A DNA stretch of 64,000 nucleotides. Origin: a virus. Its lineage: Duplodnaviria; Caudoviricetes. The notes under the pieces are model-generated. The model had not been told where the DNA came from. It worked only from the letters and a program-made list of their open reading frames with translations, and searched no databases. Both the position numbers and the translations under genes were made by a program. Where the stretch lies: the IMG/VR virus record IMGVR_UViG_3300017700_000931, positions 256,001 to 320,000 of that record; one strand, written 5' to 3'. Positions 1 through 64,000 of the stretch are shown here, piece after piece; positions within the stretch are counted from its first letter, which is position 1; each line of letters starts with the position of its first letter.

Positions 1-66
1 TTGGTTAATACTTTGAATAAATAATATCAGGAAACAAATATAAGTATAATATTTTAATCTACCAAA

Positions 67-420
67 TTAAAATTCAAGTTTTATTTTAGTTATTAATTGG
101 TTATCGTACATTTGTTCTTTACCCTCAGTATATTCGTATGCTTGTATAATGTATGACAACCAACTTTGTTTGTCATCAAATTCTGAGCGGTTTTCATAAT
201 CAAAATGAACATCAATAATAGTTCCATCCAATAATGTAACACTCGTCCATTCATCAGAATCATTAAAAACTATTGTTTGTTTACATTTAATGCTAGACTT
301 TGAATCTTTTTGGAATGTCTCCCAACTTTTATCTTCAAAATCCAAAACAAGTTCAGTACCTTTTTTTAATGTGTATTCTAATACAACACTTCTAAATCCT
401 AAATTTAATATCGCTTTCAT
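67..420 (-). CDS. hypothetical protein (start corrected to ATG 420)
   Basis: ORF with leader motif directly upstream of MKAILNLG. Confidence 0.8.
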   Translation of the reverse strand: MKAILNLGFRSVVLEYTLKKGTELVLDFEDKSWETFQKDSKSSIKCKQTIVFNDSDEWTSVTLLDGTIIDVHFDYENRSEFDDKQSWLSYIIQAYEYTEGKEQMYDNQLITKIKLEF

Positions 421-469
421 GGTTATCCGGTTAAATTGGTTATTTGATAAAGGGCATAAAGCCCTTTGG

Positions 470-640
470 TTAACCACCCATATCCTCTGAAACCTCAGAC
501 ATCAATGTGCCGTCTTCAAATTCTTTGCCTTCTGCAAGGGCTTCAATTTCCTCACCCTCAATAGAACGAGTAACGGCTCTTAATGCTGACAAAATTTGTT
601 CCTTTGTTCCTGAACCAGTAATTTTAATTTGTAATTGCAT
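470..640 (-). CDS. hypothetical acidic 56-aa protein (not in ORF track)
   Basis: MQLQIKITGSGTKEQILSALRAV...; directly behind promoter 666-697, stop abuts hairpin 449-467. Confidence 0.75.
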   Translation of the reverse strand: MQLQIKITGSGTKEQILSALRAVTRSIEGEEIEALAEGKEFEDGTLMSEVSEDMGG

Positions 641-823
641 ATCGTTTGTTTTAGTTTGACTGATACAAATATAATACTATATTTTCAATTGACCAAATTA
701 TTTTGAACTTATTTTATGAATTAATTTCACAACAATTGGTTGAACATAAGAAAGTGTTATAATCATTCCGCTCACAATTAAAATAAAGTACATAGGTTGA
801 GTTTTTGATAAGGGTTTTACCCC

Positions 824-1622
824 TTATTCTTCTTCCTCAACATCAATAATATCGGAGGCAGAAATATCTGAAATGAAAATCTTTGGTTCTGCTTCCAGTT
901 CACTAGCACCAACAATATTATTCATTACCTCTAAGGTGTCCTGAACCTCTGTCAAATCATTCCCACCCTCTTTAATTAACAATTGAATTTGTACGGTTAC
1001 TGTAATTGCTTTCATATCTGGTTACTTTTATTAGTTTGATAAAGGGGTTTCCCCCTTTATTTAGTTAGTCGTATAAGCAATTGAAACAACAATATATTCT
1101 TCATCGACTGTATGTGTGTTAACCTCAACCGCAACATAGAAATCACTCTCAGTTTGGGCTTCAACACATTCGTGAATAATATCAATTGGTTGGTCATAAG
1201 TTTCAAGTGTTTCTTCAATCACTCGTTCTGCTTCTGAAACGAAACCTTTTTCTAAGGTATCCTCTCTATACTGTTCTACATTTTCTGTGAAGTCAGCATC
1301 AAAGAATAATTCTAAGAGGCTTTCTTTTGTAAGTTTACCATCTTCACCGAATCGAACAATTACTAATTTTGAATTTAATGTTACTTGCATATCTGGTTAC
1401 TTTTTAGTTTGATATTGGGGGCAATTGCCCCCAAATTTAAATACTTTCTTCAAAATTATGGTCAATAGCTTGGTCAACAATACCAGAGTCAACAACTTTA
1501 ACGCCATCAGTATTGGTTGTAATTGTACAATCAAGTTCTTCAGCAATTTTTCTCAATTGTTTTGGGGTTACTGGTTTGTCAAGTTCAACTCGTACATTTA
1601 AATAAAAAACATTCACTTTCAT
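824..1622 (-). CDS. three small acidic hypothetical proteins (824-1015, 1061-1390, 1437-1622)
   Basis: Each ATG preceded by the GTAACCAGAT-type leader; each stop abuts a hairpin. Confidence 0.8.
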
Positions 1623-1658
1623 ATCTGGTTACATTTTTAGTTTGATAAAAGAGGGGAA

Positions 1659-1778
1659 TTAATTCCACCCCTTTTTGTGCTTATCCTTTCGGTTATAAGC
1701 CTTTTTGTTTTTTTGCACCATTGGGCGTACCGCTTGGTGAATTTCGTGTTGGGTGAGTTGAATTGTTTGCAGTTTCAT
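1659..1778 (-). CDS. 39-aa basic peptide, ArfA-like (not in ORF track)
   Basis: Hand-translated MKLQTIQLTQHEIHQAVRPMVQKNKKAYNRKDKHKKGWN; own promoter 1804-1835; R-x-x-V-x-KNKK...Y-x-RK-x-KH resembles ArfA. Confidence 0.6.
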   Translation of the reverse strand: MKLQTIQLTQHEIHQAVRPMVQKNKKAYNRKDKHKKGWN

Positions 1779-1846
1779 AATTGGTTATTTTAGTTTGACA
1801 TGACAAATATAATACAATATTTCTTATCCACCAAACTTTTTTGCAA

Positions 1847-2179
1847 TTATTTTTTACTTAAATCGTAAGGCACTGCATCCAAGCCATATTCACAGGTATA
1901 TCCAATGGCTTCCAATTTCTCCACTAAGGTAGCACAAGCCTCATAAGTCATCGTATCAGTTGAGTACTTGTCTAATACTGCTTTAACCTCGTCCGGCAAG
2001 TTGTCGTAATCCTCAAATAAATCGGTACTTTGGTTAAATAACTCCAACCATTGTTTGGTTGTATATAAACCATATTTATTTCTACATTCGTCAATACTTA
2101 GATTGAATCTAATTGACGCAATATTCAAATATTTTCTGTAGGTTGAAATTGCTGGTAATTTGTCCTCTATTTGGTTCAT
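1847..2179 (-). CDS. hypothetical protein
   Basis: 110-aa ORF with leader motif. Confidence 0.8.
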   Translation of the reverse strand: MNQIEDKLPAISTYRKYLNIASIRFNLSIDECRNKYGLYTTKQWLELFNQSTDLFEDYDNLPDEVKAVLDKYSTDTMTYEACATLVEKLEAIGYTCEYGLDAVPYDLSKK

Positions 2180-2222
2180 ACTGGTTACATTTATTAGTTT
2201 GATAAGGGGTTAACCCCCTTGC

Positions 2223-2435
2223 TTATAATCTCTCAATTATAAGCATTGACTTTTTGAATTCATGGTTACACCCATCACATGCCATACTGAAATAAATTTC
2301 ATTATCGTGACCCAATAATTTGTATGCTTTTTTTAAATCTGGGTCAGCCTCCTGAATTTGGTTTTTACTGGAATGTGCCAATGGTTCGTTGTCGGTTGTA
2401 CGCACCATGAAAGAATTGCATTTTGGACAGTTCAT
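2223..2435 (-). CDS. zinc-ribbon protein (start corrected to 2435)
   Basis: CPKC ... CDGC pairs. Confidence 0.7.
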   Translation of the reverse strand: MNCPKCNSFMVRTTDNEPLAHSSKNQIQEADPDLKKAYKLLGHDNEIYFSMACDGCNHEFKKSMLIIERL

Positions 2436-2482
2436 AAAGTTGTTTATTAGTTTGATATTTGTGGGGCAATTGCCCCACAAAT

Positions 2483-2767
2483 TTAATAAACACAAATTTC
2501 CTCCATCTTAATATCCTCATAGAAATCTGAATCCTCAGCCTCAATTAAAACGTGTGCTGACAATACAACGGTTGTGCTTAATTGAAGACTTTCAACTGTA
2601 ACAATTTTCACCGGACAAGAATAATGTTCTTTCAATGCCAAAACTAGTTTTGGCTCAACAATTTCTCTTAGGTTAATTTTTTTAGTATCGTTGACTTCAC
2701 CTAAGTCAATAACACCAACATTTTTTTGACCTTCAATCGCAATGTTTACAAAGATTCTTCTTTTCAT
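2483..2767 (-). CDS. hypothetical protein (start corrected to 2767)
   Basis: The track N-terminus MYYIC is the translated promoter; real ATG follows the leader. Confidence 0.8.
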   Translation of the reverse strand: MKRRIFVNIAIEGQKNVGVIDLGEVNDTKKINLREIVEPKLVLALKEHYSCPVKIVTVESLQLSTTVVLSAHVLIEAEDSDFYEDIKMEEICVY

Positions 2768-2840
2768 AATGGTTACGTTTATTAGTTTGACAATACAAAT
2801 ATAATACAATATTTGATATAAACCAAATTATTTGTAATTA
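2761..2840. repeat. 80-bp exact direct repeat, copy 1 (copy 2 at 8182-8261)
   Basis: Base-by-base identity over leader, promoter and first codons. Confidence 0.9.
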
Positions 2841-2870
2841 ATTTTGATAAAGGGGTTTCCCCCTTTGTGG

Positions 2871-3380
2871 TTATCTGTAATACTCCCTTACAGTATAATC
2901 AATGGTTTGCTTGAACGCATCCAATTCCTTTTGCATCTCGTTTAGCTTAGCCAGTTTTTTCAATTCAGCATCCAAATCAATGGTTTTATCCAAATCGTAC
3001 TCAGTGACTAGTTTATCGTAATCCTCGACGCTAATCAATAAGCCGTCTTTAATTTGACCAATTGCAATTCTTCGCTCAAAGTATTCTGTATATGCAGTGC
3101 TTGGACGAACGTCATAAGAACCACCGAATTTGCATATCTTGAAATTAATATACATACATCCATGAGCAAAGGTAATATACCCAACGGAACGCTCACCTTT
3201 TTCATCCTTTACAATAAGAGGTAATAACGAATCAGCACTTTTAACCAGTACGTTACTTGCTTTAACAATTTTTTTGCCTAGGAAAAATACTAAGGCGGGT
3301 AGAATTTGTTTTAGGGTTTCTTTAATTGCGGTATTCAATTCCTTGTTACCTTCAATCACAATGTTAATAGGTGTTTTCAT
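2871..3380 (-). CDS. hypothetical protein
   Basis: 169-aa ORF behind promoter 3415-3446. Confidence 0.85.
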   Translation of the reverse strand: MKTPINIVIEGNKELNTAIKETLKQILPALVFFLGKKIVKASNVLVKSADSLLPLIVKDEKGERSVGYITFAHGCMYINFKICKFGGSYDVRPSTAYTEYFERRIAIGQIKDGLLISVEDYDKLVTEYDLDKTIDLDAELKKLAKLNEMQKELDAFKQTIDYTVREYYR

Positions 3381-3469
3381 AATTTAGTGGTTTAGTTTAT
3401 TAGTTTGACTGGTACAAATATAATACTATATTTTTAATCTACCAAATAAAAAGTGAATTATTTTTAAAT

Positions 3470-3500
3470 AAAAAAACCCCATCCAGACCGGACAGGGTTT
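3470..3500 (-). terminator. intrinsic terminator
   Basis: AAACCC..GGGTTT stem followed by a U-run on the minus strand. Confidence 0.65.
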
Positions 3501-3537
3501 TCCTCGTGAAATTGTCGTCAAACTATAACCACGGAAA

Positions 3538-3732
3538 TTATTTTGTTTTGTTATGGTTGTCCATAACTTGTTTATACTCTTTCATCAGGTCGTCGTGCAT
3601 ACCCTCATTGAGCGGTTTTAACTTAGCAAAAAAGAATCCACAATTTGCCTCCGCAGGTGTTTTGCTACCAGACTTTATTGCTCTCATTCCGGCTCTAATT
3701 TTATCAATACTCATTTCCTCGGTTGTCTTCAT
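3538..3732 (-). CDS. hypothetical protein
   Basis: 64-aa ORF with variant promoter (TATATTTA). Confidence 0.75.
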   Translation of the reverse strand: MKTTEEMSIDKIRAGMRAIKSGSKTPAEANCGFFFAKLKPLNEGMHDDLMKEYKQVMDNHNKTK

Positions 3733-3780
3733 AGTGGTTTATTGGTTTGTTGATAAATATAAGACTATATAAATAAAGTT

Positions 3781-3813
3781 GGGTCCGTAACTGGGTAGGG
3801 TTGTTACGGACCC
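3781..3813 (-). terminator. hairpin / probable terminator
   Basis: GGGTCCGTAAC/GTTACGGACCC 11-bp stem downstream of 3836-3985. Confidence 0.7.
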
Positions 3814-3835
3814 TCTTTATTAGTCAAACTAAAAA

Positions 3836-3985
3836 CTACTTAAAGTATTTTGCGTAATATGGTCTACGTTTTTGTTTGTGCTTGTATTCCTTTACCAATT
3901 GTGGCAACACAATTCGTTTAGGTAATACGGCACTGAATTGAACAGGTGAAAATAATAACAAGAATGCGAAAATAATTGCTTTCAT
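3836..3985 (-). CDS. 49-aa protein with signal-peptide-like N-terminus and basic tail (not in ORF track)
   Basis: MKAIIFAFLLLFSPVQFSAVLPKR...KRRPYYAKYFK. Confidence 0.6.
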   Translation of the reverse strand: MKAIIFAFLLLFSPVQFSAVLPKRIVLPQLVKEYKHKQKRRPYYAKYFK

Positions 3986-4010
3986 AATAATTTGGTTTTT
4001 GTGGTTAATA

Positions 4011-5171
4011 TTAATTCATTGCAAGGTTGTAAGCCTTAGAAATCTTGGTGAGGTTTTCATTAATAATACGAATATCATTCTTAATATCATTAATGGTAAT
4101 ATCACCCGTACCTTTAAGCCCATCAAACATTTTGGTGGCTTCAATTAACATTCGGTTACCATGTCGTTTTGCGACCATTAAAGCGAATAAATCCATATCC
4201 ATCAAAAAATGTTCTGGGGTCTGGTTTGTCTCTTCCAGAAACAACTCAGTTAATTGGTTTGCCATATTGGTTAATTTAGTTTGACTGGATAAAGGTAAGA
4301 ACAACTTTTCAATATTCCAAATTATTCTTACCTTTTTTTATGCTTTTTTCAATTTCAGTCGTTGAATGTTATTTGTGTGCTTATCTTTGAAGCGTCTCCA
4401 ACCAAGACCAGACCAATAAGCATAACATTCAACAAAATCATCCTTTGCCTCATCTTTATAGGCTTGTGGGTCGAGTTCTTTTAACACCTCTCTGAATTCA
4501 TCAAACTCTGCTTTAGAAATTCCATCAGTATATTGAATTGGGTCTGTGTCAGTTGGGAGTGTCCCGAATGGGCATTCTTTGTCATCCTCAATGCTTTCAA
4601 CATTATCAGACAAATCATGGTCAAGTTGTGTTTGAAGTCCTTTTTTTGCTTTTGAAAGCGTTTCTTCTCTTGTCGCAGTTTCATCAACAATAACACGAGT
4701 TAAAAGAGTTACATGTACTAGTTTGGCTACTTTCATATTTGGTTACTTTTAGTTTGATAATGGTGGGGCGGTTAAGCCCCCACCAATTTACTCTTCTTCT
4801 TCAATAGCTTCTAACCCTGCATCCTCACCATGCACTCCAATAGCAAACCAAATTTGTTCCATTGTGGCTTCATTTTTTAAAGCGTTGTGTAGAACTTTTT
4901 GTGCCTCTTCATCAGTGCATTTGAATTTCGCTTTAACATCAGCAACACTCCAAAGGTTATCAGTATAGAATCCGGCTTTTCTCAATAGTTCTTTAGCCAA
5001 TTCAACATCACTTTTTACCACATCGAATTCAGTGTTTTTCACTTTAATCCAAATATCTTTTCTTGGGTGTTTAACACTCATCAAAGTGTCAGAAAATTCC
5101 AGTGGAAGCCCTTGTGGAAATACAACACCGAATTTTTTACTTACTTTTTGTTTTTTTAGAATAACTTTCAT
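4011..5171 (-). CDS. three hypothetical proteins (4011-4265, 4338-4736, 4788-5171)
   Basis: ORFs with leader motifs; starts corrected to the ATG after each leader. Confidence 0.8.
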
Positions 5172-5214
5172 AGTATGTGTTTTAGTTTGACGATACAAAT
5201 ATAATACTATATTT

Positions 5215-5694
5215 CTAATTAACCAAATTTTTTATAATCTTTTTTACACTTTTTTTTATTTGGGGAATTTGGTTACGTCGGAATCTAGGATTCCAGCCCG
5301 TTTCACATAAGGCAATAGATTCCATTGTCGACCAAGAAATATTGGTTATTGCAGTATATCCAGACCAACCACTGTTGGCTAAATCTTTATAGACTCCTTT
5401 AGAGTCCATATAGCAAGTGCCTAATTTAACGAAACAATGGGCTAAATACATACCCTCTGAATTGAATTCAGCTAATGTGGGTTTGTTGTTCGTTTCTAAT
5501 ATTTTATTGAATTTATCCTCAGTACAATTACGACCTAACCAAACAATTTCGGCTTTATATCCGGCTTTGCAAAGTTCCTTTGCTAGTAAATAAGCAACAA
5601 TACCACATCCACCTGCATTCAGGTTAAAATAATTTCCTTCAAGTTCATCAGGGAGTAGTACGTTAAGTTTGGTTAAGACTTTTTTGGTTACCAT
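5215..5694 (-). CDS. putative papain/transglutaminase-fold enzyme
   Basis: NAGGCGIVA ... AHCFV ... YMDSKG give a Cys-His-Asp order typical of this fold. Confidence 0.45.
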   Translation of the reverse strand: MVTKKVLTKLNVLLPDELEGNYFNLNAGGCGIVAYLLAKELCKAGYKAEIVWLGRNCTEDKFNKILETNNKPTLAEFNSEGMYLAHCFVKLGTCYMDSKGVYKDLANSGWSGYTAITNISWSTMESIALCETGWNPRFRRNQIPQIKKSVKKIIKNLVN

Positions 5695-5741
5695 ATTTGG
5701 TTAGGTTTTTGATAAATGGGGGTATTGCTACCCCCATTCTT

Positions 5742-6554
5742 TTATTTGAAACGTTTCAAAATGTCCTTAACGCTTTCGCTTTTCAGGGCAATGTACAACT
5801 CAATCAATTTGGTTGCTTCGTCGCTTTTGTCCTCACGTTTGTCAAGGGCTTCAACAACCTCTTTCAATTTTTGCATTGGGCTTTTTGCTGTCAAAGTAGC
5901 AACGTGTTTTGTTGTCGCTTTTTTCGGTGCTTTGCCAGTTTCAACTGCCGTTGCTTTTGCTGAATCAATTGCCTCGGTAACAATTTTCAATTGCTCATCA
6001 GCATTTTTTGTTTGCTTCACAATTTGAACAACTGTACCACCAGAAATCAAACCTTCAATTACGAAGTTTTTAATTTGTTTCCCAACGTTGGCAAGTGACA
6101 ACAAGTTGTAAATGTGTGGAACTGACTTCGCAATTTTTTGTGAAATCTCTTCTGGTTTGTAGTGCATTGCAACAAGGCGTTTAATTGCCTCAGCTTGCTC
6201 CACTTCATTCAGGGCTTTTTGCCCCGTACCAGTCACAATCATTGTGAAAATCTGGTCTTCCTCATTCCCTGTGTAAGGCGCAACCTCAACGTAAGGAATT
6301 GACTCACCTCTTTTCAAAAGAATCTGAATCGCTGCGAAACGTCTGTGACCGTCAACCAATTCGTAGGTATCTTCACCACGAGTTTTTTTAGCCTTCAATG
6401 GAACTTCCAGACCAATTGAGGCAATTGAATCTGCTAGGGCTTCCAAATCACCCATGTCAAGACGCACGTTGAATCCCTCACGTACCACAATGTTGCGTGG
6501 GTCAACAAGCATTGTATCTTTTCTTTTTGTAACTAATACTGCTCCTTTTTTCAT
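5742..6554 (-). CDS. parB: ParB/RepB/Spo0J family protein (ParB N-terminal domain + HTH)
   Basis: FNVR, LADSI..GL..PL, YELVDGHRR, LNEVEQAEAIKRL and the HTH EEISQKIAKSVPHIYNLLSL. Confidence 0.85.
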   Translation of the reverse strand: MKKGAVLVTKRKDTMLVDPRNIVVREGFNVRLDMGDLEALADSIASIGLEVPLKAKKTRGEDTYELVDGHRRFAAIQILLKRGESIPYVEVAPYTGNEEDQIFTMIVTGTGQKALNEVEQAEAIKRLVAMHYKPEEISQKIAKSVPHIYNLLSLANVGKQIKNFVIEGLISGGTVVQIVKQTKNADEQLKIVTEAIDSAKATAVETGKAPKKATTKHVATLTAKSPMQKLKEVVEALDKREDKSDEATKLIELYIALKSESVKDILKRFK

Positions 6555-6656
6555 AACTTTTTTGGTTTTTAATTAATAATGATGTGACAAATATAATAGG
6601 ATATTTTTAATTGACCAAATAATATTATAATTATTTTCGTCAAAGTTATTAACAAT

Positions 6657-8778
6657 TTAGAAATTCGTAGTGTTTTTGCCGGGTTCAGGAGCATTCTTTT
6701 TTATTACTAGGAACGCATTGCCGAAAATATTGCTAGTGAATCCAACAATAATATGTTCACCCTTTGGAGTGTCAACAACCAAATTTCCTTTTGGGTCAAT
6801 CGAAAGTTGTGAAAGTTCTTTGTTATGGTTCATAATAATATTATTTTGATAAAGGGCTTTAAAGCCCTTTGGTTAAGTGTGAATTACAAATCTGCTCTCT
6901 GACCCATAATACGAATATAATAACGGGTAAGTATTGCTAATCTCACTCAAATATCTCACTTCAATGTTAATGGTTGCACCATCCTTGCAAATTGCTTTAT
7001 ACTTGTTGTGCAAGTGTTCCAAGGCTAATTGAATTAAGTTTACATCGGTTTCCTTTAACACCGTATCAAATACAACTGGTTTCCCATCGGTTTTAACTTC
7101 AACACTTACTTTTAGAATATCGTTTTTCATAGTTGGTTACATTCATTGGTTTGATAAGGGGTATTAACCCCTATTATTATTATTTTACATTATATTCAAT
7201 AATTCTTAAACTTTTGAATGGCGCACCAGTAACCGACATACCACCACTCGAATTTGTTTTAAGAATTTCAAGGTGACAAGGAATAAAACCAGTTGACTTA
7301 CCTACAATAAATCTTCTCTTTTCTCCGTATTTGTCAACAACCTCAACTCTGTGACCTTCTTTACCAATTAATTCAGGTATTAACTGGGACTGACTTCTCC
7401 AACCAGTTTTATCATTTCTATCACTAGCAATTTTTACTAAATTAGTATAATTGGTGTATGCTTTTTTTGTACCTTTTTTCTTTGGAATTAAATCCTCCAT
7501 TCCAAGTTCTTTGGCTAAGGCAATGGTTCTATCCTGACATACATCAAAACCAAGGCAAGTGAATCCACTACCACAATTTAATACAAATAACTGTTGTTCT
7601 TTATTTATTGAATTTAACATATCTAATAGTTTTAGTTTGACAGGACAAATATAATACAATATTTGATATAAACCAAATTATTTGTATTCTTTTTTAAAAT
7701 AAGTTTTTAACTCAGCTAATGTGAATAACTTTTGGTATTGTGTACATTGTGTTCTATAACCCCCATCCACCGGAATGACGTTATCAGACTTTAACCATTT
7801 GTTGAATTCTTTCATAGGATAAAGGAGGTCTTTCGACCTCCCTTGTAACTTGGTAATGAATTTGTACATTCCATACCTAAGCCTTGTTTTTAATCTCAGT
7901 CCATTCACCGTTCCACTCTGTGCCGTTCAAATACCATGTACCTTGACGTTGGCTAATTCTTACGTTAGGTAGGCCGTTCAAACGCTCCTTAGTGGTGTTA
8001 CTTTTCCAACCTGCATTTGTAATGCTTAGTTTGGACTTTGTTAGACTGGTCAATTCTCTTTTTGCAATTACATTGCCATGCAATAAAAGTGTTGTAACTT
8101 TATCAGAAACTTCAACACTCATGTTCGCTTTTTTGAAAGGAGTCCCAGTCAAAAATGCCTCAATACTTTCTTCAGTAATTTTTTTCATAATGGTTACGTT
8201 TATTAGTTTGACAATACAAATATAATACAATATTTGATATAAACCAAATTATTTGTAATTATTTTTGATAAAGGGTTTTACCCCCTTACCATGCTTCCCC
8301 GTCACCAATAAATAATTTACCATTCTGGAAACTTGGCTCATATTCTTTATGGTCTGCAACCATATCACCAGTTTCATAGAATGTACTTAAATCAGCTAAT
8401 TCTAATTCGTGACAAACACAAACAACAAAGGTATCCCCACCATGTATAGGGTGTTCAACAAATTGAATTTTCTGACCTAATGAATTAACCATTTCACTGT
8501 AAACAGTTGGGTTCAATTCCATTAATTTTTTATAGTTTAACATGGTATAGAATTTAGTTTGACAATAGAATATTATTTTAACTACATTGACAAGTTCCAT
8601 AATCACAACAACAAGTACTACTATATACTTGACAAGTGTTACACCAATTCATTTCACCAGTGTGGCATAAGTGACATATTTTAGTATGGTCATGGCATGC
8701 CTCACATAAATCAGGGTTACCATCATGTGAATTATTAACAATTGTTAATTCAATATTACAGTCTTCGCAGTGATTCAT
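6657..8778 (-). CDS. run of small early hypothetical proteins (6657-6833, 6873-7130, 7180-7620, 7678-7869, 7877-8188, 8286-8543, 8578-8778)
   Basis: Starts corrected past promoter-derived MYYIC artefacts; 8578-8778 has 13 Cys and 6 His in 66 aa. Confidence 0.75.
8182..8261. repeat. 80-bp exact direct repeat, copy 2
   Basis: Identical to 2761-2840. Confidence 0.9.
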
Positions 8779-8891
8779 ATTGGTTTAGTTTGACGATACA
8801 AATATAATACTATATTTCTAATTGACCAAATAATATTATAATTATTTTCTTATTTATACTCATTCTAAATTAAAAAATAAATGCAAAAAAG

Positions 8892-8923
8892 TTTGGTGGA
8901 ACGAAATATTATGCTTACCTTTG
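8892..8923 (+). promoter_or_regulatory. plus-strand promoter with no downstream ORF
   Basis: TTTG 8892-8895, TACCTTTG 8916-8923, 20-nt spacer. Confidence 0.8.
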
Positions 8924-9000
8924 TCTTGTCGGTTGGAAACAGAGACAGGTCAGGTGCGACAATCCTGAGAGAGTAGACTCCGTCACGCCCTATAACCAAA
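8924..9000 (+). ncRNA. candidate small RNA, twin copy 1
   Basis: GC-rich island behind a promoter; shares GAGAC(A/G)GGTC and TGAGAGAGTAGACTCC with 10241-10312. Confidence 0.5.
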
Positions 9001-9080
9001 TCCACCCATTTTAAAAAAAGCTACAAAGGTAATACTTAATTTTGATATATCCTAATTATTTAACATTTACTTATTAACAC

Positions 9081-9111
9081 AAAAAAAGGGGTAGTTGTTG
9101 AAAACTACCCC
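9081..9111 (-). terminator. intrinsic terminator of the DUF932 gene
   Basis: GGGGTAGTT/AACTACCCC 9-bp stem then a 7-U run on the minus strand. Confidence 0.85.
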
Positions 9112-9129
9112 CTCAATAATTAGGAATTC

Positions 9130-10038
9130 TTAAATTTTAATTCCGGCGTAATCTAAGGCGAATGCCAGACTTTCTTGGTTGGTACGGTAGTTTGTACCAA
9201 CTGTCAAACTCTCAATTCGACCATTCTCACGTTTTGGTGCTGACTTGTCGTGCGTTGTCCAACGGGTTACTCCCGAATGAAGTCCCCAAAGGTTTTGCCC
9301 CTTTTGGTTCATCTCAATTTCAATGGCGTTGTATAATGACTCCATCGCATTCATTGAGCGGGTTGACTTGTCAATCAATTCGCTTGTCATTGTACGGTCA
9401 AAGCCTAAAATGTGCTTTACCATTTTGTTAGCCAATTCTTTGCTAACTTTGTTCGACTGGAACGCATTGTAAATCTCAATCATTCTCAGGCTCTCAGAAA
9501 GTGACAATTCAATCAATGAAGGAATCGTAGCCATTTTTTCAACCAAGTTAGCTGAATGTCTCCATTTAGCCTGACCAGAACGGTAGAAACGAAAGAACTG
9601 GTTTTGACATGACATTGTTAAGTCACCAATACCAACTGACAATCCGGTGCTACCGTCGTTAGAGTCAATAATGGTCACATAACGTTTAATGCTATCCTCA
9701 CCAACTTTTGACATACCGTCAACGGCTAATTGAATAAACACTTTACGACCACCATCAAGCGCACCTGCTTTTGAAACTGACAACTCACCGAATTTGTTCA
9801 TTCCTGTTAATACCAGTTCAACCAATTCGTCGTTTTGACTCACCACATACGAACCTTTAACAGTATTCAGAATCTCACCGCTCTTGTCATTGTATAGACC
9901 GAAATAATCGCTCTTTACATTATCCACGCTTTGAACACCCTCTGGTGAGGTAATAATACGTGGAGCAACCAATGGCAATTTTTCAATGCGGAAATCTAAA
10001 CCGAACTGAGCTAAAATTTGTTGTGCTTTTTCTTTCAT
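9130..10038 (-). CDS. DUF932 / LGT_TIGR03299-type phage-plasmid protein
   Basis: GLDF..EK.PL, Y.V.QN, AGAL.GGRKVF, DSNDGS, SCQNQ, RH, NLWGL..GVT motif order. Confidence 0.75.
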   Translation of the reverse strand: MKEKAQQILAQFGLDFRIEKLPLVAPRIITSPEGVQSVDNVKSDYFGLYNDKSGEILNTVKGSYVVSQNDELVELVLTGMNKFGELSVSKAGALDGGRKVFIQLAVDGMSKVGEDSIKRYVTIIDSNDGSTGLSVGIGDLTMSCQNQFFRFYRSGQAKWRHSANLVEKMATIPSLIELSLSESLRMIEIYNAFQSNKVSKELANKMVKHILGFDRTMTSELIDKSTRSMNAMESLYNAIEIEMNQKGQNLWGLHSGVTRWTTHDKSAPKRENGRIESLTVGTNYRTNQESLAFALDYAGIKI

Positions 10039-10208
10039 AATAAGGAGTTAATTTAAGTTAGTAATTTATTTGACTGGTACAAATATAAGATAGTATTTCC
10101 GAATAAACAAATATATTATAGTATATTTTCAATTTATTTTTAAAATCCTAACGTTTATGCGGGTTTGAGTTAGTGAAATAAAATAATACGAAAATATATG
10201 CTTTTTTA

Positions 10209-10240
10209 TTTGGTAGATTGAAATAAAGTTCTTATCTTTG
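10209..10240 (+). promoter_or_regulatory. plus-strand promoter with no downstream ORF
   Basis: TTTG 10209-10212, TATCTTTG 10233-10240. Confidence 0.8.
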
Positions 10241-10312
10241 TTTTGTCAGTGGTGAATAACTGAGACGGGTCGACCAGAAAAGTTGAGAGAGTAGACTCCA
10301 CTGTGCCTTATA
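10241..10312 (+). ncRNA. candidate small RNA, twin copy 2
   Basis: Homologous to 8924-9000; ends pair (CAGTGG 10247-10252 / CCACTG 10298-10303). Confidence 0.5.
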
Positions 10313-10427
10313 TTTTTTTACACATGAATTTTCGACCTGTATAATATTTGACATGACCAAATAATTTACACAAAAGTTATTAACAATTATTTTGTTAATA
10401 ACTTTGATGAAAAAAGTTACATAAAAA

Positions 10428-10459
10428 TTTGGTAGAACCGAATTAATGTATTATCTTTG
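10428..10459 (+). promoter_or_regulatory. plus-strand promoter with no downstream ORF
   Basis: TTTG 10428-10431, TATCTTTG 10452-10459. Confidence 0.8.
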
Positions 10460-11016
10460 TTATGTACATTCCATATCTGCATAAACGGCAGACAGCCACC
10501 CCCTACCCTTTACACTGGGTTTTAGGGGGTAGAGTCGTTACACCTCTTTTTTAGGGGGTACCGAAAGGAACCGTTACATACCTATGTTAATAGCCTGTTT
10601 TTGCCTTACTGCAAAGATACTAAAAATATCTGACAACTGCAAGGAATAGAGGATATTAGACCACGCTTTTTATAAAAATATAATTGCTCAAAAACTTGCA
10701 TATTTCAAAAAATTTGTGTAAAGTATTGAGCGTGTTTATGTTGTACTTCATATTTTTTAGAGGTATCCGGTGCATCACATATCCAATAAGCAGGGTTTTT
10801 GGTATAATTTACCACGATTTACCACTTTCTACCATTTAATGACAACGTGCTAACTCAAGTACAAAAAGGACGCATAACCTATCTGAATGCGGATGCCATA
10901 TTACACAAGATGTAGCACACAATGGGCCTTGAGCTGGGGTATACACAAATGTGTACTAGGGTATGTCATGGTACAGGGTGTCCTGTGGGATTTAGGGTAC
11001 ACAAATGTGTCCTTAC

Positions 11017-11253
11017 TTACTGTGACCCCCAAGCACAATAATGTTCTTCATTAACAAAAAATCCTTTAGATAGGTCTTCACCAAAATCAACGAAATTATC
11101 TTTAATATGTTCTATGGAAAAGAAGTATTGTTTAACCGGATTAGATTCATTAATTACATTATAATATAATTTACCATTAAGTGATTTAATAAATCTAGTT
11201 CCAGCTGGACAAGATGGTAAAGCCATATATAGTATTACTACATCAGGTAGCAT
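11017..11253 (-). CDS. LPxCPxG-family paralog 11
   Basis: LPSCPAGTRF...KQYFFS. Confidence 0.85.
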   Translation of the reverse strand: MLPDVVILYMALPSCPAGTRFIKSLNGKLYYNVINESNPVKQYFFSIEHIKDNFVDFGEDLSKGFFVNEEHYCAWGSQ

Positions 11254-11474
11254 TATAGGGATATGTATGGAGTATTATCATCGAAGAAGAAGTCATAGTT
11301 ATTGAGGATTTCTTCTCTGGTGAATGAGTAGTCTTTAAAGTTGTTATTGATTCTATCTTCATCGGATAGGATGAGATAATAGAATGATTGGTTAAGAGAT
11401 GCTTTGAAGAACATTCCGGCTGGGCAAGATGGGAGGTCTTTGAGCAGTTTAATATTTTGAGGGAATTGCATCAT
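11253..11474 (-). CDS. LPxCPxG-family paralog 10
   Basis: LPSCPAGMFF...KDYSFTREEILNNYDFF. Confidence 0.85.
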   Translation of the reverse strand: MMQFPQNIKLLKDLPSCPAGMFFKASLNQSFYYLILSDEDRINNNFKDYSFTREEILNNYDFFFDDNTPYISL

Positions 11475-11782
11475 AAGCTACAGAATGTATTAAACCATTT
11501 GGTATGAATATCTGCTGCATCTAGTGTATTTCCAAACGTTAAAAATTCAGCACTAAAATTATGTGAGAAGAATGTTGTTATTATGTCTGGCGTAATGATT
11601 GTGGATAATTCATTAATTGAAAAAAAGTATTGTTTTATTTCATTTGAACCCTCATTATAGTAGAAGTTACCATCGATGGTTTTAATGAATGATGTACCTG
11701 CTGGGCAGTTAGGTAGTTCTTTAACTAGGGTTAATATGCTAGGTTGTATTTTAAATTGCATCATAAGTTTGACCAACTCCAA
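11471..11782 (-). CDS. LPxCPxG-family paralog 9
   Basis: LPNCPAGTSF...KQYFFS. Confidence 0.85.
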   Translation of the reverse strand: MELVKLMMQFKIQPSILTLVKELPNCPAGTSFIKTIDGNFYYNEGSNEIKQYFFSINELSTIITPDIITTFFSHNFSAEFLTFGNTLDAADIHTKWFNTFCSL

Positions 11783-12075
11783 TTATCGGCAATATGTTTG
11801 AGAAAGCGTTCATGTGAAATATTACAATGCGTTGTATGGTGATTATTATATGCAGCATATGTAACTATTGTTGTAAAAAATGATTCTGTTACGTTTGTAC
11901 TAAGAGACTTTAATACTTCATCAATTGTAAATATATAATCCTTAATATCATTAGATGATTCATTAAAATAGAATTTATTATCTAATGATAAATAGAACTT
12001 TGTACCAACCGGACAAGATGGTAGAGACTTAAATAATATGAGTATATGAGGTAATGTCATTCGAGGTGTAGCCAA
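11761..12075 (-). CDS. LPxCPxG-family paralog 8
   Basis: LPSCPVGTKF...KDYIFTIDEV. Confidence 0.85.
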   Translation of the reverse strand: MATPRMTLPHILILFKSLPSCPVGTKFYLSLDNKFYFNESSNDIKDYIFTIDEVLKSLSTNVTESFFTTIVTYAAYNNHHTTHCNISHERFLKHIADNWSWSNL

Positions 12076-12365
12076 TTGCTATAGTAAGTGCGCCAAATTG
12101 CTTTATAATCTTCTCGACCAGATACGGTTTGATAAAACTCCATATTTTCATGAGTATCTTTAAATACAAAGAATGTTTTATCTAATATGGGTGACATGGC
12201 CATTAGGATTTCTTCTATTGTGAATACATATTGCTTGGTTGAATCCTCTGGGGTATTATAATACTGACTACCATCGAATGACTTAATGAACTTAGTGCCT
12301 ACTGGACAAGATGGAAGGTTCCTGTGCAATACTAGAATATGTGGTATGTATTTAGGTCTAATCAT
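12057..12365 (-). CDS. LPxCPxG-family paralog 7
   Basis: LPSCPVGTKF...KQYVFTIEEI. Confidence 0.85.
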   Translation of the reverse strand: MIRPKYIPHILVLHRNLPSCPVGTKFIKSFDGSQYYNTPEDSTKQYVFTIEEILMAMSPILDKTFFVFKDTHENMEFYQTVSGREDYKAIWRTYYSNWLHLE

Positions 12366-12622
12366 TATAGTGTATGATTAAAGAGTGTATCCATTATAGT
12401 AGATGAGACAATATAAGTTTTACCGAATGGTATGAAGAAATCTGGATTAGTTAGTATTTCTTCTCTAGAGAATATGTATTGTTTTTCTGATTGGGATGTT
12501 TCGTTTGTTATGTTATAGAAGAATTGCCCATCTAGGGTTATTTTGAAGATGGTTAATTTAGGGCAGCATGGCAAATCCTTGACCAATAAGGTTTCTGTGA
12601 AGGATATATCTCGTGTATTCAT
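12365..12622 (-). CDS. LPxCPxG-family paralog 6
   Basis: LPCCPKLTIF...KQYIFSREEILTNPDFF. Confidence 0.85.
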   Translation of the reverse strand: MNTRDISFTETLLVKDLPCCPKLTIFKITLDGQFFYNITNETSQSEKQYIFSREEILTNPDFFIPFGKTYIVSSTIMDTLFNHTL

Positions 12623-12661
12623 TGTTTTGTTGATGTTTGTGGTGTTATAGAAGAATAATGG

Positions 12662-13072
12662 TTATTTTAAGAAGGCAGTATGGGAAATCTGTATTCCAGA
12701 ATTAAAGCCAACACTTAATGAGTGTGACTTATTTTTTGTTTGATTAGGTTCATCCTCATATTCATCCCATTTAATATCATCGCTCATATGAAATGACTCA
12801 GGGTATCTAATCATTCGTTCCTTTATATCAGGGAATATTCTTTCCCAATCCGTTAGTACGCATCTGAACTTATAATGAATTAATGCCCCATGAAAGAAGA
12901 AGTCTGGATTATCTATTACCTCTTGTATTGTGAATGAATATTCTTTTATATTAGCTTCATCATCCGGCATGACAAGTGTATAGTGTTTTTCATCAAGGCT
13001 AAGGTTGAATTGGCTTAACCTAGGACAATTCGGTAGGCTTTTTAATAGCGTTATAGTTTTATCCAGCATCAT
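12662..13072 (-). CDS. LPxCPxG-family paralog 5
   Basis: LPNCPRLSQF...KEYSFTIQEVIDNPDFF. Confidence 0.85.
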   Translation of the reverse strand: MMLDKTITLLKSLPNCPRLSQFNLSLDEKHYTLVMPDDEANIKEYSFTIQEVIDNPDFFFHGALIHYKFRCVLTDWERIFPDIKERMIRYPESFHMSDDIKWDEYEDEPNQTKNKSHSLSVGFNSGIQISHTAFLK

Positions 13073-13370
13073 GAATAGATTTGAATAGGGTGTTTAAATC
13101 AAGACCCAGCGATGTATTAAAATATTTCTCTTCTGGTACTAGAGTACCTAATGCATTAGCCCAAACTAAAAGCCTTTTGTAAGTTGTTTTATCACCCATA
13201 TAAAAGAATTCTTTATTGGATTCAACTTCATCAATTGAAAATATGTATTGCTTTGTGGTATCATCAGGTTCATTATAATAATATTTCTCATCTAATGATA
13301 GATAGAATTCTGTCCCAAGTGGACAATTAGGTAACGATTGCTTTAGCGTTATGATTTGGTGCTTACTCAT
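13059..13370 (-). CDS. LPxCPxG-family paralog 4
   Basis: LPNCPLGTEF...KQYIFSIDEVESNKEFF. Confidence 0.85.
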   Translation of the reverse strand: MSKHQIITLKQSLPNCPLGTEFYLSLDEKYYYNEPDDTTKQYIFSIDEVESNKEFFYMGDKTTYKRLLVWANALGTLVPEEKYFNTSLGLDLNTLFKSIHDAG

Positions 13371-13698
13371 TTAAAAATCTTCTTCTATGTGATGGTGAAG
13401 CACCATATATTTCATTAAAAGCATCACCTCTATCATGATGAAGCCAGATTTCTTTATTTCCATGAAAAAAGAAAGCATTATTAAATATAACCTCATTAGG
13501 CAAGAACATATATTGTTTTATATTTCCCCTCATGTCATCCTCGATGAGTGGATTATAGTAACATGATTCATCTAGTGCTAGGACGAATGATTCACCTCTT
13601 GGGCAATTGGGTAGATTAACCATAAGGATTACTTCTTTGGGCAATTCGGTTAATTGTATGTCTTCTGGTTTCATTGGTCTGCAAGCCATTTGTTTCAT
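13363..13698 (-). CDS. LPxCPxG-family paralog 3
   Basis: LPNCPRGESF...KQYMFLPNEVIFNNAFF. Confidence 0.85.
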   Translation of the reverse strand: MKQMACRPMKPEDIQLTELPKEVILMVNLPNCPRGESFVLALDESCYYNPLIEDDMRGNIKQYMFLPNEVIFNNAFFFHGNKEIWLHHDRGDAFNEIYGASPSHRRRFLNE

Positions 13699-13985
13699 TG
13701 GTTTAGTACTTGTATTATTTGGTTAAGCATATGATTGATTCTTTGATTGGTATTATCATGAATATCAATTTCACCACATGGGTTCATGTTATATGATATG
13801 AAGAAATCTGGATTGGTTAGGATTTCTTCCATGGTAAAGAAATATTGTTTAAACTTATCATTAATGACTTCTTCATCTGTCATTATGTGATAATACTGAC
13901 TACCATCTAATGTGGCTCTAAATTCTCGGCCACTTGGACAAGACGGTAGACTTTTACATAGGATTAGGTGGTCAGGTAATTCCAT
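13695..13985 (-). CDS. LPxCPxG-family paralog 2 (probable start 13985)
   Basis: LPSCPSGREF...KQYFFTMEEILTNPDFF. Confidence 0.85.
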   Translation of the reverse strand: MELPDHLILCKSLPSCPSGREFRATLDGSQYYHIMTDEEVINDKFKQYFFTMEEILTNPDFFISYNMNPCGEIDIHDNTNQRINHMLNQIIQVLNQ

Positions 13986-15011
13986 TATATGTTTGTTCAT
14001 TAAGTAATAGTTGCTTAATAGAATACCTTCTAAAAAAACCATCAAGAAATTCTTTAAAGGCATCCTTATCACTATATATTAAAATTTGATTACCACAAAG
14101 AATAACATTATTTCTATGACGTATTTCCCACCTAATACTCATTGATGTTATAGATAATATTTTCACCTTTAATTTTAAGTTATGTTTCTTACCTACCTTA
14201 ATAATCAATTTAACCATAGATTGAGAGCTTTTAAAGTTTTTCATCTATCAAAGCATGCGTTAACCAGAAAGCAATTGAGGTTGCTTTGGCTAGGTTATAA
14301 TCGTTATATCTCATGAAGGCATTTTCATCCCAAGGTTCCGGCTCTGGGCTATCACCAATGAATGCTGTATTCTGCTGTATTGGTTTTATCCTGATAGGAT
14401 TTGCACATTGAAAGTAATTCATCAAGTGATTTTGACATTGGTTTTCGATTATCTGCATCAAATGCATCATAACCCCATCTACCTCTCATGAAGTTCATAA
14501 TATCTGTTGGGGTTCTGAAGATATCATCAGCTTTCTCAGTTCTTATAGCCAAACGAACATCATAACCATTTCTCTGATATTTTTCACCATCCGGCAGATA
14601 TAGTTGTTCCATTAAAGCATTTTGTGGTACTTCTGATGGCACTACAAGAAAATATGGTTTGTCGTATGTATCTGGGTGAACCTTTGATGCAATTGGGGCC
14701 AACTGGGAGTTCAGTGCTTCTTCTAGTTTGGTTAAACTTTCTTTCACCAAATCATCTAGTTTACCATACCAATTTTTATTATGTGGATTACTACCATATT
14801 CAAATTTTTCTAAGTCAATCCAATATTGATAGACAAATGAATGTGTTGGTTCGGAACAACCTGTTCTTTCGGTGATATTAGCGAATGACCAAACACCATC
14901 AGAATTGGTATGAGGTTTTAACACTAGGATATTTTCGTTTTGCATTTTTGGTGCAACCGGATTTGAACCTCTTACAGCACTTACTTCAAAATAGATGTAT
15001 TTAATCTTCAT
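13972..15011 (-). CDS. three unrelated hypothetical ORFs interrupting the array (13972-14244, 14231-14470, 14352-15011)
   Basis: ORF track; start of 14231-14470 is uncertain because it overlaps the upstream gene. Confidence 0.65.
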
Positions 15012-15339
15012 AATTTTCCTTTATGTTTTTCTTTCTGAATTCTTCAATATCTTCAGTCTTTATTTTACCAGCCGCTACATTCTTACCTAGGGCCTGAAGA
15101 TAACCTTCTTCTTCAATATCACCTAGGAAGAAAAATTCAGAATTATATACAACTTCTTTAACTGAGAAGATGTATGCTTTTAGCTTACCACTTATAGCTT
15201 CTTCATCAGTCATTGAGTGATAGTAATGATTGCCATCAACGGTTAGTTTAAACAATCGCCCAACCGGACAATTAGGTAATGCTTTTTTGACCATTACGAT
15301 TTTAGGTGGTTCAAGTAATTCTTTTGGAGGATTTGCCAT
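15001..15339 (-). CDS. LPxCPxG-family paralog 1
   Basis: LPNCPVGRLF...KAYIFSVKEVVYNSEFF. Confidence 0.85.
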   Translation of the reverse strand: MANPPKELLEPPKIVMVKKALPNCPVGRLFKLTVDGNHYYHSMTDEEAISGKLKAYIFSVKEVVYNSEFFFLGDIEEEGYLQALGKNVAAGKIKTEDIEEFRKKNIKENYED

Positions 15340-15340
15340 G

Positions 15341-17014
15341 TTATTCAGGTTTAAATTCTTTTGCGTCTAATAAATCTATTATGGAATCAAGGTGTTCGAG
15401 GTTTTCAATTACTGTTATGAGTTGTGGTTCGCCAACGCCATCATTAATATCAAATAGCTCGTGTGTATTGGTATTGTACATGTAATCCCAATTACCATAA
15501 ATGAATTCAATGTTATTACCTTTAAGGCAAACGAATCCACGTTCTTTGAGAATATCTGGTGTAATCATATTTTACAAAGATAAGAATTATAAATCATGTT
15601 TGACAGCAAAATCAAAAATATAATTTAAAAATAAATCACTAGTATCAGATGGTCCTTTACCAATTAATAGAATTGGAATCCACCATGTGATTGGTAGTAG
15701 AACAATGTATACCACGAAAATGATATAAATAATTCCCAGATATATTCGTTTAATTATCTTCATGTACAAACATTATAAATTGCAGCAATAAAAAAGCTAA
15801 TTATCATTCCTATTGCGATACCTAGTTTTAGTGTTGCTTTATCTTCTTCGGTAATATCTGGGACGACAATCCCATTTTCTTTAACGTATCGTGGTGGAAC
15901 AATAATTGTTTTGACTTGTGATTTAACATCATCTAAGCTAATATTGAATTTCTTTTCAATATCGGCCTTTGTACCATATATGGTTTTACCAATGTTTAAT
16001 TGATGAGCATCCTCATATACTACCATGAATTTATCCACGAAACCAGTTTCGATAACGTGTATTAATTCCGGCTCACCTTCCCATTGGAATGTTTTGCAAT
16101 TATTCTTGATTGGTATCCATTTAATATTTTCGTGCTCTTCCATGATGTCAAGTTAATATTACTTCTAGTTCGTGTCTCAATGCAATAAGTAGTGTCTCTT
16201 TATCCACTTCATAGCATTTTTTAGTTGTGTTAACACTGTTACGACTATCGCCGGAATGATAATATTTTTCACCTTGTCTTGGTATCACATCTAACATAAG
16301 GTCTAATGAATCTGATATATCAAATTCTTCTGAATCATTATACATTCTGTATGCCCATAATTCAGAAAACCATATACGTTTTACTTCATCAAATAATAGT
16401 TTATCAGGAAGACTATCAGACACTCTTTTAATGAACTCATCAATCTTAGCTCTTTTGAATTCAGTTGGGTCACATGGTTTAAAATGCTGTAGGTCCAAAT
16501 TATAATCTCTGTTAACATAGTTACCATTTTCATCAAAGAAGCAACTAATTGAGCCATATCCTTTAAAATATTCGAATTTAAAACCATGATATGTTGAAAT
16601 CTCAATTCTCTCATGGTATCTAGCAGCTACGCTAACTTCATCATATCCTTCAACTCTATGTGGATTCTTAGGCATAGCATCTTTAATACCTAATAAGATA
16701 TCATGTCCATCAGTTACGGTACCAAAGTTTTGTGTGAAGTAATCACCAACATAAAATTGTTTATTGATTTCCGTCAGCAATTTTTCTTTGGATGATGCTG
16801 GTTCAACAATGACATGTTTACCATGTCTATTTTTCACTAAGACTTCGGTATCACTAATGCGATTTATTACTTCACATTTACCTTGAAACATATCCTCTAT
16901 GATATTCTTATCTTCGATAACCCTAACGGCTTTAATTTTTGCTACCAATTCTTTATCAGTATTCTCAAATACTGAATAACCTTTTTGGTCAGCGTAATCC
17001 CCAATTCGTTTCAT
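15341..17014 (-). CDS. hypothetical proteins (15341-15568, 15587-15769 membrane, 15760-16143 C-terminal TM, 16148-17014)
   Basis: Closely packed co-oriented ORFs. Confidence 0.75.
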
Positions 17015-17022
17015 AATTATTT

Positions 17023-17655
17023 TTAATTAAATAGAAATTTATCACTTGTTGCTTCTACTTTAAAATCTGGTTGTTCTCTGTGGTGTGCCTTTATTACTGC
17101 AACCAATTTCTTGTCACTAGTTGGGTTGTTTTCTCTTATCTCAATACTATCAATAATGAAAAACCCTTTAAGACTAAAATTTTCACTGTATATTTCAGTA
17201 CTATTGGTTGGAGTGCAAGAAATCTTTTTCATATTTAAAGTAGAAATCTTTTCTGTTGTCCTAGCTATTTTTATTAACCTTTCCAAACATTTAGATTCTG
17301 CCTCTTCGTATGTTCCATTATAATTGATATCAGAAGTAACAAGTTTATCCGTTTTAGTATTGTATATCCTATAGGAAAATTCTTGTGAACCAATTTCTGG
17401 TAATCCAGCTAAGGCGTATTCAGTTCTAAACCATCTAAACACTTGTTGGTATGTTGGTGCCTTACATATTGAAATATTAGTTCTCATGTATGATTCAATT
17501 TCACTAGGTTTACCAACTCCAAGTCCGATTATATTTTTATTTTCTGGTTCTCCAGAAGTGCCAGAATTATAATAATAAGCGAAACAAGGTTCATTGAAAT
17601 CTAAATCTTTCAAACCTAACGCTTCTTCATATGTAATAAAATCTTTATTTACCAT
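17023..17655 (-). CDS. FNEPC-motif phage protein, paralog A
   Basis: LKDLDFNEPC...APTYQQVFRWF shared with 18538 and 25552. Confidence 0.8.
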   Translation of the reverse strand: MVNKDFITYEEALGLKDLDFNEPCFAYYYNSGTSGEPENKNIIGLGVGKPSEIESYMRTNISICKAPTYQQVFRWFRTEYALAGLPEIGSQEFSYRIYNTKTDKLVTSDINYNGTYEEAESKCLERLIKIARTTEKISTLNMKKISCTPTNSTEIYSENFSLKGFFIIDSIEIRENNPTSDKKLVAVIKAHHREQPDFKVEATSDKFLFN

Positions 17656-17835
17656 AACTTATCCATTTGATATTGTAATATCTTTAGGGTATTTAGCTTC
17701 CATTTTTTCGACGAAATCAATTATATCGTCAGCAATTTCGTCTCGCTCACCATGTGGTTGATTTGCTAGAAGCCTTTCCAGTTTATCGATGTGTTCTTTC
17801 GCCACAACATAATCTACATCCATTCCCATAATTCC

Positions 17836-18534
17836 TTAGTTATTTGTATAACCTTTATCTTCCCACCATTTTAACAAATCTGAGTCAGTAATTTTGTATA
17901 AGTCATCCTCACATTCCATCTTCAGAACCATTTGATTATATCCGGCATATGCAGAAATACAAACTTCAATGCACATACCAACTTTACTTGATAGATACTT
18001 TAAAAATTCCATAGCTAATTCAGGAAGGTCTTTCATTGGTAAGCTAAGCATTTTAATTGCTTCTTCTACTGCAAGATTGTTCGTTGTTTGTTCCATTATA
18101 TTGATGATTTAATTATCAGTAAACATAAATTCTGCAACAGGTTCCTTTGTTTTGGACCATAAGACAATCAATTCATTTCGTTTGGCCTCCATGTCTTTAA
18201 TCAATTGCAATTCTCTTTCTTCACCGTTTTCTTCCCACCAATTGGACCGGATAGAACATTCAATTGGGTCTTGGTTAATTAACCTCACTTCAAAGCTAAT
18301 GATATTAATCTTCATGTTTTTTATTCCCTCAACCACAACTGGTGTTATCTCACAACAATACTTTAAATCGATAAGTGAATCATCTATCTTCACGAGCATA
18401 TCCCTTGAGGATTCATTGTTGAATCGTTTATCTATGAAGGCTTCTACCATGTTAAGTATTCTGACTTCATTGGCTCCGCTTTCAAAGATATGGTCTATCT
18501 CAAGTTTGAGTTGTCTGGTAAATTCTTGGTTCAT
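17836..18534 (-). CDS. hypothetical proteins (17836-18096, 18109-18534)
   Basis: ORF track. Confidence 0.75.
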
Positions 18535-18537
18535 AAA

Positions 18538-18942
18538 TTATGAGTTTTTTTGTTGTTTTTTTACAACTTCAATTAGTTTTCTAAGTACTTCCAATTGTGC
18601 TTCAGGATGTGAATTGTAAACACCCACTGAATTATATTCACCTCTTTGCCAATACCGTCCTTCATAGGTTCTCGGTTCTTTTGTTAAATAAGGTTGAATC
18701 CAACTTTCGATAGGCCATTCAACATATACAGTTGTTTTAGCAAACCATCTAAATGCTTGTTGATATAATGGAGCGGATGTTACATCACCATTGACCAGAT
18801 TATCATTCCAATTTCTTGGTTCAGGGTTTATGTTTAAAAAATTATCAGTTCCTTCAACAAAAACACCATAACATGGTTCATTAAAACCTAATTGTTTTAG
18901 AGCTAATGCCTCATCCGGTGCAACAAAATCTTTTTTTTCCAT
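18538..18942 (-). CDS. FNEPC-motif phage protein, paralog B
   Basis: LKQLGFNEPC...APLYQQAFRWF. Confidence 0.8.
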   Translation of the reverse strand: MEKKDFVAPDEALALKQLGFNEPCYGVFVEGTDNFLNINPEPRNWNDNLVNGDVTSAPLYQQAFRWFAKTTVYVEWPIESWIQPYLTKEPRTYEGRYWQRGEYNSVGVYNSHPEAQLEVLRKLIEVVKKQQKNS

Positions 18943-18943
18943 A

Positions 18944-20578
18944 TTAATTAATACAATGAAATTCTTGAAGTATTGGTTTTAATGTTAATCCATTAATGTC
19001 ATTACTATACTCCAATAAATTAAGTTTAATATTTAAATCTTTAAATTTTTTGTTAATTTTATTAGTATAATCAATAACTTTATTTGGAAATTCTTCAGCT
19101 ACTAGATATCCATTATTTGAGTCCAATTCAATCATGTATTGTAATAATTGAGAAACATCTTTAACTTCTGCTTTATATAGTTTAACTTCCCACGGAATAT
19201 TATCTTCTTTGATGTATATATCTAATTTATTACCTGAACCAGACAAGACATATTCCTCCTTAGTTGAACCAATAATTGTTTTACCATAATACATACTACC
19301 AAAACTATTTAAACTTTGAGCGATTGTATCACGTAATTGATGTTCATCTGACATTTTTTGTTGTCTAATATATGGGTTAGATATCAAATTCATCCCACTT
19401 TTGTTGATGCTATTTTTAAATGATTTTGCTGATTCTTCATTATAAAATTTAAAATTATCTGAAGAACTAATTTTACCATTTTTCAAAAACAATTTTATTT
19501 GTTCTAGAATATTTAAAACATCATCACTTCTAATAATTCTATTTTTTGTAATAACAGTTTCCACACCATACCAACGTACTTGTCCTCGTAAAAATTGAGT
19601 CCAATTACTACCTGTATCATTAATAAAATCAACAACATGTTCTTCTATAAGAATGTCATAAATAAAAAAATCAAAACCACCATACTTAGCAGCAATATTA
19701 TATGGATAATTACTTCCTGATTTTAATAATTTTGGGTCCATATCAAGCATTTGATAATGCTTGATTCCTATAATATCATTTTTAGGTGAATAACCAAATT
19801 TTAATATTGCTTTAACATTACCACATGTGAACTCTTTACCATCAATTATAGGGTCTTCAATCTTTTTTGTCTTGTCAGCATCCCATTCTGGAGGATAATA
19901 ATATATTGGTTTAACACTATTGATTATTTCAGTCCTTATTTTTTCTTCATCAACAATTGTTAAGTTAAATTTGATTGAGGTATCAGTTAAAATTAATTGA
20001 TATTTTTTTCCTAAAATATTCTTCATTTGATTAATACCTTTATGAGTTGAAATTTTAAAAAATTTGTTCTTATCTTTTGAAACAAATATTTCAACTTCAG
20101 TTCCGTGGTCACCATCAAAATTAATAGGCGTTAGACTTATATCATCTCCAATACTAAATTCATCAATAGAATAACCATCTATTAATTTTATATGTTCTTC
20201 ATTAATAGCTTTTGTTTTAACTTCAAATTTTTCGCCTAAAAATAAAACACTAGATTTTAAACCAACATCATGTTCATTAATACTATTTTGAGTTTCCTTT
20301 GCGAATGGTGTAAGGGCCATATTTATTTCATGAGATGGTATCCCACACCCATTATCCTTTATAATAACTTTATCAACAACTTTAATATATTTGTCACCCT
20401 CCAATTCTGATTTAATGATAAACTTAAGTTCTATTGATAAATTATTAACTTTACTAGCGATAGAATTATTTATTAATTCATATATTGCTTCTTCTGGTGA
20501 CTCATATGGTGTTTTACTTAACCCCTTAAGTAAATTGACTGGTTTAGTACCTTTTATTTTAATTTGTGTTGGTTTCAT
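18944..20578 (-). CDS. GHKL (MORC/MutL/Hsp90-like) ATPase fused to a C-terminal PD-(D/E)XK-type nuclease
   Basis: EAIYELINNSI, IKDNGCGI, NEHDVGLKSS; C-terminal KLDIY...WEVK...DVSQLLQY. Confidence 0.75.
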   Translation of the reverse strand: MKPTQIKIKGTKPVNLLKGLSKTPYESPEEAIYELINNSIASKVNNLSIELKFIIKSELEGDKYIKVVDKVIIKDNGCGIPSHEINMALTPFAKETQNSINEHDVGLKSSVLFLGEKFEVKTKAINEEHIKLIDGYSIDEFSIGDDISLTPINFDGDHGTEVEIFVSKDKNKFFKISTHKGINQMKNILGKKYQLILTDTSIKFNLTIVDEEKIRTEIINSVKPIYYYPPEWDADKTKKIEDPIIDGKEFTCGNVKAILKFGYSPKNDIIGIKHYQMLDMDPKLLKSGSNYPYNIAAKYGGFDFFIYDILIEEHVVDFINDTGSNWTQFLRGQVRWYGVETVITKNRIIRSDDVLNILEQIKLFLKNGKISSSDNFKFYNEESAKSFKNSINKSGMNLISNPYIRQQKMSDEHQLRDTIAQSLNSFGSMYYGKTIIGSTKEEYVLSGSGNKLDIYIKEDNIPWEVKLYKAEVKDVSQLLQYMIELDSNNGYLVAEEFPNKVIDYTNKINKKFKDLNIKLNLLEYSNDINGLTLKPILQEFHCIN

Positions 20579-20596
20579 TTTACTATTATTTGTACT

Positions 20597-21632
20597 TTAA
20601 ATTACTGTATTTCCAGCTTCAATCAATCTTTTTATTGCTGCATCCATTTCTTCTTTACCTTTGGGGGTCCGGTTCCAAGACTTAACATCTTTCCAACCAT
20701 ACCAGACTTTCATTTGGATGAGATAGATTTCAGCTCCATCCCAATCTTCCCACGGACCGTACCTATACGTTTTCATTTTGATTGGCCTTAATAATATTTT
20801 CTAATTCTTTAATCTTATTATCTTTTTCAGACAACAATTTAGCGGCATGGTCTCTTACAATCACAATGTGTGGTAAGTAACGATTTATTAATTCTGGATA
20901 GATATAATTTCTTGCCCATTCTAAATGGTCTTTATCAAATTCTAAATCGAAATCTTTACTTAAATGAGAAATAATATTTTCTTTTATTTCATCATCAGTT
21001 GGTAACACATCTGGTTTTGGGTAAATCATATCACTCATATTACATACTAAATGGCATTTCGAGCCATCTACCTAATTTAATTTTAACTGTTACGGTTCCG
21101 ACCCAACAATCACCTGTCTCACCAACACTACGTTGGTCAATCCAAGCACGTTTTATCTTACCATGATTCTCGTATTGATAGTTGCCAACAGGTTTCCTAA
21201 CAATCTTAAATTTGTCACAAACTTGAGAATCTTCCATGAATGACAATAGGTCCTCATAGAACCTATCTGATTTAATGCTTTTGATTGCTTTAAGTATCCG
21301 GTAGTTTACTCGGTTACATTCATCATTATATTCATTCACAGATTTGGTATAATCATCCATCACCTTATCGAATTCTTTTTGGTTATCTTCCATTATATTT
21401 TGGTTATCTCTCCGTTAGTTGAACGATAATACTTATCACTTTTATAATCACCTAACACATTAACTTGTGTTGCATAGCTATTAAACATTCCGAATTGTTC
21501 CATCACAGGTTCAACACCTTCTTTGTATTCACAGAAGATAGTAAACTTATCCTTTGGGTCAAGCCAATATGGTGCTGCAAGAAATGTATCACCTGTTTCA
21601 ATTTCTTGTACTATTTTAAATGTGTTATTCAT
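20597..21632 (-). CDS. hypothetical proteins (20597-20776, 20763-21038, 21040-21393, 21393-21632)
   Basis: ORF track plus one 59-aa ORF read by hand. Confidence 0.7.
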
Positions 21633-22244
21633 TTATTTTTTTGTTGGTACATTGTATGTATCCATTAACCACATTGAGAATGACCTTGTGGTTTTAACTT
21701 CATCATACTCATTCATAATATCCCACCAAGTTTTTGCTTTTTCAGCAATTAATATGTTAGCACGACTATCAGATAGTCGTGGAGTATAATAATCTTCAGC
21801 GTGGATAAAAAGACCACCAGTTAAATCAGCATCAATACCATCAGAGTTTAAACCTCTTCGATATAATTCTACATGAACATTATCACCATCATGGATTTTA
21901 CCATCAACAATATCCTCTAGTGTTGTATTAGATATTTGTTCTGATAAGACAAGTACTTTGTAAAACGCTCTGTCACATGGGCCAGATAAAATTGCTGCAT
22001 TGTAATTTATGTTTTCATCGTCAGCAATTCCAAAATTATTTAACCTTGGATTGAAATACTGGTCTCCCAATTTTATATCCTGTGTTTTAGAAATAATAGC
22101 TGGTTGTAAATTTGCAATTTGATTATTCAGTGGAATAATTATTAAAACACCATTAGTAATAATAGCTTCATGATTAAGAAATCTAAAATATTTAACATGT
22201 TTTGCTTCAATACGAATCATAATTTCTTTTTTAGTGTGTTCCAT
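21633..22244 (-). CDS. hypothetical protein, distantly similar to 61326-61985
   Basis: QPAIISKTQDIKLGD...KVLV architecture resembles PQHIYIT...LEEGD...KIIAST. Confidence 0.6.
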   Translation of the reverse strand: MEHTKKEIMIRIEAKHVKYFRFLNHEAIITNGVLIIIPLNNQIANLQPAIISKTQDIKLGDQYFNPRLNNFGIADDENINYNAAILSGPCDRAFYKVLVLSEQISNTTLEDIVDGKIHDGDNVHVELYRRGLNSDGIDADLTGGLFIHAEDYYTPRLSDSRANILIAEKAKTWWDIMNEYDEVKTTRSFSMWLMDTYNVPTKK

Positions 22245-22895
22245 CAGTTAATGAAATGCCATGCTTAAATCCTCTTAAAAATTCTTCTTTGTTAAAGTCT
22301 TTCTCACCTTCACGTTCTTTAATAGCTGTACCAATAATAAAACCGACTGTATTCCCTAAATCGGATAAATCTGGCTTGAGTGTTGGCCTTATTTTCTCAA
22401 ACTTCTCAAACATGATTTTATCTTTGTTTAAAGCGGCGATTAATTTATCAATAGTATCTATCATATTAAGATTTATTTAAGTCTTTTTAATTTACCAAGT
22501 TCATCAACAAACTCTCTGTGACTTTCACCCATACCATTACTATAATTGTTTAGTGCATAATATGTATTATTTATTGAGGCAACAATAGCTGACTTTTCCT
22601 TTTTATTTAGTAGAAGGCTAATGAAAAAATATCTAACTTTTTTCATAACTTAAGTTTCTGTTGATTCAACTAACTCAAATCCTTGTTCAATTGCCATGAG
22701 GAATTCTGCTTTAGTGAATCCGGCTTTACCAATGTTATCCTTTACAGCTAATGCCATAACAACACCTACTGTACTACCAATATCCTTTAGTGTTCCAGTG
22801 GTCTTACATCTCGCATGGGTTTCTTTTTCCTTATTGAGCTCACGTATTAAAAGGTCAATTGTTTTATTCATTCTTTTTTTTGTTAATGTTGTCAT
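22231..22895 (-). CDS. paralog pair (22231-22464, 22650-22895) flanking a 57-aa ORF
   Basis: TID.LI..LNK.K...D.G.TVG.....A.K......F.K.EFL.....G. Confidence 0.75.
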
Positions 22896-23073
22896 TAATT
22901 GTTTTCAAAGCAATAAAAATATCTCTAAGATACATGAATAATGCTGCTATAAGTAAACCAAACGTTAATGATGTCCAAAAATCAAATGATATTCTAAGTA
23001 TTAAATGTATTATTAATACTTTTATAAAAAACAATTGAGGTACGCTTAAATCCTCAGTAAATTTATCACTCAT
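22864..23073 (-). CDS. small two-TM membrane protein
   Basis: Two hydrophobic segments. Confidence 0.65.
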   Translation of the reverse strand: MSDKFTEDLSVPQLFFIKVLIIHLILRISFDFWTSLTFGLLIAALFMYLRDIFIALKTINDNINKKKNE

Positions 23074-23422
23074 TAGATTTACACGATTTATGTCTAAGTT
23101 TATTCATACTAATTTGAAGTTCTTTAATCTCAATTAGTCTAACACATTTCATCGAATCAATGAACTCATAACTTCCTTTATCAGTAAAAGAAAAATCTGG
23201 TGACTTAGTAATTAAGACATACCCAGTGAAATCTTTATGAAATATAAGTGGATGGGTATCATCATCACCAAAAGAAATTGTATCAAGAGTATGATACTCC
23301 CAACTATCCTCAACATACGAAATAGTTTGTTGGATGTCGAATTCATCGCTTGATGTTTCCTCAAGGCATGATGTCATGCTGATTAATAAACTTGCGAATA
23401 ATGTGTAGATTGCTATTTTCAT
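23066..23422 (-). CDS. putative lipoprotein
   Basis: MKIAIYTLFASLLISMTS-C lipobox. Confidence 0.7.
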   Translation of the reverse strand: MKIAIYTLFASLLISMTSCLEETSSDEFDIQQTISYVEDSWEYHTLDTISFGDDDTHPLIFHKDFTGYVLITKSPDFSFTDKGSYEFIDSMKCVRLIEIKELQISMNKLRHKSCKSNE

Positions 23423-23460
23423 AAAACAAAATTATACTTTTTTATTTAATACCACAAGAC

Positions 23461-24585
23461 CTATTCTTCAATAGGATTGAAAATGCTCCAAATTGTAATT
23501 GCAATTGTCACAATTAGTGTAGTAATATGGCACCATGTAATTGCCCATCCGGGTGGGTCTACAGTCAAATAACTGAATTCTTTAAAGTCCTTTCTAATGA
23601 ATTTTTCACTAAGTTCTGTTTCAACAAATCCGGCTAAGGCAAGTAAGTCTAATTTAGATTGCTTCATGACAAAATCCCTCACATTAATCTTTGGTTCTTG
23701 CACTTCGGACCATGAGAATACATGGCACCAATTGATTGCTGAATAAGATGAATCAGTTCCAATACAAATAACGAATTCATTATCATTACCACCCTTCCAA
23801 TAACGCTCTTGCATTTGTCCAGTTGATGGTGTATGACTACCATATAATAGAACCCAAACTCTTAGGCCCTTAGCTTTACCCAATTTGGAGTTGAGCCAAG
23901 TGAATTCTCTTTCAGCATCTTTATGTAATTCTTTGTTCGCACCTAAGATAGAATGTTGATAACGTCCATTATAAATGTTAGCATACTTATGTAGTCCGTG
24001 GTGTTTAGCTTCTTCTTCACTTACATCAGGATAATTGTATACTGAGTGTGATGCTTGAACTCTATTTTCGTATGTGTGTTCAGTGTACATTGGTTCGAAT
24101 GTTTCCTTCTCACCTTGCCAATAGAATACATACTTATCACCATCATTTGTATATGAATTTCGAGCTAGCTCAACAAAGCTTGGTTTTTGTTTGAATTGCC
24201 TCATTAGACGATTGTATTCGGATTCACTAATACTTTGTACAATACCATTGTTATCTGTGATTTGCCAAGATGCTGGATGATACTTCACATATGAACAATC
24301 GTATGGTCTACTACATGTACTCTTACCACATTTATAATGGTGATAACAAGTCTTATGTATATACTCATTCCAATCCTCGTAATACTCTACCTTTTGGACA
24401 GTCCCACCCCAATACTCAGTATCACTTGTTATGGATTTAATAACAAAGAAACGGAATACGATAATGAATAGTATTGCCACACCAATTGGGATGAGTGCTT
24501 CCCACCAGATGACCTTGTGTTTAAAAAAGTACATTGCTAAGGCACCGATAATTATCGGGTACAATAAGGGAATCCAAATTTCCAT
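23461..24585 (-). CDS. membrane protein (2 N-terminal TM, large soluble domain, C-terminal TM); LemA partner, possibly TPM-like
   Basis: Hydrophobic pattern; VWVLLY...WKGGNDNEFVICIG core. Confidence 0.6.
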   Translation of the reverse strand: MEIWIPLLYPIIIGALAMYFFKHKVIWWEALIPIGVAILFIIVFRFFVIKSITSDTEYWGGTVQKVEYYEDWNEYIHKTCYHHYKCGKSTCSRPYDCSYVKYHPASWQITDNNGIVQSISESEYNRLMRQFKQKPSFVELARNSYTNDGDKYVFYWQGEKETFEPMYTEHTYENRVQASHSVYNYPDVSEEEAKHHGLHKYANIYNGRYQHSILGANKELHKDAEREFTWLNSKLGKAKGLRVWVLLYGSHTPSTGQMQERYWKGGNDNEFVICIGTDSSYSAINWCHVFSWSEVQEPKINVRDFVMKQSKLDLLALAGFVETELSEKFIRKDFKEFSYLTVDPPGWAITWCHITTLIVTIAITIWSIFNPIEE

Positions 24586-24610
24586 AGGAAGATTTTAAAT
24601 TGTTTTTTAA

Positions 24611-25156
24611 TTAGAATTCTAGATTCTTTTCATCATGTCCGGTTGCCCAAGTATCTTCAGTATATTGGTCAGTGATAACAACTAATTCAAGTTCTGAAGC
24701 ATCATCAATAAACCACTTATAAGGTTTTTGATTTCTTAGTTTATCATGTTCAGCCTTAATAGATATTTTCTTCTTTTGTTCCTCATGAAATTGTGTACGT
24801 GTAGCATTAACTGTTGTCATCAATTTCTCATGTGTAGCCAATGAATATTCTGGATTAGATTCAGCAATCCATTCGAATAATGGTTGACCCTTTTCTCCAT
24901 ATCTACCTTCCATAAGTGGTTGATAAATCTTAAGGAAATCATCAGATGTTTTGCTAACAACATTAGCTTCATCTTCAATGATGGACCACATTGTTTTAAA
25001 GTATGATTTGCATACTTCGTCCTGTGCTTTAAAGTCAGCACGTAATGCAACGTCTTTGTTGTCAGTGTGCCAATCAATACCCCAGATGGTGATAACGAAT
25101 ATCAGTGTTACTACACCACCAAAAATTAATCCCGCTTTTTTCAATTTGTTTTTCAT
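24611..25156 (-). CDS. LemA-like single-TM coiled-coil protein
   Basis: N-terminal TM then helical bundle (MEGRYG...IAESNP...VNATRTQF). Confidence 0.5.
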   Translation of the reverse strand: MKNKLKKAGLIFGGVVTLIFVITIWGIDWHTDNKDVALRADFKAQDEVCKSYFKTMWSIIEDEANVVSKTSDDFLKIYQPLMEGRYGEKGQPLFEWIAESNPEYSLATHEKLMTTVNATRTQFHEEQKKKISIKAEHDKLRNQKPYKWFIDDASELELVVITDQYTEDTWATGHDEKNLEF

Positions 25157-25171
25157 ATATTTGTTTTTAAA

Positions 25172-25571
25172 TTATCGTTTAAATTTTTCAGACCTTATAT
25201 AGTTATCCAACATAGGAAATCTACCATATTGCTCACCTGTTTCAACCTCAAACCAACAATAACCACCACCAAATGTATAGACATCATGGTCATGAGTATA
25301 TTCGATTGTTTTTTCTTTGCGACCAAATAATCTACCAATTAATCTTGGAGAGTATTTAACCTTAATCCTTTTGCCTTGCGAACTTACGATTTCTGCTTTC
25401 ATATTTTTTCATTTTCTTTCTTAGCTTATCAATTGCTGGTTTCATGTCATTAATCAACCAGTGTTCAATAACATTTGGGTGATGGTTTCCTTCATCTAGT
25501 TTCTCCCAAGCCTTTATTATTCTTTTGGCCTCAGCCAATAAAAAATTTTCCTTATCTTTGTTCTTTGCCAT
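25172..25571 (-). CDS. hypothetical proteins (25172-25402, 25362-25571)
   Basis: ORF track. Confidence 0.7.
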
Positions 25572-26067
25572 TCTTTTTAATTAAATCAACGTCCCCAACT
25601 GGAGAAGTTAATATTTCTAGTATTTCTTTTTTGTCTTTAGGGTTAATGATATCAATCACCTTTTCAATAGTTTTGTCCATCATATTATCTGTAATGTTTT
25701 CAGATTCTACTCGGATATCAGGATTAGAGAATTCATTTATCATGAAGTTAATAATACCATACGAATCAAGTATTTCATTAACCGTACAAACATGCTTGAT
25801 ATGAATATCAATAAAGTATTTAGTTTTAAACCAGTCAACCACTTGAGTATATAATGGTGCTGCTATTGCCCATTGAGGCAAACTAGAATTGGTTAAGTCC
25901 ATATTATACAATAATGGCCTTTTGGATTCCTCAGCATTCAATGGCCGATTGTTGTAATTGATATGAACATCAGTATCACCAACTTCAAACATACCCATAC
26001 ATGGTTCATTAAAACCAATTTGTTTAAGGAGCAATGCTATATGATATGGGACAAAGTATTTTTCCAT
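25552..26067 (-). CDS. FNEPC-motif phage protein, paralog C
   Basis: LKQIGFNEPC...APLYTQVVDWF. Confidence 0.8.
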   Translation of the reverse strand: MEKYFVPYHIALLLKQIGFNEPCMGMFEVGDTDVHINYNNRPLNAEESKRPLLYNMDLTNSSLPQWAIAAPLYTQVVDWFKTKYFIDIHIKHVCTVNEILDSYGIINFMINEFSNPDIRVESENITDNMMDKTIEKVIDIINPKDKKEILEILTSPVGDVDLIKKNGKEQR

Positions 26068-26070
26068 GTG

Positions 26071-26820
<750 letters not shown>

Positions 26821-26824
26821 AGTA

Positions 26825-27349
26825 TCAAATATATTGAATTATTTCTTCTTGTTTAATTTCTTTAATCGATTCATCCATTAAATACAGGTTCATTTTATCG
26901 TATACAATAATGGAATAGTACTTATCGTCTACCTTGTAAATCCGGTGTGCGCCATCTTTAACCCATTCACCCTCACCAATTAATTCAGCCTCATCATTAT
27001 GAATCTTCTTCAATGCGATATTAATTGGATTGGCCAATTCTGCTTGAATTCTAGTTATCTTTGCATCGAGTTTTAAACCATCTAAAACTCTTTCACAGAT
27101 AAGTCTATCAGCAAATAAATCAATTTTATGAATTAACTCTGACTTCTTAGATTTTTCCAGAGCATGCTCTACCCAGAAACCTCTACCACAAATGTCCAAC
27201 AAATCATTTTTAATTTGAAGTATCTCGGCTTTGTTTTTTTGAGTATAAACTTCGTATTGTTTTATACGAGTTCTGATGTTCTCCAATGAAGCAACATATT
27301 CATCTAGTGAAGTCTTTAATGATTGTAAATTGGCTAAACCTTGTTCCAT
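26825..27349 (-). CDS. coiled-coil hypothetical protein (start corrected)
   Basis: ORF track, second Met. Confidence 0.7.
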   Translation of the reverse strand: MEQGLANLQSLKTSLDEYVASLENIRTRIKQYEVYTQKNKAEILQIKNDLLDICGRGFWVEHALEKSKKSELIHKIDLFADRLICERVLDGLKLDAKITRIQAELANPINIALKKIHNDEAELIGEGEWVKDGAHRIYKVDDKYYSIIVYDKMNLYLMDESIKEIKQEEIIQYI

Positions 27350-27401
27350 AATAAAAGCAAAGATAGGAAATAAATTCCTATTTAACAAATTAAATTAAAA
27401 A

Positions 27402-27515
27402 ATGTTTGCGACTGATAGGATTTTTACCTATACTTGTGTTACTTCTTTTTGGGGATTCAATTCCCTAACGTCTGTTTTCTAAAGCTCCCGTATATGCAAC
27501 CCATTGTGCATTCCG
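27402..27515 (-). other. degenerate tRNA-like sequence
   Basis: D-arm-like TGCA-CAATGGGT-TGCA and T-arm-like ATAGG-TAAAAAT-CCTAT followed by CAGTCGCA; acceptor pairing poor. Confidence 0.3.
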
Positions 27516-27542
27516 CTCTCTACAATTGATTAACAGATAATA

Positions 27543-28213
27543 TCAGCGTCTAGTCTTTTGCGCCACAGGGCAAACATTTTCTAATATCTTAATAGCTTTT
27601 TTAAACGTTGCTATTCGTTCTTTTTGTCTTGGTATTGATGCTCGGTGCATATCATGGAAAGAATTAGGACTAACCTTACGACGAAGCAATTTGCGAGTAA
27701 TTTTTAATATTCGCTGTTGTTCATAAAGCTCACGTCTTAATACCTTCAATGCTGACTCCATGATTATCCAAATGAAATGCTATAACCTAATACTGGAAAT
27801 ATAATAATCCAGACTATTAACCAAACTAATTCAATCCCCCAACCAATGAGAGAACCAAGTTCTTCTTTGTATTCTTGTGGTAAACAACCCCAGATGGCTA
27901 AACCGACTATGATTAGTACAGCGACATTAAATAAATTTATTGTTATCATAATTTATTTTTCATCAAGAGCATCGATTCTAGTGGTGATAGTATCCATATA
28001 ATCACTAATTGCTGTCATTGTTTTACCAATTTCTTTAATAACATAATCGAGATATCTAATCGTACCCTCATGTCTGGATTTGAAAAACCATTTAGATTTC
28101 AATCTATGTTTTTCATTTTCTTTTTCCTTCTGTAATTGATTTTGGAAAAGCCATAATTGATGCAACTCTTCTTTACGTTTACGTAATTGTTGTCCTTCGT
28201 CTAATACTTTCAT
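27543..28213 (-). CDS. hypothetical proteins (27543-27761, 27764-27949 membrane, 27953-28213)
   Basis: ORF track. Confidence 0.7.
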
Positions 28214-28217
28214 ATTC

Positions 28218-28472
28218 TTAGTTTGTTTCGTTAATTAATTTATACCCAGAAATTTTATTAGCCGACATCAAATGGGCTTCCGCATCAATTTCAATAATCC
28301 ATACGTGATAATGTTCATCTCTACATATGAATATCTCCAATTCACCATTATCAGTTGGGCGTTCTCGCCAAATTATTTCTCCATAGTCTTCAACAGTTTC
28401 AGCTCTTTCACTAGGTGATGAACATGCTGTTATCATTAAACCAAGAAGAATAACTAAAATGTAATTTTTCAT
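28218..28472 (-). CDS. putative lipoprotein (start corrected to 28472)
   Basis: MKNYILVILLGLMITA-C. Confidence 0.7.
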   Translation of the reverse strand: MKNYILVILLGLMITACSSPSERAETVEDYGEIIWRERPTDNGELEIFICRDEHYHVWIIEIDAEAHLMSANKISGYKLINETN

Positions 28473-28473
28473 A

Positions 28474-28722
28474 CTACTTTTTTTTATTAAATTCGACAAT
28501 ATCTCCAACGTTATATTTTCCAATTGAATCAGAAAACCAAAAATCAATTGAGCCCAAATTAGTGTTATCCGGCATTTGAACATGATATGTTGTTAAATGT
28601 TCAAGCTGTCCATCTCTTGAAACAATATCAGTGATGATAAATTGACTGGTTGTTACTGGATAAGTTCTTTCACCACATGATACCAATAAGAATATTACTG
28701 AAATAAAAAATAGTTTTTTCAT
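28474..28722 (-). CDS. putative lipoprotein
   Basis: MKKLFFISVIFLLVS-C. Confidence 0.75.
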   Translation of the reverse strand: MKKLFFISVIFLLVSCGERTYPVTTSQFIITDIVSRDGQLEHLTTYHVQMPDNTNLGSIDFWFSDSIGKYNVGDIVEFNKKK

Positions 28723-28727
28723 CGTTT

Positions 28728-29299
28728 TTATTTTGTGTTTATAATTTTATAAATTTCCTTTACCAAATAGTCATGCTCAGCACGACCTTCTTTTGAAGTG
28801 TATGGTGTATAGCAACCAGAACCCCATTCAGAAAAACATCTTGTTGGTTTTTCTTCTCTATCCAACTGGTTGGCACAATTCAATAATTGGTAAACATCCG
28901 GCCCAGTGAATTTATCCTCACCATTTTCATCATCCCAATTGGGTGAGATGGCAGCGTATGTTTCGATAAACACCCAAATTCGTTCAGCTAATTCTTTCAT
29001 TTTTCAACAATATCTTTAATGTCTTTATTCAAGCCTAATTCAGTGCTTCGTTTACCTAATATAAAATGGATACCTCTACATCTGACCTGTACTTTCTCAC
29101 TACCAATTGAATTTTGAATATCAACCAATTTCCAAAATACATAAGCAAATTCTTTTGGGGTCTTTGCAATTTTAGCCTTATTTTCTAGTTTATTTAATCT
29201 AAATGGCATTGTTAGCAAATACCAAATCAAGTAAATAACTCCAATAACAGCTATAAAAAATACAATAGCTCCAATAATAATTAAAATATTACTTAACAT
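28728..29299 (-). CDS. hypothetical protein (28728-29000) and single-TM protein (28997-29299)
   Basis: ORF track. Confidence 0.7.
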
Positions 29300-29314
29300 A
29301 GTTTTGTTTTAAAA

Positions 29315-29448
29315 GTGAGCATGGTGTAGCTGTTAACTCCGGCATCCGAAAGGGTGAAAAGGATACCTTCATAGTCATTTGCGCCTCCACGTTTATTATT
29401 TACCCTTCGTATTTAACGTGCAACACAAGCCACTTCCGCCATGCTCAC
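29315..29448 (-). ncRNA. 134-nt structured RNA with a tRNA-like 5' end
   Basis: GTGAGCATGG/CCATGCTCAC 10-bp closing stem; ACGTT/AACGT and GGTATCC/GGATGCC helices; intergenic. Confidence 0.6.
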
Positions 29449-29452
29449 AATA

Positions 29453-31406
29453 TTATGTTTGAAAACAACCATTATCACAACCCAATTCACCACATCGCCA
29501 GATACCATGAGGTGAAACTTTAAGCATTGCTCCGTGTCTAATACAATATGGCGATTGTAAGCCATCGTTATGGTCTTTTAAATACACCTTACCGCTTGAC
29601 ACGCTATCAATACCGTTTGGTACTGATGGGTTAAAGTTGGCCATTTCTTTAATGTCAATTATTTTCATGTTGGTAAACCAAATTAGTCTTGGTAATTCCT
29701 TTATTATTTTTACCTGCACAAGTAATCATGAATCGACCATCTTCAAACAATTCCGGCTGACCATCCTTATCAAGTTTGCACATATGTATGGTTTCATCTT
29801 CTTCCTTAACAATAAAGAATAATCCATCGTTCCAAGAGAAGGAAGGTAATTCACATTTCATATGAATCACCTCAAATGTTGTAATGTTTGTTTTAGACAT
29901 ACTAAGTTATTTAATACAATATTACTTTTTGCGTAAATTCTTTTTACGTCTTTCTTCGGCATACTTTTTCAATCGCTCTTTATCCTCACGAGTTAAGAGT
30001 TCACCTTTTCGCTGTTTGAATTGTAATTCCTCAATTGAAAAAACGTGGGCTTTATAGTAATCTATTGTTCTTGGTAACATCATAACTAATTACTTTGCTT
30101 GTTTAATTGCGTGAAATGCGTTATAAATTTTAACTTCTTTTTCGTCATCAGTATGAACAAATTTTGGAAGTACTGCTTCAATACCAATCATTGCAACATC
30201 TAATGCTTTCTTCATTTTGTCATTTTGTTCAATAAGCTGTCCGGCATCAGTCTCAGCAAGTTTTTTTAGGTCCTCAATTATATTAAGAACTTGTCTCATC
30301 TCAGAACGCAAAAACAATGCTTCGTTTTCACTTAAATTATGGTACTTATCATACTCAGACAATAACTTAGCATGTTGGTCTTCCCACTTTTTAATCAATG
30401 TTTTAATCATACCTTATGGTTTAATAATGTTAGAAATCGTAATCAATTCTTCTTCATTCGGAGCTGACTCAAATAGGCCATCATCAAAATGTTTAATCAA
30501 TTGTCGCACATCATCATCTGCATGTTCATCACCAAAATATAATTGTACAATTCCTTCAATGGCTGAATTATCGTCAGGCAATGTTCGTGCAACAACCTCC
30601 AGAATTTTCTGACTTTCCACATATTTTCGACTGACCACCCAATCTTCTCGTGGTTCAAGCACATTAGCAATAGCAATTAATTGCTCATCACTTAATGTTT
30701 CTAAATCTTTTCTGGTATACATAGCAAATTGATTTTGACAAATGTAGTGATTATTTTTGAATCCACCAAATTAAATATGAATCTTATTTTTACAAGTGGT
30801 GCATTCCCACCAAAATTGACGACCAGCAAACCCAAGACCCATTGTTAATATACCAAAGAATAATGTTTCACCAGCACTTTGGTCCGAGCGTTTAATGTGA
30901 CTTGTTTCTTTCTTACATTTTGAGCAATCCAATTTTTGAACCTTCATAATTATTTGAATAACGATTGTCTGGTAAAAACCTTTACATATTCCTTATTAAA
31001 TAATTCAGCATAGACTAGTGTTGGTACTCTATCTGGTAGAACATCGCCTTCATCCTTATAAGTAACAGTGAATAATTCTAATGCATCAGTAATGCTGTTC
31101 TTCTTCACTTCAAAGGCCACGCCTTCTTTAAACGACTGAGATTTATACAATCCCTCAGCGGCAAAAATATCTTGAAATTTCATATTAGTAAGGAAAATGG
31201 AAGTAAGTATTGTTTAATGCACATAAAAACACGGAATACATTAGTATCATCCCCGCTGACAAGAATATAAAATATGCTGTTGACATATCATCTTGCCCAT
31301 AGAATTTATACAACTTCTTTACGGAATCACCAACTGTTGCTGCAATGAATACATGTGTAAGGAATGTCATCGCAATTGAAATCAGAATAATAATTGTTGC
31401 TGTCAT
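29453..31406 (-). CDS. run of hypothetical proteins (29453-29719, 29655-29900, 30090-30410, 30414-30722, 30950-31183, 31185-31406)
   Basis: ORF track; internal promoters at 30739-30770 and 31411-31442. Confidence 0.7.
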
Positions 31407-31448
31407 GTGACAAATATAATGATTAATTTTGATTCCACCAAATAAATT

Positions 31449-31940
31449 TTATTCTTTATTTGATGCTCTGGTTGGAATGCCAATCATCATATCCCAGATT
31501 TTATATACGTCACCTTTAGTTAGTTCATCAGTTCCTTCCGATTGTGGTTTACCAAATATGAGATGATTAAGTTCTTTTTGTTCTGATTCAGATTTTGATT
31601 CCCACCAAATTAATGCTTCTTCCATTGGTTTAGTTTGATTATACCATTCAATACCTCTAACCAATGAAGCCCACGTTTTTTCAATTGAATGAAATGCTAA
31701 ATAATTACCAGTTAATGACCTATGTTCAGAATGTTCGAATTCATGCTTACCTAATTTAAATTTCAAGTCCCTGAATTTAACCCAAGCTATCATTAACCAC
31801 TGATAATTACTATGAAATTGTAAACTAAATGATGGTGATGGAACTCCTTTAGTTGGGTCATCGCACATTCCATTTACGTGTACTTTTAGGTCTATGAACT
31901 CAGCAATAATTGAATTACCATATTTAAATCTTTCTTCCAT
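31449..31940 (-). CDS. two-module hypothetical protein
   Basis: N..IAEF...FHSNYQWL phage motif plus a C-terminal WW-helix module shared with 26071 and 50270. Confidence 0.7.
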   Translation of the reverse strand: MEERFKYGNSIIAEFIDLKVHVNGMCDDPTKGVPSPSFSLQFHSNYQWLMIAWVKFRDLKFKLGKHEFEHSEHRSLTGNYLAFHSIEKTWASLVRGIEWYNQTKPMEEALIWWESKSESEQKELNHLIFGKPQSEGTDELTKGDVYKIWDMMIGIPTRASNKE

Positions 31941-31942
31941 AA

Positions 31943-32977
31943 TTATTTCGTTAGTGTATTAACCTCAATCTTCTTTGATATCCAATGGCCATGTGAATTA
32001 TTAATCAATTGTCTAAACTCTGGCCGGACAAACTTAGCTACTGACCTTCTAAAATCAATATAATTAAATTCATCTGCAATCCTCACAACATAACCCTCAT
32101 TAGTCTTCTCATGATTGCTGAATGCTTCTATAATACTATCCTTATCATAGATACCATCATAAATTACTGGTACCATTTCAAGACCAAGTATCTTAGAGTA
32201 TTCAACTGTTTCATCCCAAGATAAGCATCTATTATCCATCCACATCGAAAACATCATAAAGTACGATTTAAGATTATCATACTTTACTGTGTGAACAGCA
32301 TACAAGTTCTCACCACAAATACGCATATTATCATCGAGCATATACCCAATTTGAGACCATAAACCTTTCACCCAATTGCGTGTTTCATGTGAGGCAGTTT
32401 CTAATGACCTAGCATGGATGTAATCATTATACATGGTGGTATTTTCACCATCCATCTTAAGTGATACAATAACCCTCTTACCAATGAAATGGCTATCATC
32501 TTTTAATATCCGGTCATCCTTTAATAAATGACTCCAAGGTAGGTGATATGTTCTAGGATATTTAACATGTTTTTGGAATAGGTCTAAGACACCGCCTTGT
32601 TGGAGAATTCGTTGTACTGATTCATCGTAGAATAATTCGCCTTTGATTCGTAGTCCGGTTGGGGTTATGATGTTACCCCATTTATCGTATGTGTAATCTG
32701 AATAGAAATGCTCTGGTAATACAATATTTTCTATACCAATTTTATTTCTAATTTCATCACAAGTGAGTGTTGTTTGTTCAGCTTCGATATGGTGTTGTTC
32801 ACAAAGGGATGCACCGTTGTTTAGATAGTAACCACCATCATGAAATAATCTACGTTCTATGATATGGTGAGCGTCCTTGGCTGGATTACCACAAATGATA
32901 CATTTGAAACCATCTCGTTCAAATGTTCCATTTCTAAATTCATCTCGTGATATGAGTTTATTTTTTTCGATAATCAA
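31943..32977 (-). CDS. ATP-dependent RNA ligase (Rnl2-like nucleotidyltransferase) with an N-terminal HNH domain
   Basis: KYPRT.HLPWS, motif I KMDG, RICGENL, FMMFSMW, EGYVVR, VAKFVR; N-terminal CIICG..AKDAHHII...NGASLCEQHH. Confidence 0.85.
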   Translation of the reverse strand: MIIEKNKLISRDEFRNGTFERDGFKCIICGNPAKDAHHIIERRLFHDGGYYLNNGASLCEQHHIEAEQTTLTCDEIRNKIGIENIVLPEHFYSDYTYDKWGNIITPTGLRIKGELFYDESVQRILQQGGVLDLFQKHVKYPRTYHLPWSHLLKDDRILKDDSHFIGKRVIVSLKMDGENTTMYNDYIHARSLETASHETRNWVKGLWSQIGYMLDDNMRICGENLYAVHTVKYDNLKSYFMMFSMWMDNRCLSWDETVEYSKILGLEMVPVIYDGIYDKDSIIEAFSNHEKTNEGYVVRIADEFNYIDFRRSVAKFVRPEFRQLINNSHGHWISKKIEVNTLTK

Positions 32978-33335
32978 TTATTTCTTCACCTTTATCATGG
33001 TTACACTCATAACAAAGTGTTTGTAAATTATTCTTTCTATTCAATCCACCTTTAATTAATGGTATGATATGGTCAATAGTAAGTGGGTTATTTTTGGAAC
33101 CAACAGACAAACACTTTAAACAAGCATTTCCATCACGTTTAAAAATGTTTAGTCTAAGAGATTTTCTAACCCGATTTTTTTTTGGCCGGATACCATATTT
33201 GAAATTTGTGTTTATTGTGTTTGGTATTTCAATTAGTCGTTTTGGTTTTTTGACTAATGGGTAAGGTGTTTCATCAACATTACCACAATTATAGCAGACA
33301 TATCTGATAAATTCATGCCCACACGAACACAACAT
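32958..33335 (-). CDS. HNH endonuclease
   Basis: IFKRDGNACLKC...LTIDHIIPLIKGG.N..NNLQTLCYECN..K. Confidence 0.9.
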   Translation of the reverse strand: MLCSCGHEFIRYVCYNCGNVDETPYPLVKKPKRLIEIPNTINTNFKYGIRPKKNRVRKSLRLNIFKRDGNACLKCLSVGSKNNPLTIDHIIPLIKGGLNRKNNLQTLCYECNHDKGEEIIDYRKK

Positions 33336-33336
33336 A

Positions 33337-33567
33337 TTATTGTTCGTTACGAAGTTTACAGAATTTACAGTTACCCTTATGGGTTAAAAAATCGGCTTGA
33401 CTACTAATGTTAGTAACACGCCCAATATATTCACAACTATCTATTGTGTATGTATTGAGTGTTCTACCATCAATAACGATATCTGTTGTTTCAACACTAA
33501 CATTAGCATTGGGATAATCACATGATGTGATTACTAGCAATGAAATAAAGAGTATAATTGTTCTCAT
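33337..33567 (-). CDS. putative lipoprotein
   Basis: LLVITS-C lipobox. Confidence 0.7.
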   Translation of the reverse strand: MRTIILFISLLVITSCDYPNANVSVETTDIVIDGRTLNTYTIDSCEYIGRVTNISSQADFLTHKGNCKFCKLRNEQ

Positions 33568-33589
33568 ATTATAATATTATTTAAAAAAT

Positions 33590-33809
33590 GTTACTTATAA
33601 AACGTCGGATTCGTAAAAACTAAGTAACTTTTCTGTATGATGTTTTTAGCACCCAAGGTATCTTCAAGGAATAAATTCCTACATGAACACCAAACCTCCA
33701 CAGAAAATGTTTTCGTTCCAAGTACAGATGAAATGTTTATACCGCTACTCAAGTTATGTCGTTTCCGAGCTTTCTTTTTTGCAAGAGGAAGTAAGATACT
33801 GACCTCCCC
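33590..33809 (-). ncRNA. ~220-nt structured RNA candidate with a loop-to-distal pseudoknot
   Basis: 7-bp 5' hairpin whose loop GTATCTT matches distal AAGATAC; 8-bp, 7-bp and 8-bp further helices; a TCG-GAAA-CGA tetraloop. Confidence 0.5.
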
Positions 33810-33823
33810 ATTCACTGTTTAAC

Positions 33824-33953
33824 TGGTGTGCCACAAGGGAATCGAACCCCACACTTTCCCAGAACAACGCTCCGTCGAGCCTTTCATCAGGTTACCCCGT
33901 ATATTATTGTTTTAACATAGCTGTCCGGCCCACTAAAACTCAATATGCAGCAC
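33824..33953 (-). ncRNA. 130-nt tRNA-shaped RNA with encoded CCA and an enlarged anticodon domain
   Basis: GTGCTGC/GTGGCAC acceptor + ACCA, TTCGATT T-loop, CCGGA/TCTGG stem enclosing ~60 nt. Confidence 0.75.
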
Positions 33954-33960
33954 AAGTAAA

Positions 33961-34079
33961 AGATTGGTTCCCATTAAAAGTATCCATCAGCTCAACAAAG
34001 GGCCTCGTGTCCCAAAAAAGCAGATACTCCGTTCTTTATTTCTTTATTTTATTTGCTTGATTCGGTAAGGAACCAATCT
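33961..34079 (-). ncRNA. 119-nt structured RNA candidate
   Basis: AGATTGGTTCC/GGAACCAATCT 11-bp closing stem; internal AGTATC/GATACT helix. Confidence 0.5.
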
Positions 34080-34083
34080 TTTG

Positions 34084-34184
34084 TGGGCGCAGAGGGATTC
34101 GAACCCCCATCACTCTCATAGAAGTTGGACCAGTTGCAACTGGTTTTCCCCCTCAAGTCGACATCCCCTTAGTCGCACACGCCC
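34084..34184 (-). tRNA. atypical 101-nt tRNA-like gene (possible GCA anticodon in an extended, bulged arm)
   Basis: GGGCGTG/TGCGCCC-A acceptor, CGAC/GTCG D-arm, GGGGG-TTCGAAT-CCCTC T-arm; non-canonical middle. Confidence 0.65.
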
Positions 34185-34218
34185 AAATTAAAAAATAATG
34201 ACACCCATTTCTAAGTGG

Positions 34219-34661
34219 AATGATTAGCAAGGCATCAAACATCCAAGCACCCTATTTAGTTATCTCTATGGTAACGTTTTAATCATCTTACAATAAACAA
34301 CATCACCTTAGCGTGATTATAACGAATGGATTTGGGCCTTTAATGTCAGTCGCACGACGTGTTATATCCTCACCACTCCAATTCCGTACCCCCTAACTCA
34401 GATATACACCTGCTGACCATTACGTTTAACAGGGTCGCCAATTTCGGCTTAATTTTCATCTGAGGATTGGTTGCATCTATTGTTTGTTACTGCTTATCTT
34501 CAGTAGTCATTATTTTTATGAGTGAGTATGACGTATGCCGTCCTTTGGATTTACCCGCAGACCAACGGTTCTCTCACCCATGTTTTTATAAAAATAGAAT
34601 CACTTTCATAATCAGGACCATTTTTATTCGGTGTGCCTCACCAACATGATTACTAATCACT
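34219..34661 (-). ncRNA. ~440-nt large multi-helix RNA candidate
   Basis: End-to-end 10-bp + 6-bp pairing with G-U pairs on the minus strand; internal 9-, 7-, 6-, 6- and 5-bp helices; no long minus-strand ORF. Confidence 0.65.
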
Positions 34662-34697
34662 ATCTATTTTTCAATACTTCAAAGAACTATTCTATTG

Positions 34698-34787
34698 TGG
34701 CGATACTGTGAATCTAACACAGTTTTGCAAAAATTACAGAATCAGTATCTGTGTCATCTAGCCGTCCTAACATTAGACGATACCGCC
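34698..34787 (-). tRNA. atypical 90-nt tRNA-like gene (Glu/Gln-type body, CTG in the anticodon hairpin)
   Basis: GGCGGTA/TATCGCC-A acceptor, GTC-TAATGTTAG-GAC D-arm, 10-nt insertion, ACAGA-TACTGAT-TCTGT, CTGTG-TTAGATT-CACAG. Confidence 0.6.
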
Positions 34788-34792
34788 AATTA

Positions 34793-35754
34793 TTAATTAT
34801 ATTCTAGGATATTTTCAATTAAAACATCCCCAACTTCATTTTCAAAATCAATATTCTTTATGATGGTTTGATTCTCCAAAACCAATACATCATGTTCATT
34901 GAGGGCCATCACTCTTCGTGTTGGTTCACCGTCCTGATAAAGGTCAAACACCATTCCTCGTTTCATCACCAAGTTATTCATTACCTGTTATTCGCTTCCA
35001 TATAACTCCAATCAATAAGCAAATTGCTCCAATGATTAAAAGTTCTAGAAATGTTATATCACAAGGAAGTATCATAATATTTTAATCAATTACTACAACA
35101 CCAATGTTATTATCAATACAAAAATTTTGAATGGCTTCATCAAATAATGTTATATCGCCAAACATCCGGTAGACTCTAAGTGTGTTTGCACTTGGGGAAT
35201 ACTTACCATCAAAATGAACACAAGTTCCATTTACTTCAATTCGTTCTTGTCGGTAGGTTTTTCTATCGTCTTTCATTGGTTCATTTATTTTGACAAAGAT
35301 AAGTAGAAAATTTCAATCTACCAAATAAAAATCAAAATAATTTACAACAATAATAAAACTAATGCAGCAAAGCCGGATAATACATAGGCTGTAATACCAA
35401 CACTAATAACTCCATAACCAGTAAATCTGAGTTTTAATTCTTTAAAACCGCCATTATATAGGTCACTAATAACCCAATTAAATGTCCAGAAAAGTACTGG
35501 TATCATCCATGCAATCAAATATTCATCTTTCATTTTATGTTGTTTTAAATAACTACTTCACCATCTTCATCCAGTTCACACCACTCTTGAACACACTCAT
35601 CAAAAGTTTCTTCATCATCACAATCTGAATATGTAAAGATTCGACCATTCCAATAACATACCATCATTTCAGTTTCATTCCATTCAGGACATTTTACTAG
35701 ATATTTGGTATCTACTTTTAATTGATTTTCAGTATTAAATCTATGTTTGTACAT
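34793..35754 (-). CDS. small hypothetical proteins (34793-34981, 35082-35276, 35342-35533 membrane, 35545-35754)
   Basis: ORF track. Confidence 0.7.
35294..35325 (-). promoter_or_regulatory. promoter upstream of the ncRNA island
   Basis: TATCTTTG 35294-35301 and TTTG 35322-35325 on the minus strand, 20-nt spacer. Confidence 0.85.
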
Positions 35755-35860
35755 AATAATATTTTATTGTTCCAGCAAATTTACAAAATAATTTTCAAAT
35801 AATTAGGAATATCAAAAGTTATTTATTATATTTGTATTCTAAATCATTAAAACCAATCGT
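35755..35860. promoter_or_regulatory. divergence point of the two gene arms
   Basis: Plus promoter TTAG 35803-35806 / TATATTTG 35827-35834; minus -7-like TAAATTTG 35776-35783 without a clear -33 box. Confidence 0.7.
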
Positions 35861-36393
35861 ATGACAAAGACACACATTGTTTTAGACTTACATTATACTC
35901 CAGATGAAGGCCAAGAATGTTTTGATGGTACCAAAGAGGAATGCGAAAACTTTGCTGCAACACAGTCTCCACACTTTATGTACAAAGTTGTTCCTATGAC
36001 TGAAGAAGAAATGAATACTCACCCAGATAACCAAACGAAGTAATGGAATTAACTGACCAACAAATGTTAGATGGTGTTCTTGGTGTTATTGAAAATGGAA
36101 TATTAGTTTGTTCTGTTACTAAACTACCAATAACTAAAGTTTCATTACTTAGTACTAAGTTTGAAGACATTTGGGTTAGTGTTTCTATGTCTAATAAGGA
36201 TAATACTATTCAAGTCCATGAATGTGATACTTTATTTCAAGCATTACTTTTTATGGATAAGCAAGAAGTGAAAGATGGTGAAACATTATTTGCCAGCTTC
36301 ATGGTGAACCGGATGAACCCAACCAAGTTAATAACTACTATGGGTAACATTGAAGCAATAACCAAGTATTTGAATACTGATAAAATAAATTAA
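35861..36393 (+). CDS. hypothetical proteins (35861-36043, 36043-36393)
   Basis: ORF track, TAATG coupling. Confidence 0.75.
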
Positions 36394-36783
36394 AAATTAT
36401 TATGATAGTAGAACCACCAAAAACACTGGAAGACTTTGAGGGTATTAAAAAGACAATCCTAGAACTTATGGAAAACCCTTTTTGTGATGAAGGTATGCGT
36501 TTAACCTTAACTCAAAAGCTTAATAAAATAAACGCCAAAATTGAGGAATTAAAATCTCAAAATAATTTAGATTAAATTATGGTGCTAAAAGAAAAACATA
36601 TAACATTTAGTTTTGTACTTAATATTGGTTTAGGGTTTGTGAAAAGTGATGTTGGAGTAATTGGTGAGTATAAATTTAAAAGTAAAATTTTTATGCTTCC
36701 TTTTTTTGCGATAACATATACTAAAGTATTTGTAGGAAACATAGATTAATTTATAGCTATCATTTATTTATAAAATACCCTGT

Positions 36784-37281
36784 ATGATTCAAACAGATAG
36801 ATTAGTACTAAATGAATTAACTGGTTCTGATGTACCAATGATTGTTGAATGTTATAATATTCCAGAGATTAGAAAAGCAATGCCGGACTTACCAAAAAAC
36901 TTCACTAAGTCTATGGCAAAGGAAGTGGTTGAAAGACAAAAATTCAATAGAGAATGTGATATACAACATTTATTCGCTATTCGATTGAAAGGTTCTAGTG
37001 AATTGATTGGGTGCGTTTCTGTTCACAATATTAGATGGGGTGATGCAGAGATTGGCTATTGGTTAGTACCTAAGCATTGGAAGAATGGCTATGCCACTGA
37101 GTCTACTAAAGCGGTGATTGATTATACTTTGAACACACTGAAGGTTAAGAATATTTATGGTCATTTTGAAAAAAATAATATTGCCTCACAAAAAGTATTA
37201 AGTAAATGTGGGTTAAACCAACATAGGGTGTTAACTGCCAGCATTATGTTTAAGTTGGTTAATGACTCTATTGAAAAATAA
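36784..37281 (+). CDS. GNAT N-acetyltransferase, RimJ/RimL family
   Basis: IQTDRLVL, LIGCV, AEIGYWL.PKHWKNGYATE, NIASQKVL.KCG. Confidence 0.9.
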   Translation: MIQTDRLVLNELTGSDVPMIVECYNIPEIRKAMPDLPKNFTKSMAKEVVERQKFNRECDIQHLFAIRLKGSSELIGCVSVHNIRWGDAEIGYWLVPKHWKNGYATESTKAVIDYTLNTLKVKNIYGHFEKNNIASQKVLSKCGLNQHRVLTASIMFKLVNDSIEK

Positions 37282-37348
37282 ATATAAAATTATTTGGTCA
37301 ATCCAAATTATTGTATTATATTTGTGATGTCATTAAAAACCAACCATC

Positions 37349-38891
37349 ATGAATACCACAAAAACAACTGATGTCACCTTTAACTTATTGAATGCTCTGA
37401 TTCTTATTGGGTCGGACATTGACCTCATGACTCTGTTTAAGAATGGTAATTTCAATACCGATATTAATATGATGATTGCCTTAGCTAAGGGCGATAACCT
37501 TAAGCCTAGTGCGGTTAAATTCATTCAGGGTATTTTCGATAATGTTATTATTAAACGAAAAGAATACCTCCAAGCCTACCAGAAGATTTGTAATAAAAGA
37601 GAAAACAAATTACCCAAATGGTATGGGAAGAAACAGATACTAACGGCCATTGAAAAACGTGGTGGAAGAAAGACTGAGAAGGAACGAATGATGTTAAAGG
37701 TTAATGACCTGAAAAACATATTTGCAAAGTTGAACCGGAAGGGTATTGCTAATTTACTTGGTGATGCAAACACATTGACTGACGAAGAATGTCGAACCAT
37801 TATAGCTTCTATTACCCAATTAGAAAATAAACTCAAAGATATTATTTAAAAGTTAGGATAAATCAAATATTATACTTACCTTTACTTAATTCAAACAACG
37901 AGATGGTAAATTTAAACAACATAGTTATTTCAAAAGACGATTTCAAAACAATAAGTAATTTATTGGATGGAACCGACTTTCATGGTGTAGATTATGATAA
38001 GTCAGTCTCATTATTTAAATACGGATTTGTTTATGATGGCCGCACTGGTATGTTGATTACAACACATAGTGCTACAGTGTGGAATGAAAAAGCTACGCCA
38101 ATTCATTTTGCTGTTGTTGAATTGTCATTGGATAAAATTGATGATGTTTTCAACGAATTCAGTGTTCAAATATTGTCTGAAAACAACTTGACAATTGGTC
38201 AATGGGATGAGTTATGTGATTCATACAAGATTAACTTAATTGAAATTTCTTGTGGTGGTCTGGAACTTAAAAAACCATTCATGAAAATGACAGCGTCTGA
38301 TTTGATTACTTACCTTAAAGGACTTGTTTAATGGGATTACCGACATTTGATTTATTTAAACCGGATTCGTACAAGATAGGTGGACACTTACAATTAAGTC
38401 CAATTACTATTAATGAGGATTACCGAAAGAAATGGAATATTCATGGACATGATTATGTTTGCCTAACTAAAGGTGGTGAACTAATTAGTAATGCACTATA
38501 CCGTGTTGGTGGATTCGGTGGTGATATCACTAAGAAGTATTTCATGTTGCTGAAGTATGTTGAAGCATTTTACCCAGATACAATTACAAAGGATAAAAAA
38601 AGAAAACCACACCTTGAGGGTAGATGGTGCATACTTGATAACAATGGTGTTGAAAAGGTTGAATTCAACCAGTTTGATACTCCATACCCAGTAAATGATA
38701 GTTGCATTTATTCTCTTAACCAAAAATATTATAATATAGAAACTGGTGAGTTTTATTGCCAGTCATATTCGTCAATGTCGTCTGGTGATTATCTATTTTT
38801 AGATAACGCATACGATAATGATAAGTCGAGACGTGGTGTTATGAAGATTAACAAAAAGGATGGTACTTGGGAATTATTTCCAAAAGATTAA
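37349..38891 (+). CDS. hypothetical proteins (37349-37849, 37903-38331, 38331-38891)
   Basis: ORF track with promoters. Confidence 0.8.
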
Positions 38892-38910
38892 AACACTAAA
38901 ATAATATTAT

Positions 38911-39342
38911 ATGAAATTAATACATTTTTTTGCCTTGGTCCTATTATTCACATCATGTAATGATGGTGGTGAATCAGAGGTTGGTGAACTCTTACAAGGT
39001 AAACATGAACTAAGACGATTTAAAGTCGTTAATGAAAGTGGCTACCGGATGAGTGGTTCTTATTTCCTATTGTCTGGAAGTACTAATGGTGAGACGTATG
39101 AAGATACAAAGATTGCATTTTCATTTCGACTGGCCGATAGTACTTATGCTATGGCTGAATTGGATTTCACTAAGGTACGAGTTAAAATTGATTCAACAAT
39201 CCAAACACCTTATGTAACGTTCAGATGGCGTAAGGGTGTCGAAACCGATATGGATTATATCATGTTGTACCACGTCAACTATATGGTTGTTCATTGTAAG
39301 GATGAAGATTACCCTTATGATGTTAGGATTGAGGACTTATAA
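38911..39342 (+). CDS. putative lipoprotein
   Basis: MKLIHFFALVLLFTS-C. Confidence 0.75.
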   Translation: MKLIHFFALVLLFTSCNDGGESEVGELLQGKHELRRFKVVNESGYRMSGSYFLLSGSTNGETYEDTKIAFSFRLADSTYAMAELDFTKVRVKIDSTIQTPYVTFRWRKGVETDMDYIMLYHVNYMVVHCKDEDYPYDVRIEDL

Positions 39343-39408
39343 ATTATTACGAATTTATTTGGTAAAACCAAATTAATATATTATCTTTGTTTCATCAATA
39401 ACATTACC

Positions 39409-40157
39409 ATGGAAAAACTTAACTATTCAATATTCTGTACTAACGAAATAGATTTTGATATAGCAAAACAGCTTACCATAAAACATAATTTCAATAGTGT
39501 TATTGTTGATGCAAATAAACCTTTCGACATTAAAGAACACTTAGACAATAATATTTTAGTTTTAAGTGGTTCTTTGACTGGTAAAGAAGAATCTGTTAAC
39601 TTTAAAAAAATTCGATTATTATTCATACAAGCTGGGATGGCAATTAAGCAATGCAAATTCAGTATGTATGACGCTGAAGAAATTTTAAACGGAAAATAAT
39701 ATTATGGAAAAACCAAAATTAATTATTCAGAAAACAAATTACTGGTTATTTGAAAAAACTAGTGAGAATAGTAAATACTATTTTGTTAGAATTCAAACGG
39801 ATGGTATTTCCACTCATAGCTGGAGCATGGGTTATGAGAATAGTTTTGGATTAGTTTCATGTATTGGTGGTCCACTTAACGAAGAACGAGTAAAAGATTT
39901 GGAAGAAAGATTTCAACTAACAAATAAATAAGTTACTTATGAAAAAGCCAAAAATTAATAAATTTGAATTCCAAGATGAATGGCCGAATTGGGTTAGCAA
40001 GGAAATTGTTAAGCATTCTGGTAAACCATTCAAGAGTGGTAAACTTGTTGGTGTTACATTAGGTATGGAACCAAACCCAAATTCTGGTAAGATGGGTTTC
40101 AAAATGGATGATGGAAGTATTGTTGATTGTTTTCAATGTAAATTACTTTCCATGTAA
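39409..40157 (+). CDS. hypothetical proteins (39409-39699, 39704-39931, 39939-40157)
   Basis: ORF track. Confidence 0.75.
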
Positions 40158-40162
40158 TGACT

Positions 40163-40236
40163 GGGCCTTTAGCTCATTCGGTTAGAGCAACTGACTCATA
40201 ATCAGTAGGTGGTTGGTTCGAATCCGGCAAGGCCCA
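40163..40236 (+). tRNA. tRNA with CAT anticodon, probably tRNA-Ile2 (lysidine type); elongator Met not excluded
   Basis: Full cloverleaf GGGCCTT/AAGGCCC-A, GCTC/GAGC, ACTGA-CTCATAA-TCAGT, TTCGAAT; C4-G69 and C5-G68 are the known TilS determinants; no encoded CCA. Confidence 0.92.
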
Positions 40237-40326
40237 CAATTAAATGTTATCCTCAGCCAAATCTAGGTATTAAATTAGACTTTTGGCCAATGATAGGAAT
40301 TAGTATTTTGTAAAAAATGTGATAAT

Positions 40327-40840
40327 ATGACAGCAAAAGAATTTGTAAAAGAAAAATTCCCAAACGCCAGAGCTGAACGCCATGTTGAGGGAAGAATTAA
40401 AGGCTTACAAAAACCATATTGGTTAATTAGAGATGGCCGGAACACAATGTATATGGCTTCAGGAAAGACTGAAAGCAATGCATGGGTTAATGCCAAAAAA
40501 ATGATAATTCAAAAGGAATTAAAATAATTCACTTTTTATTTGGTGGAATGAAATATTCTACTTATCTTTACCGAAACATTATTAAAATAACAACCACATG
40601 AATAAACCTGAAATTTATGAAGTATTAGCAAAGCGACAAGATTGTAATGCCAATACACTTCAAAACCCAAGTGAAGATGACCATTTAAGTCAATACTTCA
40701 AAGAAGCTGTTGAGGAAGCAGAAGACATGGATGACTTACAAAGTAAGTTGAAATATGCTGCTGATATGTTGAACTACTCTTTGGCTGAATTGAAACAGTA
40801 CGAGTCGAATAAACGATTAGAAGCAAAAGGTTTGAAATAA
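40327..40840 (+). CDS. hypothetical proteins (40327-40527, 40598-40840)
   Basis: ORF track. Confidence 0.75.
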
Positions 40841-40851
40841 AAATTATAAAT

Positions 40852-41178
40852 ATGAAAAAATTCCTAATTATTTTTACATTGGCCATTCTAATTTTTGGCT
40901 ACCCAGCGTTGAAATATTCAACCACTGAAACAATTGAGATTACCATTAAAGACAAAGAAAGAATAACCACTGGCTCCGGTGAAGATATTGAAAGCAAGTA
41001 CCTTGTTTATACCACCGATGAAGTCTTTGAGAATACAGATACTTGGCTCTTCATGAAGTTTGGTAGTTCCGATGTTCAAAATGATTTAACTGTCGGTAAA
41101 ACATTTAAAGTAAAAGTTTGTGGATGGCGATTACCATTCTTCTCAGCATACCGAAATATTATTTCAATACAGGAATAA
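40852..41178 (+). CDS. single-TM phage membrane protein
   Basis: N-terminal TM; KYLVYT.DEVFENTD...KF.SSD...GWR.PFFS.YRNI. Confidence 0.7.
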   Translation: MKKFLIIFTLAILIFGYPALKYSTTETIEITIKDKERITTGSGEDIESKYLVYTTDEVFENTDTWLFMKFGSSDVQNDLTVGKTFKVKVCGWRLPFFSAYRNIISIQE

Positions 41179-42103
41179 TGTCTACCAGAAAGGAAAACAT
41201 TATTTCTTATTTTAAGATTCTAGCCGGACTCATGCTAGTCTTCCCATTAGTCCATGTTTATTGGGCACTTGACTTCGGTCTATTGATTGGTGGAATTATT
41301 GCTGGTGTTGAACATTTGGTACTATGGTTTTTAGGCATAATGATGTTCAACTACTTAGAATACGATAGATTCAGTCTTTATGTTAAACGTATTAAAAACT
41401 AAAATATGGCATTAAACATTTTTTTCGTATTGACTCTTGGAATTGTTATTCTGAACGTGTTATACATTATAACATTATTTGGTCCTACTAGCTTAGTTTT
41501 GCCAAGTTATAAAACCTTTGGTCCCAAACATTGGCTCATATTTTACCCTTCATTCTTTTTTCAAGTTTGGTGGTGGTCTGATTTCATAGGGCTACTGCAC
41601 TAATCAAACAAAAACTGATAAACTATGAACAAGGTTTTAACTACTGAATTTGATATTCTAATTTTAGAGCGAATGAGTTATGCTCAATTGGACAAATTCG
41701 TGAATGATTTACTAGTTACGATTAATACACTTGAACAACTCAAGTTACAAGCTGTAATATTCCATGAAGATGAAAAAGCGGTGAAGTACCAGAAATGGAT
41801 TCATAATGCTACCAGCAACCGAGAAGCAATGATTGTTGTTATGCTGGGTAAAGAAGCTGATATGTGTGAACACCATGATTTAGAAACCATTTGGTTAAAC
41901 TAATGGATTTAACAGACTTGGAAAAGGATGCCTTAATTGTTCTGGGAGATAATTTATGTCTCCCGCAATTTACGACTAAGGCTCGTAAAAATACGCTAAA
42001 TACCTTATGTTTTAAGGGATTGGCTATTGACCCAGCATCTTCTAAGAGCAAGATGTGGGAATTGACTGATGAAGGTCGTGTAATGTATAATAGCATTTCA
42101 TAA
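41178..42103 (+). CDS. membrane and hypothetical proteins (41178-41402, 41406-41603, 41625-41903, 41903-42103)
   Basis: ORF track with corrected starts. Confidence 0.7.
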
Positions 42104-42170
42104 CCGATTACTTTGCACTTAAAGCCAACACTCGTTGGCATCATTCATAAGTGGTTTTTTAATGATGATA

Positions 42171-42200
42171 GAAAGGTCAAGGGTGGTTCCTTGACCTTTC
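42171..42200. terminator. hairpin between convergent genes
   Basis: GAAAGGTCAAGG/CCTTGACCTTTC 12-bp stem. Confidence 0.75.
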
Positions 42201-42204
42201 GCCA

Positions 42205-42777
42205 TTAATATAAGTCCCTTTTAATATCTCTATTAACCTTACTACATAATGGTTGTAAATTACTGTAGTGATTCAATCTAATTATATCTTCTTCTGTAAT
42301 AGCTGAACATAGTGGAATAACATGGTCAATATCCCAACCATAACCCAATTCACCGTTATACTTACCTTGGTTATCCCAGTTCATCCATTCAGCAAATTTA
42401 GATTCTAAATGTTCTTTGAGTTCTTCAAAGGTACAACCAATAATGTCATATGTTTTAGATTTTTTGGTATAACCCTTGTTTCTAAATGACAAACCAATTG
42501 AAGAACGAATATTAACCTTCAATTTAAATACTGGGTCAGTATTTATTCTATGTTTGCGATATTCTCTATTATATTCTATTAGGTCAGTTTTATTATCTTT
42601 ATAATATTGTTTTATTTTATCTGGATTTTCCTCACGATATTTTTTATTGCGAATTTTATATTCTTCCTGTCTTGTTTTCCTTCTTTTACGGTCATATTCT
42701 TTCTTTTTAGATTTATTCTTTTCTTTGTTCTTATGATAGTGATTCAAAGCCCTAGCTTTTTCTATTTCTGTTGACAT
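42205..42777 (-). CDS. HNH endonuclease (homing-type, basic N-terminal helix), antisense to its arm
   Basis: IIGCTFEELKEHLE..F..WMNWDN.G...WDIDHVIP...NHYSNLQPLCS..N..K. Confidence 0.85.
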   Translation of the reverse strand: MSTEIEKARALNHYHKNKEKNKSKKKEYDRKRRKTRQEEYKIRNKKYREENPDKIKQYYKDNKTDLIEYNREYRKHRINTDPVFKLKVNIRSSIGLSFRNKGYTKKSKTYDIIGCTFEELKEHLESKFAEWMNWDNQGKYNGELGYGWDIDHVIPLCSAITEEDIIRLNHYSNLQPLCSKVNRDIKRDLY

Positions 42778-42853
42778 AATTAGTTTTGTGTTTAATATAA
42801 TTATACAAAATTATTTTGTAAATGTTTGGTAGATTGAAATATTATACATATCT

Positions 42854-43303
42854 TTGTCAAAAAAAAATATGAAAACAATTAAATTAATGATGATAACACT
42901 AATAACGTGTTTAATGTTGAATTGTACAACAACTGACAATTCGGTTTCCGAAACCAGCAACAAAGTTCCATCTAGTGGTGAAGTTATGGTTGATAATGGT
43001 GAAGGTAAAACAGTAAGTATTCCATACAACATTATGTTTGGGGTTGACACTCTGTTAACATTTAAAAATTTAAATGATATTGCTGACAAAGCTAACAGTG
43101 ATGCAATAAATTCATGTGTGAACGAACGAACATTTAAACCAGAAAAAATGAGTATGTTCAGACATTCCAATTCTGATACTTTAAGCGTTACATATAAATT
43201 TGTTGCAGCTAATTCATATGGTGTTGAAGAAAATCTAACAAACATAATGTTTGTTAGTATTGATTCATTAATTAATGAAAATTATAATTTTGTTATTAAA
43301 TAA
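42854..43303 (+). CDS. putative lipoprotein/exported protein
   Basis: Signal-like LMMITLITCLMLN-C; start may be 42869. Confidence 0.65.
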   Translation: MSKKNMKTIKLMMITLITCLMLNCTTTDNSVSETSNKVPSSGEVMVDNGEGKTVSIPYNIMFGVDTLLTFKNLNDIADKANSDAINSCVNERTFKPEKMSMFRHSNSDTLSVTYKFVAANSYGVEENLTNIMFVSIDSLINENYNFVIK

Positions 43304-43322
43304 TACAAATGTTTTAGTGTAT

Positions 43323-43360
43323 AATAATGAAAGGCTGGGTATACCCAGCCTTTCATTATT
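43323..43360. repeat. 38-bp perfect palindrome (probable terminator)
   Basis: AATAATGAAAGGCTGGGTATACCCAGCCTTTCATTATT checked base by base. Confidence 0.85.
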
Positions 43361-43380
43361 TAATTAAATAAAATTTTTAG

Positions 43381-43905
43381 ATGACAAAAGATTATTATGC
43401 AACATCTCAGACCATTGAAGGTTGGGTTGAAAGTATTGAAAAGAAATTTCATAATATATCTGTTAGAGATTATCAGGAAATCGCTGATACGTTAGATATC
43501 ACTTCACCAGTTGAGATTGATAAAATCAAAAAAGCACAACTAATCATATTTGGTAAACAACTTGGAGTGCTGTCTTTCGAAGATGCTTGTAGAAAATTAG
43601 GTCATACTACAGTATTACCAGTCAGTAATAAATTTGTTATTGCCGGACATAAGTTAAGCATCATTGCTGAAGCACTAAATGAAGGATGGATTCCCAACTG
43701 GAATAATGAACAAGAATATAAGTATGTACCTGTTTTCGATATGCGAACCTCTGCAACGAAAGGAGTGTCTTTCGTTTATGTTGATACTCTTTGGAATCAT
43801 ACTCACTCGGTTGTCGGCTCTCCCCTTTGTTATAAAACCAATGATTTGGCATACTTTATTGCCAATTATTTTATTGATTTGTATCAAGATTATATGTCTA
43901 TGTAA
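43381..43905 (+). CDS. conserved Bacteroidota-phage-type hypothetical protein
   Basis: SFEDAC..LG...KL.IIAEALNEGW.PNW.N..EYKY.P.F...GS.LCYKT..LA. Confidence 0.7.
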   Translation: MTKDYYATSQTIEGWVESIEKKFHNISVRDYQEIADTLDITSPVEIDKIKKAQLIIFGKQLGVLSFEDACRKLGHTTVLPVSNKFVIAGHKLSIIAEALNEGWIPNWNNEQEYKYVPVFDMRTSATKGVSFVYVDTLWNHTHSVVGSPLCYKTNDLAYFIANYFIDLYQDYMSM

Positions 43906-44091
43906 AATATGGAGGTAGCTGAAAATCCTAGATAAGAGTAGGCAAAACAAATAAATCACATTATGAAAACTTTTTTTAAAAATGTATTTACGATTGCAAC
44001 AGGAATTATTGTTGCACTTGTAATTATAGGTGGGATTGTTGTGGCTGTCCTTTATGCTACAAATCCTAATCTAATGAATTATTAGTAAATC

Positions 44092-44116
44092 AGGGCAGTC
44101 TTAGACTGCCCCTTTT
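44092..44116 (+). terminator. intrinsic terminator
   Basis: AGGGCAGTC-TTA-GACTGCCCT then a T-run. Confidence 0.85.
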
Positions 44117-44240
44117 TATTTATCTTAGTGGTTCCCAGCCATCGTTCGTTATACCAATTTGTAAAATAATTCACTTTTTATTTGGTAGAACCAAATAATT
44201 GTATTATCTTTGTTACATCATCAATTAAAACCAACCACTT

Positions 44241-47200
44241 ATGCTAAACACAAACAGAAGATTCAGAGTAGTATTTCTTGATAGAGAAGATGTCAAAGAG
44301 AAGGATTTCTCAATGAAAGAATTATTGCTGGATGATGATGGTACAGAACTTTGTTACGCAGCACAAGATATTGCTGATGACATTCTTGACCTAAAATTGT
44401 GGGAAACATTATTCTTCCAGACAAACAGAGATGACAAGAATGCAAAAGGATTGATTATTCGGATTGACTAAGGGGCCAAAAACCCTTTATCATTAAAAAA
44501 ATAATTTATGAAAATTGAAAATTTAGGTAAGTTCAGAGTAGGTGGTTCAATTAACACCCAATTCGAAACCGGATTGGCGTTGGAGCGAATTATGATTGCC
44601 AGTGGTGAACGAGTAAATGGTCTTACTAGTTTTCTTACCACCCTAGAATTTTTTGGTCATGTTATTCTCATATTAACTGGTCTGTTTATTCTTGCTGCTT
44701 ATGGTTTGATTTATTTAGTTTTATTTTTTATTGAGGTTTATAAATATATAACCGGATATGATAAAAGACGTGAAGCTAATGCTAGTCGATTGACTGAAGA
44801 AGAAATTGATAAACGATTAGCAAAGTTTGAGATGACCGAAGAGGAAGAAAAAGAAGTTGAAAATTTTCATTAAAATATAATTTATGGCTGAAACATTATT
44901 ACCAATAAATTCTTGTAAAGAATGTCCTTTCTTTAAAACAGGAAACCAATGGTCTAGTGATGGTTGGGACCGGATGGAGGACTGGATTTGTACTAAACAT
45001 GAACCAGAAAAGGTAATTCAAGGTTCAGTTGAATGGCATGAAGAAAAAAGGATTAATATTCCTGATTGGTGTCCATTGCCTAATGATAAATTTAAAAAGG
45101 CTATTATTGAAGAATTGGTTGGTGTAGTTCTTCAGAACCCTGATATGGTTTCTGATACTTTTGTCTATAAAGATAAATTCACCTTTACCAGATTAACAAA
45201 GGACATGCTTTGGTATGTAACTTACGATAACAAAATTATTGCCCATGGGCAATACCGTCATGATATTGAGCAATGGATTGATATTGCTTATAAATTAAAA
45301 TAAATTTGAAATAACTTAAAATTATTGTATGAAACATAGAGTGATAATGGAAGCTATTCTGGAGGCACACCAAAACGTAGAAAAATATGGTGAAACTTGG
45401 TATGTCCTGAATGATGATTTCTTCTCCGTAGTTAAAGAGTCATACTTCATTACTGATGAAGGTGTGAGAAAAGATAAACCATTTGTTTCTTTGTATAACA
45501 CTGATGACAAGTTTTATGGTAGTCGTGGTGTTGGACATATTATTGAATATGTGAATGGTGAAGTAAAACCCACCATGCTTGATATTGAAATTAATAGCAT
45601 TTGGGATGACTTTGAACAACCCTATGGTGACCGAGTGAAAGAGGTTGGTAGAAATATGGTAATGATGGGTACTATTGGTCACGGACATACACTTGGTCTT
45701 CACCACCTATTACCTATAGCTAGGTCAGCTCATAGTCATGGTATGGACCATACCATAATTAATAAAGACGTGATTGAGGTTTATGATATGCCACGCCCAG
45801 AGTTGCCAAAAAATTTGTTGAAAACCATTCAAAGTGTGGATACAATATACGATGATAGTGAAAAACCTACACCGAAAGATATTGAAAAAATACGCAAAAA
45901 GCTCAGAATGAAACGTAAGAAAAAAGGTAAGAAAACTCACCGCAAAAAATAATTTTTTACATGAAAGTTATTTTAACTGAAATAGAATTGACTAACGGAA
46001 CGTTTACTGAAAAACAATTAAGCGTTTTGCATAAGTATTATGCGAGTGCTCGATTTAAAACATTGGATGATTTTGCTCTGAACACCTACGATAATGGATA
46101 TTCCGAAGACAAAGAGAAAAATATTGAACTTCAGAAAATAAGGTTCGACGAGTATTTAGCAAAGGACACTAAAGAACTGTATGGGTATTCACATTCTTTT
46201 ACTTGTGATATTAATTTATTCTTAACCGACTTCCCAAGCCTATTATTTAAAATAAAAGGTACTAAGGAAGTCATGGTAGACGTTGATAAATCTGATGCAT
46301 TAAAATTACAGCAAAAAGCCATCGATGAGATGGTTAAAAATCAACAAAAAAGGCTAGAATCAATGATGAAGTCTTTTGTGATTATGTCACAAAATATTGC
46401 TGAAAACCTTAAGGTTGAAACTCTAAACCAAAAATGTGATGTGCATGTTGGTGGTGGTCTTTTATTAACAATTAATGAAACTCTTCTATTGGAGGATGCA
46501 TGTACTGACCGATTACAGACCGAACTAAATTCTGGCTGGCGTATTATTGCAGTTAGTGTACAAGCTGATTGCCGGAGACCAGACTATATCTTAGGTAGAT
46601 TCAATCCAACTCTTGAAATTGATGGTAGAGCTAAAAGATAATTCATATTTTATTTGGTAGAACCAAATAATTGTATTATATTTGTCAAAACATTATTAAA
46701 ATCGACCGTATGAATTTAGAGGAAATTAAACAAGCTATTGCTGAACAACGTATGAAAAGTTCACGCCATGCTGTTGAAATTGATAACCTACAAAATAAAA
46801 ACATTAAGGACTTCACAACAGAAGACACGGTTTACTTGACCCTAAAGGGTAAAGATAATAATACAACTTACCTTTGTCAATTTATTAAATTCGAAAATGG
46901 TAGAGTCTTTGGTAAAGCATTGCAAGCAATGATTAACCCTGATACCTATTACTACCAAATTGATAAAGGATTAGATATTAACGTTAAACCAGAAGACGCT
47001 AGTTTAAAGGGTAAACTACCTAGTGATGATTATTCACATTACCACCATTGCAATTCCATTGGTCGTTTCTATGATGAAAACCTAGAAGCACCACTTGATG
47101 ATATGAATGTCAAAACACATGAGAGTTATGGTGTTATTGGATTCAGCAAAGTTTCAACCAGAAACATGACGTTATTTGGTAGCAGCATTAAGCATGACCA

Positions 47201-48785
47201 AATAATTACCCTAAAGATTTCTACGGCCAGTCAAAACAGACAATTCAACCGAGATTCTTACTATGCCAAAAATGAAATAATTGAGGTGGCTATGTCGCAT
47301 TCACAATTTGCTGAAATGATTACGTCATTCAACAGAGGTGATGGCATTCCTTGTACTATTAAAACGCTACAAGGTAAACGAATGGCTGAACCGAATTACA
47401 TTTCTAAAGTAGAACAGACTAACCGAGAGTTCCAGACCAAGATGTCTAACTTAAGTGTTAAGTTGAAAAACCTCACTGAAAAAACTGATGCAATTTTAGG
47501 TAAGACTTCAATTACTAAGGCTGACCGTGAAGCAATTAAAAAAGACATTGCTAAATTGACACAAGAGATTGGTGCAAACATGCCATTCGTTGCTGAACAA
47601 TTTGCTGAACAAATGGATAAAACCATTTCTGAAGCTAAGAGTGAAGTTGAGGCGTTCATTGCAAACCGGATGGAAGAAAAAGGTCTAGGTGGCCCAACCG
47701 CAAGTGGTTTGTTGGGTGATGGCTCTGGTAATTAATTTAAAATTATTTTAAGATGAAAAATACTACAGTAAAAGAATTGATTGAGGATTACAGACGACGA
47801 CTTAAAACCGTTGATGACATGCTATTGACTGATAAAAACTCTGGCAGCATTAATGATGAGAAGAAATTTGAAAGACTCAGAACAAAGGCTGGTGAATACA
47901 GAAGCATTATTACTGACCTTGAAAATGTAAGTGGACCGGATGAAGCAATTTTGTCTGCATTGGGTCAGACTCACCAGTCTCTTAAACTGATGTCAGAAAG
48001 TAAAGCAGTTAAATGTTTGGATGAGGTATTTGCAAACAACGAACGAATTTTAAACGAATACATAAAAGGATAATACTATGGGATTTTTATTAGGGATTGC
48101 AATATTTGTTGGATTATTATTTTATTCATGCTTTGCTTGGGGATTTGTTGTTTCAAAATTCTATGCGTGGTTTATTATTCCACTATTTCCTGACGTGCCG
48201 AACATTAGTGTGGCTGGCTTCATTGGTATTATGTTGTTTCTATTCGCATTATTACCTAAGCATGTCAATTCAATTAGAGATGAATACAAGAATGTTGGTA
48301 TGGAATGGGGTGGCTCGTTGCTTGGTCCTTGGCTCAGTTTATTTTGTGGTTGGTTAATATACTTGTGGGTTTAAAAAATAACCTATATCTTTGCCTCATA
48401 ACTATTTTATAAAATTATAATAATGAGCGAAAAGATTTTTATCTTCGATGAAGAAGGTTCACGATACGAAGTGACTAACATTGAGGCTTTACTTAAAGAA
48501 GTTGATAATGATGGATTAGAAATAATTTACAAATCAACTAGGTACTATCATGAGTTTAACAAGACAATCCTAGAATTAATTGAGCACCGGATTATAGAAC
48601 AAACTGAAGGAACACCATACGAATGTGGCGGTGTTGAGATTGGTCTAAAAGCGTTTGAGGATGAAATCACTAAACGACTGGGTGCTGAGAAATTGGCTGA
48701 ATTCATAACTGAGACCGATGCCCAATGGGAAGAAAACAAACCGAATGTGACTAAACCACCTGTTGATTTAGGTGACGAAGAATAA
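44241..48785 (+). CDS. run of hypothetical proteins (44241-44471, 44508-44873, 44884-45303, 45329-45952, 45961-46641, 46710-47735, 47753-48073, 48078-48374, 48423-48785)
   Basis: ORF track; start of the 46671 ORF corrected to 46710. Confidence 0.8.
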
Positions 48786-48820
48786 TATCTAACATAAATT
48801 AAAATAAGATGAAAATTATA

Positions 48821-49426
48821 ATGAAGAATCTGAAGCAAATTAAACCTGCTTCATACAATCCAAAAACACGTACTGAAAGTAGAAACTTAAAGGCGTTGAC
48901 CAAAAGTATTCAAGAACATGGAATAATTATTCCATTACTTACTGATGTAAGTGGTAACTTAATTGATGGTCACCGAAGACTAAGAGTTGCTACACTTTTA
49001 AAGTTGAAAGAAGTTCCTGTGTTGGAGACTACCACATCAATGACAAAGGATGAAGCATTTGAGGCGATAAACACAAATCAAAAAAAGATATCAAATAATG
49101 ATATGATGTTTATCTATGTCAATGGCGGTAAGATTCCACCAAAAGCTTTAAAAGAAATCCAAGAGATTGAAGAAATCGTTGGTAAAGCAGACTTGAAAAA
49201 ACTGGCAAACCTTTATGTAACTTATCGTGTTTTAAGTTATGCGAAAAAAGTACAAAAGTATTGCCGAGAAACAAATGACCCTGAGTTCCTACGTAAGTCA
49301 TTACTTTGGTTGGTTAACAACAAAATGACATTTACTGTTCGTAGAGCAATGGAAAGTAGAACAAGCCGAACTACCATCGTAAAAGCAGTTAAAACAAATA
49401 AACCTTTGAAGACCAATTACAATTAA
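48821..49426 (+). CDS. ParB/Srx-like N-terminal domain protein
   Basis: IKPASYNPK, LTKSIQEHG...PL, LIDGHRRL. Confidence 0.85.
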   Translation: MKNLKQIKPASYNPKTRTESRNLKALTKSIQEHGIIIPLLTDVSGNLIDGHRRLRVATLLKLKEVPVLETTTSMTKDEAFEAINTNQKKISNNDMMFIYVNGGKIPPKALKEIQEIEEIVGKADLKKLANLYVTYRVLSYAKKVQKYCRETNDPEFLRKSLLWLVNNKMTFTVRRAMESRTSRTTIVKAVKTNKPLKTNYN

Positions 49427-49446
49427 TAGGTCCAAAATAATTTACT

Positions 49447-49480
49447 AAAAACGACATAACTATTTGGTTATGTCGTTTTT
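49447..49480 (+). terminator. 14-bp hairpin whose loop holds the -33 box of the next promoter
   Basis: AAAAACGACATAAC-TATTTG-GTTATGTCGTTTTT. Confidence 0.8.
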
Positions 49481-49498
49481 TTGTTTTATATTTGTACT

Positions 49499-51826
49499 AT
49501 GGAAATAATTAAGAATTCATTTAAAGTTTCAATTAACTTACCTAAAAAAGATTTCACTGGTTTTGATTATGTGGCCAGTGAAATCCAGATTAATACTGAA
49601 TTCAGACCTGCGGTAAATACCTTTACATTTAAATGTAATATTCCAAAATATATATTTGATGTAGTTGCGGATAGTGATATTAAATACTTCACTAACCCAC
49701 CTAAACCAGAACATTATTTTGAACGTAAAGATAAAAAATTTACCACTACATTATCAGCTCCAACCCTTGATGGCTTACTTAAAGATTTACAAAATATATG
49801 TTCTGACGCATTAAGCACCAAAGAAAGAGAAACCGCACAAACTGAGAAATATATTGCAATTAAATTTAAGCAAAGTAATTCTAGCCAAAAAGATAATTTT
49901 AACTTTGCCAGCATGGGTTTTTTAACAAACTCCTCATTCCAATTTTTTGTTGTTCATAAAATTATAAAGTCACCTCATAGCCTTGACCGATATAATTTTA
50001 AGTCAAATGTCACTAATAGGGCATTAAATAGTCCTATTCATAATAAACATAAGGATGGGTGGTATTATTTCGGGATTGGTGTCGTTGAACAATTTCAATT
50101 AATTAAGTGGACCCAAGAGCGTGAGGATTTCCTAAAGGATGTGCAAAACAAATTTGTTTTAATGAATGAAAAATTGGAAACATTCTTAGGTGACATTGAC
50201 GATGATAAAATTATTGAATTAATGTCCAATGCTCAGTTCTTACTGGGTGATGGCAAATAAAAATAAATTATGGAAAATATTGAGAACGCCGCTGAAAAAT
50301 GGTATGAAGGAATGTCCAAAGAAGAATGGATTGAAATGGAAAAAAAACATGGTTATTATGGACATGACATTGGTACTACAAAAGAAGATATTGTAAATAT
50401 TTATAAGTCTGAATTTAGTACAAAAATAACAAAACAATCACCCAAAAATGATTTATCTTGGATGTGGCATTGCTCATCTACCCCAGATAATGTTTTAGAT
50501 TATTCTCATTTAACTGATGTTAGTGATAAAATCACACCAGCATTAACTAAAGCTGCGGCACATGGCTTTAGATTAGCCATGAGGAGAATGGAAGAGTTAG
50601 GTTTAATTGATATGAATGATATTGATAGAAAACCTAATGAGATTGACCAAAAAACATGGGACGAAAAATTTAAAAAAGAAAGTGATGAAGATTAGTGTTG
50701 ATTTAATGTTGTATGCCGTAAGAAACCAAGAAGGTAAGTTCTTCCGGTCCAAGGGTTATGGTGGCTATGGTCAAACATGGGTTGATGATATTAAGTCAGC
50801 AAAGATTTATACTAAATTAGGTCAGGCCAGAAGCCGTGTAACTTGGTTCTCCAATAACTACCCAGAGTTTGGTATTCCAGATGTAATTGAATTACATGTC
50901 ACCAATGGTACGATTCTTAATGAACAAGGTCGTGTGGTGAAAGCTATGGCCAAAAAGAAACGTGAAGAAATTAATCGTGAGATAGGTAATGCTCAACGAA
51001 AAATTAATGAGGCTCAAGAACAATTACAAAGAGCTCAGGATAAAAAGGACCTGATTAAAAATCAACAAGAAAAGATTGAAAAACTCAAAGACGATTTGAA
51101 AAAAATATAACATCATTAAAAACCACCGAACATGATAGCAAGTAAGATACTCAGGACCCCAACCAGAGAAAAACAAAAAAAGAAACAACGCATTCAAGTT
51201 CACCGAACAAAGCGTGAAAGGCTATTCACTTCTGAGGATTTGGCCGGAATGAATTCCTTACTGGCTAAGGCGATTGCAATTATTTATGGAAATTAATTGA
51301 TAATTTATTTGGTAGAACCAAATAAATGTATTATCTTTGTTACATCATTAATTAAAACCAACCAAGTATGAGAGGAATGTCTGAAACCGCAAAAGCGGAA
51401 TACAAAGCAAAATGTTCAGCAATTAAAGTCATTGTTTATGACTTAGAAAAAATGTCTGAAGAACTCACAAAACAGCTTAATGAAAACCCAGATTTTGCTG
51501 GTAACAAATATGAGGTTCGTGAGAAGAGATTAGCTCTTGTTGTTGGTCAAGACATGATAACGGATACTGAGTGTGCTTATTATGTAAATATTGCTGATGG
51601 TGTTCAAATGGATGTCTATAAAGCAAAAGAAGAAATTAAAAAAGAGGATGGAACCATTTGTTGGAGCGTTTCTATGTTCCCAGCATGTACTGTTACCTTA
51701 TTACCAAAACACTTTGAAGATTATAAAGTAGAAGAAACTACACTTGATTTATTTATGGGTGACCGTTTCATTTACAATGGAAGAGTTGTTGGGAATATGG
51801 ATAGTTTGCTTCATAATTTAAAATAA
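49499..51826 (+). CDS. hypothetical proteins (49499-50260, 50270-50695, 50685-51110, 51368-51826)
   Basis: ORF track with corrected starts. Confidence 0.8.
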
Positions 51827-51831
51827 TTCCT

Positions 51832-52770
51832 ATGACTAATATTTTCGAGGGTTTCAACCCACTTACTAAAAGAAGTGTTGAACTTGAATTTCTTCCTGAT
51901 GATAAGGATATTAGATTCTTAACTAACGTTAGTAAATACAAAAAAGAATCTGACATAGATAAAGATGACCTTGAATGGTTAGCGACTATTAAAGAAGGTC
52001 TTGAGGAGATTTCGGACTACAATAATAAAGTAGACCCAAACCATACTGATACAGCAACTGATTACCGATTAATTGATATACCTGAAGATGTAATTAGCTT
52101 AATTATTAAAGCCGAAACTGCTCTTGGGGTTATTTACAATGGTGGTGTTACCAATTACAAAAAGGAAAAACTAAAAGAGTGTTTAACAACTAAGGGATTA
52201 ACACCTAATGGTTATAAATGGGAACTTGATTATATGTCATTTTACCCAGAGGATTATAACCGCAAACTTAAACCAAAAGGTAATTGGATTCTAATTACTG
52301 TTGATGCTCCGGTGGAGTCAGCACCAGCTAAGTATACGATTCATTATGCTACACCAGTAAGCCGAGCATATAGTGGTTATGGTGGTGGTTACAGATTGTG
52401 GTACGCAAGTATTCTTGTTAACAACAAAGAGATTTTCATGCACCCTCGTGAGTATGTCGTTATTCATGATGCTAACTTATTGTTAGAAAACATTGGTAAA
52501 GGATTTGAAATGGTTGAGGGTTCTTCTTCGGCTAAACTGGATAAAAATAAAGTATTTTATTTGAAGTCCAGAGGATTCAACCAAGCAGAGATTTACCAAA
52601 TATTGTTTAAGTCTGTAACAAACAAAGGGTTTTGTCACTTTACAGTTGACCCAGACTTGATGGTCATGTTTGATAATATTAAAGAAGGTTTCATGAGTCC
52701 AGAAATGGCTTTTAGAATTCATGACCACAGACAAAATATGCCTAACTTTAAATTCGGTGAAAAATGTTAG
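51832..52770 (+). CDS. protein with a SufB/SufD-like C-terminal tail on an unrelated N-terminal region
   Basis: SSSAKLDKNKVFYLKSRGFNQAEIYQIL...GFC resembles the SufB/D C-terminal FYLxSRG segment; no beta-helix repeats seen; overlaps sufC. Confidence 0.65.
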   Translation: MTNIFEGFNPLTKRSVELEFLPDDKDIRFLTNVSKYKKESDIDKDDLEWLATIKEGLEEISDYNNKVDPNHTDTATDYRLIDIPEDVISLIIKAETALGVIYNGGVTNYKKEKLKECLTTKGLTPNGYKWELDYMSFYPEDYNRKLKPKGNWILITVDAPVESAPAKYTIHYATPVSRAYSGYGGGYRLWYASILVNNKEIFMHPREYVVIHDANLLLENIGKGFEMVEGSSSAKLDKNKVFYLKSRGFNQAEIYQILFKSVTNKGFCHFTVDPDLMVMFDNIKEGFMSPEMAFRIHDHRQNMPNFKFGEKC

Positions 52771-53495
52771 AAATAAAAAACTTACATACTAGTATTAAAA
52801 AAGTACCAATTCTTAATGGTATTGACCTTAGCGTTGGTGAAGGTGAAGTTCACACCATTATGGGTAAAAACGGCTGTGGTAAGTCCACGTTGCTTAACAC
52901 CATTATGGGTAGTGAAATGTATAAAGTAGATAAGGGAACCATTTCTTTGCATGGTAAAGAAATTCAAAAGATGGACCCAACTGACCGAGCAAAACTTGGT
53001 ATGTTTATTTCATTCCAGACACCATACGAATTCTTTGAGGCTACAACGATTAGTATTCTTACAAGGGTATGGAATATTAACCATAAGGTTAAGGGTTCGC
53101 CAGATGACTTCTATGCAGCTCACACAGACTTATTGAAATTACTTGACATTGATGATAACATGTTAGCTCGTGAATTCAATGTTGGTTTCTCTGGTGGTGA
53201 ACGCAAACGCTTAGAGGTTCTTCAATTGTTATTGATTAAACCCAAATTGATTCTTCTGGATGAGATTGATACCGGATTGGATATTGATAGCGTAATTGCT
53301 ATTGGTAATACACTTGCTACGTACCAAAAGGAAAACAAAGCTACTGTTATTATTGTAACACACTTGTCCACATTTCTGAAGTACTTGACACCGGATAAGG
53401 TTCATGTAATGTCAGATGGTGTTATGGTTAAGTCTGGTGATAATTCATTAGCCAAAAGGATTACTGATGAAGGTTATTCTTTTATTGGTAAATAA
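52764..53495 (+). CDS. sufC: SufC-type ABC ATPase
   Basis: GKNGCGKST, GMFISFQTP, REFNVGFSGGERKR, LLDEIDTGLDID, IVTH, PDKVHVM.DG..VKSGD..LA.....EGY. Confidence 0.92.
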   Translation: MLEIKNLHTSIKKVPILNGIDLSVGEGEVHTIMGKNGCGKSTLLNTIMGSEMYKVDKGTISLHGKEIQKMDPTDRAKLGMFISFQTPYEFFEATTISILTRVWNINHKVKGSPDDFYAAHTDLLKLLDIDDNMLAREFNVGFSGGERKRLEVLQLLLIKPKLILLDEIDTGLDIDSVIAIGNTLATYQKENKATVIIVTHLSTFLKYLTPDKVHVMSDGVMVKSGDNSLAKRITDEGYSFIGK

Positions 53496-54694
53496 TGGCA
53501 AAACTTACTAGTATATATAATGAATTACCTTTTGAAGAAGGTAAAACATACCAGACTAAATTTCAGACTGGTGAGAAGTTCTTGATTTCTAAAATTATTA
53601 AGTCAGGGGATAAAATTATTAGATTTGAAGGGATTTATGAAACAGCACCGCATTTAGGTCCTTGTCCATTAAATCCCGACAGATTAATTCCTGATAAGGT
53701 AAAACAATCAGAAATCTATGTTTGTGATAAATGTGGTACACCAATTGAATAATTATGGAAATTGAAATAATGAACAAGCCAATTTATGCTGTTGTTGATG
53801 CTGGAGTATTTGGTGCTAGAATTATTGCTGGTATAGTTATCGGTATTCAATTCACCAACAAGAAACCTGTATATTGTATAGGATTCGGTAAGAACTCAGT
53901 TTGGACCTCAAACATTGCACACAATAAGGAAGAATTACTAGGGTTGCTGGAAATTCCAGACCTTGATAAGGTTGCTGCCGCTGGTGCCGAAGTAAAATTT
54001 ATTCAATAATATTTTAATTAAACTTATGAACATCTTAGCCCTTGTTGTTTTTATCATCGTAATGACGTTTATCATTATCTTTTTAATTAAAGATAGAAAA
54101 GAACGATTGAAATTGACTGATGATTTTTTCAGTATTAAACGCAAATACGATTTGATTAGACATCCTGATGTATTCAGTGTTGAAAAGTTCAATAAGTGGT
54201 TTGTTAGCCCCAAGTCAAATGATATCTATGCAAATGCTGGAATTTTTGGTAGGACAGATAAATTAGGTTCGAGTCAATTTATTGATTATTTTATTTACTT
54301 AGGACTTACTAGGGCTGACGCTAAAAGTTTTTATGCTGAAAACTATAAGGTTGTGATGAAGTTTGAAAATGCTGTTCGTACAAATTGGTTACACCGCTAA
54401 TTTATGACTAACACATACGACACTAGTAAACATATTCTAGCGACACTAATCGAGATAACTTCATATCACCCATATAAAGTGGCTGATAGTGAATTCACTG
54501 AAATCCTAGAAGCTTACAATATGTCTGAAGAAGTAGTCATGGATATGATGATTAGGATGCCAGACCAATGTGGTTCATTTTCTAGAGTTGTGGATGGATT
54601 TATTTTCTTTGAAAATGATTTTGAAAGCCATTTGGATGATGAACCATTAGATTTTTTCTCTAAAAATAAAAAAGATTTGGTGGATTCAAATTAA
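53495..54694 (+). CDS. hypothetical proteins (53495-53752, 53755-54009, 54026-54400 N-terminal TM, 54404-54694)
   Basis: ORF track. Confidence 0.75.
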
Positions 54695-54731
54695 TTCACT
54701 ATATTTGTCACATCATTAAAACAAACCAACT

Positions 54732-55529
54732 ATGTATATTTTAGGAAATCCAATTCTTGGTAAAAATTTCAGACAATCTTCTCTTATATTAAATGAAGAT
54801 GGTTTATACCGATTGATTCAAGTCAATAATATGTCAGAACGCATTTTCCTTACAAATGACATTCATAAAATTCTTGAACTACTAGACCTTAAATTAGAAG
54901 ACCTAGATAATAAAATTGATGAGGACGCATTCATTCAATTGGTTGCTTGCCCATATTTCAGGTTAAATAAATTTATGGGTCATGAGGTTGAACGTTCAAA
55001 AGAATTGGAGACCTTCAGATTGTTCTTGTTAACACAGGAAAAACATTGGATGGAGCGAACTAATAGATTTGAAGCGATTCGTACTGAACGTCTTGAGAAA
55101 GTCTTAGGACTTGAGCTCAGGTCCAAGTTTGACCGGATGAAAATTATTTTAACTGACTTCCCGCACCAATTTCGTCGTAAATTTAATGGTACTAAAGCAT
55201 TGTTAATTAAATCTGGGTATAACCCACAGAATTTTTCAAAAGACATTCCAAAATTCTACGATTCCTTTAAAACAGAATTAGAGGTAATGGAATTTTTTGT
55301 TGATGGTACAATACAAGATATTGTTGATAGATTCAATATAACTTGTAAAACACCGGATTTACCAATTTCTTATTTGGATGAATTAACATTACCTTTATTG
55401 GAAGTCGAGAAAGAAGAATTAAGTAAGGCTAAAAAAGAAATTGAATTTTTTCACCAGAAAATTGGTAAAATTGATTTTCTGATTAAACAAAAAGAAAAGG
55501 AAATTAAGGCTTTAAAAAAACTTCAATAA
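54732..55529 (+). CDS. hypothetical protein resembling the non-catalytic C-terminal part of phage nucleotidyltransferases
   Basis: DGLY...IFLT.D...ILELL.L...CPYF...RRKFNG pattern; no GS..DxD catalytic motif seen. Confidence 0.35.
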   Translation: MYILGNPILGKNFRQSSLILNEDGLYRLIQVNNMSERIFLTNDIHKILELLDLKLEDLDNKIDEDAFIQLVACPYFRLNKFMGHEVERSKELETFRLFLLTQEKHWMERTNRFEAIRTERLEKVLGLELRSKFDRMKIILTDFPHQFRRKFNGTKALLIKSGYNPQNFSKDIPKFYDSFKTELEVMEFFVDGTIQDIVDRFNITCKTPDLPISYLDELTLPLLEVEKEELSKAKKEIEFFHQKIGKIDFLIKQKEKEIKALKKLQ

Positions 55530-55569
55530 AAATTTGGTGAATTGAAATATTATCTCTATCTTTGGCCCC

Positions 55570-55806
55570 ATGTCAAGAAATAAGAACCCACAATATTTGG
55601 CTGAAAAGCTAAGACGTACCAAAATACGTAAAGACAAACGTAATGACAATTACCGTCAGTGGTCTTCTAAAGCTAATGATGCTGGTAGAAATATTGCTTG
55701 TGTCAAATACCATGGTAGTTGGGATGACCCGAACTCTCCAACTGGTAGAAGTCAAATTTGTGAAATGGGCGGACATTGTGAGTCACCATGTAATGGGGAT
55801 TGTTGA
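55570..55806 (+). CDS. basic N-terminus / Cys-rich C-terminus hypothetical protein
   Basis: ORF track; near-leaderless start. Confidence 0.7.
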   Translation: MSRNKNPQYLAEKLRRTKIRKDKRNDNYRQWSSKANDAGRNIACVKYHGSWDDPNSPTGRSQICEMGGHCESPCNGDC

Positions 55807-55812
55807 TTATAT

Positions 55813-55870
55813 TGCGTGGTAGCTCAGTGGTAGAGCTTTTCGCCGGATGGTTCGATTCCTCCCTACGCAA
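55813..55870 (+). ncRNA. 58-nt tRNA-like RNA lacking the anticodon arm
   Basis: TGCGTGG/CTACGCA-A acceptor, TA-GCTC-AGTGGTA-GAGC D-arm, 8-nt linker, GGATGG-TTCGATT-CCTCC T-arm. Confidence 0.75.
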
Positions 55871-55886
55871 CAATTAAATTTAAACT

Positions 55887-58416
55887 ATGAAACGATTAAT
55901 TTTACTATTTACATTTTTCATCGCATTAAATGCGAATTCTCAATTAGATACGATACAGAAACCTTGTATTGCTGTCACTAATGAGACGAAAGATACACTC
56001 TATGTTGTTGTGGATATGTATACCATGTTTTTAATAATGTGGGAGAACCCAACCATTACTGATGCTAAGCCAGTAATTATACCTGTGACTTCACTTCAAT
56101 CGTATTACCGCCGAGAAGATTAATATGTTTCAACCACAACTAAAACATAAAGCCAAACATGGTAATTATAGGGATAAACCTACTAAAGGAGAGGTCCTTG
56201 GTTTGATGTCTTTATATAGTGGTGTGAGTGATATGGTTTTAAATAAAAAGCCAGTTAAAAAACAAATTGGTGTTCAACTTAGATTAGAATTTTAAATGAA
56301 AGAAAAAATAAAAAAATTCATTAATGAAACACCAAATAGTGTTCTGTTTTGGAATGCTATGTATTATGTTGTATTGATTGCATCAGCCCTTTACGATATT
56401 GATTTAATGATTTTCTTATATGGTATCAGTAGCCTTATTGCAATTGGTATTATCTACGATAAGGATGAGGAAAATCATTTGTGGACCGCAACATCCTTAC
56501 CTGTTTTATTTCTCATTGTGGTTACTGGAATTGGATTTGCTATTGGGTATCCGTTATATAAACTTATATTCTGGATAAACGACAAACTGGATGGTAAGAA
56601 GAAAAAATAGGACATTAACTTGGACACAGTGTCCAAGTTAAATAATATTATAATATGGAAAAATTTTCATTATTCAATGTAGCTTTGTACGCTAAAGGTT
56701 GGTATCTTAAAGAACACAAACAAGATATCTGGAAAGACCTTAAGGTTATGCTAACACTTGATGATTACTCCGGTGAGATAATGACTAAAAAGGATGTCAC
56801 CAATCTTATATTATATCATTGTGGAAGATTAGATATTAGAGCATTTAACGACCTAAGTTGTTTTGCTGACGGCATTAGTGCTGATAATGGTTGGCGGTAT
56901 GGTTATGAAACCAAATATAATAGACCATTTCTAACCTCTAAAGAAGAAAATGATTCATTGCCTGAATATGATTATCATGAGGCGATTGTTCGCTATTGCT
57001 TATCAGCGATAAAAAACACTACGATTGATAAATTGGTTGATGATTTAACATTGCCAAGACCCAACTACAAGCTTGGCCTACGCAAGCCAAAACACATTAC
57101 CACTGCAATGCTTAAACAACATTTTCCAGATAATGTGAAAACTGATGTTGTTAAAGTAGAAACTATTAAATTGAATTGGTCCAATGTATTTAACACAAAA
57201 CAATGGCTAGATACATTAAGTACTTTCACTACTATTGATGTGGCTCGTAAACGAGCAAAGGATAGTGGGTATGTTTATTTCATTTGGAATGATGTTGTGT
57301 ATAATACTAATGGTGAAAGATTAGAATGTACTCAAGAAGATATCAATACTAATTCTTCAAATTGTTTAATTAATTTATAAGAGATGTTAGAATTAAAAGG
57401 TGATGAACATATCATGTATGGTTGGACATACCACGGTGGGTGTCGTGACCATGCTGTACCGGATGAGATTATGGTTTCACAAATAAGTGGGCTATATCAG
57501 GATGGTAAATTAGTCACAACTCATTTCTTATATGGTCATAAATCACTTTCTGAAGATATGACACTAGATAAGATTGTGGCAATTGGTGACAATGAAAATG
57601 GAACTCTTGAAGTTAATGGTTGGGGTGGTAAGTATCGCATCGTTAACCAAGAACTTTTTGATAAGTACGTTGAACAAGGATTAATCGTTTTTAAACAATA
57701 ATATGACAACACAGCACCACAAAAATGTTTGGACCACATTCGATGGTCGTAAGATATTCATTGATAGATTAGAGGACCAACATCTATCAAACATTTATTG
57801 GTTCTATCTATTATTCTGGGGTGAAAAGAATATCAGCCCGAAAATAATTACTGAATTGATGAAACGATTTGGTTCTCTTGATAATATCCTATATTTCAAG
57901 CCACTCCCAATACCAAGTGAGATTGCTGATTTACGTAAGAAGGGCCATATTGCTGGTCAAAAAATCGTTATGATTCAAAACGGTAAACAGGTTGTCATTG
58001 GTAGCATTTCTCACATTCCAGTATCTCAACAATATTAATTTAAACTAAAATTTATGGTATCATACGCACAAAAACACGGAAAAGAAATTATTAACTGGGA
58101 TAAAGAATTATCCGGCACCATCACTCCAAATCGTATGGATGATTTGGTTAGTTATTCTGATAGCTGGGATACTTGTCCGATTGGTCAGCTCTCTAATGTA
58201 ATACCTAGAGAATTATCTGGTGAGGCAAAGGATAGTTTATTAGCCACACTTGCTATAAAATTTACTGAGTCATTCAAAAGTAATGATATTGCTTCTGCAA
58301 AGCATTTTCTCACATTAATAAAAGCACACAGTAAATTTATTGTTGAGCAAGTTGAGTCAGCTAAATTGCTTGAATTGGATACCTTCTATAAAGAAAGTGG
58401 TAAAAAACGACCATAG
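55887..58416 (+). CDS. run of hypothetical proteins (55887-56123 exported, 56296-56610 multi-TM, 56655-57380, 57384-57701, 57703-58038, 58054-58416)
   Basis: ORF track. Confidence 0.75.
56615..56641. repeat. 13-bp inverted repeat with a 1-nt spacer
   Basis: TTAACTTGGACAC-A-GTGTCCAAGTTAA, intergenic. Confidence 0.8.
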
Positions 58417-58479
58417 TATTTGGTCAATTAAATTATTTGTCTTATATTTGTAACATCATTAAACCAATTTTGATGTAAT

Positions 58480-58992
58480 ATGGTTAGAGAAATAATTCAA
58501 TATAAGTCAAATACTGGTTCGACGAAGGAAATTCATACCATATATGATACACCGACTTCCGGTTCCTTCGCTGATTATATTCTGTTAAAGGATGAATTGA
58601 AAAAACAGGATGTTGATTTTTTATTAGAGAATATGGAATGGCAAATTAGATTGTTCTACCATTTTAATTTTCTGATAAAAAACCTAAATAATTCCAATGG
58701 CAATCTGATTTGTGTTTATTGTGGTAAACAACATTTAAAAATTCAGGCCGTTGGTACAACAATTCCTCACGAACAAATGGCTACGGTAGACCACTTTAAC
58801 CCAAAGTCCAAGGGTGGTGCCCATTTTGATGAAGATAATATGGTTGTTGCTTGTTTTAAATGTAACAATAAAAAGAAGGATAAAATTGTTTCGGTTGATA
58901 CATTGAAATACCTTGATGAGGAACGAAAGCAAAAATTTATTCAGACCTATTCCAAGAAAGAAAATACAAATAATTTGGTTAATTCAATTTAA
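58480..58992 (+). CDS. HNH endonuclease
   Basis: CVYCG...ATVDHFNPKSKGG...NMVVACFKCNNKK; own promoter. Confidence 0.88.
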   Translation: MVREIIQYKSNTGSTKEIHTIYDTPTSGSFADYILLKDELKKQDVDFLLENMEWQIRLFYHFNFLIKNLNNSNGNLICVYCGKQHLKIQAVGTTIPHEQMATVDHFNPKSKGGAHFDEDNMVVACFKCNNKKKDKIVSVDTLKYLDEERKQKFIQTYSKKENTNNLVNSI

Positions 58993-59009
58993 AAGACTAT
59001 CTTTGTGCT

Positions 59010-59429
59010 ATGCAAATGACTAAAGAAGAAATACTTGATGAAACGGTTGCGTTTTATTCTGAAGACCCTAAACGTAGAGCTTTAAAAGAAGATGGTAAAT
59101 GTGCCTATAGTACGCCGGATGGTAGACATTGTGCTGTCGGTAGATGCCTTAAACCATCACTATTGAAGCAAGGTACTGAATTACTTGGAAATGGTGATGG
59201 TGTTTATCGTTTGGTACAAAAACAAAACAACATTCCTATTGGTGAATTGGTAACAGGGATTGATAATCTATTAGATGATAGATATCATGGACATTCTATT
59301 GCTTTTTGGGGTGACCTACAAAATATTCATGATTATAAATATTATTGGTGTGATTCAGGTTTGACTGAACGTGGTTTAAAAATGGTTAACCATGTAAAAG
59401 AAAAAATTAAAAGTGGTGTTTATAATTAA
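59010..59429 (+). CDS. hypothetical protein, paralog of 60642-61085
   Basis: Y.EDPKRR...C.Y...C.VGR.L...LQ..HD...YW....LT..G. Confidence 0.75.
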   Translation: MQMTKEEILDETVAFYSEDPKRRALKEDGKCAYSTPDGRHCAVGRCLKPSLLKQGTELLGNGDGVYRLVQKQNNIPIGELVTGIDNLLDDRYHGHSIAFWGDLQNIHDYKYYWCDSGLTERGLKMVNHVKEKIKSGVYN

Positions 59430-59432
59430 ATT

Positions 59433-60634
59433 ATGAAAGGAAAAATATTTTTGTTAAGTCTTTGGTTATTATTCACACTGATTCTAACATTCTCGGTATT
59501 CGGAATGTTATTATTCATTAGGTCTGATGGTAATGTTAAACATTGGCAAGGCATTGAAGGTCGTTCTTCTTGGATGGCCTTTGGGCATAAATTATTGGAT
59601 GATATAGTCAAAAAATAATTATGGGATTACTATATTTCTATATCGGCTTTTCCTACCTATTCCAAATTGGTTCTGCTATTAATAAACCATTACCCACATG
59701 GAATATTTTATTCGCCCCTTTATTATTACCTATGGCGTTAGGTAAAGCATTTAGTATCATCATCGAAAAATGTAATCGTTAATGGGATTGATAATTATCA
59801 TATTAATCATACTGCTTGCCATTTATCTGGATGGTGATGAGTCTAGTATTACTAATCAACCAAACGTAACATTCGGTGGTCATATTGATTACCCAACTGA
59901 CATTAAATGTGAGTGTGGTTGTACTGATTTCTCCATAAATAATATTGACACATCTACATGGGATATGATTTGTCCTAAGTGCAACAATATTGCCTATAAG
60001 CACCCAAAGCGAGAAGAAAGACAAGAGCAAATTAAAAACATGTTAGACTGGTGATGGAAGAGAATTTTAAAATATTAGCTCAAAATATCAAGAATAATCC
60101 TGATGATTTTTCCGCTGAACAAATTGAAAAGTATTTAAATGATGCTTTCACATTAGGAAAGAATAAACGTGTTGCAGACAATCCGGTTATTGCTAAGTGG
60201 ATTAAAACTACTGATGAAAAAGAATTGGCTGATTTTGAAGCACGATTACATAAGTCATTTGAATTCACAGAAAATGATACCAAAGAACATATCGCTTATC
60301 TATTTGGTTGTTGGTTAAACCAATACTTTGAGGTTTGGAATTCAGATAGTGATGTCTGGATAGATGGTAACCATAATGCTTGGACCACTAAAGAACTGCA
60401 TACTGAATTCATCAATGTTTATAAAAAATAATTATGTTGAAAAAAAAATTAATGAGAGATTTAGATGATATCAATAAATCTAACCTCTCGGAACTAAATG
60501 TTGACACTAAATCATATTCGGCTGGATATTCTAATGGTTTCGTAAGAGGATTTTATCATGCGATACCATTGGTTATAATCATATCAATGATTACTGTTAT
60601 GGTTGCAGTTAGTATTATTTTTTATAATAAATAA
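59433..60634 (+). CDS. membrane and hypothetical proteins (59433-59618, 59782-60054 Zn-ribbon, 60051-60431, 60434-60634)
   Basis: ORF track. Confidence 0.7.
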
Positions 60635-60641
60635 AAGAATT

Positions 60642-61985
60642 ATGGAAGTATCATTGAGTAAACAATTGGCTGACAATTTAGCTTATTACGTTGAAGACCC
60701 AAAAAGAAGATGTTTTGGTCTAAGTGAAATAACCAAACAAAATGGTTGCTATTACAGTGGAAGTACTATTGGTAAAGAAACTGATGGTTGTTTTGTAGGT
60801 AGATTTTTAACACCAGAAGATAGGGTTAAAGCAGATACAGTTCTAGCTAATAATGATGCTGGAAGTGATATCATTAATTTGATTAAAATTGCTCCAGACA
60901 ATGATATTATTATCCCTGATGTCATAAAAAATAACGTTGAATTATTTCAACTATTTCAACAACTACATGATGCTGGTGAAATATATTGGGGTGAAGGTTC
61001 ATTAACTGATGACGGTAAGAAAAAATTAAGTAAAATAATTAGAACGTATGCACTTGATGCTGCTGAATTCTCAAAATTTTTATAATCATGAAAAAATACG
61101 ATAAACCAGATATCAAGATTGCCTTCAATAAAATCAAAAAGACAATTGATACCATGACAAAGTATGGTCATCGCAAACCAATATTGCGAATGATTGTTAC
61201 GTTTATTCAATCATATAAGAAATCGCATAACAAAGAAATGCTTGATTACTTAGACATTCTATTTGAATCCTTAAATACAAAAGGCGGAAGTATCTTGCGA
61301 AAAAAATTAAATCTAGACTAATCCAATGAGAGGCACATTTAATATCCAAACAGCCCAAACTGAAAAGGCGGTGGGATTACCAATGCTTTGTATTAAAAAG
61401 TGTTCCGGTGGTTCTGTTGGTAACATGGGTATATGTCATGATGTAGATTCATTTAACATCAATGGTGTAAAGTATTGGGAACCTCAACACATTTATATTA
61501 CTACTAACAATTATGGTGATGCCCTTGAAGAAGGAGACTATACCATTGTTAGTTTACCAACACATAATTTAGTTTCTAAATGTGAAGGTAATGGTGTATT
61601 AACTGCTAACATTGCTAGGCAACCCAAGATAATAGCTTCCACTGATAAAACAATCACACCAAATGCATGGATTCCATTGGCATTTGTTAGAATATTTGTT
61701 CAAGCTCATGAGGCAAAGCGACCACTCAAACATGTTTTCTTAGAAATGATTGAGGAAATGTCTGGGGGTTGGGTTCCTAGTTATAATAACCCTGATAACG
61801 CTAACTTTGATGAACCATCTGAACCAACTGGTAGATTAATACCTAAAGTTAAGCCTGATGGCTCCGTAATCGCTTTTCCAGATAAATTATATACTAGGGA
61901 TGAAATGATTGCTTTTGTTAAGCTATTTAATACCCAACAATTCGACTATGAATCCGTGGATAAATGGGTAAATGAAAATTTTTAA
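60642..61985 (+). CDS. hypothetical proteins (60642-61085, 61088-61321, 61326-61985)
   Basis: ORF track with corrected start. Confidence 0.75.
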
Positions 61986-62051
61986 TGAAAAAATTTGGTT
62001 AATTGATTTATTTGTATTATCTTTGTTACTCATTATTAAAACAACCATATT

Positions 62052-62507
62052 ATGAAAAATCTAATTTTTGCTTTTTTAACACTGATTACCTTTGAGGCTA
62101 GTTCTCAAATTGACCTTTCTTGTGATGCTTCATTCGTTGGAGTTTATTCAACAATTGAAGTCACCTACCCAATTTATGATAAAATTGTTGTTGGTGGTTC
62201 GTATGGGTACAACATTACAACAAACCCTTATTTAACTGACCGTATTGGTGGTGTTGTTGGAATTAAATTTGATGAATGGGCACAATTGGAATTGAATTTA
62301 GATTTCATTGGTGGATTCAGTTACGATGACCGCACAAAAAGTTATTATAAAGATTATATGTTTGGTGCTGCATTTGGTGGTAAGTTCCATTTTTGTAATA
62401 ATTTATTTGCTACAGTACAAGTAGCATGGCCGGGGTTCATTAAATTTGGTTTTGGTGTAAGACTTAGACCATACAAACAATTGACCGTTTGGGACAAACA
62501 ATATTAA
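62052..62507 (+). CDS. putative small outer-membrane beta-barrel protein
   Basis: Signal peptide ending ASS-Q; about eight alternating Gly/aromatic strands ending FIKFGFGVRL. Confidence 0.55.
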   Translation: MKNLIFAFLTLITFEASSQIDLSCDASFVGVYSTIEVTYPIYDKIVVGGSYGYNITTNPYLTDRIGGVVGIKFDEWAQLELNLDFIGGFSYDDRTKSYYKDYMFGAAFGGKFHFCNNLFATVQVAWPGFIKFGFGVRLRPYKQLTVWDKQY

Positions 62508-62538
62508 ACTACGAGGGGTAAAACCCTCATCAAGAATT

Positions 62539-64000
62539 ATGAGCAAAGAAAAATTAATTACGTTGTTTAAACAATGCTGTGATAACAACAAACATATCAA
62601 AGTTAAAGCATTGGTTGAAAACCCTAATTCTCAATTCGATTTCAAATCAGAGGGAATACAAATGTCGCATGAACAGTTAACTGTTCTAAATAAGTCTGGT
62701 TTTGAAGATTTTAAATTTAATGAGGGTATTTCACCAGATGGTTCCCGTGGGCGAGTATTTAAATTCGATTCTGAACCGCCATTAGCATTTTTTAGTGCAA
62801 GTATTACTTGTCATACTAAAATCAAAAGAATTTTTTCATCCTTCGGACCAATAATTAAATTTCCATTATTTAAGGAAGAATACAAAACAATTACAACTTA
62901 TCGTAAAAATTTTTGGGGTAAGGAAGTTAAAAGAGAACGTAAGGAACCAGTACAATTCTTTGCAAGAAAAGTTAATATGCCTACATTCCCAACTGGATAT
63001 AATTTACGACAAATTTCATATGACGAGTCAGATTATTTGGTATTTGGGCATATAGATACTAATAAAAATACCAAAGCACATTTTTGGGCTCAAGATAATC
63101 TTAAAAAGTATAGAAATTCTGTAAAATATTCAGGGATTCATTATAATCATAATGACGTTGGTGAAATGCATGTTTTTGAAAACGATAATTTGCTTCATGA
63201 GAAAATATGTAATAAAGCATTTTATATTAAAGGTGGTATTTTATCGTTCGGTGAAGTTTGGGCATGGCTTACATTTGAAGAACATGCTGAACTTGAAAAA
63301 TATTATTTAGAATCACTTGTGAAACTACATAAGGATATTCTTGATACTCGAATTGAAGAAACTAAGTAATGAAGATTGAATCTCAGGAAAAGATATCGAA
63401 AGACGATAGAGCCATTTACATTCAAATATGCTTTAATATTTGGGGTGGGGTTCCGGTTGACTATGATTGGGCAACTAAAACAAATTTTTACATTAAATCA
63501 CTAGAGGATTTTAAACAAAAATAATTATGTGGTTATTCTGGACAATTTATTTAAGTGGATATATCTGTTCCTATTTATTAGGTCGATATGATTATAGAAA
63601 ATCTAATAGGCAATGGACTGTTGGTAACAGAAAGGGTGTTTTAATTTTCTGTATATTTTCATGGATTGCATTCATTGCAATATTCATTGGTCTTGAAAAC
63701 AATAAACCAGCTAAGTGGTAATTTTAAAATAATATAATATGTCAATAAATAATTTTCCACCTTTTTATACTGGACAAAAAATTGTTTGTGTTGCACCCGA
63801 TGGAGATTGGTATGATTCCAATGATAACGTAGTAGCTGGACCCAAAAATAAAGAGGTTGTCACTTGTGTTGGATGTTATTTCAAACAAGATTATGGTTGG
63901 GCTGTAAATCTATTGGAGTATCCGGCCATTGACCCTAATGATTATTTTGATATTATCTGGAAAGAAAAAAACATGCTTTTGTTTGTGCCAGTTCAAAACC
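62539..64000 (+). CDS. hypothetical proteins (62539-63369, 63527-63721 membrane, 63739 to window end, partial)
   Basis: ORF track; last ORF runs off the window. Confidence 0.7.

Follow-up and report, generated by a model that had tools for sequence, protein, structure and literature searches.

A putative RNA-repair ligase with an N-terminal HNH domain in a tailed phage: a further member of a widespread fusion family

Introduction

Fusions of an HNH domain to Rnl2-family ligases were reported in jumbo phages by Iyer et al. 2021 (PMC7824862), and this later paper, at the point where it cites earlier work, credits the same fusion to Burroughs & Aravind 2016. Our literature search recovered a sequence-based mention of the fusion family in PMC7824862 only, and biochemistry of any member was not found. 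In PHROG, the fusion corresponds to family 24030, represented under the RefSeq name 'RNA ligase' by Caulobacter phage CcrSC gp219, Acinetobacter phage ME3 gp200 and Halovirus HGTV-1 gene 233; the HGTV-1 record itself is annotated 'HNH endonuclease domain'.

Several related ligases have been studied experimentally. T4 Rnl2 has a signature C-terminal domain after its nucleotidyltransferase (NTase) domain. The Rnl5 enzymes, namely DraRnl (DR_B0094) and NgrRnl from Naegleria, have an N-terminal accessory module with an OB fold followed by the adenylyltransferase, and no C-terminal domain. Nick sealing by DraRnl depends on its N-terminal module (PMC1807946), and DraRnl contributes to radiation survival (PMC5397189). 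Rnl2, Rnl5 and REL1 need RNA on the 3'-OH side of the nick (PMC5397189; PMC4408790). Deinococcus LigB (DR_B0100) forms an enzyme-AMP with ATP and joins neither DNA nor RNA alone (PMC1997131; PMC5397189). The LigB-PARG-HD/PNK operon is radiation-induced and has been proposed to serve DNA and/or RNA repair (PMC5397189; PMC11833690).

The DNA analysed here, referred to as the window, is a stretch of 64,000 nucleotides from a giant phage of the Caudoviricetes. An initial annotation described an HNH domain fused to an Rnl2-like RNA ligase, overlapping a second HNH gene, and proposed a cut-and-join enzyme. The fusion is genuine, on the evidence of the ORF, Pfam, PHROG and AlphaFold. The architecture is not new, and the window's gene is a further member of a published one. 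Compared with the members of PHROG 24030 it is the same in kind, and only its local setting differs: directly upstream are an HNH gene that stands alone and an island of tRNA-like RNAs.

The HNH-ligase fusion gene

The fusion gene lies at 31943..32977 on the minus strand and, as predicted in the ORF list, encodes 344 aa, with a TTG start at 32977 and the stop codon at 31943-31945. This TTG is the sole canonical in-frame start 5' of the conserved N-terminal helix, and GGTGA is found 8 nt 5' of it. The profile of PHROG 24030 ('RNA ligase') covers aa 7-343 with its positions 2-341 of 342 (E 2.7e-126). Homologues matching the whole length were found in jumbo phages; identity is 45-54 % to cultured jumbo-phage proteins and 30 % to the HGTV-1 protein. 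The AlphaFold model (pLDDT 95, pTM 0.88) predicts one compact unit. Promoter and terminator scans round the locus gave no excess over shuffled expectation.

Where the upstream HNH gene meets the ligase gene there is a run of seven A (A7), and deletion of a single A from it would put both ORFs in one frame. A frameshift joining the 125-aa HNH ORF to the fusion was considered but is not proposed, as homologues begin at the same point without an upstream HNH. Downstream, an ORF of 163 aa (31449..31940, minus strand) starts 2 nt past the fusion stop codon and is not conserved beside the fusion elsewhere. It had zero Pfam or PHROG matches, an Atlas search returned nothing informative, and a homologue was absent from the 30 related loci searched.

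The HNH (beta-beta-alpha-metal) zinc-finger nuclease domain spans aa ~10-75 (32753..32950, minus strand). The CxxC-HH-N-CxxHH set listed in the initial annotation is present in the order C26-x2-C29, H37-H38, N54, C59-x2-H62-H63. By motif, C26, C29, C59 and H62 are the zinc ligands, and H37, H38, N54 and H63 form the catalytic set. Among 103 cluster representatives, C26 is found in 101, C29 in 102, H37 in 98, H38 in 98, N54 in 102, C59 in 101 and H63 in 95, and position 62 is H in 57 and C in 42; the zinc and catalytic residues are each kept in 92-99 %. The full catalytic foursome occurs in ~90 % of the representatives and in all 83 of the full-length loci (83/83), and by these residues the HNH domain is not degenerate. 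In the other ~10 % of representatives, the ligase is kept but one of the HNH catalytic residues has been lost.

Pfam HNH models had zero matches to the fusion at E<=0.1. A precomputed PF01844 match is present on one close homologue (P0117), PHROG HNH families match aa 10-119 (E 7.5e-8 to 1e-3), and the fusion-family profile matches the IscB HNH (E 4e-4), the catalytic His residues lining up. In structural comparisons, aa 12-84 of the model align with the IscB HNH (9liq; Z 6.5, rmsd 2.3 Å, 71 residues), and further matches are McrA (Z 5.9), TagI (Z 5.8) and the GVE2 HNH (Z 5.3); these Z values are modest, yet every match is an HNH domain and each spans the whole of this small domain. HNH (beta-beta-alpha-metal) nucleases produce 5'-P/3'-OH ends, and the end chemistry assumed in the initial annotation agrees with this.

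Between the two catalytic domains is a beta-rich connector (aa 76-135; 32573..32752, minus strand), defined from the homologue alignment and the secondary structure of the AlphaFold model, in which P88, DKWGN (W100, G101) and G113 are conserved. The connector goes with the HNH module and is missing from NTase-only relatives, which begin at ~aa 135-138.

The adenylyltransferase (ligase) domain comprises aa 136-344 (31946..32572, minus strand), and Pfam RNA_ligase (PF09414) matches aa 168-317 with 99.8 bits (cut-off 27). Its motifs are KYPRTxHLPWS (139-149), motif I K174-M-D-G177 with the Lys codon at 32456-32458, R190, motif III E223, motif IV E294-G-Y-V-V-R299 and motif V K315-x-x-R318. Residues K174, D176, G177, R190, E223, E294, G295 and K315 are invariant across 38 diverse homologues. 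Of the nucleotidyltransferase motifs noted in the initial annotation, motif I with the KMDG lysine and motifs III, IV and V were mapped. Inteins are inserted within motif I of three homologues (P0121, P0123 and P0139). Both catalytic sets are intact in 76/83 full-length loci, and one lineage (7/83) has retained the HNH and lost the ligase residues. Judged from these residues, the HNH and ligase domains of the window's protein both appear catalytically competent.

Relationship to Rnl2, Rnl5 and LigB

In structure, the NTase domain is most like T4 Rnl2 (2hvq, Z 15.6; 1s68, Z 15.4), and kinetoplastid REL1 (TbREL1) scores Z 14.1; both belong, like the fusion, to PF09414. However, the 2hvq alignment is confined to the Rnl2 NTase domain. 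The fusion has no counterpart of the C-terminal domain of T4 Rnl2: it ends at aa 344, ~26 aa past motif V, without a C-terminal or OB domain, and after aa 318 the model shows just one helix and short strands. When the fusion-family profile was compared with PDB sequences at E<=1, NgrRnl was listed and T4 Rnl2 was not. The original designation 'Rnl2-like' is therefore apt only as regards Pfam family and fold.

The layout of Rnl5 is that of the fusion, an N-terminal accessory module ahead of an adenylyltransferase without a C-terminal domain, and the similarity to NgrRnl extends to the profile (E 8e-4) and the structure (Z 15.1, rmsd 3.1 Å, 177 residues). The N-terminal module differs, being an OB fold in Rnl5 and an HNH zinc-finger nuclease in the fusion. 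A protein with OB and PF09414 domains is encoded by a separate gene in one fusion locus (L058).

A closer match was found on Deinococcus radiodurans plasmid pMP1, where an NTase-only protein of 210 aa, which also matches PF09414, is 42.6 % identical over fusion aa 138-344 (E 4e-43). Its gene is the first of a three-gene operon, as in the published LigB operon, and was equated with DR_B0100 from this operon structure, not from the locus tag. In tblastn of the fusion on pMP1 (E<=1e-3), this LigB-like gene was the single place matched, and DraRnl, encoded on the same plasmid, is therefore far more distant from the fusion. By sequence, LigB is the closest studied relative of the fusion's ligase. 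However, LigB consists of just the NTase (210 aa), whereas the fusion has both the HNH and the connector, and the LigB operon carries PARG and an HD-kinase, whereas the window around the fusion contains no kinase, HD or PARG gene.

These comparisons lead us to regard the fusion, tentatively, as an ATP-dependent polynucleotide ligase of a LigB/Rnl5-like branch of PF09414, in which an N-terminal HNH domain would replace the OB or C-terminal domain. In an NTase-domain tree, fused and unfused forms did not separate into two clean clades; the tree was a quick one and poorly resolved, being open at 52 of its 90 forks, and its 'NTase-only' rows may include metagenomic genes that are truncated.

Distribution and genomic context

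Related loci were gathered with a 9-sequence alignment. Clustering of the fusion family at 50 % identity gives ~2,100 clusters, and 466 stretches were counted among species-representative genomes. The family is found in phages, including jumbo phages, in an archaeal virus, on megaplasmids and in chromosomes. The HNH-ligase fusion is ancient and widespread. Many of the copies are solitary chromosomal genes amid housekeeping genes.

A single family of protein neighbours recurs, at 25 loci; these are end-healing kinase-phosphatases, either an AAA_33 kinase joined to HD or a Pnkp of the T4 type. A kinase neighbour is beside 16 of 20 NTase-only loci but near only ~10 of ~96 fused loci, and for the most part a locus has either the HNH fusion or a neighbouring HD-kinase. 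The HD and AAA_33 kinase neighbour is nevertheless common to LigB and some fused relatives; on the Pseudomonas FeN3W plasmid, a kinase gene overlaps the fusion start. RtcB is immediately 5' of the fusion in two loci (L050 and L058). Other neighbours include an MnmA-like tRNA thiolase, peptidyl-tRNA hydrolase and threonyl-tRNA synthetase and, at some plasmid loci, the DNA-repair genes UmuD, Y-family polymerase, RecX, uracil-DNA glycosylase and DprA.

The phage from which the window derives has 57 tRNAs, and a second PF09414 ligase and a kinase-2H-phosphoesterase are found among its tRNA genes, the latter encoded at genome positions 52227-53147, 235 kb from the fusion. AAA_33 kinase matches in this genome are only at 52.7 kb and 29.3 kb, both outside the window, and searches of the genome for RtcB, RlaP and KptA/Tpt1 found none. 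The initial annotation recorded no Pnkp-like end-healing gene, which is correct for the window but not for the phage as a whole. Its suggestion that no healing would be needed before ligation finds no support, given the phage's own kinase-2H-phosphoesterase and the relatives that adjoin an HD-kinase, Pnkp or RtcB.

tRNA or tmRNA genes were found within 6 kb at 20/89 fusion loci, on the same strand in every case; the other loci (~78 %) lack a tRNA at this distance. We estimate that ~1/4 of a tRNA-rich jumbo phage genome is within 6 kb of a tRNA, and the phage cases alone therefore represent no enrichment. However, the fusion gene is located inside tRNA arrays in Paucibacter (L063), Variovorax (L073) and the Variovorax RA8 plasmid (L117), and such array-embedded genes are 8-155 nt from the closest tRNA. 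For a family this widespread, a survey of neighbours for RNA clusters thus reveals a link to tRNAs in a minority of loci. As the HNH domain is not degenerate and an RNA link is present, the cut-and-join idea is not refuted, although cutting and joining of one substrate gains no support either.

The upstream HNH gene and RNA island

The second HNH gene of the initial annotation was also found. It encodes a stand-alone HNH endonuclease of 125 aa (32958..33335, minus strand; PF01844, E 6.9e-12; HNH_5, E 4.2e-11). The N terminus of the protein carries a CxC...CxxC zinc ribbon, and the gene shares 20 nt with the start of the ligase gene. In 30 related phage loci the fusion has no such gene next to it, even where the ligase is 82 % identical, and only 11/110 related loci contain a separate HNH ORF of any kind. 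It was therefore rejected as a conserved partner family-wide (0/30 loci), although an HNH of this kind recurs in the array-embedded subset, where related stand-alone genes are 3' of fusion-bearing arrays (L063, L073, L068 and L117). A paralogous origin of the two HNH domains was also rejected, the identity being merely 33 % over 72 aa (E 1e-3).

The 125-aa HNH aligns over 92 aa with an array HNH from a Nostoc delta plasmid (all8564 type, Anabaena/Nostoc; E 1e-11). It is closer to this protein than to the ligase's own HNH, and resembles the homing endonucleases that go with tRNA arrays. The Nostoc gene precedes a 24-tRNA trn operon, and the Nostoc tRNA array is without an HNH-ligase fusion. HNH homing endonucleases accompany long tRNA arrays, with T4 SegB as a functional precedent (PMC8421152). 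Sporadic presence beside a conserved gene, a trait of homing endonucleases, is seen for the 125-aa HNH. However, the known array-linked HNHs adjoin arrays of decoding tRNAs, whereas that in the window adjoins tRNA-shaped RNAs. On sequence grounds, it is plausibly a mobile endonuclease in its own right, of the homing type seen with tRNA arrays, and not a subunit, a view offered with the same reserve as the ligase assignment.

The tRNA-shaped RNAs are in a gene-poor stretch (33590..34787, minus strand) upstream of the fusion and on the same strand, which includes an ORF-free gap at 33823-34466. Three were recognised, at 34698-34787, 34084-34184 and 33824-33953 (minus strand), with acceptor and T arms and oversized central arms; on folding, the acceptor stems were closed, and a canonical T arm is present at 34092-34108. 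They are ~0.6 kb upstream of the fusion gene. Whether introns were allowed or not, ARAGORN made zero calls in the island under its default settings, and the calls at a relaxed threshold were dubious and inconsistent. Rfam at E<=1 on 33300-35100 gave just a T-arm-like fragment, and a sensitive blastn search against 110 related loci gave zero similarity.

Discussion

The reading that we favour, at a probability of roughly 0.45, is that the fusion is an RNA-repair ligase with the HNH domain as a substrate-handling and probably trimming module. K174 would be adenylylated by ATP, and the enzyme would seal 3'-OH/5'-PO4 breaks, the likeliest substrate being a tRNA or other structured RNA damaged in phage-host conflict. 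The HNH module would keep the nucleic acid in place for the ligase domain and, because it is catalytically intact, would probably also trim or open damaged ends of the same substrate to give ligatable 3'-OH/5'-P termini ('trim and seal'). The recurrent genomic company of the fusion consists of RNA-repair genes and tRNA genes, and the failure of NTase-only LigB to ligate alone suggests that the ligase needs an N-terminal module. However, selection can maintain either half alone, because a ligase-dead lineage and HNH-dead representatives both exist. Trim and seal is also mechanistically awkward for a tRNA, as trimming both anticodon-loop ends would shorten it. We note that, given the radiation-induced LigB operon, the substrate could be DNA (PMC5397189; PMC11833690).

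The published interpretation (PMC7824862, section 3.4.9) is that the two activities are independent, with the HNH a DNase directed at host or rival-phage DNA, or a homing nuclease, and the ligase repairing RNA; in the homing variant, the HNH would spread the gene together with adjacent tRNA arrays. The separate decay of HNH or ligase fits this well, as do the attraction of the family for mobile elements (inteins in motif I and stand-alone HNH genes near 11/110 loci) and the precedent of T4 SegB for tRNA arrays that travel with HNH homing endonucleases (PMC8421152). We nevertheless consider independent activities somewhat unlikely. The domain order and the predicted compact two-domain unit (pTM 0.88) are shared all the way from phages of bacteria to a virus of haloarchaea, at 30 % identity, and are also kept in chromosomes amid housekeeping genes, a persistence unusual for a selfish nuclease. 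The fusion-bearing arrays also hold a stand-alone HNH of the array type, so that the homing role seems already taken. NTase-only relatives, moreover, cannot ligate alone (PMC1997131). If the enzyme instead acted on DNA, the HNH would nick or process DNA or RNA-DNA hybrids and the ligase would seal DNA, in break repair or at replication-linked nicks. The best-known HNH domains do act on DNA, and DNA-repair genes, from UmuD to DprA, are neighbours at plasmid loci. The closest studied relative is encoded in the radiation-induced Deinococcus LigB-PARG-PNK operon (PMC5397189; PMC11833690), and the Rnl5 enzyme DraRnl aids radiation survival (PMC5397189). However, the partners that recur specifically are tRNA arrays, RtcB, the MnmA-like thiolase, peptidyl-tRNA hydrolase and threonyl-tRNA synthetase, and the characterised structural neighbours Rnl2, Rnl5 and REL1 require the 3'-OH side of a nick to be RNA (PMC5397189; PMC4408790). 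An enzyme directed at DNA is in our view unlikely.

In its strong form, the proposal of the initial annotation is that the HNH cuts a specific RNA and the ligase rejoins it without healing, amounting to protein-only splicing or editing of the adjacent tRNA-shaped RNAs or of tRNA-array transcripts. The ends left by an HNH suit the requirement of the ligase, and an adjacent healing enzyme is rare for fused and usual for NTase-only forms. The position of the window's gene ~0.6 kb downstream of three tRNA-shaped RNAs on the same strand, and that of the array-embedded genes of several genomes at 8-155 nt from a tRNA, also fit. Against this, most fusion loci (~78 %) have no tRNA within 6 kb and many copies are solitary chromosomal genes, the RNA island has no counterpart in 110 related loci, and the intron mode of ARAGORN finds no intron-bearing tRNA in it at the default threshold. 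Some fused forms pair with an HD-kinase, Pnkp or RtcB, implying substrates with 'dirty' ends, and the ligase-dead lineage persists. To our knowledge, no HNH nuclease is a site-specific RNA-processing enzyme. Programmed cutting and rejoining is thus very unlikely. We give still less credence to a protein-only enzyme that, as one polypeptide, cuts and rejoins RNA without a healing enzyme and serves tRNA arrays and tRNA-shaped RNAs exclusively. In it, the HNH would excise or open a segment (an oversized central arm or a damaged anticodon loop) and the ligase would reseal 3'-OH/5'-P ends. If true, bacteria and phages would have their own equivalent of enzymatic tRNA splicing, assembled from unrelated components.

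For the window by itself, the fusion gene is an ordinary annotation. Its interest is in the family. Substrates and controls for assays are offered by the array-embedded genes of cultivable strains, such as Variovorax sp. RA8 and JS1663 and Paucibacter soli, by the alternation of the fusion with the HD-kinase, and by the natural ligase-dead and HNH-dead lineages. LigB is an old puzzle, an enzyme that self-adenylylates but for which ligation has never been seen. The fused form supplies the accessory module missing from LigB, and is a good candidate to reveal what this branch of ligases joins.

The HNH-ligase gene and its HNH domain

The ORF at 31943-32977 (- strand) encodes a 344 aa protein, the HNH-ligase. 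Translation starts at TTG (32977), with GGTGA 8 nt upstream; no other canonical in-frame start precedes the conserved N-terminal helix. The HNH and ligase motif sets reported for this ORF in the initial annotation were confirmed by the residues, by profiles and by an AlphaFold model (pLDDT 95, pTM 0.88). The HNH residues are C26-x2-C29, H37-H38, N54 and C59-x2-H62-H63. None of the Pfam HNH models matched the N-terminus, PHROG HNH families did (best E 7.5e-8), and the fusion-family profile reached the HNH domain of IscB (E 4e-4) with the catalytic histidine in the alignment. Residues 12-84 of the model superpose on the IscB HNH (Z 6.5, rmsd 2.3 Å, 71 residues), and the region also superposes on the HNH domains of McrA, TagI, Cap5 and GVE2.

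Among the 103 cluster representatives that contain the HNH region, the zinc ligands are retained in 101-102, and the catalytic residues in 98 (H37), 98 (H38), 102 (N54) and 95 (H63). For 11 of the 103, either a changed catalytic residue or a flag for local misalignment was recorded, and most of these 11 retain the ligase residues. Both catalytic sets are intact in 76 of the 83 full-length loci, and none of the 83 is without the HNH set. The remaining seven have an intact HNH set and have lost ligase residues (K174Q, with E223, E294 and K315 changed); they represent a single Saprospiraceae/Lewinellaceae lineage (L087, L089-L092 and L094) and L111, and five of them have an HD-kinase gene approximately 0.7 kb downstream of the fusion. 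This lineage is a natural 'pseudo-ligase', in which the zinc and HNH residues are kept and the nuclease is predicted to be live. As the HNH set is kept in all 83 loci, including those with a dead ligase, the HNH domain is under selection independently of the ligase and is no inert appendage. Natural loss of the ligase residues, or of HNH residues alone, also indicates that neither activity strictly needs the other.

The ligase domain and its nearest relatives

The C-terminal two thirds of the protein match Pfam RNA_ligase (PF09414; 99.8 bits, cut-off 27), and 38 diverse homologues all share K174-M-D-G177, R190, E223, E294-G295 and K315. In structure, the nucleotidyltransferase (NTase) domain is about equally close to T4 Rnl2 (Z 15.6), NgrRnl (15.1) and REL1 (14.1); in profile searches, the family profile reached NgrRnl (E 8e-4) and did not reach T4 Rnl2. 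The original description 'Rnl2-like' therefore holds for the structure of the NTase domain but not for the whole protein, as T4 Rnl2 has a defining C-terminal domain and the HNH-ligase has no domain after motif V. The layout, an N-terminal module followed by the NTase, is shared with Rnl5, which has an OB fold where the HNH-ligase has the HNH domain.

The closest studied relative, found in the plasmid search, is a 210 aa 'RNA ligase family protein' from Deinococcus radiodurans pMP1 (42.6 % identity to aa 138-344, E 4e-43). The gene is followed by one for a TIGR02452 protein and then an HD + AAA_33 kinase, and this order matches the published operon of DR_B0100 (LigB), DR_B0099 (PARG) and DR_B0098 (HD-PNK). 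LigB becomes covalently adenylylated but alone joins neither DNA nor RNA (PMC1997131; PMC5397189), and nick sealing by DraRnl requires its N-terminal module (PMC1807946). Together, these suggest that an NTase domain on its own depends on an accessory module to handle nucleic acid, and it is a natural inference that the HNH domain and connector would supply it in the fusion.

Three homologues (P0121, P0123 and P0139; 530-713 aa) carry an intein placed exactly in motif I (KMDGE, intein CLS...VHN, C-TTMY), and those in P0121 and P0123 contain LAGLIDADG-type homing-endonuclease blocks. They are a further sign of a functional active site, and of a gene family that attracts mobile elements.

Distribution of the fusion

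The fusion architecture is already known, from sequence only. PHROG 24030 ('RNA ligase') matches the HNH-ligase end to end (E 2.7e-126), and full-length homologues with 45-54 % identity are found in Salicola phage SCTP-2, Ralstonia phage RsoM2USA, the Caulobacter CcrSC group and Acinetobacter phage ME3. The homologue in Halovirus HGTV-1 is 30 % identical, and its record already carries 'HNH endonuclease domain'. A large protein database contained 6,619 matches, and an exhaustive search produced approximately 2,100 clusters at 50 % identity, in which full-length fusions are mixed with NTase-only forms of approximately 210 aa. Species-representative genomes yielded 466 confirmed stretches, including isolate chromosomes of Leptospira, Imbroritus, Paucibacter, Devosia, Variovorax, Sphingomonas, Pararhizobium and Achromobacter; megaplasmid copies are found in Variovorax, Bosea, Pseudomonas (including pMPPla107), Rhizobium, Erythrobacter and Miltoncostaea. 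Iyer et al. noted HNH domains fused to Rnl2-family ligases in jumbo phages and proposed that the HNH acts against foreign DNA and the ligase in RNA repair (PMC7824862). Our literature search turned up no experiments on the fusion.

Genes adjacent to the fusion

In 30 related phage loci, even where the ligase is 82 % identical, the fusion is flanked by none of the 16 neighbours that it has in the window, which include the 125 aa HNH gene. When all flanking ORFs of 110 loci were clustered, the sole recurrent neighbour family (25 loci) consisted of fusions of an AAA_33 kinase with an HD phosphohydrolase and, in L030-L032, of a T4-type kinase + HAD Pnkp. It adjoins 16 of the 20 NTase-only loci. 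It also lies beside the fusion with a stop/start overlap in L080, and overlaps the fusion start on the Pseudomonas FeN3W plasmid. In two Armatimonadales-binned loci, L050 and L058, a tRNA array is followed by RtcB and then the HNH-ligase. L058 has three different RNA ligases in one tRNA array region (1918-7029), namely an OB-fold (PHA02142) + PF09414 ligase that sits within the array, RtcB and the HNH-ligase.

Translation-related neighbours include an MnmA-like tRNA thiolase (L015), peptidyl-tRNA hydrolases and thrS (Miltoncostaea) and an aminoacyl-tRNA hydrolase (Bosea), and in several chromosomes the fusion gene is solitary amid housekeeping genes. A Band 7/SPFH gene lies within approximately 2 kb upstream in L043 (Leptospira) and L008 (HGTV-1), which are very distant genomes, and these two cases may be coincidence. 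Genes related to ADP-ribose recur near ligases of this family. In L123 (Erythrobacter plasmid) the ligase gene has a NUDIX hydrolase immediately upstream and DUF4326 downstream, and in L116 (Deinococcus pMP1) a PARG-like TIGR02452 protein is encoded nearby, a hint that ADP-ribosylated nucleic-acid ends are handled by some members (PMC11833690).

Association with tRNA genes

A tRNA or tmRNA gene is within 6 kb of the fusion in 20 of 89 loci, always on the ligase strand, and 12 of these 20 have at least three RNA genes within that distance. None was found within 6 kb of the 20 NTase-only loci. In Paucibacter soli (L063) the ligase gene lies between 31 and 2 tRNA genes, in Variovorax JS1663 (L073) between 17 and 8, and in Variovorax RA8 plasmid 3 between 15 and 8, followed by a stand-alone HNH gene; these three elements are related to one another. 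Single adjacent tRNA genes may be mere integration-site marks. As approximately one quarter of the genome of this tRNA-rich jumbo phage is within 6 kb of a tRNA gene (an estimate from the tRNA list), the phage cases alone show no enrichment. Chance does not account for genes embedded in arrays of 25-33 tRNA genes in chromosomes and megaplasmids. The link to RNA clusters is real for a minority of loci, and does not extend to most members.

Upstream of the ligase in the window, the stretch 33590-34787 (- strand) contains an ORF-free gap, a canonical T arm and three elements whose folds combine a closed acceptor stem with an oversized central arm. No sequence counterpart of this RNA island was found in any related locus. 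Between it and the second HNH gene is a 76 aa ORF (33337-33567, - strand) with a lipoprotein-signal-like N-terminus (MRTIILFISLLVITSC); L010, L011 and L014 have weak homologues of it, 3-6 kb downstream of the ligase.

The second HNH gene

The overlapping HNH gene (32958-33335, - strand; 125 aa) was also confirmed (PF01844, E 6.9e-12), and shares 20 nt with the start of the ligase gene. Its product has only generic similarity with the HNH of the ligase (E 1e-3) and resembles small free-standing phage HNH proteins. It compares best with a 178 aa HNH protein from the delta plasmid of Nostoc PCC 7120 (92 aa aligned, E 1e-11), encoded directly 5′ of the 24-tRNA trn operon and, judged by position, all8564. 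This has been described as a co-regulated homing endonuclease conserved beside long tRNA arrays, with T4 SegB cited as precedent for a nuclease driving inheritance of a tRNA region (Santamaria-Gomez et al., PMC8421152). Related stand-alone HNH genes come after fusion-containing tRNA arrays. We read the second HNH as a putative array-linked mobile type and not a partner of the ligase. Loss of one A from the A7 run (CGAAAAAAATAA) at the junction of the two genes (32958-32985, - strand) would join both frames. A joint product is not proposed, as homologues share the start point without an upstream HNH.

RNA repair genes elsewhere in the phage genome

The window covers bases 256001-320000 of a complete 362,532 bp virus genome with terminal repeats and approximately 32 % G+C. 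Of its 57 tRNA genes, 55 are at 9-70 kb of the genome, and this region also encodes a second PF09414 ligase (350 aa; genome 42908-43960, - strand) and a 306 aa AAA_33 polynucleotide-kinase protein (genome 52227-53147, - strand). The latter weakly matches the 2H cyclic phosphodiesterase domain of a fungal tRNA ligase and has two HxT motifs; the end-healing domains of fungal and plant tRNA ligases resemble those of this protein. Independently of the HNH-ligase, these two proteins may form a heal-and-seal pair. RtcB, RlaP and KptA are absent from the phage genome. The window has no Pnkp-like gene, as originally noted, but an end-healing enzyme is encoded 235 kb away in the same phage.

ARAGORN identified unusually long genes (80-98 nt) for normally short tRNAs, among them Thr, Cys, Met, Asn, Ile, Gln, Trp and Lys, in this genome and in L012, L015, L017, L063 and L073. 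Examples are Thr (88 nt, genome 14755-14842; 98 nt, L063 1358-1455) and Cys (87 nt, genome 33330-33416), and extra arms or inserts may account for them. An Rfam DUF805b RNA motif is at 43909-43944 of the window (+ strand; 41.7 bits, gathering threshold 35.6).

Possible role of the HNH-ligase

The analysis establishes the folds and catalytic residues, the distribution of the family and its genomic neighbours; the role is inferred. Our preferred reading, held tentatively (probability approximately 0.45), is an RNA-sealing ligase with the HNH as an in-cis substrate handler and probable end-trimmer. K174 would be adenylylated, and the breaks to be sealed would have 3′-OH and 5′-P ends and most probably lie in tRNA or another structured RNA. 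The HNH module would act as the substrate-handling domain and probably also as an end-trimming nuclease. The best hint that the HNH helps to make ligatable ends is that HNH fusion and an adjacent healing enzyme are partly complementary. The best argument against obligatory coupling is that either half decays independently, and the published view of two independent activities on one protein, though the less likely account, is the strongest competitor. A DNA-directed role is improbable. Least likely is the programmed cut-and-join of specific RNAs suggested in the initial annotation. The tRNA arrays around some members are consistent with it, but its premise that no healing is needed is unsupported, as the phage has a kinase-2H end-healing enzyme and kinase/Pnkp or RtcB genes are near some fusions.

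The HNH-ligase gene is real, correctly read, and a new member of a family described from sequence but biochemically uncharacterized. The window alone adds little to the story of this family, which is nonetheless well suited to experiments because it may explain what LigB-type ligases join.

Follow-up and report, generated by a model that had tools for sequence, protein, structure and literature searches.

A candidate structured RNA rather than a small protein gene at the end of a phage RNA island

Is the 74-codon open reading frame (ORF) at the end of a gene-free stretch in a phage genome a small gene, or does it merely overlie a structured RNA? The question arose in a 64,000-nt stretch of DNA (the window), taken from a phage record (positions 256001-320000) that is complete at 362,532 bases and has direct terminal repeats. 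On its minus strand, a gene-free stretch of approximately 1.2 kb (34787-33590) harbors three tRNA-shaped modules and a boxA-like sequence, and the last 220 nt of this island constitute the candidate RNA studied here (Table 1). The purpose of such clusters of tRNA-like and folded RNAs in giant phages has been open since the stable RNAs of T4 and T5. In the whole genome, 57 tRNA genes were counted, and elsewhere in the window a DUF805b RNA motif (43909-43944, plus strand) scored above the Rfam threshold. From phage promoters that match the TTTG/TAnnTTTG consensus of Bacteroidota (PMC6847099), together with Flavobacterium phages among the best cultured capsid matches (38% identity), we infer the phylum of the host, which is probably Bacteroidota.

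Relatives were located via neighbouring proteins in Logan assemblies, which provided strains L252/L262 and L254/L258 as well as an identical copy (L260). Their comparison, together with the composition of the frame, confirmed the original prediction that the ORF may be incidental; it is not a gene. No gene caller lists it, no homologue was found, and it is absent from 15 billion called proteins, whereas its neighbours are present. Its codon score is negative and thus non-coding (-0.067, compared to 0.05 to 0.23 for 16 neighbouring small genes). Across the three strains, 8 distinct substitutions were found in the element, which correspond to 2 synonymous, 5 missense and 1 nonsense change in the ORF; 28% synonymous changes are expected without protein selection, so that the observed 2 of 8 fit the neutral expectation. 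A protein conserved with synonymous changes that break the helices would have told against the RNA; the relatives instead drop the protein through the nonsense change in L254/L258, and no named helix is broken. An overlapping plus-strand ORF of 61 aa also carries a stop in L254. A real small protein gene, for which the frame remaining open in two of the three strains and an A at position -3 could be cited, is extremely improbable; furthermore, its start codon abuts a strong hairpin. Two Shine-Dalgarno-like GGAGGT motifs lie in the element (33806-33801 and within 33699-33679, minus strand), with flanks that form a 74% direct repeat, and the second one is found 9 nt ahead of an ATG-TAG minigene. 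Both motifs are probably due to chance, given that this signal is not in use among Bacteroidota and that the first copy is altered in L254.

Table 1. Features of the candidate RNA and its surroundings (window coordinates).
Feature	Position	Strand	Observation
Candidate non-coding RNA, 220 nt	33590..33809	-	97-99% identity retained in three strains, flanks change; no Rfam match
74-codon GTG ORF, not a gene	33591..33815	-	TAA at codon 15 in L254/L258
P1, 5' hairpin, 7-8 bp, 9-11-nt loop	33785..33809 (33809-33803/33791-33785)	-	pair probability 0.95-0.98 with pseudoknot strands held unpaired
Candidate pseudoknot, 5' strand (7 bp, long-range), in P1 loop beside P1 3' strand	33793..33799	-	duplex -5.4 kcal/mol
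Candidate pseudoknot, 3' strand, in P4 internal loop	33658..33664	-	complementary to P1 loop strand
P2, weak hairpin with GAAA tetraloop cap	33751..33776	-	apex only 3 bp in window strain, -1.9 kcal/mol
P3, weak hairpin	33720..33750	-	5' strand can alternatively pair with P5 5' strand
P4, long interrupted rod with 5-bp apical hairpin (33680-33667)	33629..33707	-	closing helix probability 0.90-0.94
P5, 3' 8-bp stem, 23-nt loop, followed by A and six U	33584..33628 (33628-33621/33597-33590)	-	-7.1 kcal/mol
Upstream tRNA-like element with CCA end	33824..33953	-	T arm and acceptor-like stem
boxA-like sequence near island head	34678..34688	-	two copies only in genome
Bacteroidota-type promoter (TTTG ... 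TAnnTTTG)	35294..35325	-	last full consensus match upstream of element

If not a protein, does the stretch encode a folded RNA? All helices and motifs named in the original prediction were found at their minus-strand coordinates, and the element indeed begins 14 nt after the preceding CCA, which ends at 33824. P4 comprises the helices 33707-33700/33636-33629 and 33692-33686/33644-33638, with two registers possible for the inner one. P5 includes only two G-C pairs, stops 22 nt short of the next start codon and received no call in a terminator scan; it is a weak terminator-like or 3'-protecting stem. When P1 is extended to 8 bp, 2 nt remain ahead of the 7-nt pairing strand in its loop and none after it, which is the usual geometry for stacking both stems of an H-type pseudoknot. 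In the unconstrained minimum free energy (MFE) fold, the 3' pseudoknot strand (33664-33658) has a local competitor helix. Of the 7-bp loop pairing proposed originally, the complementarity of the strands and the geometry stand, and one U-A to U.G change is in line with it; the pseudoknot itself, while plausible from the sequence, is unproven.

Since these helices had been named before the relatives were seen, the substitutions provide a fair test of the fold. None of the 8 breaks a named helix, and the 3 that fall in helices are all pair-keeping and single-sided: G33804A in P1 (G.U to A-U), A33664G in the putative pseudoknot (U-A to U.G) and A33632G in P4 (U-A to U.G). In simulations, the probability of no break was 0.067, and that of no break combined with at least 3 kept pairs was 0.010. 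Four further changes were assigned post hoc to the two weaker hairpins, P2 and P3. In L254, two of them create additional pairs in the GAAA hairpin of P2 and a third disrupts one (-4.3 vs. -1.9 kcal/mol); P3 gains a pair through T33739G in two strains (-5.5 vs. -3.0 kcal/mol). Double compensatory changes were absent among the three strains; with three sequences and none of these, the support stays below what comparative analysis asks of a structured RNA.

The element is also conserved above neutral sites. It differs at 3 of 220 positions (1.4%) in L252 and 7 of 220 (3.2%) in L258, compared to 10-12% of the four-fold degenerate sites of nearby genes (55/462 in L252 and 13/128 in L258; Fisher p 5e-7 and 0.015, respectively). 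Furthermore, it is retained where its surroundings change: L252 has a different gene next to it, L258 has a truncated lipoprotein and has lost the HNH and ligase genes, and upstream island elements have been deleted or exchanged. However, 4% (L252) and 31% (L258) of other 220-nt windows are equally similar, and similarity as high as that of the element itself was seen in the spacer flanking it and, for L258, in the initial portion of the lipoprotein gene. Phage genomes recombine in patches, and recent recombination could account for the low divergence. The RNA ligase gene (PF09414; 31943-33335, minus strand) is absent from L252, and both the ligase and HNH genes are absent from L258; therefore, neither gene is tied to the RNA island. 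A role as a guide for the HNH protein is unlikely as well, as the element persists in L258 even though the HNH gene is missing there.

These similarities bear on the view that the element is a functionless spacer, or the decaying relic of an older RNA gene, with helices that arose by chance and a conservation that reflects recombination or linkage to the tRNA-like neighbour. In line with this, the overall folding energy is unremarkable (MFE -51 kcal/mol, z -1.54), and helices of at least 7 bp are not more frequent than in shuffled sequences (5 vs. a shuffle mean of 7.3). In 5.5% of shuffles, some part of the P1 loop had a perfectly complementary 7-nt segment. However, the combination of a strong hairpin with a 7-bp partner in H-type geometry was found in only 0.03% of shuffles and in 4 of 3294 220-nt genome tiles (0.12%). 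This descriptor was fitted after the element had been seen, with approximately 0.7 matches expected per 64-kb window and fewer than 0.01 in the 1.2-kb island; therefore, the match counts mainly because it is located inside a non-coding RNA island. Beyond this rare geometry, the pair-keeping substitutions in three different helices, the retention of the element where neighbouring elements are deleted or replaced, and its length of 220 nt, compared to 4-36 nt for the other spacers of the island, argue against a relic. We consider this view unlikely, with the restriction of the element to three strains among the points in its favour.

This restriction emerged from searches of 111 viral records, IMG/VR, JGI metagenomes, GTDB, INPHARED and PLSDB, in which no homologue beyond the three strains was found. 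DNA patterns (IMG/VR, JGI metagenomes and GTDB), ORF-seeded scans and blastn (INPHARED and PLSDB) returned chance matches only. Likewise, a covariance model built from the three near-identical sequences (R1) retrieved no homologue from the 111 viral records, which are mostly fragments, and the fetched loci, and no paralogue from the phage's own genome. With such a model and mostly fragmentary records, the reach of these negative results is limited. A context descriptor applied behind 624 T-arm sites in 3 Mb yielded chance matches only, and models of two neighbouring elements did not reveal a second island among approximately 78 records. L072/L073, L263, L264 and L346, the last of which is a chimeric contig, were looked at and discarded. 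A non-coding island of similar build was, however, identified in a complete 345-kb relative with a 74% identical capsid protein (G007, 98227-99400; L325, 18227-19400). Its three tRNA-like modules have rebuilt anticodon arms, and one of its folded spacers has a 7-bp terminal closing stem. This syntenic island contains no counterpart of the element and no sequence similarity to the island in the window. Being alike in build and unrelated in sequence, it suggests that the RNAs of such islands turn over quickly.

Taken together, the element is probably a structured RNA, whether it acts as a free molecule or as an mRNA leader. The original prediction to this effect is moderately strengthened by the pair-keeping changes in three strains; it has gained neither a compensatory double change nor a distant homologue.

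We therefore asked which known RNA the element might resemble. Rfam covariance models gave no match at gathering score or at E 10 in two strains. The SmpB protein encoded by the phage (genome positions 323728-324156) had prompted the idea of a transfer-messenger RNA (tmRNA), and the element shares with the two-piece (permuted) tmRNA of alpha-proteobacteria a CCA end, a short intervening segment and a piece of approximately 220 nt starting with GGGG; in addition, an A-run followed by GGA AAC GAC resembles a resume site. However, the upstream acceptor strand is paired within the tRNA-like element, with the 5' end of the latter, and the 5' end of the candidate RNA cannot pair with it; G3.U70 and a conserved tag frame are missing, the island has no alanine-type 3' end, and neither covariance models nor ARAGORN gave a match at the element. 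The idea was dropped because a normal one-piece tmRNA was found at 73052-73434 of the genome (89.7 bits), to which the element aligns only weakly in local alignments. ARAGORN misses this tmRNA at its default score, and its tag frame is seemingly unusually long, with AVAA at the end.

[quoted passage not shown] Accordingly, the element could itself be a ribozyme from an undescribed class, which cleaves itself or acts in processing and, in the manner of theta ribozymes, removes the 3' trailer from the upstream tRNA-like RNA. This is very unlikely: the gap is 14 nt, the element is approximately four times longer, and a strict descriptor of the nested double pseudoknot (P1-P2-P3-L3-P1.1 with catalytic C) gave no match, with loose matches lacking the L3 pattern, P3/L3 or P1.1 in register. 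No hammerhead, pistol or intron core was found in the element either.

The stable non-decoding RNAs of phage tRNA clusters, namely species 1 and 2 as well as RNA C/D of T4 and RNA1-3 of T5, are approximately 70-145 nt long, with a tRNA-like 3' end and unknown function. Like these, the element is phage-encoded, presumably co-transcribed with tRNA or tRNA-like genes and probably released by tRNA-processing cuts; however, it is 220 nt long, has no T arm, acceptor stem or CCA, and features a candidate long-range pseudoknot between a loop and a bulge. The T-loop (TTCRA), which is present in the upstream neighbour, is missing from the element, so that a stable RNA of the T4 species 1 type or a Y RNA was rejected. 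GOLLD (RF02032) and ROOL (RF03087) are structured phage-associated RNAs with long-range loop pairings that are often found near tRNA genes, but they span 600-800 nt, and the element has no match to their covariance models even at E 10. Finally, riboswitch and T-box attenuators share with it a structured 5' domain followed by a U-tailed stem with a competing helix; however, no T-box consensus or aptamer covariance-model match was found in the element, and the downstream gene is not conserved.

This last likeness leads to the main rival to a free RNA, according to which the element is a cis-acting leader or attenuator that, after cleavage at the CCA side, forms the 5' UTR of the lipoprotein, HNH, RNA ligase and 163-aa genes. 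P1 would then stabilise the mRNA, and the competition of P5 (terminator) with the helix 33751-33744/33628-33621 (antiterminator) would set read-through; the pseudoknot might sense a ligand or protein to which this switch responds. The strand 33628-33621 can indeed pair either downstream or upstream, in two 8-bp helices that exclude each other and are equally stable (-6.3 and -6.4 kcal/mol), with P1, the closing helix of P4 and the apical hairpin common to both folds. In L252 and L254, the hairpin-row and long-rod folds lie within 0.5 kcal/mol ensemble energy of each other; in the window strain, however, the long-rod alternative has an advantage of 5.3 kcal/mol when the pseudoknot strands are kept unpaired, which makes for a poor switch balance. 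The substitutions are similarly divided, as C33608T keeps a pair of the alternative fold, whereas A33773T and A33755T break pairs of it. The short distance from P5 to the next start codon and the absence of a full promoter consensus until 31442 favour a leader; a downstream gene that differs between strains, a stem with a long loop and few G-C pairs, and the lack of a riboswitch family match speak against it. On balance, we regard a leader as possible rather than probable. Three lipoprotein homologues examined elsewhere had no large non-coding leader (one gap of 166 nt). Another homologue, on a phage-like contig (P0014, SRR20217185; 4868-7180), lies near reverse transcriptase (RVT_1) and DNA_pol_B_exo2 genes.

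We tentatively favour, at slightly less than even confidence, the reading as a free non-coding RNA (33809-33590) that is the last member of the cluster of tRNA-like and structured RNAs, and perhaps the sixth separate RNA of the island, as in the original prediction. As no coding, tRNA or known catalytic motif was found, such an RNA most likely works by its shape. We infer its transcription, processing and protein partner, along with the pseudoknot, as follows. Host polymerase would start at the promoter at 35325, load Nus factors at boxA and transcribe the island. tRNA-processing cuts behind the upstream CCA would free the 5' end of the RNA, leaving a G-rich 5' hairpin, and partial termination or exonuclease arrest may set the 3' end at the U-tailed stem. 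The RNA would fold as the hairpin row P1-P5, the loop of P1 clamping onto the bulge of the P4 rod via 7 base pairs, and could serve an RNA-binding protein of the host or the phage as a stable decoy or scaffold. Given the poor terminator in P5 and the lack of a full promoter consensus between 35325 and 31442, at least some transcripts must continue into the next four genes, which would then make the element part of their mRNA as well.

The neighbourhood of the element is variable. The upstream tRNA-like element shows real covariation, with one compensatory and six single-sided pair-keeping changes across the three strains. No other part of the island varies as much as its 5' half (33901-33953, minus strand), where 12-13 of 53 sites differ in L252 and L254; the long hairpin therein persists despite this variability, with one compensatory and five single-sided changes in these strains. 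In L258, the boxA-like sequence is retained directly behind the promoter, with the surrounding elements replaced; there (2050-2370), promoter and boxA are followed by approximately 300 nt of different non-coding sequence in place of the central elements, which is another unannotated RNA candidate. The first tRNA-like module (34787-34698) is missing in L252 (3536-3550), apparently through recombination between short GTATCG repeats at the module ends. The motif GTATC/GATAC occurs seven times in three island elements (33658-34787), and the P1 loop could therefore pair with strands of other elements too. In addition, the final six bases of the upstream tRNA-like element (33829-33824, including the CCA) have a complement in P4 (33692-33687, minus strand; -6.8 kcal/mol), a pairing that competes with an internal helix.

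More speculatively, and in our view doubtful at present, the element could represent a new class of phage RNA of approximately 220 nt. Its long-range pseudoknot would bind or sense some host component, such as a Nus protein, a ribosomal protein or an anti-phage RNA nuclease, and the RNA would alternate between two folds of nearly the same energy, serving either as a decoy or as a phage-borne switch that controls the nuclease and RNA-ligase operon. With three strains of an uncultured phage at hand, the element is a lead rather than a family for now. It nevertheless shows cleanly how a stretch that looks like a small ORF can in fact be non-coding; its fold differs from that of its tRNA-shaped neighbours, and it would constitute a new RNA family if the pseudoknot and a discrete transcript were confirmed.

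Follow-up and report, generated by a model that had tools for sequence, protein, structure and literature searches.

Results

An ORF-free island carries three tRNA-shaped elements

The locus lies in a complete 362,532-bp phage genome from IMG/VR, which has direct terminal repeats and a G+C content of ∼32%. The window is the whole stretch of DNA analyzed here, 64,000 nt corresponding to bases 256001–320000 of that genome, and positions refer to the window unless given as genome positions. Pfam and PHROG scans identified three co-oriented genes on the minus strand, encoding a small lipoprotein, an HNH endonuclease, and an HNH–Rnl2-type RNA ligase fusion (phrog_24030), the last of a kind already known from jumbo phages (PMC7824862). 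Upstream of these genes is an island of ∼1.2 kb in which the ORF lists contain no ORF, and in an identical Logan contig the gene caller likewise predicted zero genes across it. Only one other contig with the neighboring lipoprotein was found, and this contig is 100% identical. The genome is otherwise densely coding; among its ORF-free stretches that lack a canonical tRNA, the island is the largest, and the remaining large gaps are tRNA arrays. ARAGORN called 57 tRNA genes genome-wide, nearly all of them within 9–70 kb, and the element at the center of this analysis, element B, lies far from these main clusters.

Read on the minus strand, the island consists of element C, an RNA designated X, element A, a hairpin domain, element B, and a 3′ stretch (Table 1). 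Elements C, A, and B are remodeled tRNA shells located on one strand within less than 1 kb, and a U at position −1 is present in all three. Shell C is separated from shell A by ∼510 nt. In element A, a 4-nt loop caps a central arm that is elongated and bulged, and the element scores only 14.8 bits against the Rfam tRNA model. In element C, an extra helix lifts an anticodon-like hairpin with the loop UACUGAU, which places an A at position 33. Within the island, the minus strand showed no terminator-like sites. Two other noncoding features of the window were observed. Positions 10039–11016 form a stretch of 978 nt without a tRNA or an ORF of at least 75 amino acids, where GC skew and gene orientation switch, and which may be a regulatory or origin region. 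Positions 43909–43944 on the plus strand match the Rfam DUF805b RNA motif at 41.7 bits, above its gathering score.

Table 1. Coordinates of the island, its RNA elements, the neighboring genes, and examples of further shells. Positions are those of the window except where genome positions are stated.
Feature	Position	Strand	Basis or remark
Noncoding island	33568..34792	minus	no ORF in ORF lists
Element C, 90-nt tRNA shell	34698..34787	minus	T-loop TTAGATT
RNA X, ∼175 nt	34316..34490	minus	between shells C and A
Element A, 101-nt tRNA shell	34084..34184	minus	D and T arms both good
Hairpin domain between shells A and B	33961..34079	minus	119 nt; closing stem a perfect 14 bp (fold)
Element B, 130-nt tRNA-shaped RNA gene	33824..33953	minus	sequence and fold
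Element B, 5′ acceptor strand GTGCTGC, with U at −1 (33954)	33947..33953	minus	7/7 pairing with 33828–33834
Element B, central arm	33859..33928	minus	unconstrained MFE and hand-drawn structure concur
Element B, T arm with T-loop TTCGATT	33835..33851	minus	sole part of B seen by tmRNA and tRNA models
Element B, 3′ acceptor strand GTGGCAC with A73 and encoded CCA	33824..33834	minus	sequence
Downstream co-oriented genes	31943..33567	minus	Pfam and PHROG scans
Lipoprotein gene (small)	33567–33337	minus	Pfam and PHROG scans
HNH endonuclease gene	33335–32958	minus	Pfam and PHROG scans
HNH–Rnl2-type RNA ligase fusion gene, phrog_24030	32977–31943	minus	Pfam and PHROG scans
Further shell examples	genome 17584–17727, 24683–24792, 25620–25741, 33427–33528, 56622–56711, 70417–70511		acceptor and T-arm scan

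Element B retains the acceptor and T arms of a tRNA and carries a structured domain at the anticodon position

The sequence-only reading of this DNA had described element B as a tRNA shell with a structured domain in place of the anticodon part, rather than an ordinary tRNA, and both its pairwise layout and the tRNA searches described below bear this out. The acceptor stem of 7 bp (GTGCTGC/GTGGCAC), of which two are G-U, is followed by A73 at 33827 and CCA at 33826–33824; the stem sequences, A73, and CCA are as that reading had listed them. The T arm (GGGG-TTCGATT-CCCT, 33850–33836) has the TTCGATT loop that had been pointed out, on a stem of 4 rather than 5 bp with a U-U mismatch as the fifth pair. 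The D region, correctly noted as short, comprises 18 nt that pair weakly and mostly through G-U, and the D arm is degenerate. At the anticodon position, the CCGGA/TCTGG stem and its proposed CAGC/GTTG extension were found to make up one helix (CCGGA-CAGC/GTTG-U-TCTGG, 33928–33920 with 33868–33859) of 9 bp with one bulged U, enclosing 51 nt. This junction is composed of three hairpins, namely a 7-bp hairpin at 33919–33900, a 4-bp hairpin with a GUAA tetraloop of the GNRA type at 33899–33888, and, at 33880–33869, the GCUC-GACG-GAGC hairpin with its GACG loop, which was the one already seen from the sequence.

In total, element B contains 35 pairs over five helices, seven of which are G-U, and the only mismatch is confined to the T stem. 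The hand-drawn structure has an energy of −36.0 kcal/mol, as compared to −37.9 kcal/mol for the MFE structure and −24.0 kcal/mol for the opposite strand. Because the opposite strand folds far more weakly and 7 of the 35 pairs are G-U, the structure is that of a minus-strand RNA. The folding energy of B is unexceptional (z = −1.0); for tRNA-sized RNAs, folding energy alone is usually unremarkable. The shell itself is not due to chance: 63 shells consisting of a T arm and, after it, a 3′ strand with 7/7 pairing to a 7-mer farther upstream were returned by a scan of the real genome, as compared to a mean of 1.05 per dinucleotide shuffle (n = 20). Within the genome, the insert of B has no second copy and does not represent a repeat or mobile element.

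Element B had also been singled out as the sole tRNA-like element with a genomic CCA, which holds within the window, while genome-wide 3 of the 57 called tRNAs encode CCA as well. Nearly all of the others end in N73-C followed by A or T, mostly as CAA, and the phage encodes a CCA-adding enzyme beside its tRNA clusters (genome 59889–60254). The encoded CCA of element B is therefore only weakly informative.

Element B is not recognized by tRNA or other RNA family models

Element B has the 7-bp acceptor stem, the TTCRANY T arm, and the discriminator base of a tRNA, and it has no 5-bp anticodon stem with a 7-nt U33 loop as found in canonical tRNAs. In a genome-wide search with the Rfam tRNA model RF00005 (gathering score, 29 bits), element B had no match at E ≤ 1, whereas 60 other tRNAs scored above the cut-off. 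Rfam returned no match to B in the scan of the window or in local scans at E ≤ 10, at which neither a curated Y-RNA nor any other family was hit. ARAGORN made no call on B with its intron search on or off. Element B is almost certainly unable to decode. A hammerhead reading of the CUGAUGA and GAAA motifs in the insert was considered and rejected, as their spacing is wrong and no Rfam ribozyme matched.

Other small departures from canonical tRNA structure were observed in the course of these searches. At window positions 55813–55870 (plus strand) lies a tRNA-like gene of ∼58 nt with an acceptor stem, a normal D arm, and a T arm, and with no anticodon arm at all; it scored 37.7 bits in the genome-wide Rfam tRNA search and is unlisted in the gathering-threshold scan of the window. 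Two tRNAs called by ARAGORN, at genome 25456–25530 and at 153–227 of the reverse complement of locus L133 in a related phage, have a 6-nt anticodon loop and were reported with the two-base "anticodons" ga and gc.

Only RNA X of the island has a detectable homologue

Homologues of element B were sought by several routes. Blastn with B and the island against 50,697 phage records gave no homologue of B, and neither an exact pattern nor one further pattern scan of IMG/VR found it. Element B was likewise not found by blastn at 26 loci encoding relatives of the ligase (47–82% protein identity) and at 78 lipoprotein loci, or by whole-record BLAST of 40 related phage records. A covariance model built on the single sequence of B, applied to 632 kb of loci and 30 whole records, retrieved only ordinary tRNAs of mixed isotypes. 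Two pattern scans of metagenomes were also negative, the second yielding four chance matches that the covariance model discarded. No parent tRNA for B could be identified within the genome. A weak resemblance was seen between the 5′ part of B and a tRNA-Ala of a related phage together with its 5′ flank, and this resemblance is nonsignificant on its own.

The surroundings of B differ among related phages as well. Apart from the ligase itself, the loci of the ligase relatives contain none of the neighboring ORFs, and in the two similarly sized phages the lipoprotein locus is densely coding. Two observations were made at ligase loci of other related huge phages. At L025 4001–6106, the match to the HNH–RNA ligase is interrupted by ∼1.1 kb, pointing to an insertion or intron. 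In another of these phages, the ligase is followed after ∼740 nt by a permuted tmRNA according to ARAGORN (L020 5760–6104).

RNA X is the sole part of the island with a homologue, which is 89% identical in two blocks and occurs in a 362,102-bp IMG/VR phage record (G021), on the minus strand at ∼1501–1657 of locus L133 and 8 nt after a tRNA-Asp. Rfam contains no family that matches X. The alignment of the two X sequences includes three compensatory pairs (e.g., GAGTGG/CCATTC versus GGGTGG/CCATCC), indicating that at least one member of the island, X, is under structural selection. The island is thus related to the RNA modules of tRNA clusters. G021 is the nearest relative that retains X, and B is absent there. 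Directly downstream of X, G021 carries instead a 188-nt tRNA shell (L133 1301–1488, minus strand) with a T arm, a 6/7 acceptor stem, a CAA tail, and a large multi-hairpin insert, which is analogous to B and not alignable with it. The oversized shells beside X are thus wholly different between the two phages.

Comparable tRNA shells occur in this genome, in related phages, and in T4

About 15 further noncanonical shells of 66–144 nt, all uncalled by ARAGORN, are present in the tRNA regions of the genome (9–73 kb; examples in Table 1). In several of these, long hairpins or multi-hairpin junctions replace the D arm, the anticodon arm, or both, and the 144-nt shell at genome 17584–17727 has a helix at the anticodon position that surrounds several hairpins. 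Many more oversized shells were found in related huge phages. An insert of another sort is seen in a 455-kb phage (G004; L034 656–808), in which a 153-nt tRNA-Leu-like gene has ∼75 nt inserted at the anticodon loop region; with its typical Leu D arm, its T arm, and its CCA, this gene is closer to a true tRNA with an insert than B is.

The closest described counterpart is species 1 RNA of phage T4 (RNAC, gene rnaC; AF158101 70908–71046), which has 139 nt as compared to the 130 nt of element B. The two RNAs share paired ends, a 3′-proximal consensus T arm, long structured inserts, and the lack of a decoding arm. Each is also part of a head-to-tail array that comprises tRNA-type genes and a further small RNA. 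T4 RNAC belongs to a tRNA-Arg/RNAD/RNAC array beside the segB homing endonuclease gene, and the array containing B lies beside an HNH endonuclease gene. Sequence similarity between the two, by BLAST and MAFFT, is limited to 13 nt of the T-loop. In contrast to T4 RNAC, element B has a cleaner 7-bp acceptor stem, an encoded CCA, and an insert only at the anticodon position, and it lies far from the main tRNA clusters and is known here from sequence alone. T4 RNAC is still without an assigned function (PMC3014915, PMC9697503). Oversized tRNAs with "enigmatic introns", perhaps common in large phage genomes, have been described in Lak megaphages (Devoto et al., 10.1101/356790). They share with B the lengthening of a tRNA-like gene of a huge phage by a block in its middle. 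However, the Lak cases are readable as recognizable tRNAs with an insert, and intron-less alleles exist for them, whereas B minus its insert yields no tRNA, and no insert-less allele of B was found, as the searches made gave no homologue. On its own, element B is an orphan and should be regarded as a lead, not as a result; its kind is already known from T4 and from huge phages.

Discussion

We consider it highly probable (∼0.85) that element B is a real, nondecoding element derived from a tRNA. One alternative to be weighed is that B is an intron-bearing pre-tRNA whose halves are rejoined, possibly by the products of the adjacent HNH nuclease and HNH–Rnl2 ligase genes, as the sequence-only reading had entertained. 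The ligase gene is co-oriented with B and ∼850 nt downstream of it, and cuts by an HNH nuclease would leave 5′-P/3′-OH ends, the type of substrate used by an ATP-dependent ligase. The oversized tRNAs of Lak megaphages have, moreover, been interpreted as intron carriers (10.1101/356790). However, when every single-block excision of B was run through ARAGORN, the result was one 104-nt oddity and zero tRNAs of normal size. Whichever 7-nt loop is drawn at the junction, its position 33 is A or C and never U, and the D arm is degenerate. Furthermore, none of the 26 related ligase loci shows the linkage of ligase and island, and the relative that keeps X is not among the ligase matches. Splicing is consequently a very improbable explanation of B. 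Another proposal, a mini-tmRNA-like mimic interacting with SmpB and the ribosome, or a Y-RNA-like mimic interacting with Ro60, draws on the likeness of B to the tRNA-like domain of tmRNA: in both, an acceptor stem is combined with a T arm and A73-CCA, the D stem is weak or missing, and a long helix occupies the site of the anticodon stem. Unlike tmRNA, B has neither pseudoknots nor, as had been correctly observed at the outset, a G3-U70 pair or a tag frame; pair 3–70 is G-C, which leaves B without alanine identity. The tmRNA model (RF00023) matches only a 13-nt stretch at the T-loop, at 10.9 bits as compared to the required 47. A complete tmRNA is already encoded at genome 73052–73434 (minus strand), with a G3-U70 acceptor stem and an Rfam score of 89.7 bits, although ARAGORN missed it. 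The complete 362-kb genome contains no match to TROVE/Ro60, so B is not a Y RNA of the YrlA type. Mimicry of either RNA is hardly credible.

Element B could also be a decaying tRNA pseudogene, that is, a relocated piece of a tRNA cluster that was disrupted by an insertion and is now drifting without function. Its lack of a homologue and its absence from the relative that keeps X would be in keeping with decay, as would the weak D arm, the U-U mismatch in the T stem, the many G-U pairs, and the unremarkable folding energy. Once a real T arm is present, moreover, finding a 7-mer with complete pairing in the 200 nt upstream would be no great rarity, at 5 to 15% as estimated from the pairing probability, and the weak, nonsignificant resemblance of the 5′ part of B to a tRNA-Ala and its flank points in the same direction. 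Yet all 35 pairs of the five helices are kept, the helix of the insert exactly prolongs the stem at the anticodon position, and one of the insert loops is a GNRA loop. With no parent tRNA to be found and the best model matches being of mixed isotypes, a recent disruption is unlikely, and an old one should have cost B its helices. In addition, the three shells tile an ORF-free island in which the neighboring RNA X is under structural selection, as judged from its compensatory pairs. Decay is, on this evidence, an unlikely account of B. A further possibility, the third one put forward in the sequence-only reading, is that B acts as a decoy or inhibitor of a host factor that recognizes tRNAs, such as an anticodon nuclease, a toxin acting on the acceptor end, or a tRNA-sensing defense protein. 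The element retains the acceptor/T-arm half while offering no cleavable anticodon loop, and the phage invests heavily in tRNA biology, with 57 tRNAs, a tmRNA, a CCA-adding enzyme, and an HNH–RNA ligase. Sets of tRNAs and ligases in jumbo phages are generally taken as counter-defense (PMC7824862). However, no defense or anti-defense gene is linked to B, its insert has no recognizable mimicry of a target, and B is not conserved. We regard a decoy as distinctly unlikely, and note that it would be compatible with the shell serving as a processing frame, in which case it would specify the role of the insert.

As for what the tRNA derivation of B might serve, the most likely mechanism, at about even odds, is that its shell is a frame for RNase P and 3′-end processing and for stability of the insert. 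An acceptor stem stacked on a T arm and ending in A73-CCA is what RNase P, the 3′-trimming enzymes, and the CCA-adding enzyme recognize. Since the processing half of the tRNA is kept and the decoding half discarded, we interpret B as a natural "tRNA scaffold", by analogy with the engineered scaffold of Ponchon and Dardel, in which the anticodon stem of a tRNA serves as the attachment site of a foreign structured RNA and the chimera is reportedly processed and stabilized like a tRNA. The topology of that construct is exactly that of B; it is an engineering device and no natural family, and serves as an analogy for mechanism only. We infer the following sequence of events for B. The co-oriented island of ∼1.2 kb would be transcribed as one unit, host RNase P would cut at the 5′ end of each shell (before G 33953 in B, and likewise in A and C), and the 3′ ends would be trimmed. 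Element B would thereby build up as a stable ∼130-nt RNA with the insert as its working part, and the same cuts would set the ends of the RNAs that lie between the shells. The RNAD and RNAC species of T4 are reportedly released by such processing cuts.

A more specific version of this processing model, which we offer as speculative and not probable as it stands, would make the island a tRNA-punctuated, polycistronic operon of noncoding RNAs, and B a tRNA-framed effector whose insert would bind to or block some host factor, such as a defense nuclease or toxin directed at tRNAs. An arms race with such a factor would drive fast evolution of the insert, which would account for the lack of a homologue of B even though X is conserved.

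Nondecoding, tRNA-shaped phage RNAs have been known since T4 species 1 RNA, and huge phages carry many of them; in the genome described here, ∼18 such shells exist beside 57 tRNAs. The locus is a compact case, with three shells, each rebuilt differently in its central arm, that take turns with other structured RNAs. The entire island, and above all the conserved RNA X, is more promising than element B alone. If shells of this kind act as processing and stability frames for fast-evolving inserts, they would represent a general route by which phages arrive at small effector RNAs, and, if this is true, counts of phage tRNAs mix decoders with nondecoders.

What the first reader, a model, noticed from the sequence alone, without database searches (positions are those of the whole stretch)
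34219..34661. ~440-nt ornate RNA candidate with paired ends and probable pseudoknots
Seen on the minus strand: AGTGATTAGT (34661-34652) pairs with GCTAATCATT (34228-34219) and GAGGCA pairs with TGCCTT. The imperfect positions are G-U on this strand and mismatches on the other. Internal helices: ATGGGTGAG/CTCACTCAT (9 bp), CTCAGAT/ATCTGAG (7 bp) enclosing CCTGTT/AGCAGG, TATAAC/GTTATA crossing GAGTGG/CCATTC, plus ATCAC/GTGAT and TACTG/CAGTA hairpins. I could not find RNase P, tmRNA or group I intron core motifs. Inference: a large structured RNA of the GOLLD/ROOL type or a new class.
Basis: partly seen in the sequence, partly recalled or inferred. Interest (0 to 1): 0.85.

Follow-up and report, generated by a model that had tools for sequence, protein, structure and literature searches.

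The report
Orphan untranslated RNA stretch behind phage boxA
A 443-base protein-free stretch of a 362-kb phage lies directly behind a copy of boxA, the signal its likely Bacteroidota host uses for ribosomal RNA transcription, and between tRNA-shaped elements, so it is probably made as RNA, but neither the proposed ornate fold nor any relative could be confirmed.

Summary
They are not more than chance gives.

- **Fold stability:** the z-score is -1.8 to -2.3. Ordinary coding windows of the same genome average -1.47.
- **Helix counts and the end-to-end helix:** both fall inside the shuffled and genomic controls.
- **Known families:** Rfam 15 gives nothing. That covers GOLLD, ROOL, RNase P, tmRNA, group I introns and HEARO.
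- **Relatives:** none was found in phage, metagenome or bacterial collections, by BLAST, nhmmer or two single-sequence covariance models. Covariation therefore cannot be tested.

What is real is the setting. The window comes from a 362.5-kb jumbo phage with 57 tRNAs. The stretch has at least nine stops in every frame and is GC-enriched (95th percentile). It sits between tRNA-shaped modules, upstream of an HNH gene and an HNH-RNA ligase gene.

New here: 6 nt upstream lies AGTTCTTTGAAGTATTG. This is the boxA of Bacteroidota rRNA operons. The phage also places it 7-10 nt before two of its tRNAs. In host operons the 5' strand of the 23S end-pairing helix starts 4-8 nt after boxA, which matches the spacing seen here.

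Best reading (about 40%): an orphan, boxA-led, tRNA-punctuated stable RNA. Chief rival (about 33%): a transcribed spacer with no function. The scan noted boxA-punctuated phage RNA operons before, on other DNA.

The parts
34219..34661 (-). The 443-nt untranslated stretch (the finding). GC 38.8%; no family match; no relative found.
34668..34688 (-). boxA (AGTTCTTTGAAGTATTGAAAA; 16-nt core at 34687-34672). It lies 9 nt after tRNA-like module A and 6 nt before the 5' strand of the end-to-end helix.
   Evidence: three stable-RNA sites in the phage; over 115 viral loci; Bacteroidota 16S-23S spacers; 62 of 124 bacterial sites lie within 400 nt upstream of a 23S start
34652..34661 (-). 5' strand of the proposed end-to-end helix P1 (AGUGAUUAGU)
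   Evidence: energy -11.8 kcal/mol, not significant alone
34219..34228 (-). 3' strand of P1 (GCUAAUCAUU), followed by CCA in the genome
34518..34581 (-). Hairpin closed by the 9-bp perfect stem AUGGGUGAG/CUCACUCAU. This is the only sub-region with a locally low, strand-specific z (-2.3 to -2.7 on minus, about 0 on plus).
34397..34464 (-). Predicted three-way junction closed by CUCAGAU/AUCUGAG, with inner CCUGUU/AGCAGG and GCC/GGC hairpins
34318..34378 (-). Proposed pseudoknot (GAGUGG/CCAUUC crossing UAUAAC/GUUAUA). The segments exist, but stems of this size are at chance level.
34698..34787 (-). tRNA-like module A (90 nt): 7-bp acceptor stem, D arm, lengthened anticodon-side arm, T arm with a UUAGAUU loop. 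Not called by ARAGORN or Rfam.
   Evidence: (z -2.65)
34084..34184 (-). tRNA-like module B (101 nt): intact acceptor stem, D stem and GGGGGUUCGAAUCCCUC T arm, with a rebuilt central arm
33961..34079 (-). 119-nt element closed by a 12-bp perfect stem
33824..33953 (-). tRNA-like module C (130 nt): acceptor stem, T arm, encoded CCA, and about 60 nt inserted in the anticodon arm
35294..35301 (-). Bacteroidota-type -7 promoter box TATCTTTG with TTTG boxes upstream. It is the only such box on this strand in 33300-35600 and the likely start of the transcription unit (inferred).
32958..33335 (-). 125-aa HNH endonuclease gene downstream
   Evidence: PF01844, E 7e-12
31943..32977 (-). 344-aa HNH-RNA ligase gene downstream. 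In three related phages its homologue lies beside a tRNA array.
   Evidence: (PF09414, E 2.5e-28)

Best explanation
The 443 bases are an untranslated part of a stable-RNA transcription unit of a jumbo phage whose host is probably a Bacteroidota bacterium.

Shown:
- The stretch cannot code for protein.
- It is GC-enriched.
- It lies between tRNA-shaped modules.
- It is preceded at 6 nt by a copy of the host-type rrn boxA, which the phage also puts 7-10 nt before two tRNAs in its arrays.

Inferred mechanism:
1. RNA polymerase starts at the Bacteroidota-type promoter near 35300 and reads two small genes. It then enters about 1.2 kb without translation, where Rho would normally stop it.
2. boxA RNA binds host NusB/NusE (S10) and converts the polymerase to the rrn-type termination-resistant form. 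It also holds the 5' end near the polymerase.
3. As a result, when the 3' strand emerges about 430 nt later, the two ends pair (P1). This is how the 23S leader and trailer pair in the host.
4. RNase P and RNase Z cut at the flanking tRNA-like modules and release an RNA of about 0.45-0.5 kb.

What that RNA does is unknown. My guess is a phage-specific RNA of the kind found in phage tRNA islands (GOLLD and ROOL are the known examples), possibly connected with the adjacent HNH and RNA-ligase genes.
For: - Non-coding in all frames and under alternative genetic codes.
- GC 38.8%, the 95th percentile of 443-nt windows in the genome.
- boxA at 34688-34668. The same motif sits before tRNA-Trp at the head of an array and before tRNA-Glu in this phage, and after tRNAs in a related jumbo phage.
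- The motif lies between the spacer tRNAs and 23S in three Bacteroidota rrn operons. Of 124 bacterial occurrences, 62 lie within 400 nt upstream of a 23S start.
- In the two host operons with a clean duplex prediction, the 5' strand of the 23S leader-trailer helix starts 4 and 8 nt after boxA. P1 here starts 6 nt after it.
- boxA protects long untranslated inserts from Rho and promotes looping and folding of rRNA (PMC4807359).
- The flanking modules keep intact acceptor and T arms while only the anticodon side is rebuilt. This argues against random decay.
- A bona fide GOLLD RNA sits inside a tRNA array of another boxA-using phage and is itself preceded by a boxA-like box.
- The minus strand folds better than the plus strand.
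Against: - No relative was found by any method, so there is no covariation and no evidence of selection.
- Fold stability, helix counts and the P1 helix are all within the genome's background or chance.
- One boxA would also serve merely to carry the polymerase through the whole island to the downstream protein genes. Its presence therefore does not prove that this particular stretch is a functional RNA.
- The phage has other ORF-free spacers of 200-400 nt in its tRNA arrays.
Confidence: 0.4

Rival explanations
1. Transcribed but functionless spacer. The stretch is filler or a decayed remnant inside a degenerating tRNA-type cluster. boxA is there only to carry the polymerase through the untranslated island to the lipoprotein, HNH and ligase genes, and the helices are chance pairings.
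For: - All structure statistics are within background.
- No relative exists anywhere, and neither the ligase loci nor the contigs carrying homologues of the 62-aa neighbour gene carry the island.
- In relatives the ligase lies beside ordinary tRNA arrays, so the island could be a degenerate one.
- The three neighbouring tRNA-like modules are not decodable tRNAs.
Against: - A profile HMM of the phage's 57 tRNAs finds no tRNA remnant inside the 443 nt, although it finds T arms in the neighbouring modules and in other spacers.
- GC of 38.8% is well above the genome mean of 32.7%, and spacers in AT-rich phages usually drift AT-rich.
- 443 nt of dead sequence is unusual in a genome that is 91% coding.
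- boxA is placed exactly as it is before structured RNAs.
Confidence: 0.33
2. Only part of the stretch is functional. One or more small RNAs or a cis-acting element, for example the 64-nt hairpin at 34581-34518, lie within an otherwise unstructured spacer. The single 443-nt architecture with paired ends is not real.
For: - Only the windows over 34620-34471 and 34350-34231 have low z, and only on the minus strand. Other windows are near or above 0.
- P1 is not significant.
- The centroid structure drops many MFE pairs.
Against: The low-z windows are still only at the 5th-10th percentile of background. No terminator or promoter was found inside the stretch on the minus strand apart from a weak sigma-70-like match at 34674-34646.
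Confidence: 0.15
3. A diverged member of a known large-RNA family: GOLLD, ROOL, RNase P RNA, tmRNA, a group I or II intron, or a HEARO/omega RNA.
For: - The setting (phage, tRNA-type surroundings) is the one reported for GOLLD and ROOL (PMC12286853).
- The size and paired ends loosely recall RNase P RNA.
- HNH genes lie downstream, as with HEARO.
Against: - No Rfam family reaches E <= 10 on the stretch.
- Per-family searches of the whole phage with GOLLD, ROOL and RNase P types A and B give nothing at this place.
- ARAGORN finds no tmRNA, even when relaxed.
- The downstream HNH proteins are a 125-aa HNH and an HNH-ligase fusion, not an IscB.
Confidence: 0.04

Closest known systems
GOLLD RNA (Rfam RF02032) and ROOL RNA (RF03087): large ornate RNAs of phages and prophages
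   Same: Both are phage-encoded, hundreds of nucleotides long and non-coding, and are located in or beside tRNA islands (PMC12286853). A GOLLD copy found here (L202 5010-5434, 270 bits) sits inside a phage tRNA array that uses the same boxA and has a boxA-like box at the start of its 5' region.
   Different: There is no sequence or structure match to either covariance model. At 443 nt the stretch is shorter than ROOL (about 580 nt) and GOLLD (about 800 nt or more). It has no family of relatives and no covariation support. Its neighbours are tRNA-shaped but non-canonical elements rather than ordinary tRNAs.
rrn operon spacer: boxA followed by the 23S leader-trailer (processing) helix, transcribed by the NusB/NusE/NusA/NusG/SuhB antitermination complex
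   Same: The same boxA sequence occurs at the same position after tRNA(-like) genes. A 5' helix strand starts 4-8 nt (host) or 6 nt (here) after boxA and pairs with a strand beyond the 3' end of the enclosed untranslated RNA.
   Different: The enclosed RNA is 443 nt of unknown sequence, not rRNA. The helix is short (10 bp plus 6 bp with a 12-nt bulge) and not statistically distinguishable from chance. Nus factor binding is untested.
Phage T4 tRNA operon with its stable RNAs 'species 1 and 2' (RNA C and D), and tRNA-punctuated precursors in general (own knowledge)
   Same: Unknown-function stable RNAs are co-transcribed with tRNAs and released by tRNA-processing enzymes.
   Different: The T4 species are about 140 nt. 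Here the flanking elements are tRNA mimics with rebuilt anticodon arms, and processing is only inferred.

Membership tests
GOLLD (RF02032) | Match to the conserved 3' core covariance model (gathering score 150 bits) | tested here: not met
   No hit at gathering or at E <= 10 on the stretch or anywhere in the phage. Positive control: L202 scored 270 bits.
GOLLD (RF02032) | Phage or prophage location near a tRNA island | tested here: met
   The phage is a jumbo phage with 57 tRNAs. The stretch is flanked by tRNA-shaped modules and by the tRNA-array boxA.
ROOL (RF03087) | Match to the covariance model (gathering score 99 bits) | tested here: not met
Bacterial RNase P RNA (RF00010, RF00011) | Match to the type A or type B model, including the P4 core | tested here: not met
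   No hit at the stretch. The best hit in the phage is 7.5 bits, elsewhere in the genome.
tmRNA (RF00023) | tRNA-like domain joined to a tag reading frame, detectable by ARAGORN or Rfam | tested here: not met
   ARAGORN finds none, standard or relaxed. Rfam matches only the 17-nt T arm of module B, outside the stretch.
Group I intron | Catalytic core match and interrupted host gene | tested here: not met
   No Rfam intron model at E <= 10. No split exon: the flanking tRNA-like modules are each complete.
HEARO / IscB omega RNA (RF02033) | RNA model match upstream of an IscB-type (RuvC + HNH) gene | tested here: not met
   No model match. The downstream HNH proteins are a 125-aa HNH and an HNH-RNA ligase fusion.
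rrn-type boxA-led stable RNA unit | boxA sequence identical in type to the host rrn spacer boxA | tested here: met
   AGTTCTTTGAAGTATTG at 34688-34672. The motif lies between the spacer tRNAs and 23S in Bacteroidota operons.
rrn-type boxA-led stable RNA unit | Untranslated RNA whose ends pair, with the 5' strand a few nucleotides after boxA | tested here: inconclusive
   The spacing matches hosts (6 nt against 4-8 nt), but the helix is not beyond chance (P 0.09-0.23).
rrn-type boxA-led stable RNA unit | NusB/NusE binding and Rho-resistant transcription | not testable with these tools
   Needs binding and reporter assays. The role of boxA is taken from PMC4807359.

The most novel reading that the evidence does not exclude
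The stretch is the first seen member of a new class of large phage RNA. It would be about 450-500 nt long, folded with the help of an rrn-type boxA that brings its two ends together, and cut out of its precursor by tRNA-processing enzymes at purpose-built tRNA mimics. It would act together with the neighbouring HNH nuclease and HNH-RNA ligase, for example as a decoy, guide or substrate in a contest over tRNA cleavage and repair between phage and host.
Probability: 0.15. Interest if true: 0.75.

Novelty: new variant of a known kind. Interest (0 to 1): 0.4.

Why it matters
If the RNA is real, it would add a third, unrelated example beside GOLLD and ROOL of large RNAs that phages keep in tRNA-type loci and whose function is still unknown.

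The firmer result is the boxA. This points to host Nus-factor antitermination and RNA chaperoning being borrowed for phage stable-RNA operons. It also gives a simple sequence handle for finding such operons and for guessing the host phylum.

The result carries a caution as well. In this genome ordinary coding windows already fold about 1.5 sd better than their shuffles, so z-scores near -2 mean little.

Tried and rejected
**Searches for relatives, all negative**
- blastn of the gap against 50,697 GenBank phages.
- blastn and nhmmer against 26 viral and 58 metagenome loci around homologues of the neighbouring RNA ligase.
- BLAST against 15 whole related or boxA-bearing phage records. Only tRNA T-arm and boxA matches came up.
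- Contigs carrying homologues of the 62-aa upstream gene. That gene is promiscuous, and none of these contigs has the island.
- Loci of the 125-aa HNH and 62-aa genes in IMG/VR.
- Single-sequence covariance models of nt 78-270 and nt 284-443, run over 12 jumbo-phage records; the first was also run over 100 boxA loci. They found only themselves.
- Exact-word scans of IMG/VR with two core 15-mers and with the module-B palindrome plus T loop. These gave chance hits or none.

**Readings rejected**
- Hidden gene under TAG=Q or TGA=W, or a pseudogene.
- Decayed tRNAs inside the stretch: tRNA HMM and relaxed ARAGORN with introns.
- RNase P RNA. I noticed a P1/P2/P3-like order and a possible long-range 6-bp pairing by eye, but the covariance models give nothing.
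- Captured host rrn spacer: only boxA matches bacterial loci.
- Internal repeats.
- My first guess that many viral boxA hits were host rRNA contamination was wrong. Rfam found tRNAs, GOLLD and a c4-2 RNA there, but no rRNA.

**Not available**

Full report
**Where the window comes from**

The window is bases 256001-320000 of a 362,532-bp IMG/VR virus record with direct terminal repeats, rated 100% complete. The record is about 32.7% GC and carries 57 ARAGORN tRNA genes, nearly all between 9 and 70 kb. Its large terminase has relatives at only about 70% amino-acid identity in IMG/VR. The phage is therefore rather isolated in the data I could reach.

**Checking the observation**

The stretch lies in a gap, 33816-34792, with no minus-strand ORF of 60 aa or more. 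This holds under table 11, under TAG=Q and under table 4. All six frames of 34190-34700 carry 9-19 stops. It is non-coding.

RNAfold gives -113 kcal/mol on the minus strand, with z = -2.30 against 100 dinucleotide shuffles. The plus strand gives z = -0.76. My own repeat gave z = -1.84 on the minus strand.

**Is that more than chance?** No, on four separate tests.

- *Whole-stretch stability.* Thirty-six random 443-nt windows taken from the sense strand of the phage's own genes have mean z -1.47, sd 1.13. Between 8 and 16 of them reach the target's value.
- *Local stability.* With 120-nt windows the best parts of the stretch (34620-34471 and 34350-34231) reach z -2.1 to -2.7. The background's 10th and 5th percentiles are -2.34 and -2.68. 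Many other windows of the stretch are positive.
- *Helix counts.* Shuffled versions of the sequence contain on average a longest perfect stem of 8.0 bp (9 observed, P = 0.29), 4.6 perfect stems of 7 bp or more (9 observed, P = 0.05) and 19 stems of 6 bp or more (26 observed, P = 0.06).
- *The end-to-end helix.* Its duplex energy is -11.8 kcal/mol. This is equalled in 8.8% of shuffles and in 23% of random genomic controls.

This does not show the RNA is unstructured, because many real RNAs have unremarkable z-scores.

**Known families**

- Rfam 15 at gathering thresholds finds only a tRNA-Met and a DUF805b element elsewhere in the window.
- At E <= 10 the gap yields only the 17-nt T arm of a neighbouring element.
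- Per-family searches of the whole phage with RNase P type A, RNase P type B, GOLLD and ROOL find nothing at this place.
- The GOLLD model demonstrably works here: it scored 270 bits on locus L202.
- ARAGORN finds no tRNA or tmRNA in the stretch, even relaxed and with introns allowed.
- A profile HMM of the phage's 57 tRNAs hits only the T arms of the neighbouring modules.

**Relatives**

None was found. The full list of searches is under Tried and rejected; the main ones follow.

- GenBank phages.
- Loci around 84 homologues of the adjacent RNA ligase, from viral and metagenome collections.
- Fifteen whole related or boxA-bearing phage records.
- Contigs of the 62-aa neighbour's homologues.
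- Two single-sequence covariance models.
- Three exact-word scans.

Covariation, the test that would decide the matter, is therefore impossible at present.

**What the surroundings show**

On the minus strand the order is:

1. a Bacteroidota-type -7 promoter box, TATCTTTG, at 35301-35294;
2. two small genes;
3. a 90-nt tRNA-shaped module (34787-34698);
4. the motif AGTTCTTTGAAGTATTGAAAA (34688-34668);
5. the 443-nt stretch;
6. a 101-nt tRNA-shaped module (34184-34084);
7. a 119-nt element closed by a 12-bp stem;
8. a 130-nt tRNA-shaped module with encoded CCA (33953-33824);
9. a small lipoprotein-like gene, a 125-aa HNH gene and a 344-aa HNH-RNA ligase gene.

The three modules keep 7-bp acceptor stems and T arms. 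Their anticodon sides are lengthened or carry insertions. Random decay would not leave that pattern.

In three related phages the ligase homologue lies beside ordinary tRNA arrays (L005, L008, L010).

**The motif is boxA**

I came to it through weak BLAST hits just upstream of the stretch.

- *In this phage* the 16-nt core recurs, with one to three mismatches, at two other stable-RNA sites: 9 nt before tRNA-Trp at the head of the 55-58 kb array, and 7 nt before tRNA-Glu. A related jumbo phage has it 8-9 nt after tRNAs.
At 24 of the 115 sites a tRNA lies within 60 nt on the same strand. Others follow terminators.
- *In bacterial genomes* the hits are overwhelmingly Bacteroidota: Pedobacter, Sphingobacterium, Mucilaginibacter, Chitinophaga, Dysgonomonas and others.
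- *In three of these,* Rfam places the motif between the spacer tRNAs and the 23S gene. Of 124 bacterial occurrences, 62 lie within 400 nt upstream of a 23S start.

That position, and the resemblance to the E. coli box GCUCUUUAACAA (own knowledge), identify it as the rrn spacer boxA. boxA is the NusB/NusE site of the ribosomal antitermination complex. rrn operons carry one copy before 16S and one before 23S. boxA rescues long untranslated inserts from Rho, and the complex is thought to loop the nascent RNA and aid its maturation (PMC4807359).

**Geometry**

In the two host operons that gave a clean duplex prediction (L329, L379), the 5' strand of the helix that pairs the 23S leader with its trailer begins 8 and 4 nt after the 18-nt motif. 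In the third (L324) it also begins directly after boxA, by eye. In the phage the acceptor stems of tRNA-Trp and tRNA-Glu begin 9 and 7 nt after the 16-nt core.

The stretch therefore occupies the position where a structured RNA with paired ends is expected. This is an argument by analogy. It raises my belief that the stretch is made, and perhaps folded, as a unit. Because P1 alone is not significant, it proves nothing.

**A precedent**

L202, a phage contig found through the boxA scan, carries a GOLLD RNA (5010-5434) in the middle of a tRNA array. A boxA-like box, GTTCTTTAAATTATTG, lies at 4574, where the variable 5' region of GOLLD should begin. The consensus boxA follows at 5691, before the next tRNAs. 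GOLLD and ROOL are reported to lie near tRNA islands of phages and remain of unknown function (PMC12286853). The present stretch resembles them in setting, not in sequence or structure.

**Weighing the readings**

*For a functional RNA:* the stretch is non-coding and GC-enriched at the 95th percentile. It has no tRNA remnants, unlike other GC-rich spacers of the phage's arrays, which do contain T arms. boxA is placed exactly as before structured RNAs. The flanking tRNA mimics look maintained.

*Against:* there is no conservation, no statistical sign of structure and no expression data. One boxA would be needed anyway to carry the polymerase across 1.2 kb of untranslated RNA to the downstream genes.

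I put about 0.40 on a discrete, processed, functional orphan RNA, 0.33 on a functionless transcribed spacer, 0.15 on a smaller functional element within it, and 0.04 on a diverged known family. The remainder is for something else.

**Earlier notes of this scan**

Notes on this genome describe the same island and its tRNA-shaped modules. My folds and scans agree with their descriptions but do not test their functional ideas. Two notes on other genomes report rrn-type boxA in phage tRNA leaders (e1-5368349) and a boxA-punctuated structured-RNA operon in a 184-kb phage (e1-1195242). I read both after reaching the boxA identification independently. They show that the scan has met this arrangement before, on other DNA.

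**Verdict**

The non-coding stretch is real and sits in an interesting, newly clarified setting. The ornate 443-nt fold and the link to GOLLD or ROOL are not established. Interest is moderate.

Noticed in passing
window 34668-34688 (-); G000:C1 58033 (-) and 31373 (-); L201-L315; L316-L435: The Bacteroidota rrn spacer boxA (AGTTCTTTGAMRTATTGR) is reused by this jumbo phage before two tRNAs and before the 443-nt stretch. It could serve as a marker for phage stable-RNA operons and as a hint to the host phylum.
   Followed up: yes
L202:4574-5707: A GOLLD RNA (Rfam 270 bits, 5010-5434) lies inside a phage tRNA array. It is preceded by a boxA-like box at 4574 and followed by a terminator-like hairpin and the consensus boxA at 5691.
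   Followed up: partly
G000:C1 13389-13771, 14975-15176, 15339-15682, 30517-30819, 31088-31277, 56619-56918 (all minus strand): ORF-poor spacers inside the phage's tRNA arrays, mostly GC-rich (0.36-0.45). They hold tRNA-like elements that ARAGORN and Rfam miss (T-arm hits; three T arms in 56619-56918). They also hold non-tRNA segments of 150-260 nt that fold with closing stems, for example the 3' 258 nt of 15339-15682.
   Followed up: partly
window 33824-33953, 34084-34184, 34698-34787 (-): Three tRNA-shaped modules with intact acceptor and T arms but lengthened or interrupted anticodon arms. The loop of module A (UACUGAU) resembles a tRNA-Gln(CUG) anticodon loop with A in place of U33. These are possible processing signals or decoys.
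   Followed up: partly
L201:3130-3263; L237:864-991; L201:4185-4282: Rfam tRNA hits of 98-134 nt in other boxA-bearing phage contigs. Oversized tRNAs with internal insertions recur in these phages.
   Followed up: no
L005, L008, L010 (ligase at about 6001-7020 or 478-1500): Homologues of the HNH-RNA ligase lie directly beside tRNA arrays of 4-14 genes in related jumbo phages, which fits a tRNA-repair role. The fusion is also present at 45-54% identity in the Salicola SCTP-2, Ralstonia RsoM2USA, Caulobacter CcrSC-group and Acinetobacter ME3 phages.
   Followed up: partly
L201, L217, L222, L223, L225, L238, L251, L261, L280, L290, L293, L302 (sequence after boxA): A dozen viral contigs share near-identical sequence on both sides of boxA (...gggagactgggaacaacagagaag-boxA-taaaatggtgttttggaagccgacacgtgc...). 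Several other such groups exist. These may be conserved boxA-led RNAs that have enough copies for covariation analysis.
   Followed up: no
window 43909-43944 (+); L007:5088-5123: A DUF805b RNA motif (Rfam RF02914, 41.7 and 39 bits) is present in this phage and in a related jumbo phage.
   Followed up: no
window 33961-34079 (-): A 119-nt element closed by a perfect 12-bp stem (AGAUUGGUUCCU/GGGAACCAAUCU). Its z is about -2.4 to -2.8 on both strands. It lies between two tRNA-like modules.
   Followed up: no
G000 genome-wide: Sense-strand coding windows of 443 nt fold on average 1.47 sd better than their dinucleotide shuffles. z-scores near -2 are therefore uninformative in this genome.
   Followed up: yes
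window 34793-34981 (-): The 62-aa gene just upstream has homologues (53-76% identity) on many short metagenome contigs in entirely different gene neighbourhoods. It is a small, promiscuous phage gene of unknown function.
   Followed up: partly
G000:C1 18639-19566, 198913-199749, 266039-266683, 67155-67776, 40015-40572: Other ORF-free gaps of 560-930 nt in the phage have near-average GC (0.30-0.37) and no Rfam match. They remain unexplained.
   Followed up: partly

Follow-up and report, generated by a model that had tools for sequence, protein, structure and literature searches.

The DNA considered here (the window) is a stretch of 64,000 nucleotides, corresponding to positions 256,001 to 320,000 of the Caudoviricetes record IMGVR_UViG_3300017700_000931 of IMG/VR; all the coordinates given below refer to it, and all the features lie on the plus strand. 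The locus comprises an ORF of 312 codons (51832..52770), whose product is referred to as the partner and belongs to the long forms of a new family of phage proteins and is a putative SufC-docking adaptor, followed by an ORF of 243 codons (52764..53495) encoding a phage-type SufC ATPase. The two ORFs and their overlap, which had been pointed out in a preliminary description of this DNA, were retrieved at these positions; the sequence they share is the heptanucleotide ATGTTAG (52764..52770), embedding the stop codon of the partner gene and the start codon of sufC. This overlap indicates that the two genes are translationally coupled. The same overlapped arrangement occurs at five further loci (L004, L007, L008, L011, and L017).

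A third ORF of 152 codons (51368..51826) ends five nucleotides upstream of the partner ATG. Its product did not match any entry of Pfam, PHROG, PADLOC, PDB, or Atlas; homologues sharing 40–53% identity with it are located directly upstream of the partner gene at L004, L007, and L008, and it might represent a third component of the cassette in the clade of the partner. The scan for promoters and terminators did not reveal anything above the shuffled controls.

The SufC ATPase and its putative docking groove

The 243-residue protein scored 262.2 bits with TIGR01978, the SufC equivalog model (curated cut-off 212.8), over model positions 1–242 of 243, and 261.7 bits when the whole genome was searched; moreover, it aligned over its full length with Escherichia coli SufC (E = 2e-54). 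In the alignment with the latter, the set of ABC motifs is complete, including the Walker A lysine, Q85, the signature motif, the Walker B glutamate, and the H-loop histidine, and 59 invariant columns are common to the phage-type and the cellular SufCs. Its matches to defence ABC ATPases were generic and far weaker than the SufC score. On these grounds, the protein is a true SufC, as the preliminary description had read it, and its motifs predict that it is catalytically intact. As in SufBC2D and SufC2D2 (PDB 5awf, 2zu0), the motifs required for the ATP-driven head-to-tail dimerisation are kept.

The SufCs of these modules are set apart from the cellular ones (SH-aLRT 99; identity not higher than 47%). 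The phage clade carries the substitutions G92E, S174T, Y204L, and R206T (E. coli numbering), the original residues being conserved in 96–100% of 98 cellular SufCs. The changes specific to the clade affect the groove (G92E), the surroundings of the D-loop, and the stretch following the H-loop, and the phage-type SufCs are marked by E92 together with the sequence LDEIDTGLD. In particular, position 92 is a glycine in 99% of the 98 cellular sequences and a glutamate in all the phage-type SufCs. The E92 codon (53037–53039) falls within the segment encoding the Q-loop and the following helix (residues 85–103; 53016..53072), i.e., the putative docking groove, in agreement with the role in docking described for the Q-loop groove of SufC (PMC6006206). 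The group-specific columns are concentrated in this region, 8 out of 26 lying between E. coli positions 86 and 105 (hypergeometric P = 3e-4).

The partner protein and its similarity to SufB and SufD

The AlphaFold (AF2) models of the partner, with a pLDDT of 81.7 for the whole protein and of 91.6 for residues 120–312, consist of helices (residues 10–142), an SH3-like barrel (about 147–216), and further helices (238–301). No beta-helix is present in these models of the ORF alone, let alone a full SufB/SmsB one, in accordance with the preliminary description, which had seen no such repeats in the first ~225 residues; furthermore, no SufB, SufD, or SmsB chain was found among the structural matches. 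Whole-protein fold searches were dominated by generic helical bundles, and the N-terminal helical extension (residues 1–142; 51832..52257) retrieved only matches of this kind (Z not higher than 7). This extension is restricted to the long forms of the family, the short ones beginning at about position 125 of the profile. The barrel (52270..52479), included in the domain model with a pLDDT of 91.6, resembles SH3 domains over about 55 residues (Z 3.2–3.9; 2.3–3.0 Å), with no chain at Z of 5 or higher, and its Atlas fold matches were DUF4314-like barrels. It embeds the family-invariant motif P-x-E-Y (residues 205–208; 52444–52455); E207 is shared by all 94 family sequences (100%), and Y208 and W152 by 98% of them each. 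The partner is soluble and lacks transmembrane segments. The AFDB match A0A0E2API7 (418 residues), initially read as a SufD, was dropped, since the Atlas result favours a ParA-like ATPase fusion; the ParA-like 418-residue proteins with this fold are from Bacteroidota.

The similarity to SufB and SufD, which the preliminary description had extended to the last ~90 residues, is real, but it is shorter and appears to be limited to a hairpin of 30–42 residues. The partner matched PF01458 (SUFBD_core) at residues 230–259 with 18.3 bits, below the cut-off of 27 bits, TIGR01981 at residues 230–266 with 22.6 bits (cut-off 222), and NF008194 with 15.7 bits (cut-off 489); the profile built on 94 family sequences aligned about 42 residues with SufD (E = 1.4e-5) and SufB (E = 2e-3), and hhalign aligned 30–37 residues with SufB/SufD (probabilities of 95% and 88%). 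The HMMER and hhalign alignments span SufD 349–391 and SufB 421–466. [quoted passage not shown] The hairpin (residues ~236–260) carries the motif F-Y-L-x-S-R-G, and, as in SufBC2D and SufC2D2, the gene of a SufC-family ATPase adjoins that of the protein possessing it. The conserved residues Tyr374, Arg378, and Gly379 of the SufD C-terminal subdomain (PMC6006206) correspond to Y243, R247, and G248 of the partner, which are among the best-conserved positions of the family (98%, 96%, and 100% of the 94 members, respectively).

Unlike SufB and SufD, the partner possesses neither their N-terminal domain, nor the nine-turn beta-helix, nor the beta-sheet dimer interface of the SufB-SufD type. The residues essential for sulfur relay and cluster formation, i.e., SufB C254, C405, and E434 and SufD H360 (PMC5571166), have no equivalents either: the region of the two cysteines does not exist in the partner, SufD H360 aligns with E229, and SufB E434 aligns with G230, which is the E-G reading anticipated in the preliminary description. 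Across the 94 aligned sequences, no conserved Cys/His pattern was detected.

The SmsC2B2 system, an archaeal SUF-like minimal system (PDB 9h7y, 9hbl; PMC12192291, PMC12442378), is likewise made up of two genes, coding for an ATPase and a partner of about 300 residues, and the ATPase is anchored by a helical hairpin of SmsB that has been likened to the coupling helices of ABC transporters; judging from its homology with SufB/SufD, the phage partner may possess a counterpart of this hairpin. However, SmsB is essentially all beta-helix (residues 33–289), forming the B2 dimer (PMC12192291), a structure that the partner lacks, and the family profile did not match any SmsB chain even at E up to 10.

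Distribution of the partner family and linkage with SufC

The partner has 16 close homologues (43–57% identity), and a deep profile search retrieved 133 clusters at E < 1e-3, none of them a full-length SufB or SufD; the family therefore includes at least 130 clusters at 50% identity. It is unnamed in every source database and absent from the Pfam families, PHROGs, and PADLOC, the last two of which did not match the relatives either. The tblastn search of the 312-residue protein against deposited phages gave no match, and the IMG/VR search for related loci with one of the alignments retrieved only one relative, already known.

The distribution of the gene pair, whose inspection had been proposed in the preliminary description, differs between the two forms. 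An overlapping SufC-derived ATPase follows the partner in all eight long-form loci (8/8), which belong to two sequence clades, whereas none of the four short-form loci has such an ATPase nearby. Since the pair recurs in eight independent loci with different flanks, its occurrence is not due to chance. The absence of SufC from the short forms was assessed genome-wide for the cultured Microbacterium phage Matzah, whose gp18 is a short form and whose whole genome harbors no SufC, and in the locus neighbourhood for L010, L012, and L018. The sufC of the Microcystis 'phage' MaAM05 was rejected as an analogue, being embedded in a canonical sufBCDS-iscU block, and because it is disputed whether the genome is viral at all (PMC13623518).

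The long forms also differ from SufB and SufD within the hairpin, position 240 (codon 52549–52551, coding for lysine in this phage) being K or R in 27/27 long forms and glutamine in SufB/SufD (Q371 in SufD). This fits the idea that E92 of SufC and K/R240 of the partner may be matched derived residues of a docking interface, their correlation representing one or two independent evolutionary events only.

Possible roles of the pair

The genome of this phage is complete (362,532 bp), and the searches for Fe-S genes covered all of it. The preliminary description had noticed no sufS, sufE, or sufA near the pair, and this absence extends to the entire genome, where iscU, sufB/sufD, SufU, and an A-type carrier are missing too: PF01592 (IscU/NifU) and PF01521 (SufA/IscA) gave no match at E up to 0.1, and the only match of PF01458 was the sub-threshold one, of 30 residues, in the partner itself. 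The locus thus departs from the SUF system, with its SufS, SufE, and SufA, and also from the viral Fe-S auxiliary genes described so far (IscU and the A-type carriers SufA/IscA; PMC5332604); these are similarly phage-borne and derived from host Fe-S biogenesis, but they code for intact scaffolds or carriers with cysteine ligands, whereas the SUF-derived parts of the phage pair are the motor and the docking element only. The lack of a beta-helix, of the essential residues, of a Cys/His pattern, and of a sulfur donor or carrier gives good support to the view, already expressed in the preliminary description, that the pair is neither a simple Fe-S auxiliary set nor a scaffold of the SufB/SmsB type.

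With moderate confidence, we suggest that the pair is instead an insulated, phage-derived SufC-adaptor ATP motor. Several of these results agree with the further proposal of the preliminary description, i.e., an ABC motor repurposed on a new client domain, because the hairpin is kept, the linkage between long forms and phage SufC is strict, and E92 and K/R240 are matched. According to this model, the two overlapping genes, possibly together with the conserved upstream 152-codon ORF, would code for a self-contained soluble machine of the ABC type, developed by phages out of the SUF system, in which the partner would act as an adaptor that either lost the beta-helix or never had it. Its hairpin would plug into the Q-loop groove of SufC like the coupling helix into the ATPase of an ABC transporter, a short helical element transmitting the ATP-driven dimerisation to the partner in both cases; unlike in transporters, the partner is soluble, and the output would be an SH3-like barrel and a helical bundle. 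The groove (Gly92 to Glu, plus its neighbours) has changed in concert with position 240 of the adaptor (Gln to Lys/Arg), which probably insulates the pair from the SufB/SufD and the SufC of the host. By analogy with SufC2D2 and SmsC2B2, the binding of ATP would dimerise two SufCs head-to-tail, giving a presumed 2:2 complex; the adaptors would thereby move against each other, and the SH3-like barrel and the N-terminal helical bundle of each would then act on a putative client.

A different possibility, also raised in the preliminary description, is that the pair poisons or hijacks the host SUF machinery, the adaptor sequestering host SufC or the phage SufC forming dead heterodimers with it in SufBC2D, so that host Fe-S assembly would be shut down or redirected during infection. 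What the partner retains is precisely the element that anchors SufC (PMC12192291), and the phage SufC has kept the motifs by which such heterodimers might form; nevertheless, both the groove and the hairpin of the present pair have diverged from the canonical residues, which argues for insulation rather than engagement, a simple sequestration would not need a private SufC, and nothing ties the gene to host shut-off. We therefore regard this explanation as rather unlikely for the pair described here. It fits better the short relatives devoid of an ATPase: the consensus of their hairpin is almost identical to the canonical one of SufD, and some members of the family almost certainly must use the host SufC, if they use any. 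Moreover, their known hosts are Actinobacteria, and a preprint reports that mycobacteria have SUF as their sole Fe-S pathway (bioRxiv 10.64898/2026.09.25.754312).

A still more doubtful alternative would be a minimal, non-canonical Fe-S scaffold, in which an adaptor2-SufC2 complex would assemble or carry a cluster where the two adaptors meet, through E207, E229, C268/H269, and Cys312, using inorganic or host-supplied sulfur and serving Fe-S enzymes of the phage. To our knowledge, SufC has otherwise been described only in Fe-S assembly, as the motor of the scaffolds SufBC2D and SmsC2B2. Within the clade of the partner, C268 (87%), H269 (81%), the C-terminal C312 (75%), and E229 (87%) are largely conserved, and the invariance of E207 extends to the whole family; in addition, at least one radical-SAM gene is present elsewhere in the genome, so that the pair might after all have a genuine role in Fe-S metabolism. 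The SMS system is a working two-protein system with no dedicated desulfurase in the operon (PMC12192291, PMC12442378). On the other hand, the models of the partner contain no beta-helix, the positions essential in SufB/SufD are all absent or substituted (PMC5571166), no SufS, SufE, SufU, or A-type carrier is encoded by the genome, and the candidate Cys/His ligands vary within the family as a whole, C268 dropping to 53%; even in the close clade, both cysteines are missing from two members. Furthermore, the C-terminal CxxC of SmsC, implicated in cluster binding (PMC12192291), is missing from the phage SufC, whose C-terminal end has no cysteine and whose sole cysteine lies in the Walker A loop and is not kept by the other members of the clade.

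Finally, the reading of the 312-codon ORF as a functionless, decayed fragment of a captured sufB or sufD beside a captured sufC, which might be suggested by the shortness of the stretch in which the SufB/D similarity survives, is effectively refuted by the conservation of the protein among widely diverged sequences (the 16 close homologues and the 130 or more clusters), as well as being at odds with the very confident fold prediction (pLDDT 91.6), the family-specific invariant motifs absent from SufB/D, the gene order and overlap maintained across unrelated flanks, and the age and distinctness of the SufC clade, which do not point to a recent capture.

More tentatively than for the motor itself, the family in its entirety, with its 130 or more clusters, could be envisaged as a phage toolkit for engaging SufC. 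The short forms might mimic the SufB/SufD hairpin and capture host SufC, shutting off or hijacking an Fe-S biogenesis that is essential in SUF-only hosts (e.g., Actinobacteria), whereas the long forms might have become a private, insulated pair through compensatory change (Gly92 to Glu in SufC; Gln240 to Lys/Arg in the adaptor), giving rise to an orthogonal ABC motor of viral making that would serve a new client.

In this and in many other phages, the protein coupled to SufC has kept the docking element but no part of the scaffold. The partner family is large and unannotated in Pfam, PHROGs, and all the source databases, and its confident fold makes it a tractable target. If the pair binds as proposed, the SufC/hairpin interface would be a portable module reused by evolution, and the pair would show that an ABC ATPase and its partner can become orthogonalised in nature; in that case, the short relatives, which include genes of cultured Microbacterium phages and can be tested at the bench, would point to a possible, so far undescribed phage strategy against the essential Fe-S assembly of the host.

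Genomic setting of the gene pair and its ATPase

The phage genome is complete (362,532 bp, with direct terminal repeats); the window, with a GC content of about 32%, corresponds to its bases 256,001-320,000. Two ORFs on the + strand, the first of 312 aa (51832-52770; the partner, or adaptor) and the second of 243 aa (52764-53495), overlap by 7 nt (ATGTTAG), with the partner stop codon TAG falling within the first codons of the downstream gene; such a stop/start overlap typically marks translational coupling. Both genes lie inside a long series of small co-directional ORFs, in a region where promoter- and terminator-like matches showed no excess over shuffled sequence. The GC skew, negative up to about 36 kb of the window apart from a positive patch at 10-14 kb, turns positive there; this flip coincides with a switch in gene orientation, and the pair belongs to the + strand block running from about 36 kb to the window end. 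A 205-aa ORF (48809-49426) carries a 'LIDGHRRL'-type motif that, by eye, recalls ParB/sulfiredoxin-like nuclease domains. The preceding ORF (51368-51826, + strand, 152 aa) ends 5 nt before the partner ATG; it had no family or fold match, it has homologues at the same position in three related loci (L004, L007, and L008; 40-53% identity), and it is a possible third gene of the cassette.

The downstream ORF encodes a genuine SufC. It scored 262.2 bits against NCBIfam TIGR01978 (cut-off 212.8), spanning the whole model, aligned over its full length with E. coli SufC (E = 2e-54), and retains the Walker A motif, the Q-loop Gln, the signature motif, the Walker B Glu, and the H-loop His. The preliminary description had reported a clear SufC overlapping the end of the 312-aa ORF, and both the score and the overlap bear this out; its remark that no sufS, sufE, or sufA lies nearby can be extended to the complete genome, where the search retrieved no cysteine desulfurase (PF00266), SufE, A-type carrier, IscU/NifU, or full SufB/D. 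The sole Fe-S client both sought and found in the phage is a radical-SAM enzyme, encoded by a single, distant gene outside the window (G000:C1:341524-342027, locus L014; PF04055, 34.8 bits). Outside the window there is also one more ABC/SMC-like P-loop ORF (G000:C1:17892-18431, locus L003; a 313-aa open frame), which matches the SufC model very distantly, at 46 bits, and has no relation to the module.

Homology and predicted fold of the partner

Curated models reach only residues 230-266 of the partner, far under their cut-offs (18.3 bits versus 27 for PF01458, and 22.6 versus 222 for TIGR01981). A profile of 94 family members increased the significance (E = 1.4e-5 for SufD and 2e-3 for SufB) and not the extent, which was of about 42 residues, and hhalign aligned 30-37 residues with SufD 355-391 and SufB 437-466. 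The likeness to the SufB/SufD C-terminal region, estimated by eye at about 90 aa, is a true homology, but one of only 30-42 residues. SufB and SufD bind SufC through their C-terminal helical domains (PMC5571166); a review locates the contacts of these helices at the SufC Q-loop, beta6, and alpha2/alpha3, and names Tyr374, Arg378, Gly379, Ala385, and Phe393 as the conserved residues of this domain in SufD (PMC6006206). The HMMER and hhalign alignments place the first three at Y243, R247, and G248 of the partner.

AlphaFold models of the whole partner (pLDDT 81.7, 16 sequences) and of residues 120-312 (pLDDT 91.6, pTM 0.83, 94 sequences) depict helices at 10-142, a small beta domain at 151-229, and helices at 238-301. 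SH3-type barrels were the only folds to superpose on the beta domain (about 55 residues at 2.3-3.0 A, Z 3.2-3.9); the fold search retrieved no solved chain at Z 5 or above and no SufB, SufD, or SmsB chain among the matches. No beta-helix had been recognized in the partner, and the confident models agree, showing helices and an SH3-like barrel instead; a full beta-helix, which would have refuted the preliminary reading, was looked for in the predicted structures and not found.

Probing two structure libraries with the model of residues 120-312 (window 52189-52767) retrieved Bacteroidota 'ParA-like' ATPases of about 418 aa, carrying Pfam CbiA/ParA/AAA_31, whose C-terminal 140 residues or so are like the partner domain (TM 0.52 over 125 residues at 3.2 A for the Atlas match to the family; probability 1.0 for residues 280-415 of AFDB A0A0E2API7). 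Going by these matches, the partner domain may also occur fused to another P-loop ATPase class.

Phylogenetic distribution and the SufC docking groove

Sixteen members, at 43-57% identity, make up the close family, and several of their contigs measure 350-365 kb; with E<1e-3, an exhaustive profile search collected 133 clusters (formed at 50% identity), none of them a full-length SufB/D. The common core spans residues ~125-280, and most members are just 180-250 aa long; 58 out of 94 match PF01458, at its tail only. No family match was found in PHROGs or PADLOC. The sequences split into three clades: A, including this phage (9 representatives), and B (17 representatives) have long partners, with an N-terminal helical extension, followed by a SufC of 242-243 aa and by a SufC-like ATPase of 204-206 aa, respectively, while S (62 representatives) has short partners, starting at about profile position 125, and no downstream ATPase. 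A SufC-type ATPase lies directly downstream at all eight long-form loci examined (the window, L004, L006, L007, L008, L011, L016, and L017), overlapping the partner gene at most of them, with variable flanking genes; none lies near the short form at the four loci with usable flanks (L010, L012, L018, and L019). The clade-B ATPases, though shorter, have SufC as their best family (about 150 bits versus about 78 for the next). At L017, a clade-B locus, a 356-aa protein (1425-2495) with a weak PAPS_reduct (PF01507) match is encoded about 500 nt upstream of the pair.

Cultured Microbacterium phages (Matzah gp18, L020:3926-4582, and its kin Cinna gp16, Terij gp18, and Margaery gp16) and one Streptomyces genome carry short forms, which are annotated throughout as 'hypothetical protein'. 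[quoted passage not shown] The Streptomyces sp. protein (P0288), on a 522,813-bp contig, is presumably within a prophage or island.

SufCs of 242-243 aa that are 57-98% identical to the window SufC make up about 21 clusters; beyond them, identity drops straight to 47% or less (cellular SufCs of many phyla). In the maximum-likelihood tree, a branch with SH-aLRT 99 separates 14 module ATPases (those encoded beside long-form partners) from 32 out of 34 cellular sequences. The two exceptions (P0220 and P0241) are long-branch SufC-like proteins that, though grouped here with the cellular ones, have the phage-type signature (Glu at E. coli position 92, and LDEIDTGLD) and share the derived residues of the module ATPases; they probably mark further, unsampled module clades. 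When 22 phage-type SufCs were compared with 98 cellular ones, 26 columns proved group-specific (conserved on one side, variable or different on the other), eight of which fall in E. coli positions 86-105, that is, the Q-loop and the next helix (hypergeometric P = 3e-4). The Gly that 99% of cellular SufCs have at position 92 is replaced by Glu in every phage-type sequence, the three readable clade-B ATPases included; the cellular LDE[T/S]DSGLD reads LDEIDTGLD in the phage type, and H-Y-Q-R-L reads H-L-S-T-F in clade A. Taken together, the identities, the tree, and these columns make the phage SufC a lineage of its own, and an old one, whose docking groove has altered. Just ahead of the hairpin F-Y, SufD and SufB have Gln (Q371 and Q444); the same position (240) is Lys/Arg in 27 out of 27 long forms, from both clades, but just 28% of short forms have a basic residue there; the short-form consensus, [D/E]-Q-L-F-Y-L-R-S-R-G-I, is almost that of SufD. 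The long forms and their private SufC seem to have changed together, although the two long clades represent only one or two independent events.

Possible function and relation to known systems

We see about an even chance that the adaptor docks the phage SufC and that ATP-driven dimerization moves two adaptors acting on a client. The adaptor hairpin would dock in the Q-loop groove; ATP would drive head-to-tail SufC dimerization, as established for SufBC2D (PMC5571166, PMC6006206), shifting two adaptors, and their SH3-like barrels and N-terminal bundles would act on a client. By analogy with the SufC/SufD and SmsC/SmsB docking pairs, and with the ABC coupling-helix interface, the phage pair may work similarly.

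An unlikely alternative for the pair is that it poisons or hijacks the host SUF; it is more attractive for the short forms, which, judging from their consensus, would keep a canonical hairpin suited to canonical host SufC. That the partner is a non-canonical minimal scaffold appears still less probable. The cluster-assembly residues are C254, C405, and E434 in SufB and H360 in SufD (PMC5571166); the partner lacks the region that would carry the two cysteines, its E229 and G230 align with SufD H360 and SufB E434, as the E-G reported earlier from the sequence, and no Cys or His is conserved family-wide (C268 in 53% and H206 in 57% of members). Y243 (98%), R247 (96%), and G248 (100%) are among the best-kept positions of the family, whose own hallmarks are an invariant Glu (E207) in a P-x-E-Y motif and G150/W152; that the pair is a dead remnant is hardly credible.

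The partner cannot be counted as SufB, SufD, or SmsB, failing each of their defining tests bar the SufB/SufD hairpin, and the phage SufC passes the family cut-off yet has substitutions at several positions that are almost invariant in cellular SufCs. IscU and A-type carriers are the viral Fe-S genes reported to date (PMC5332604). Microcystis phage MaAM05, deposited as a 'jumbo phage' and the sole deposited 'phage' with a suf operon, harbors a canonical sufB-sufC-sufD-sufS-iscU block adjoining panC (L021; MW495066.1 267786-273195), and a published comment disputes whether this genome is viral (PMC13623518). Literature searches turned up no account of phage proteins like these; the pair amounts to a motor and docking element, both derived from SUF, placed on a new, phage-specific domain. 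Matzah gp18 and its kin, in cultured actinobacteriophages, offer a ready experimental handle on the family.
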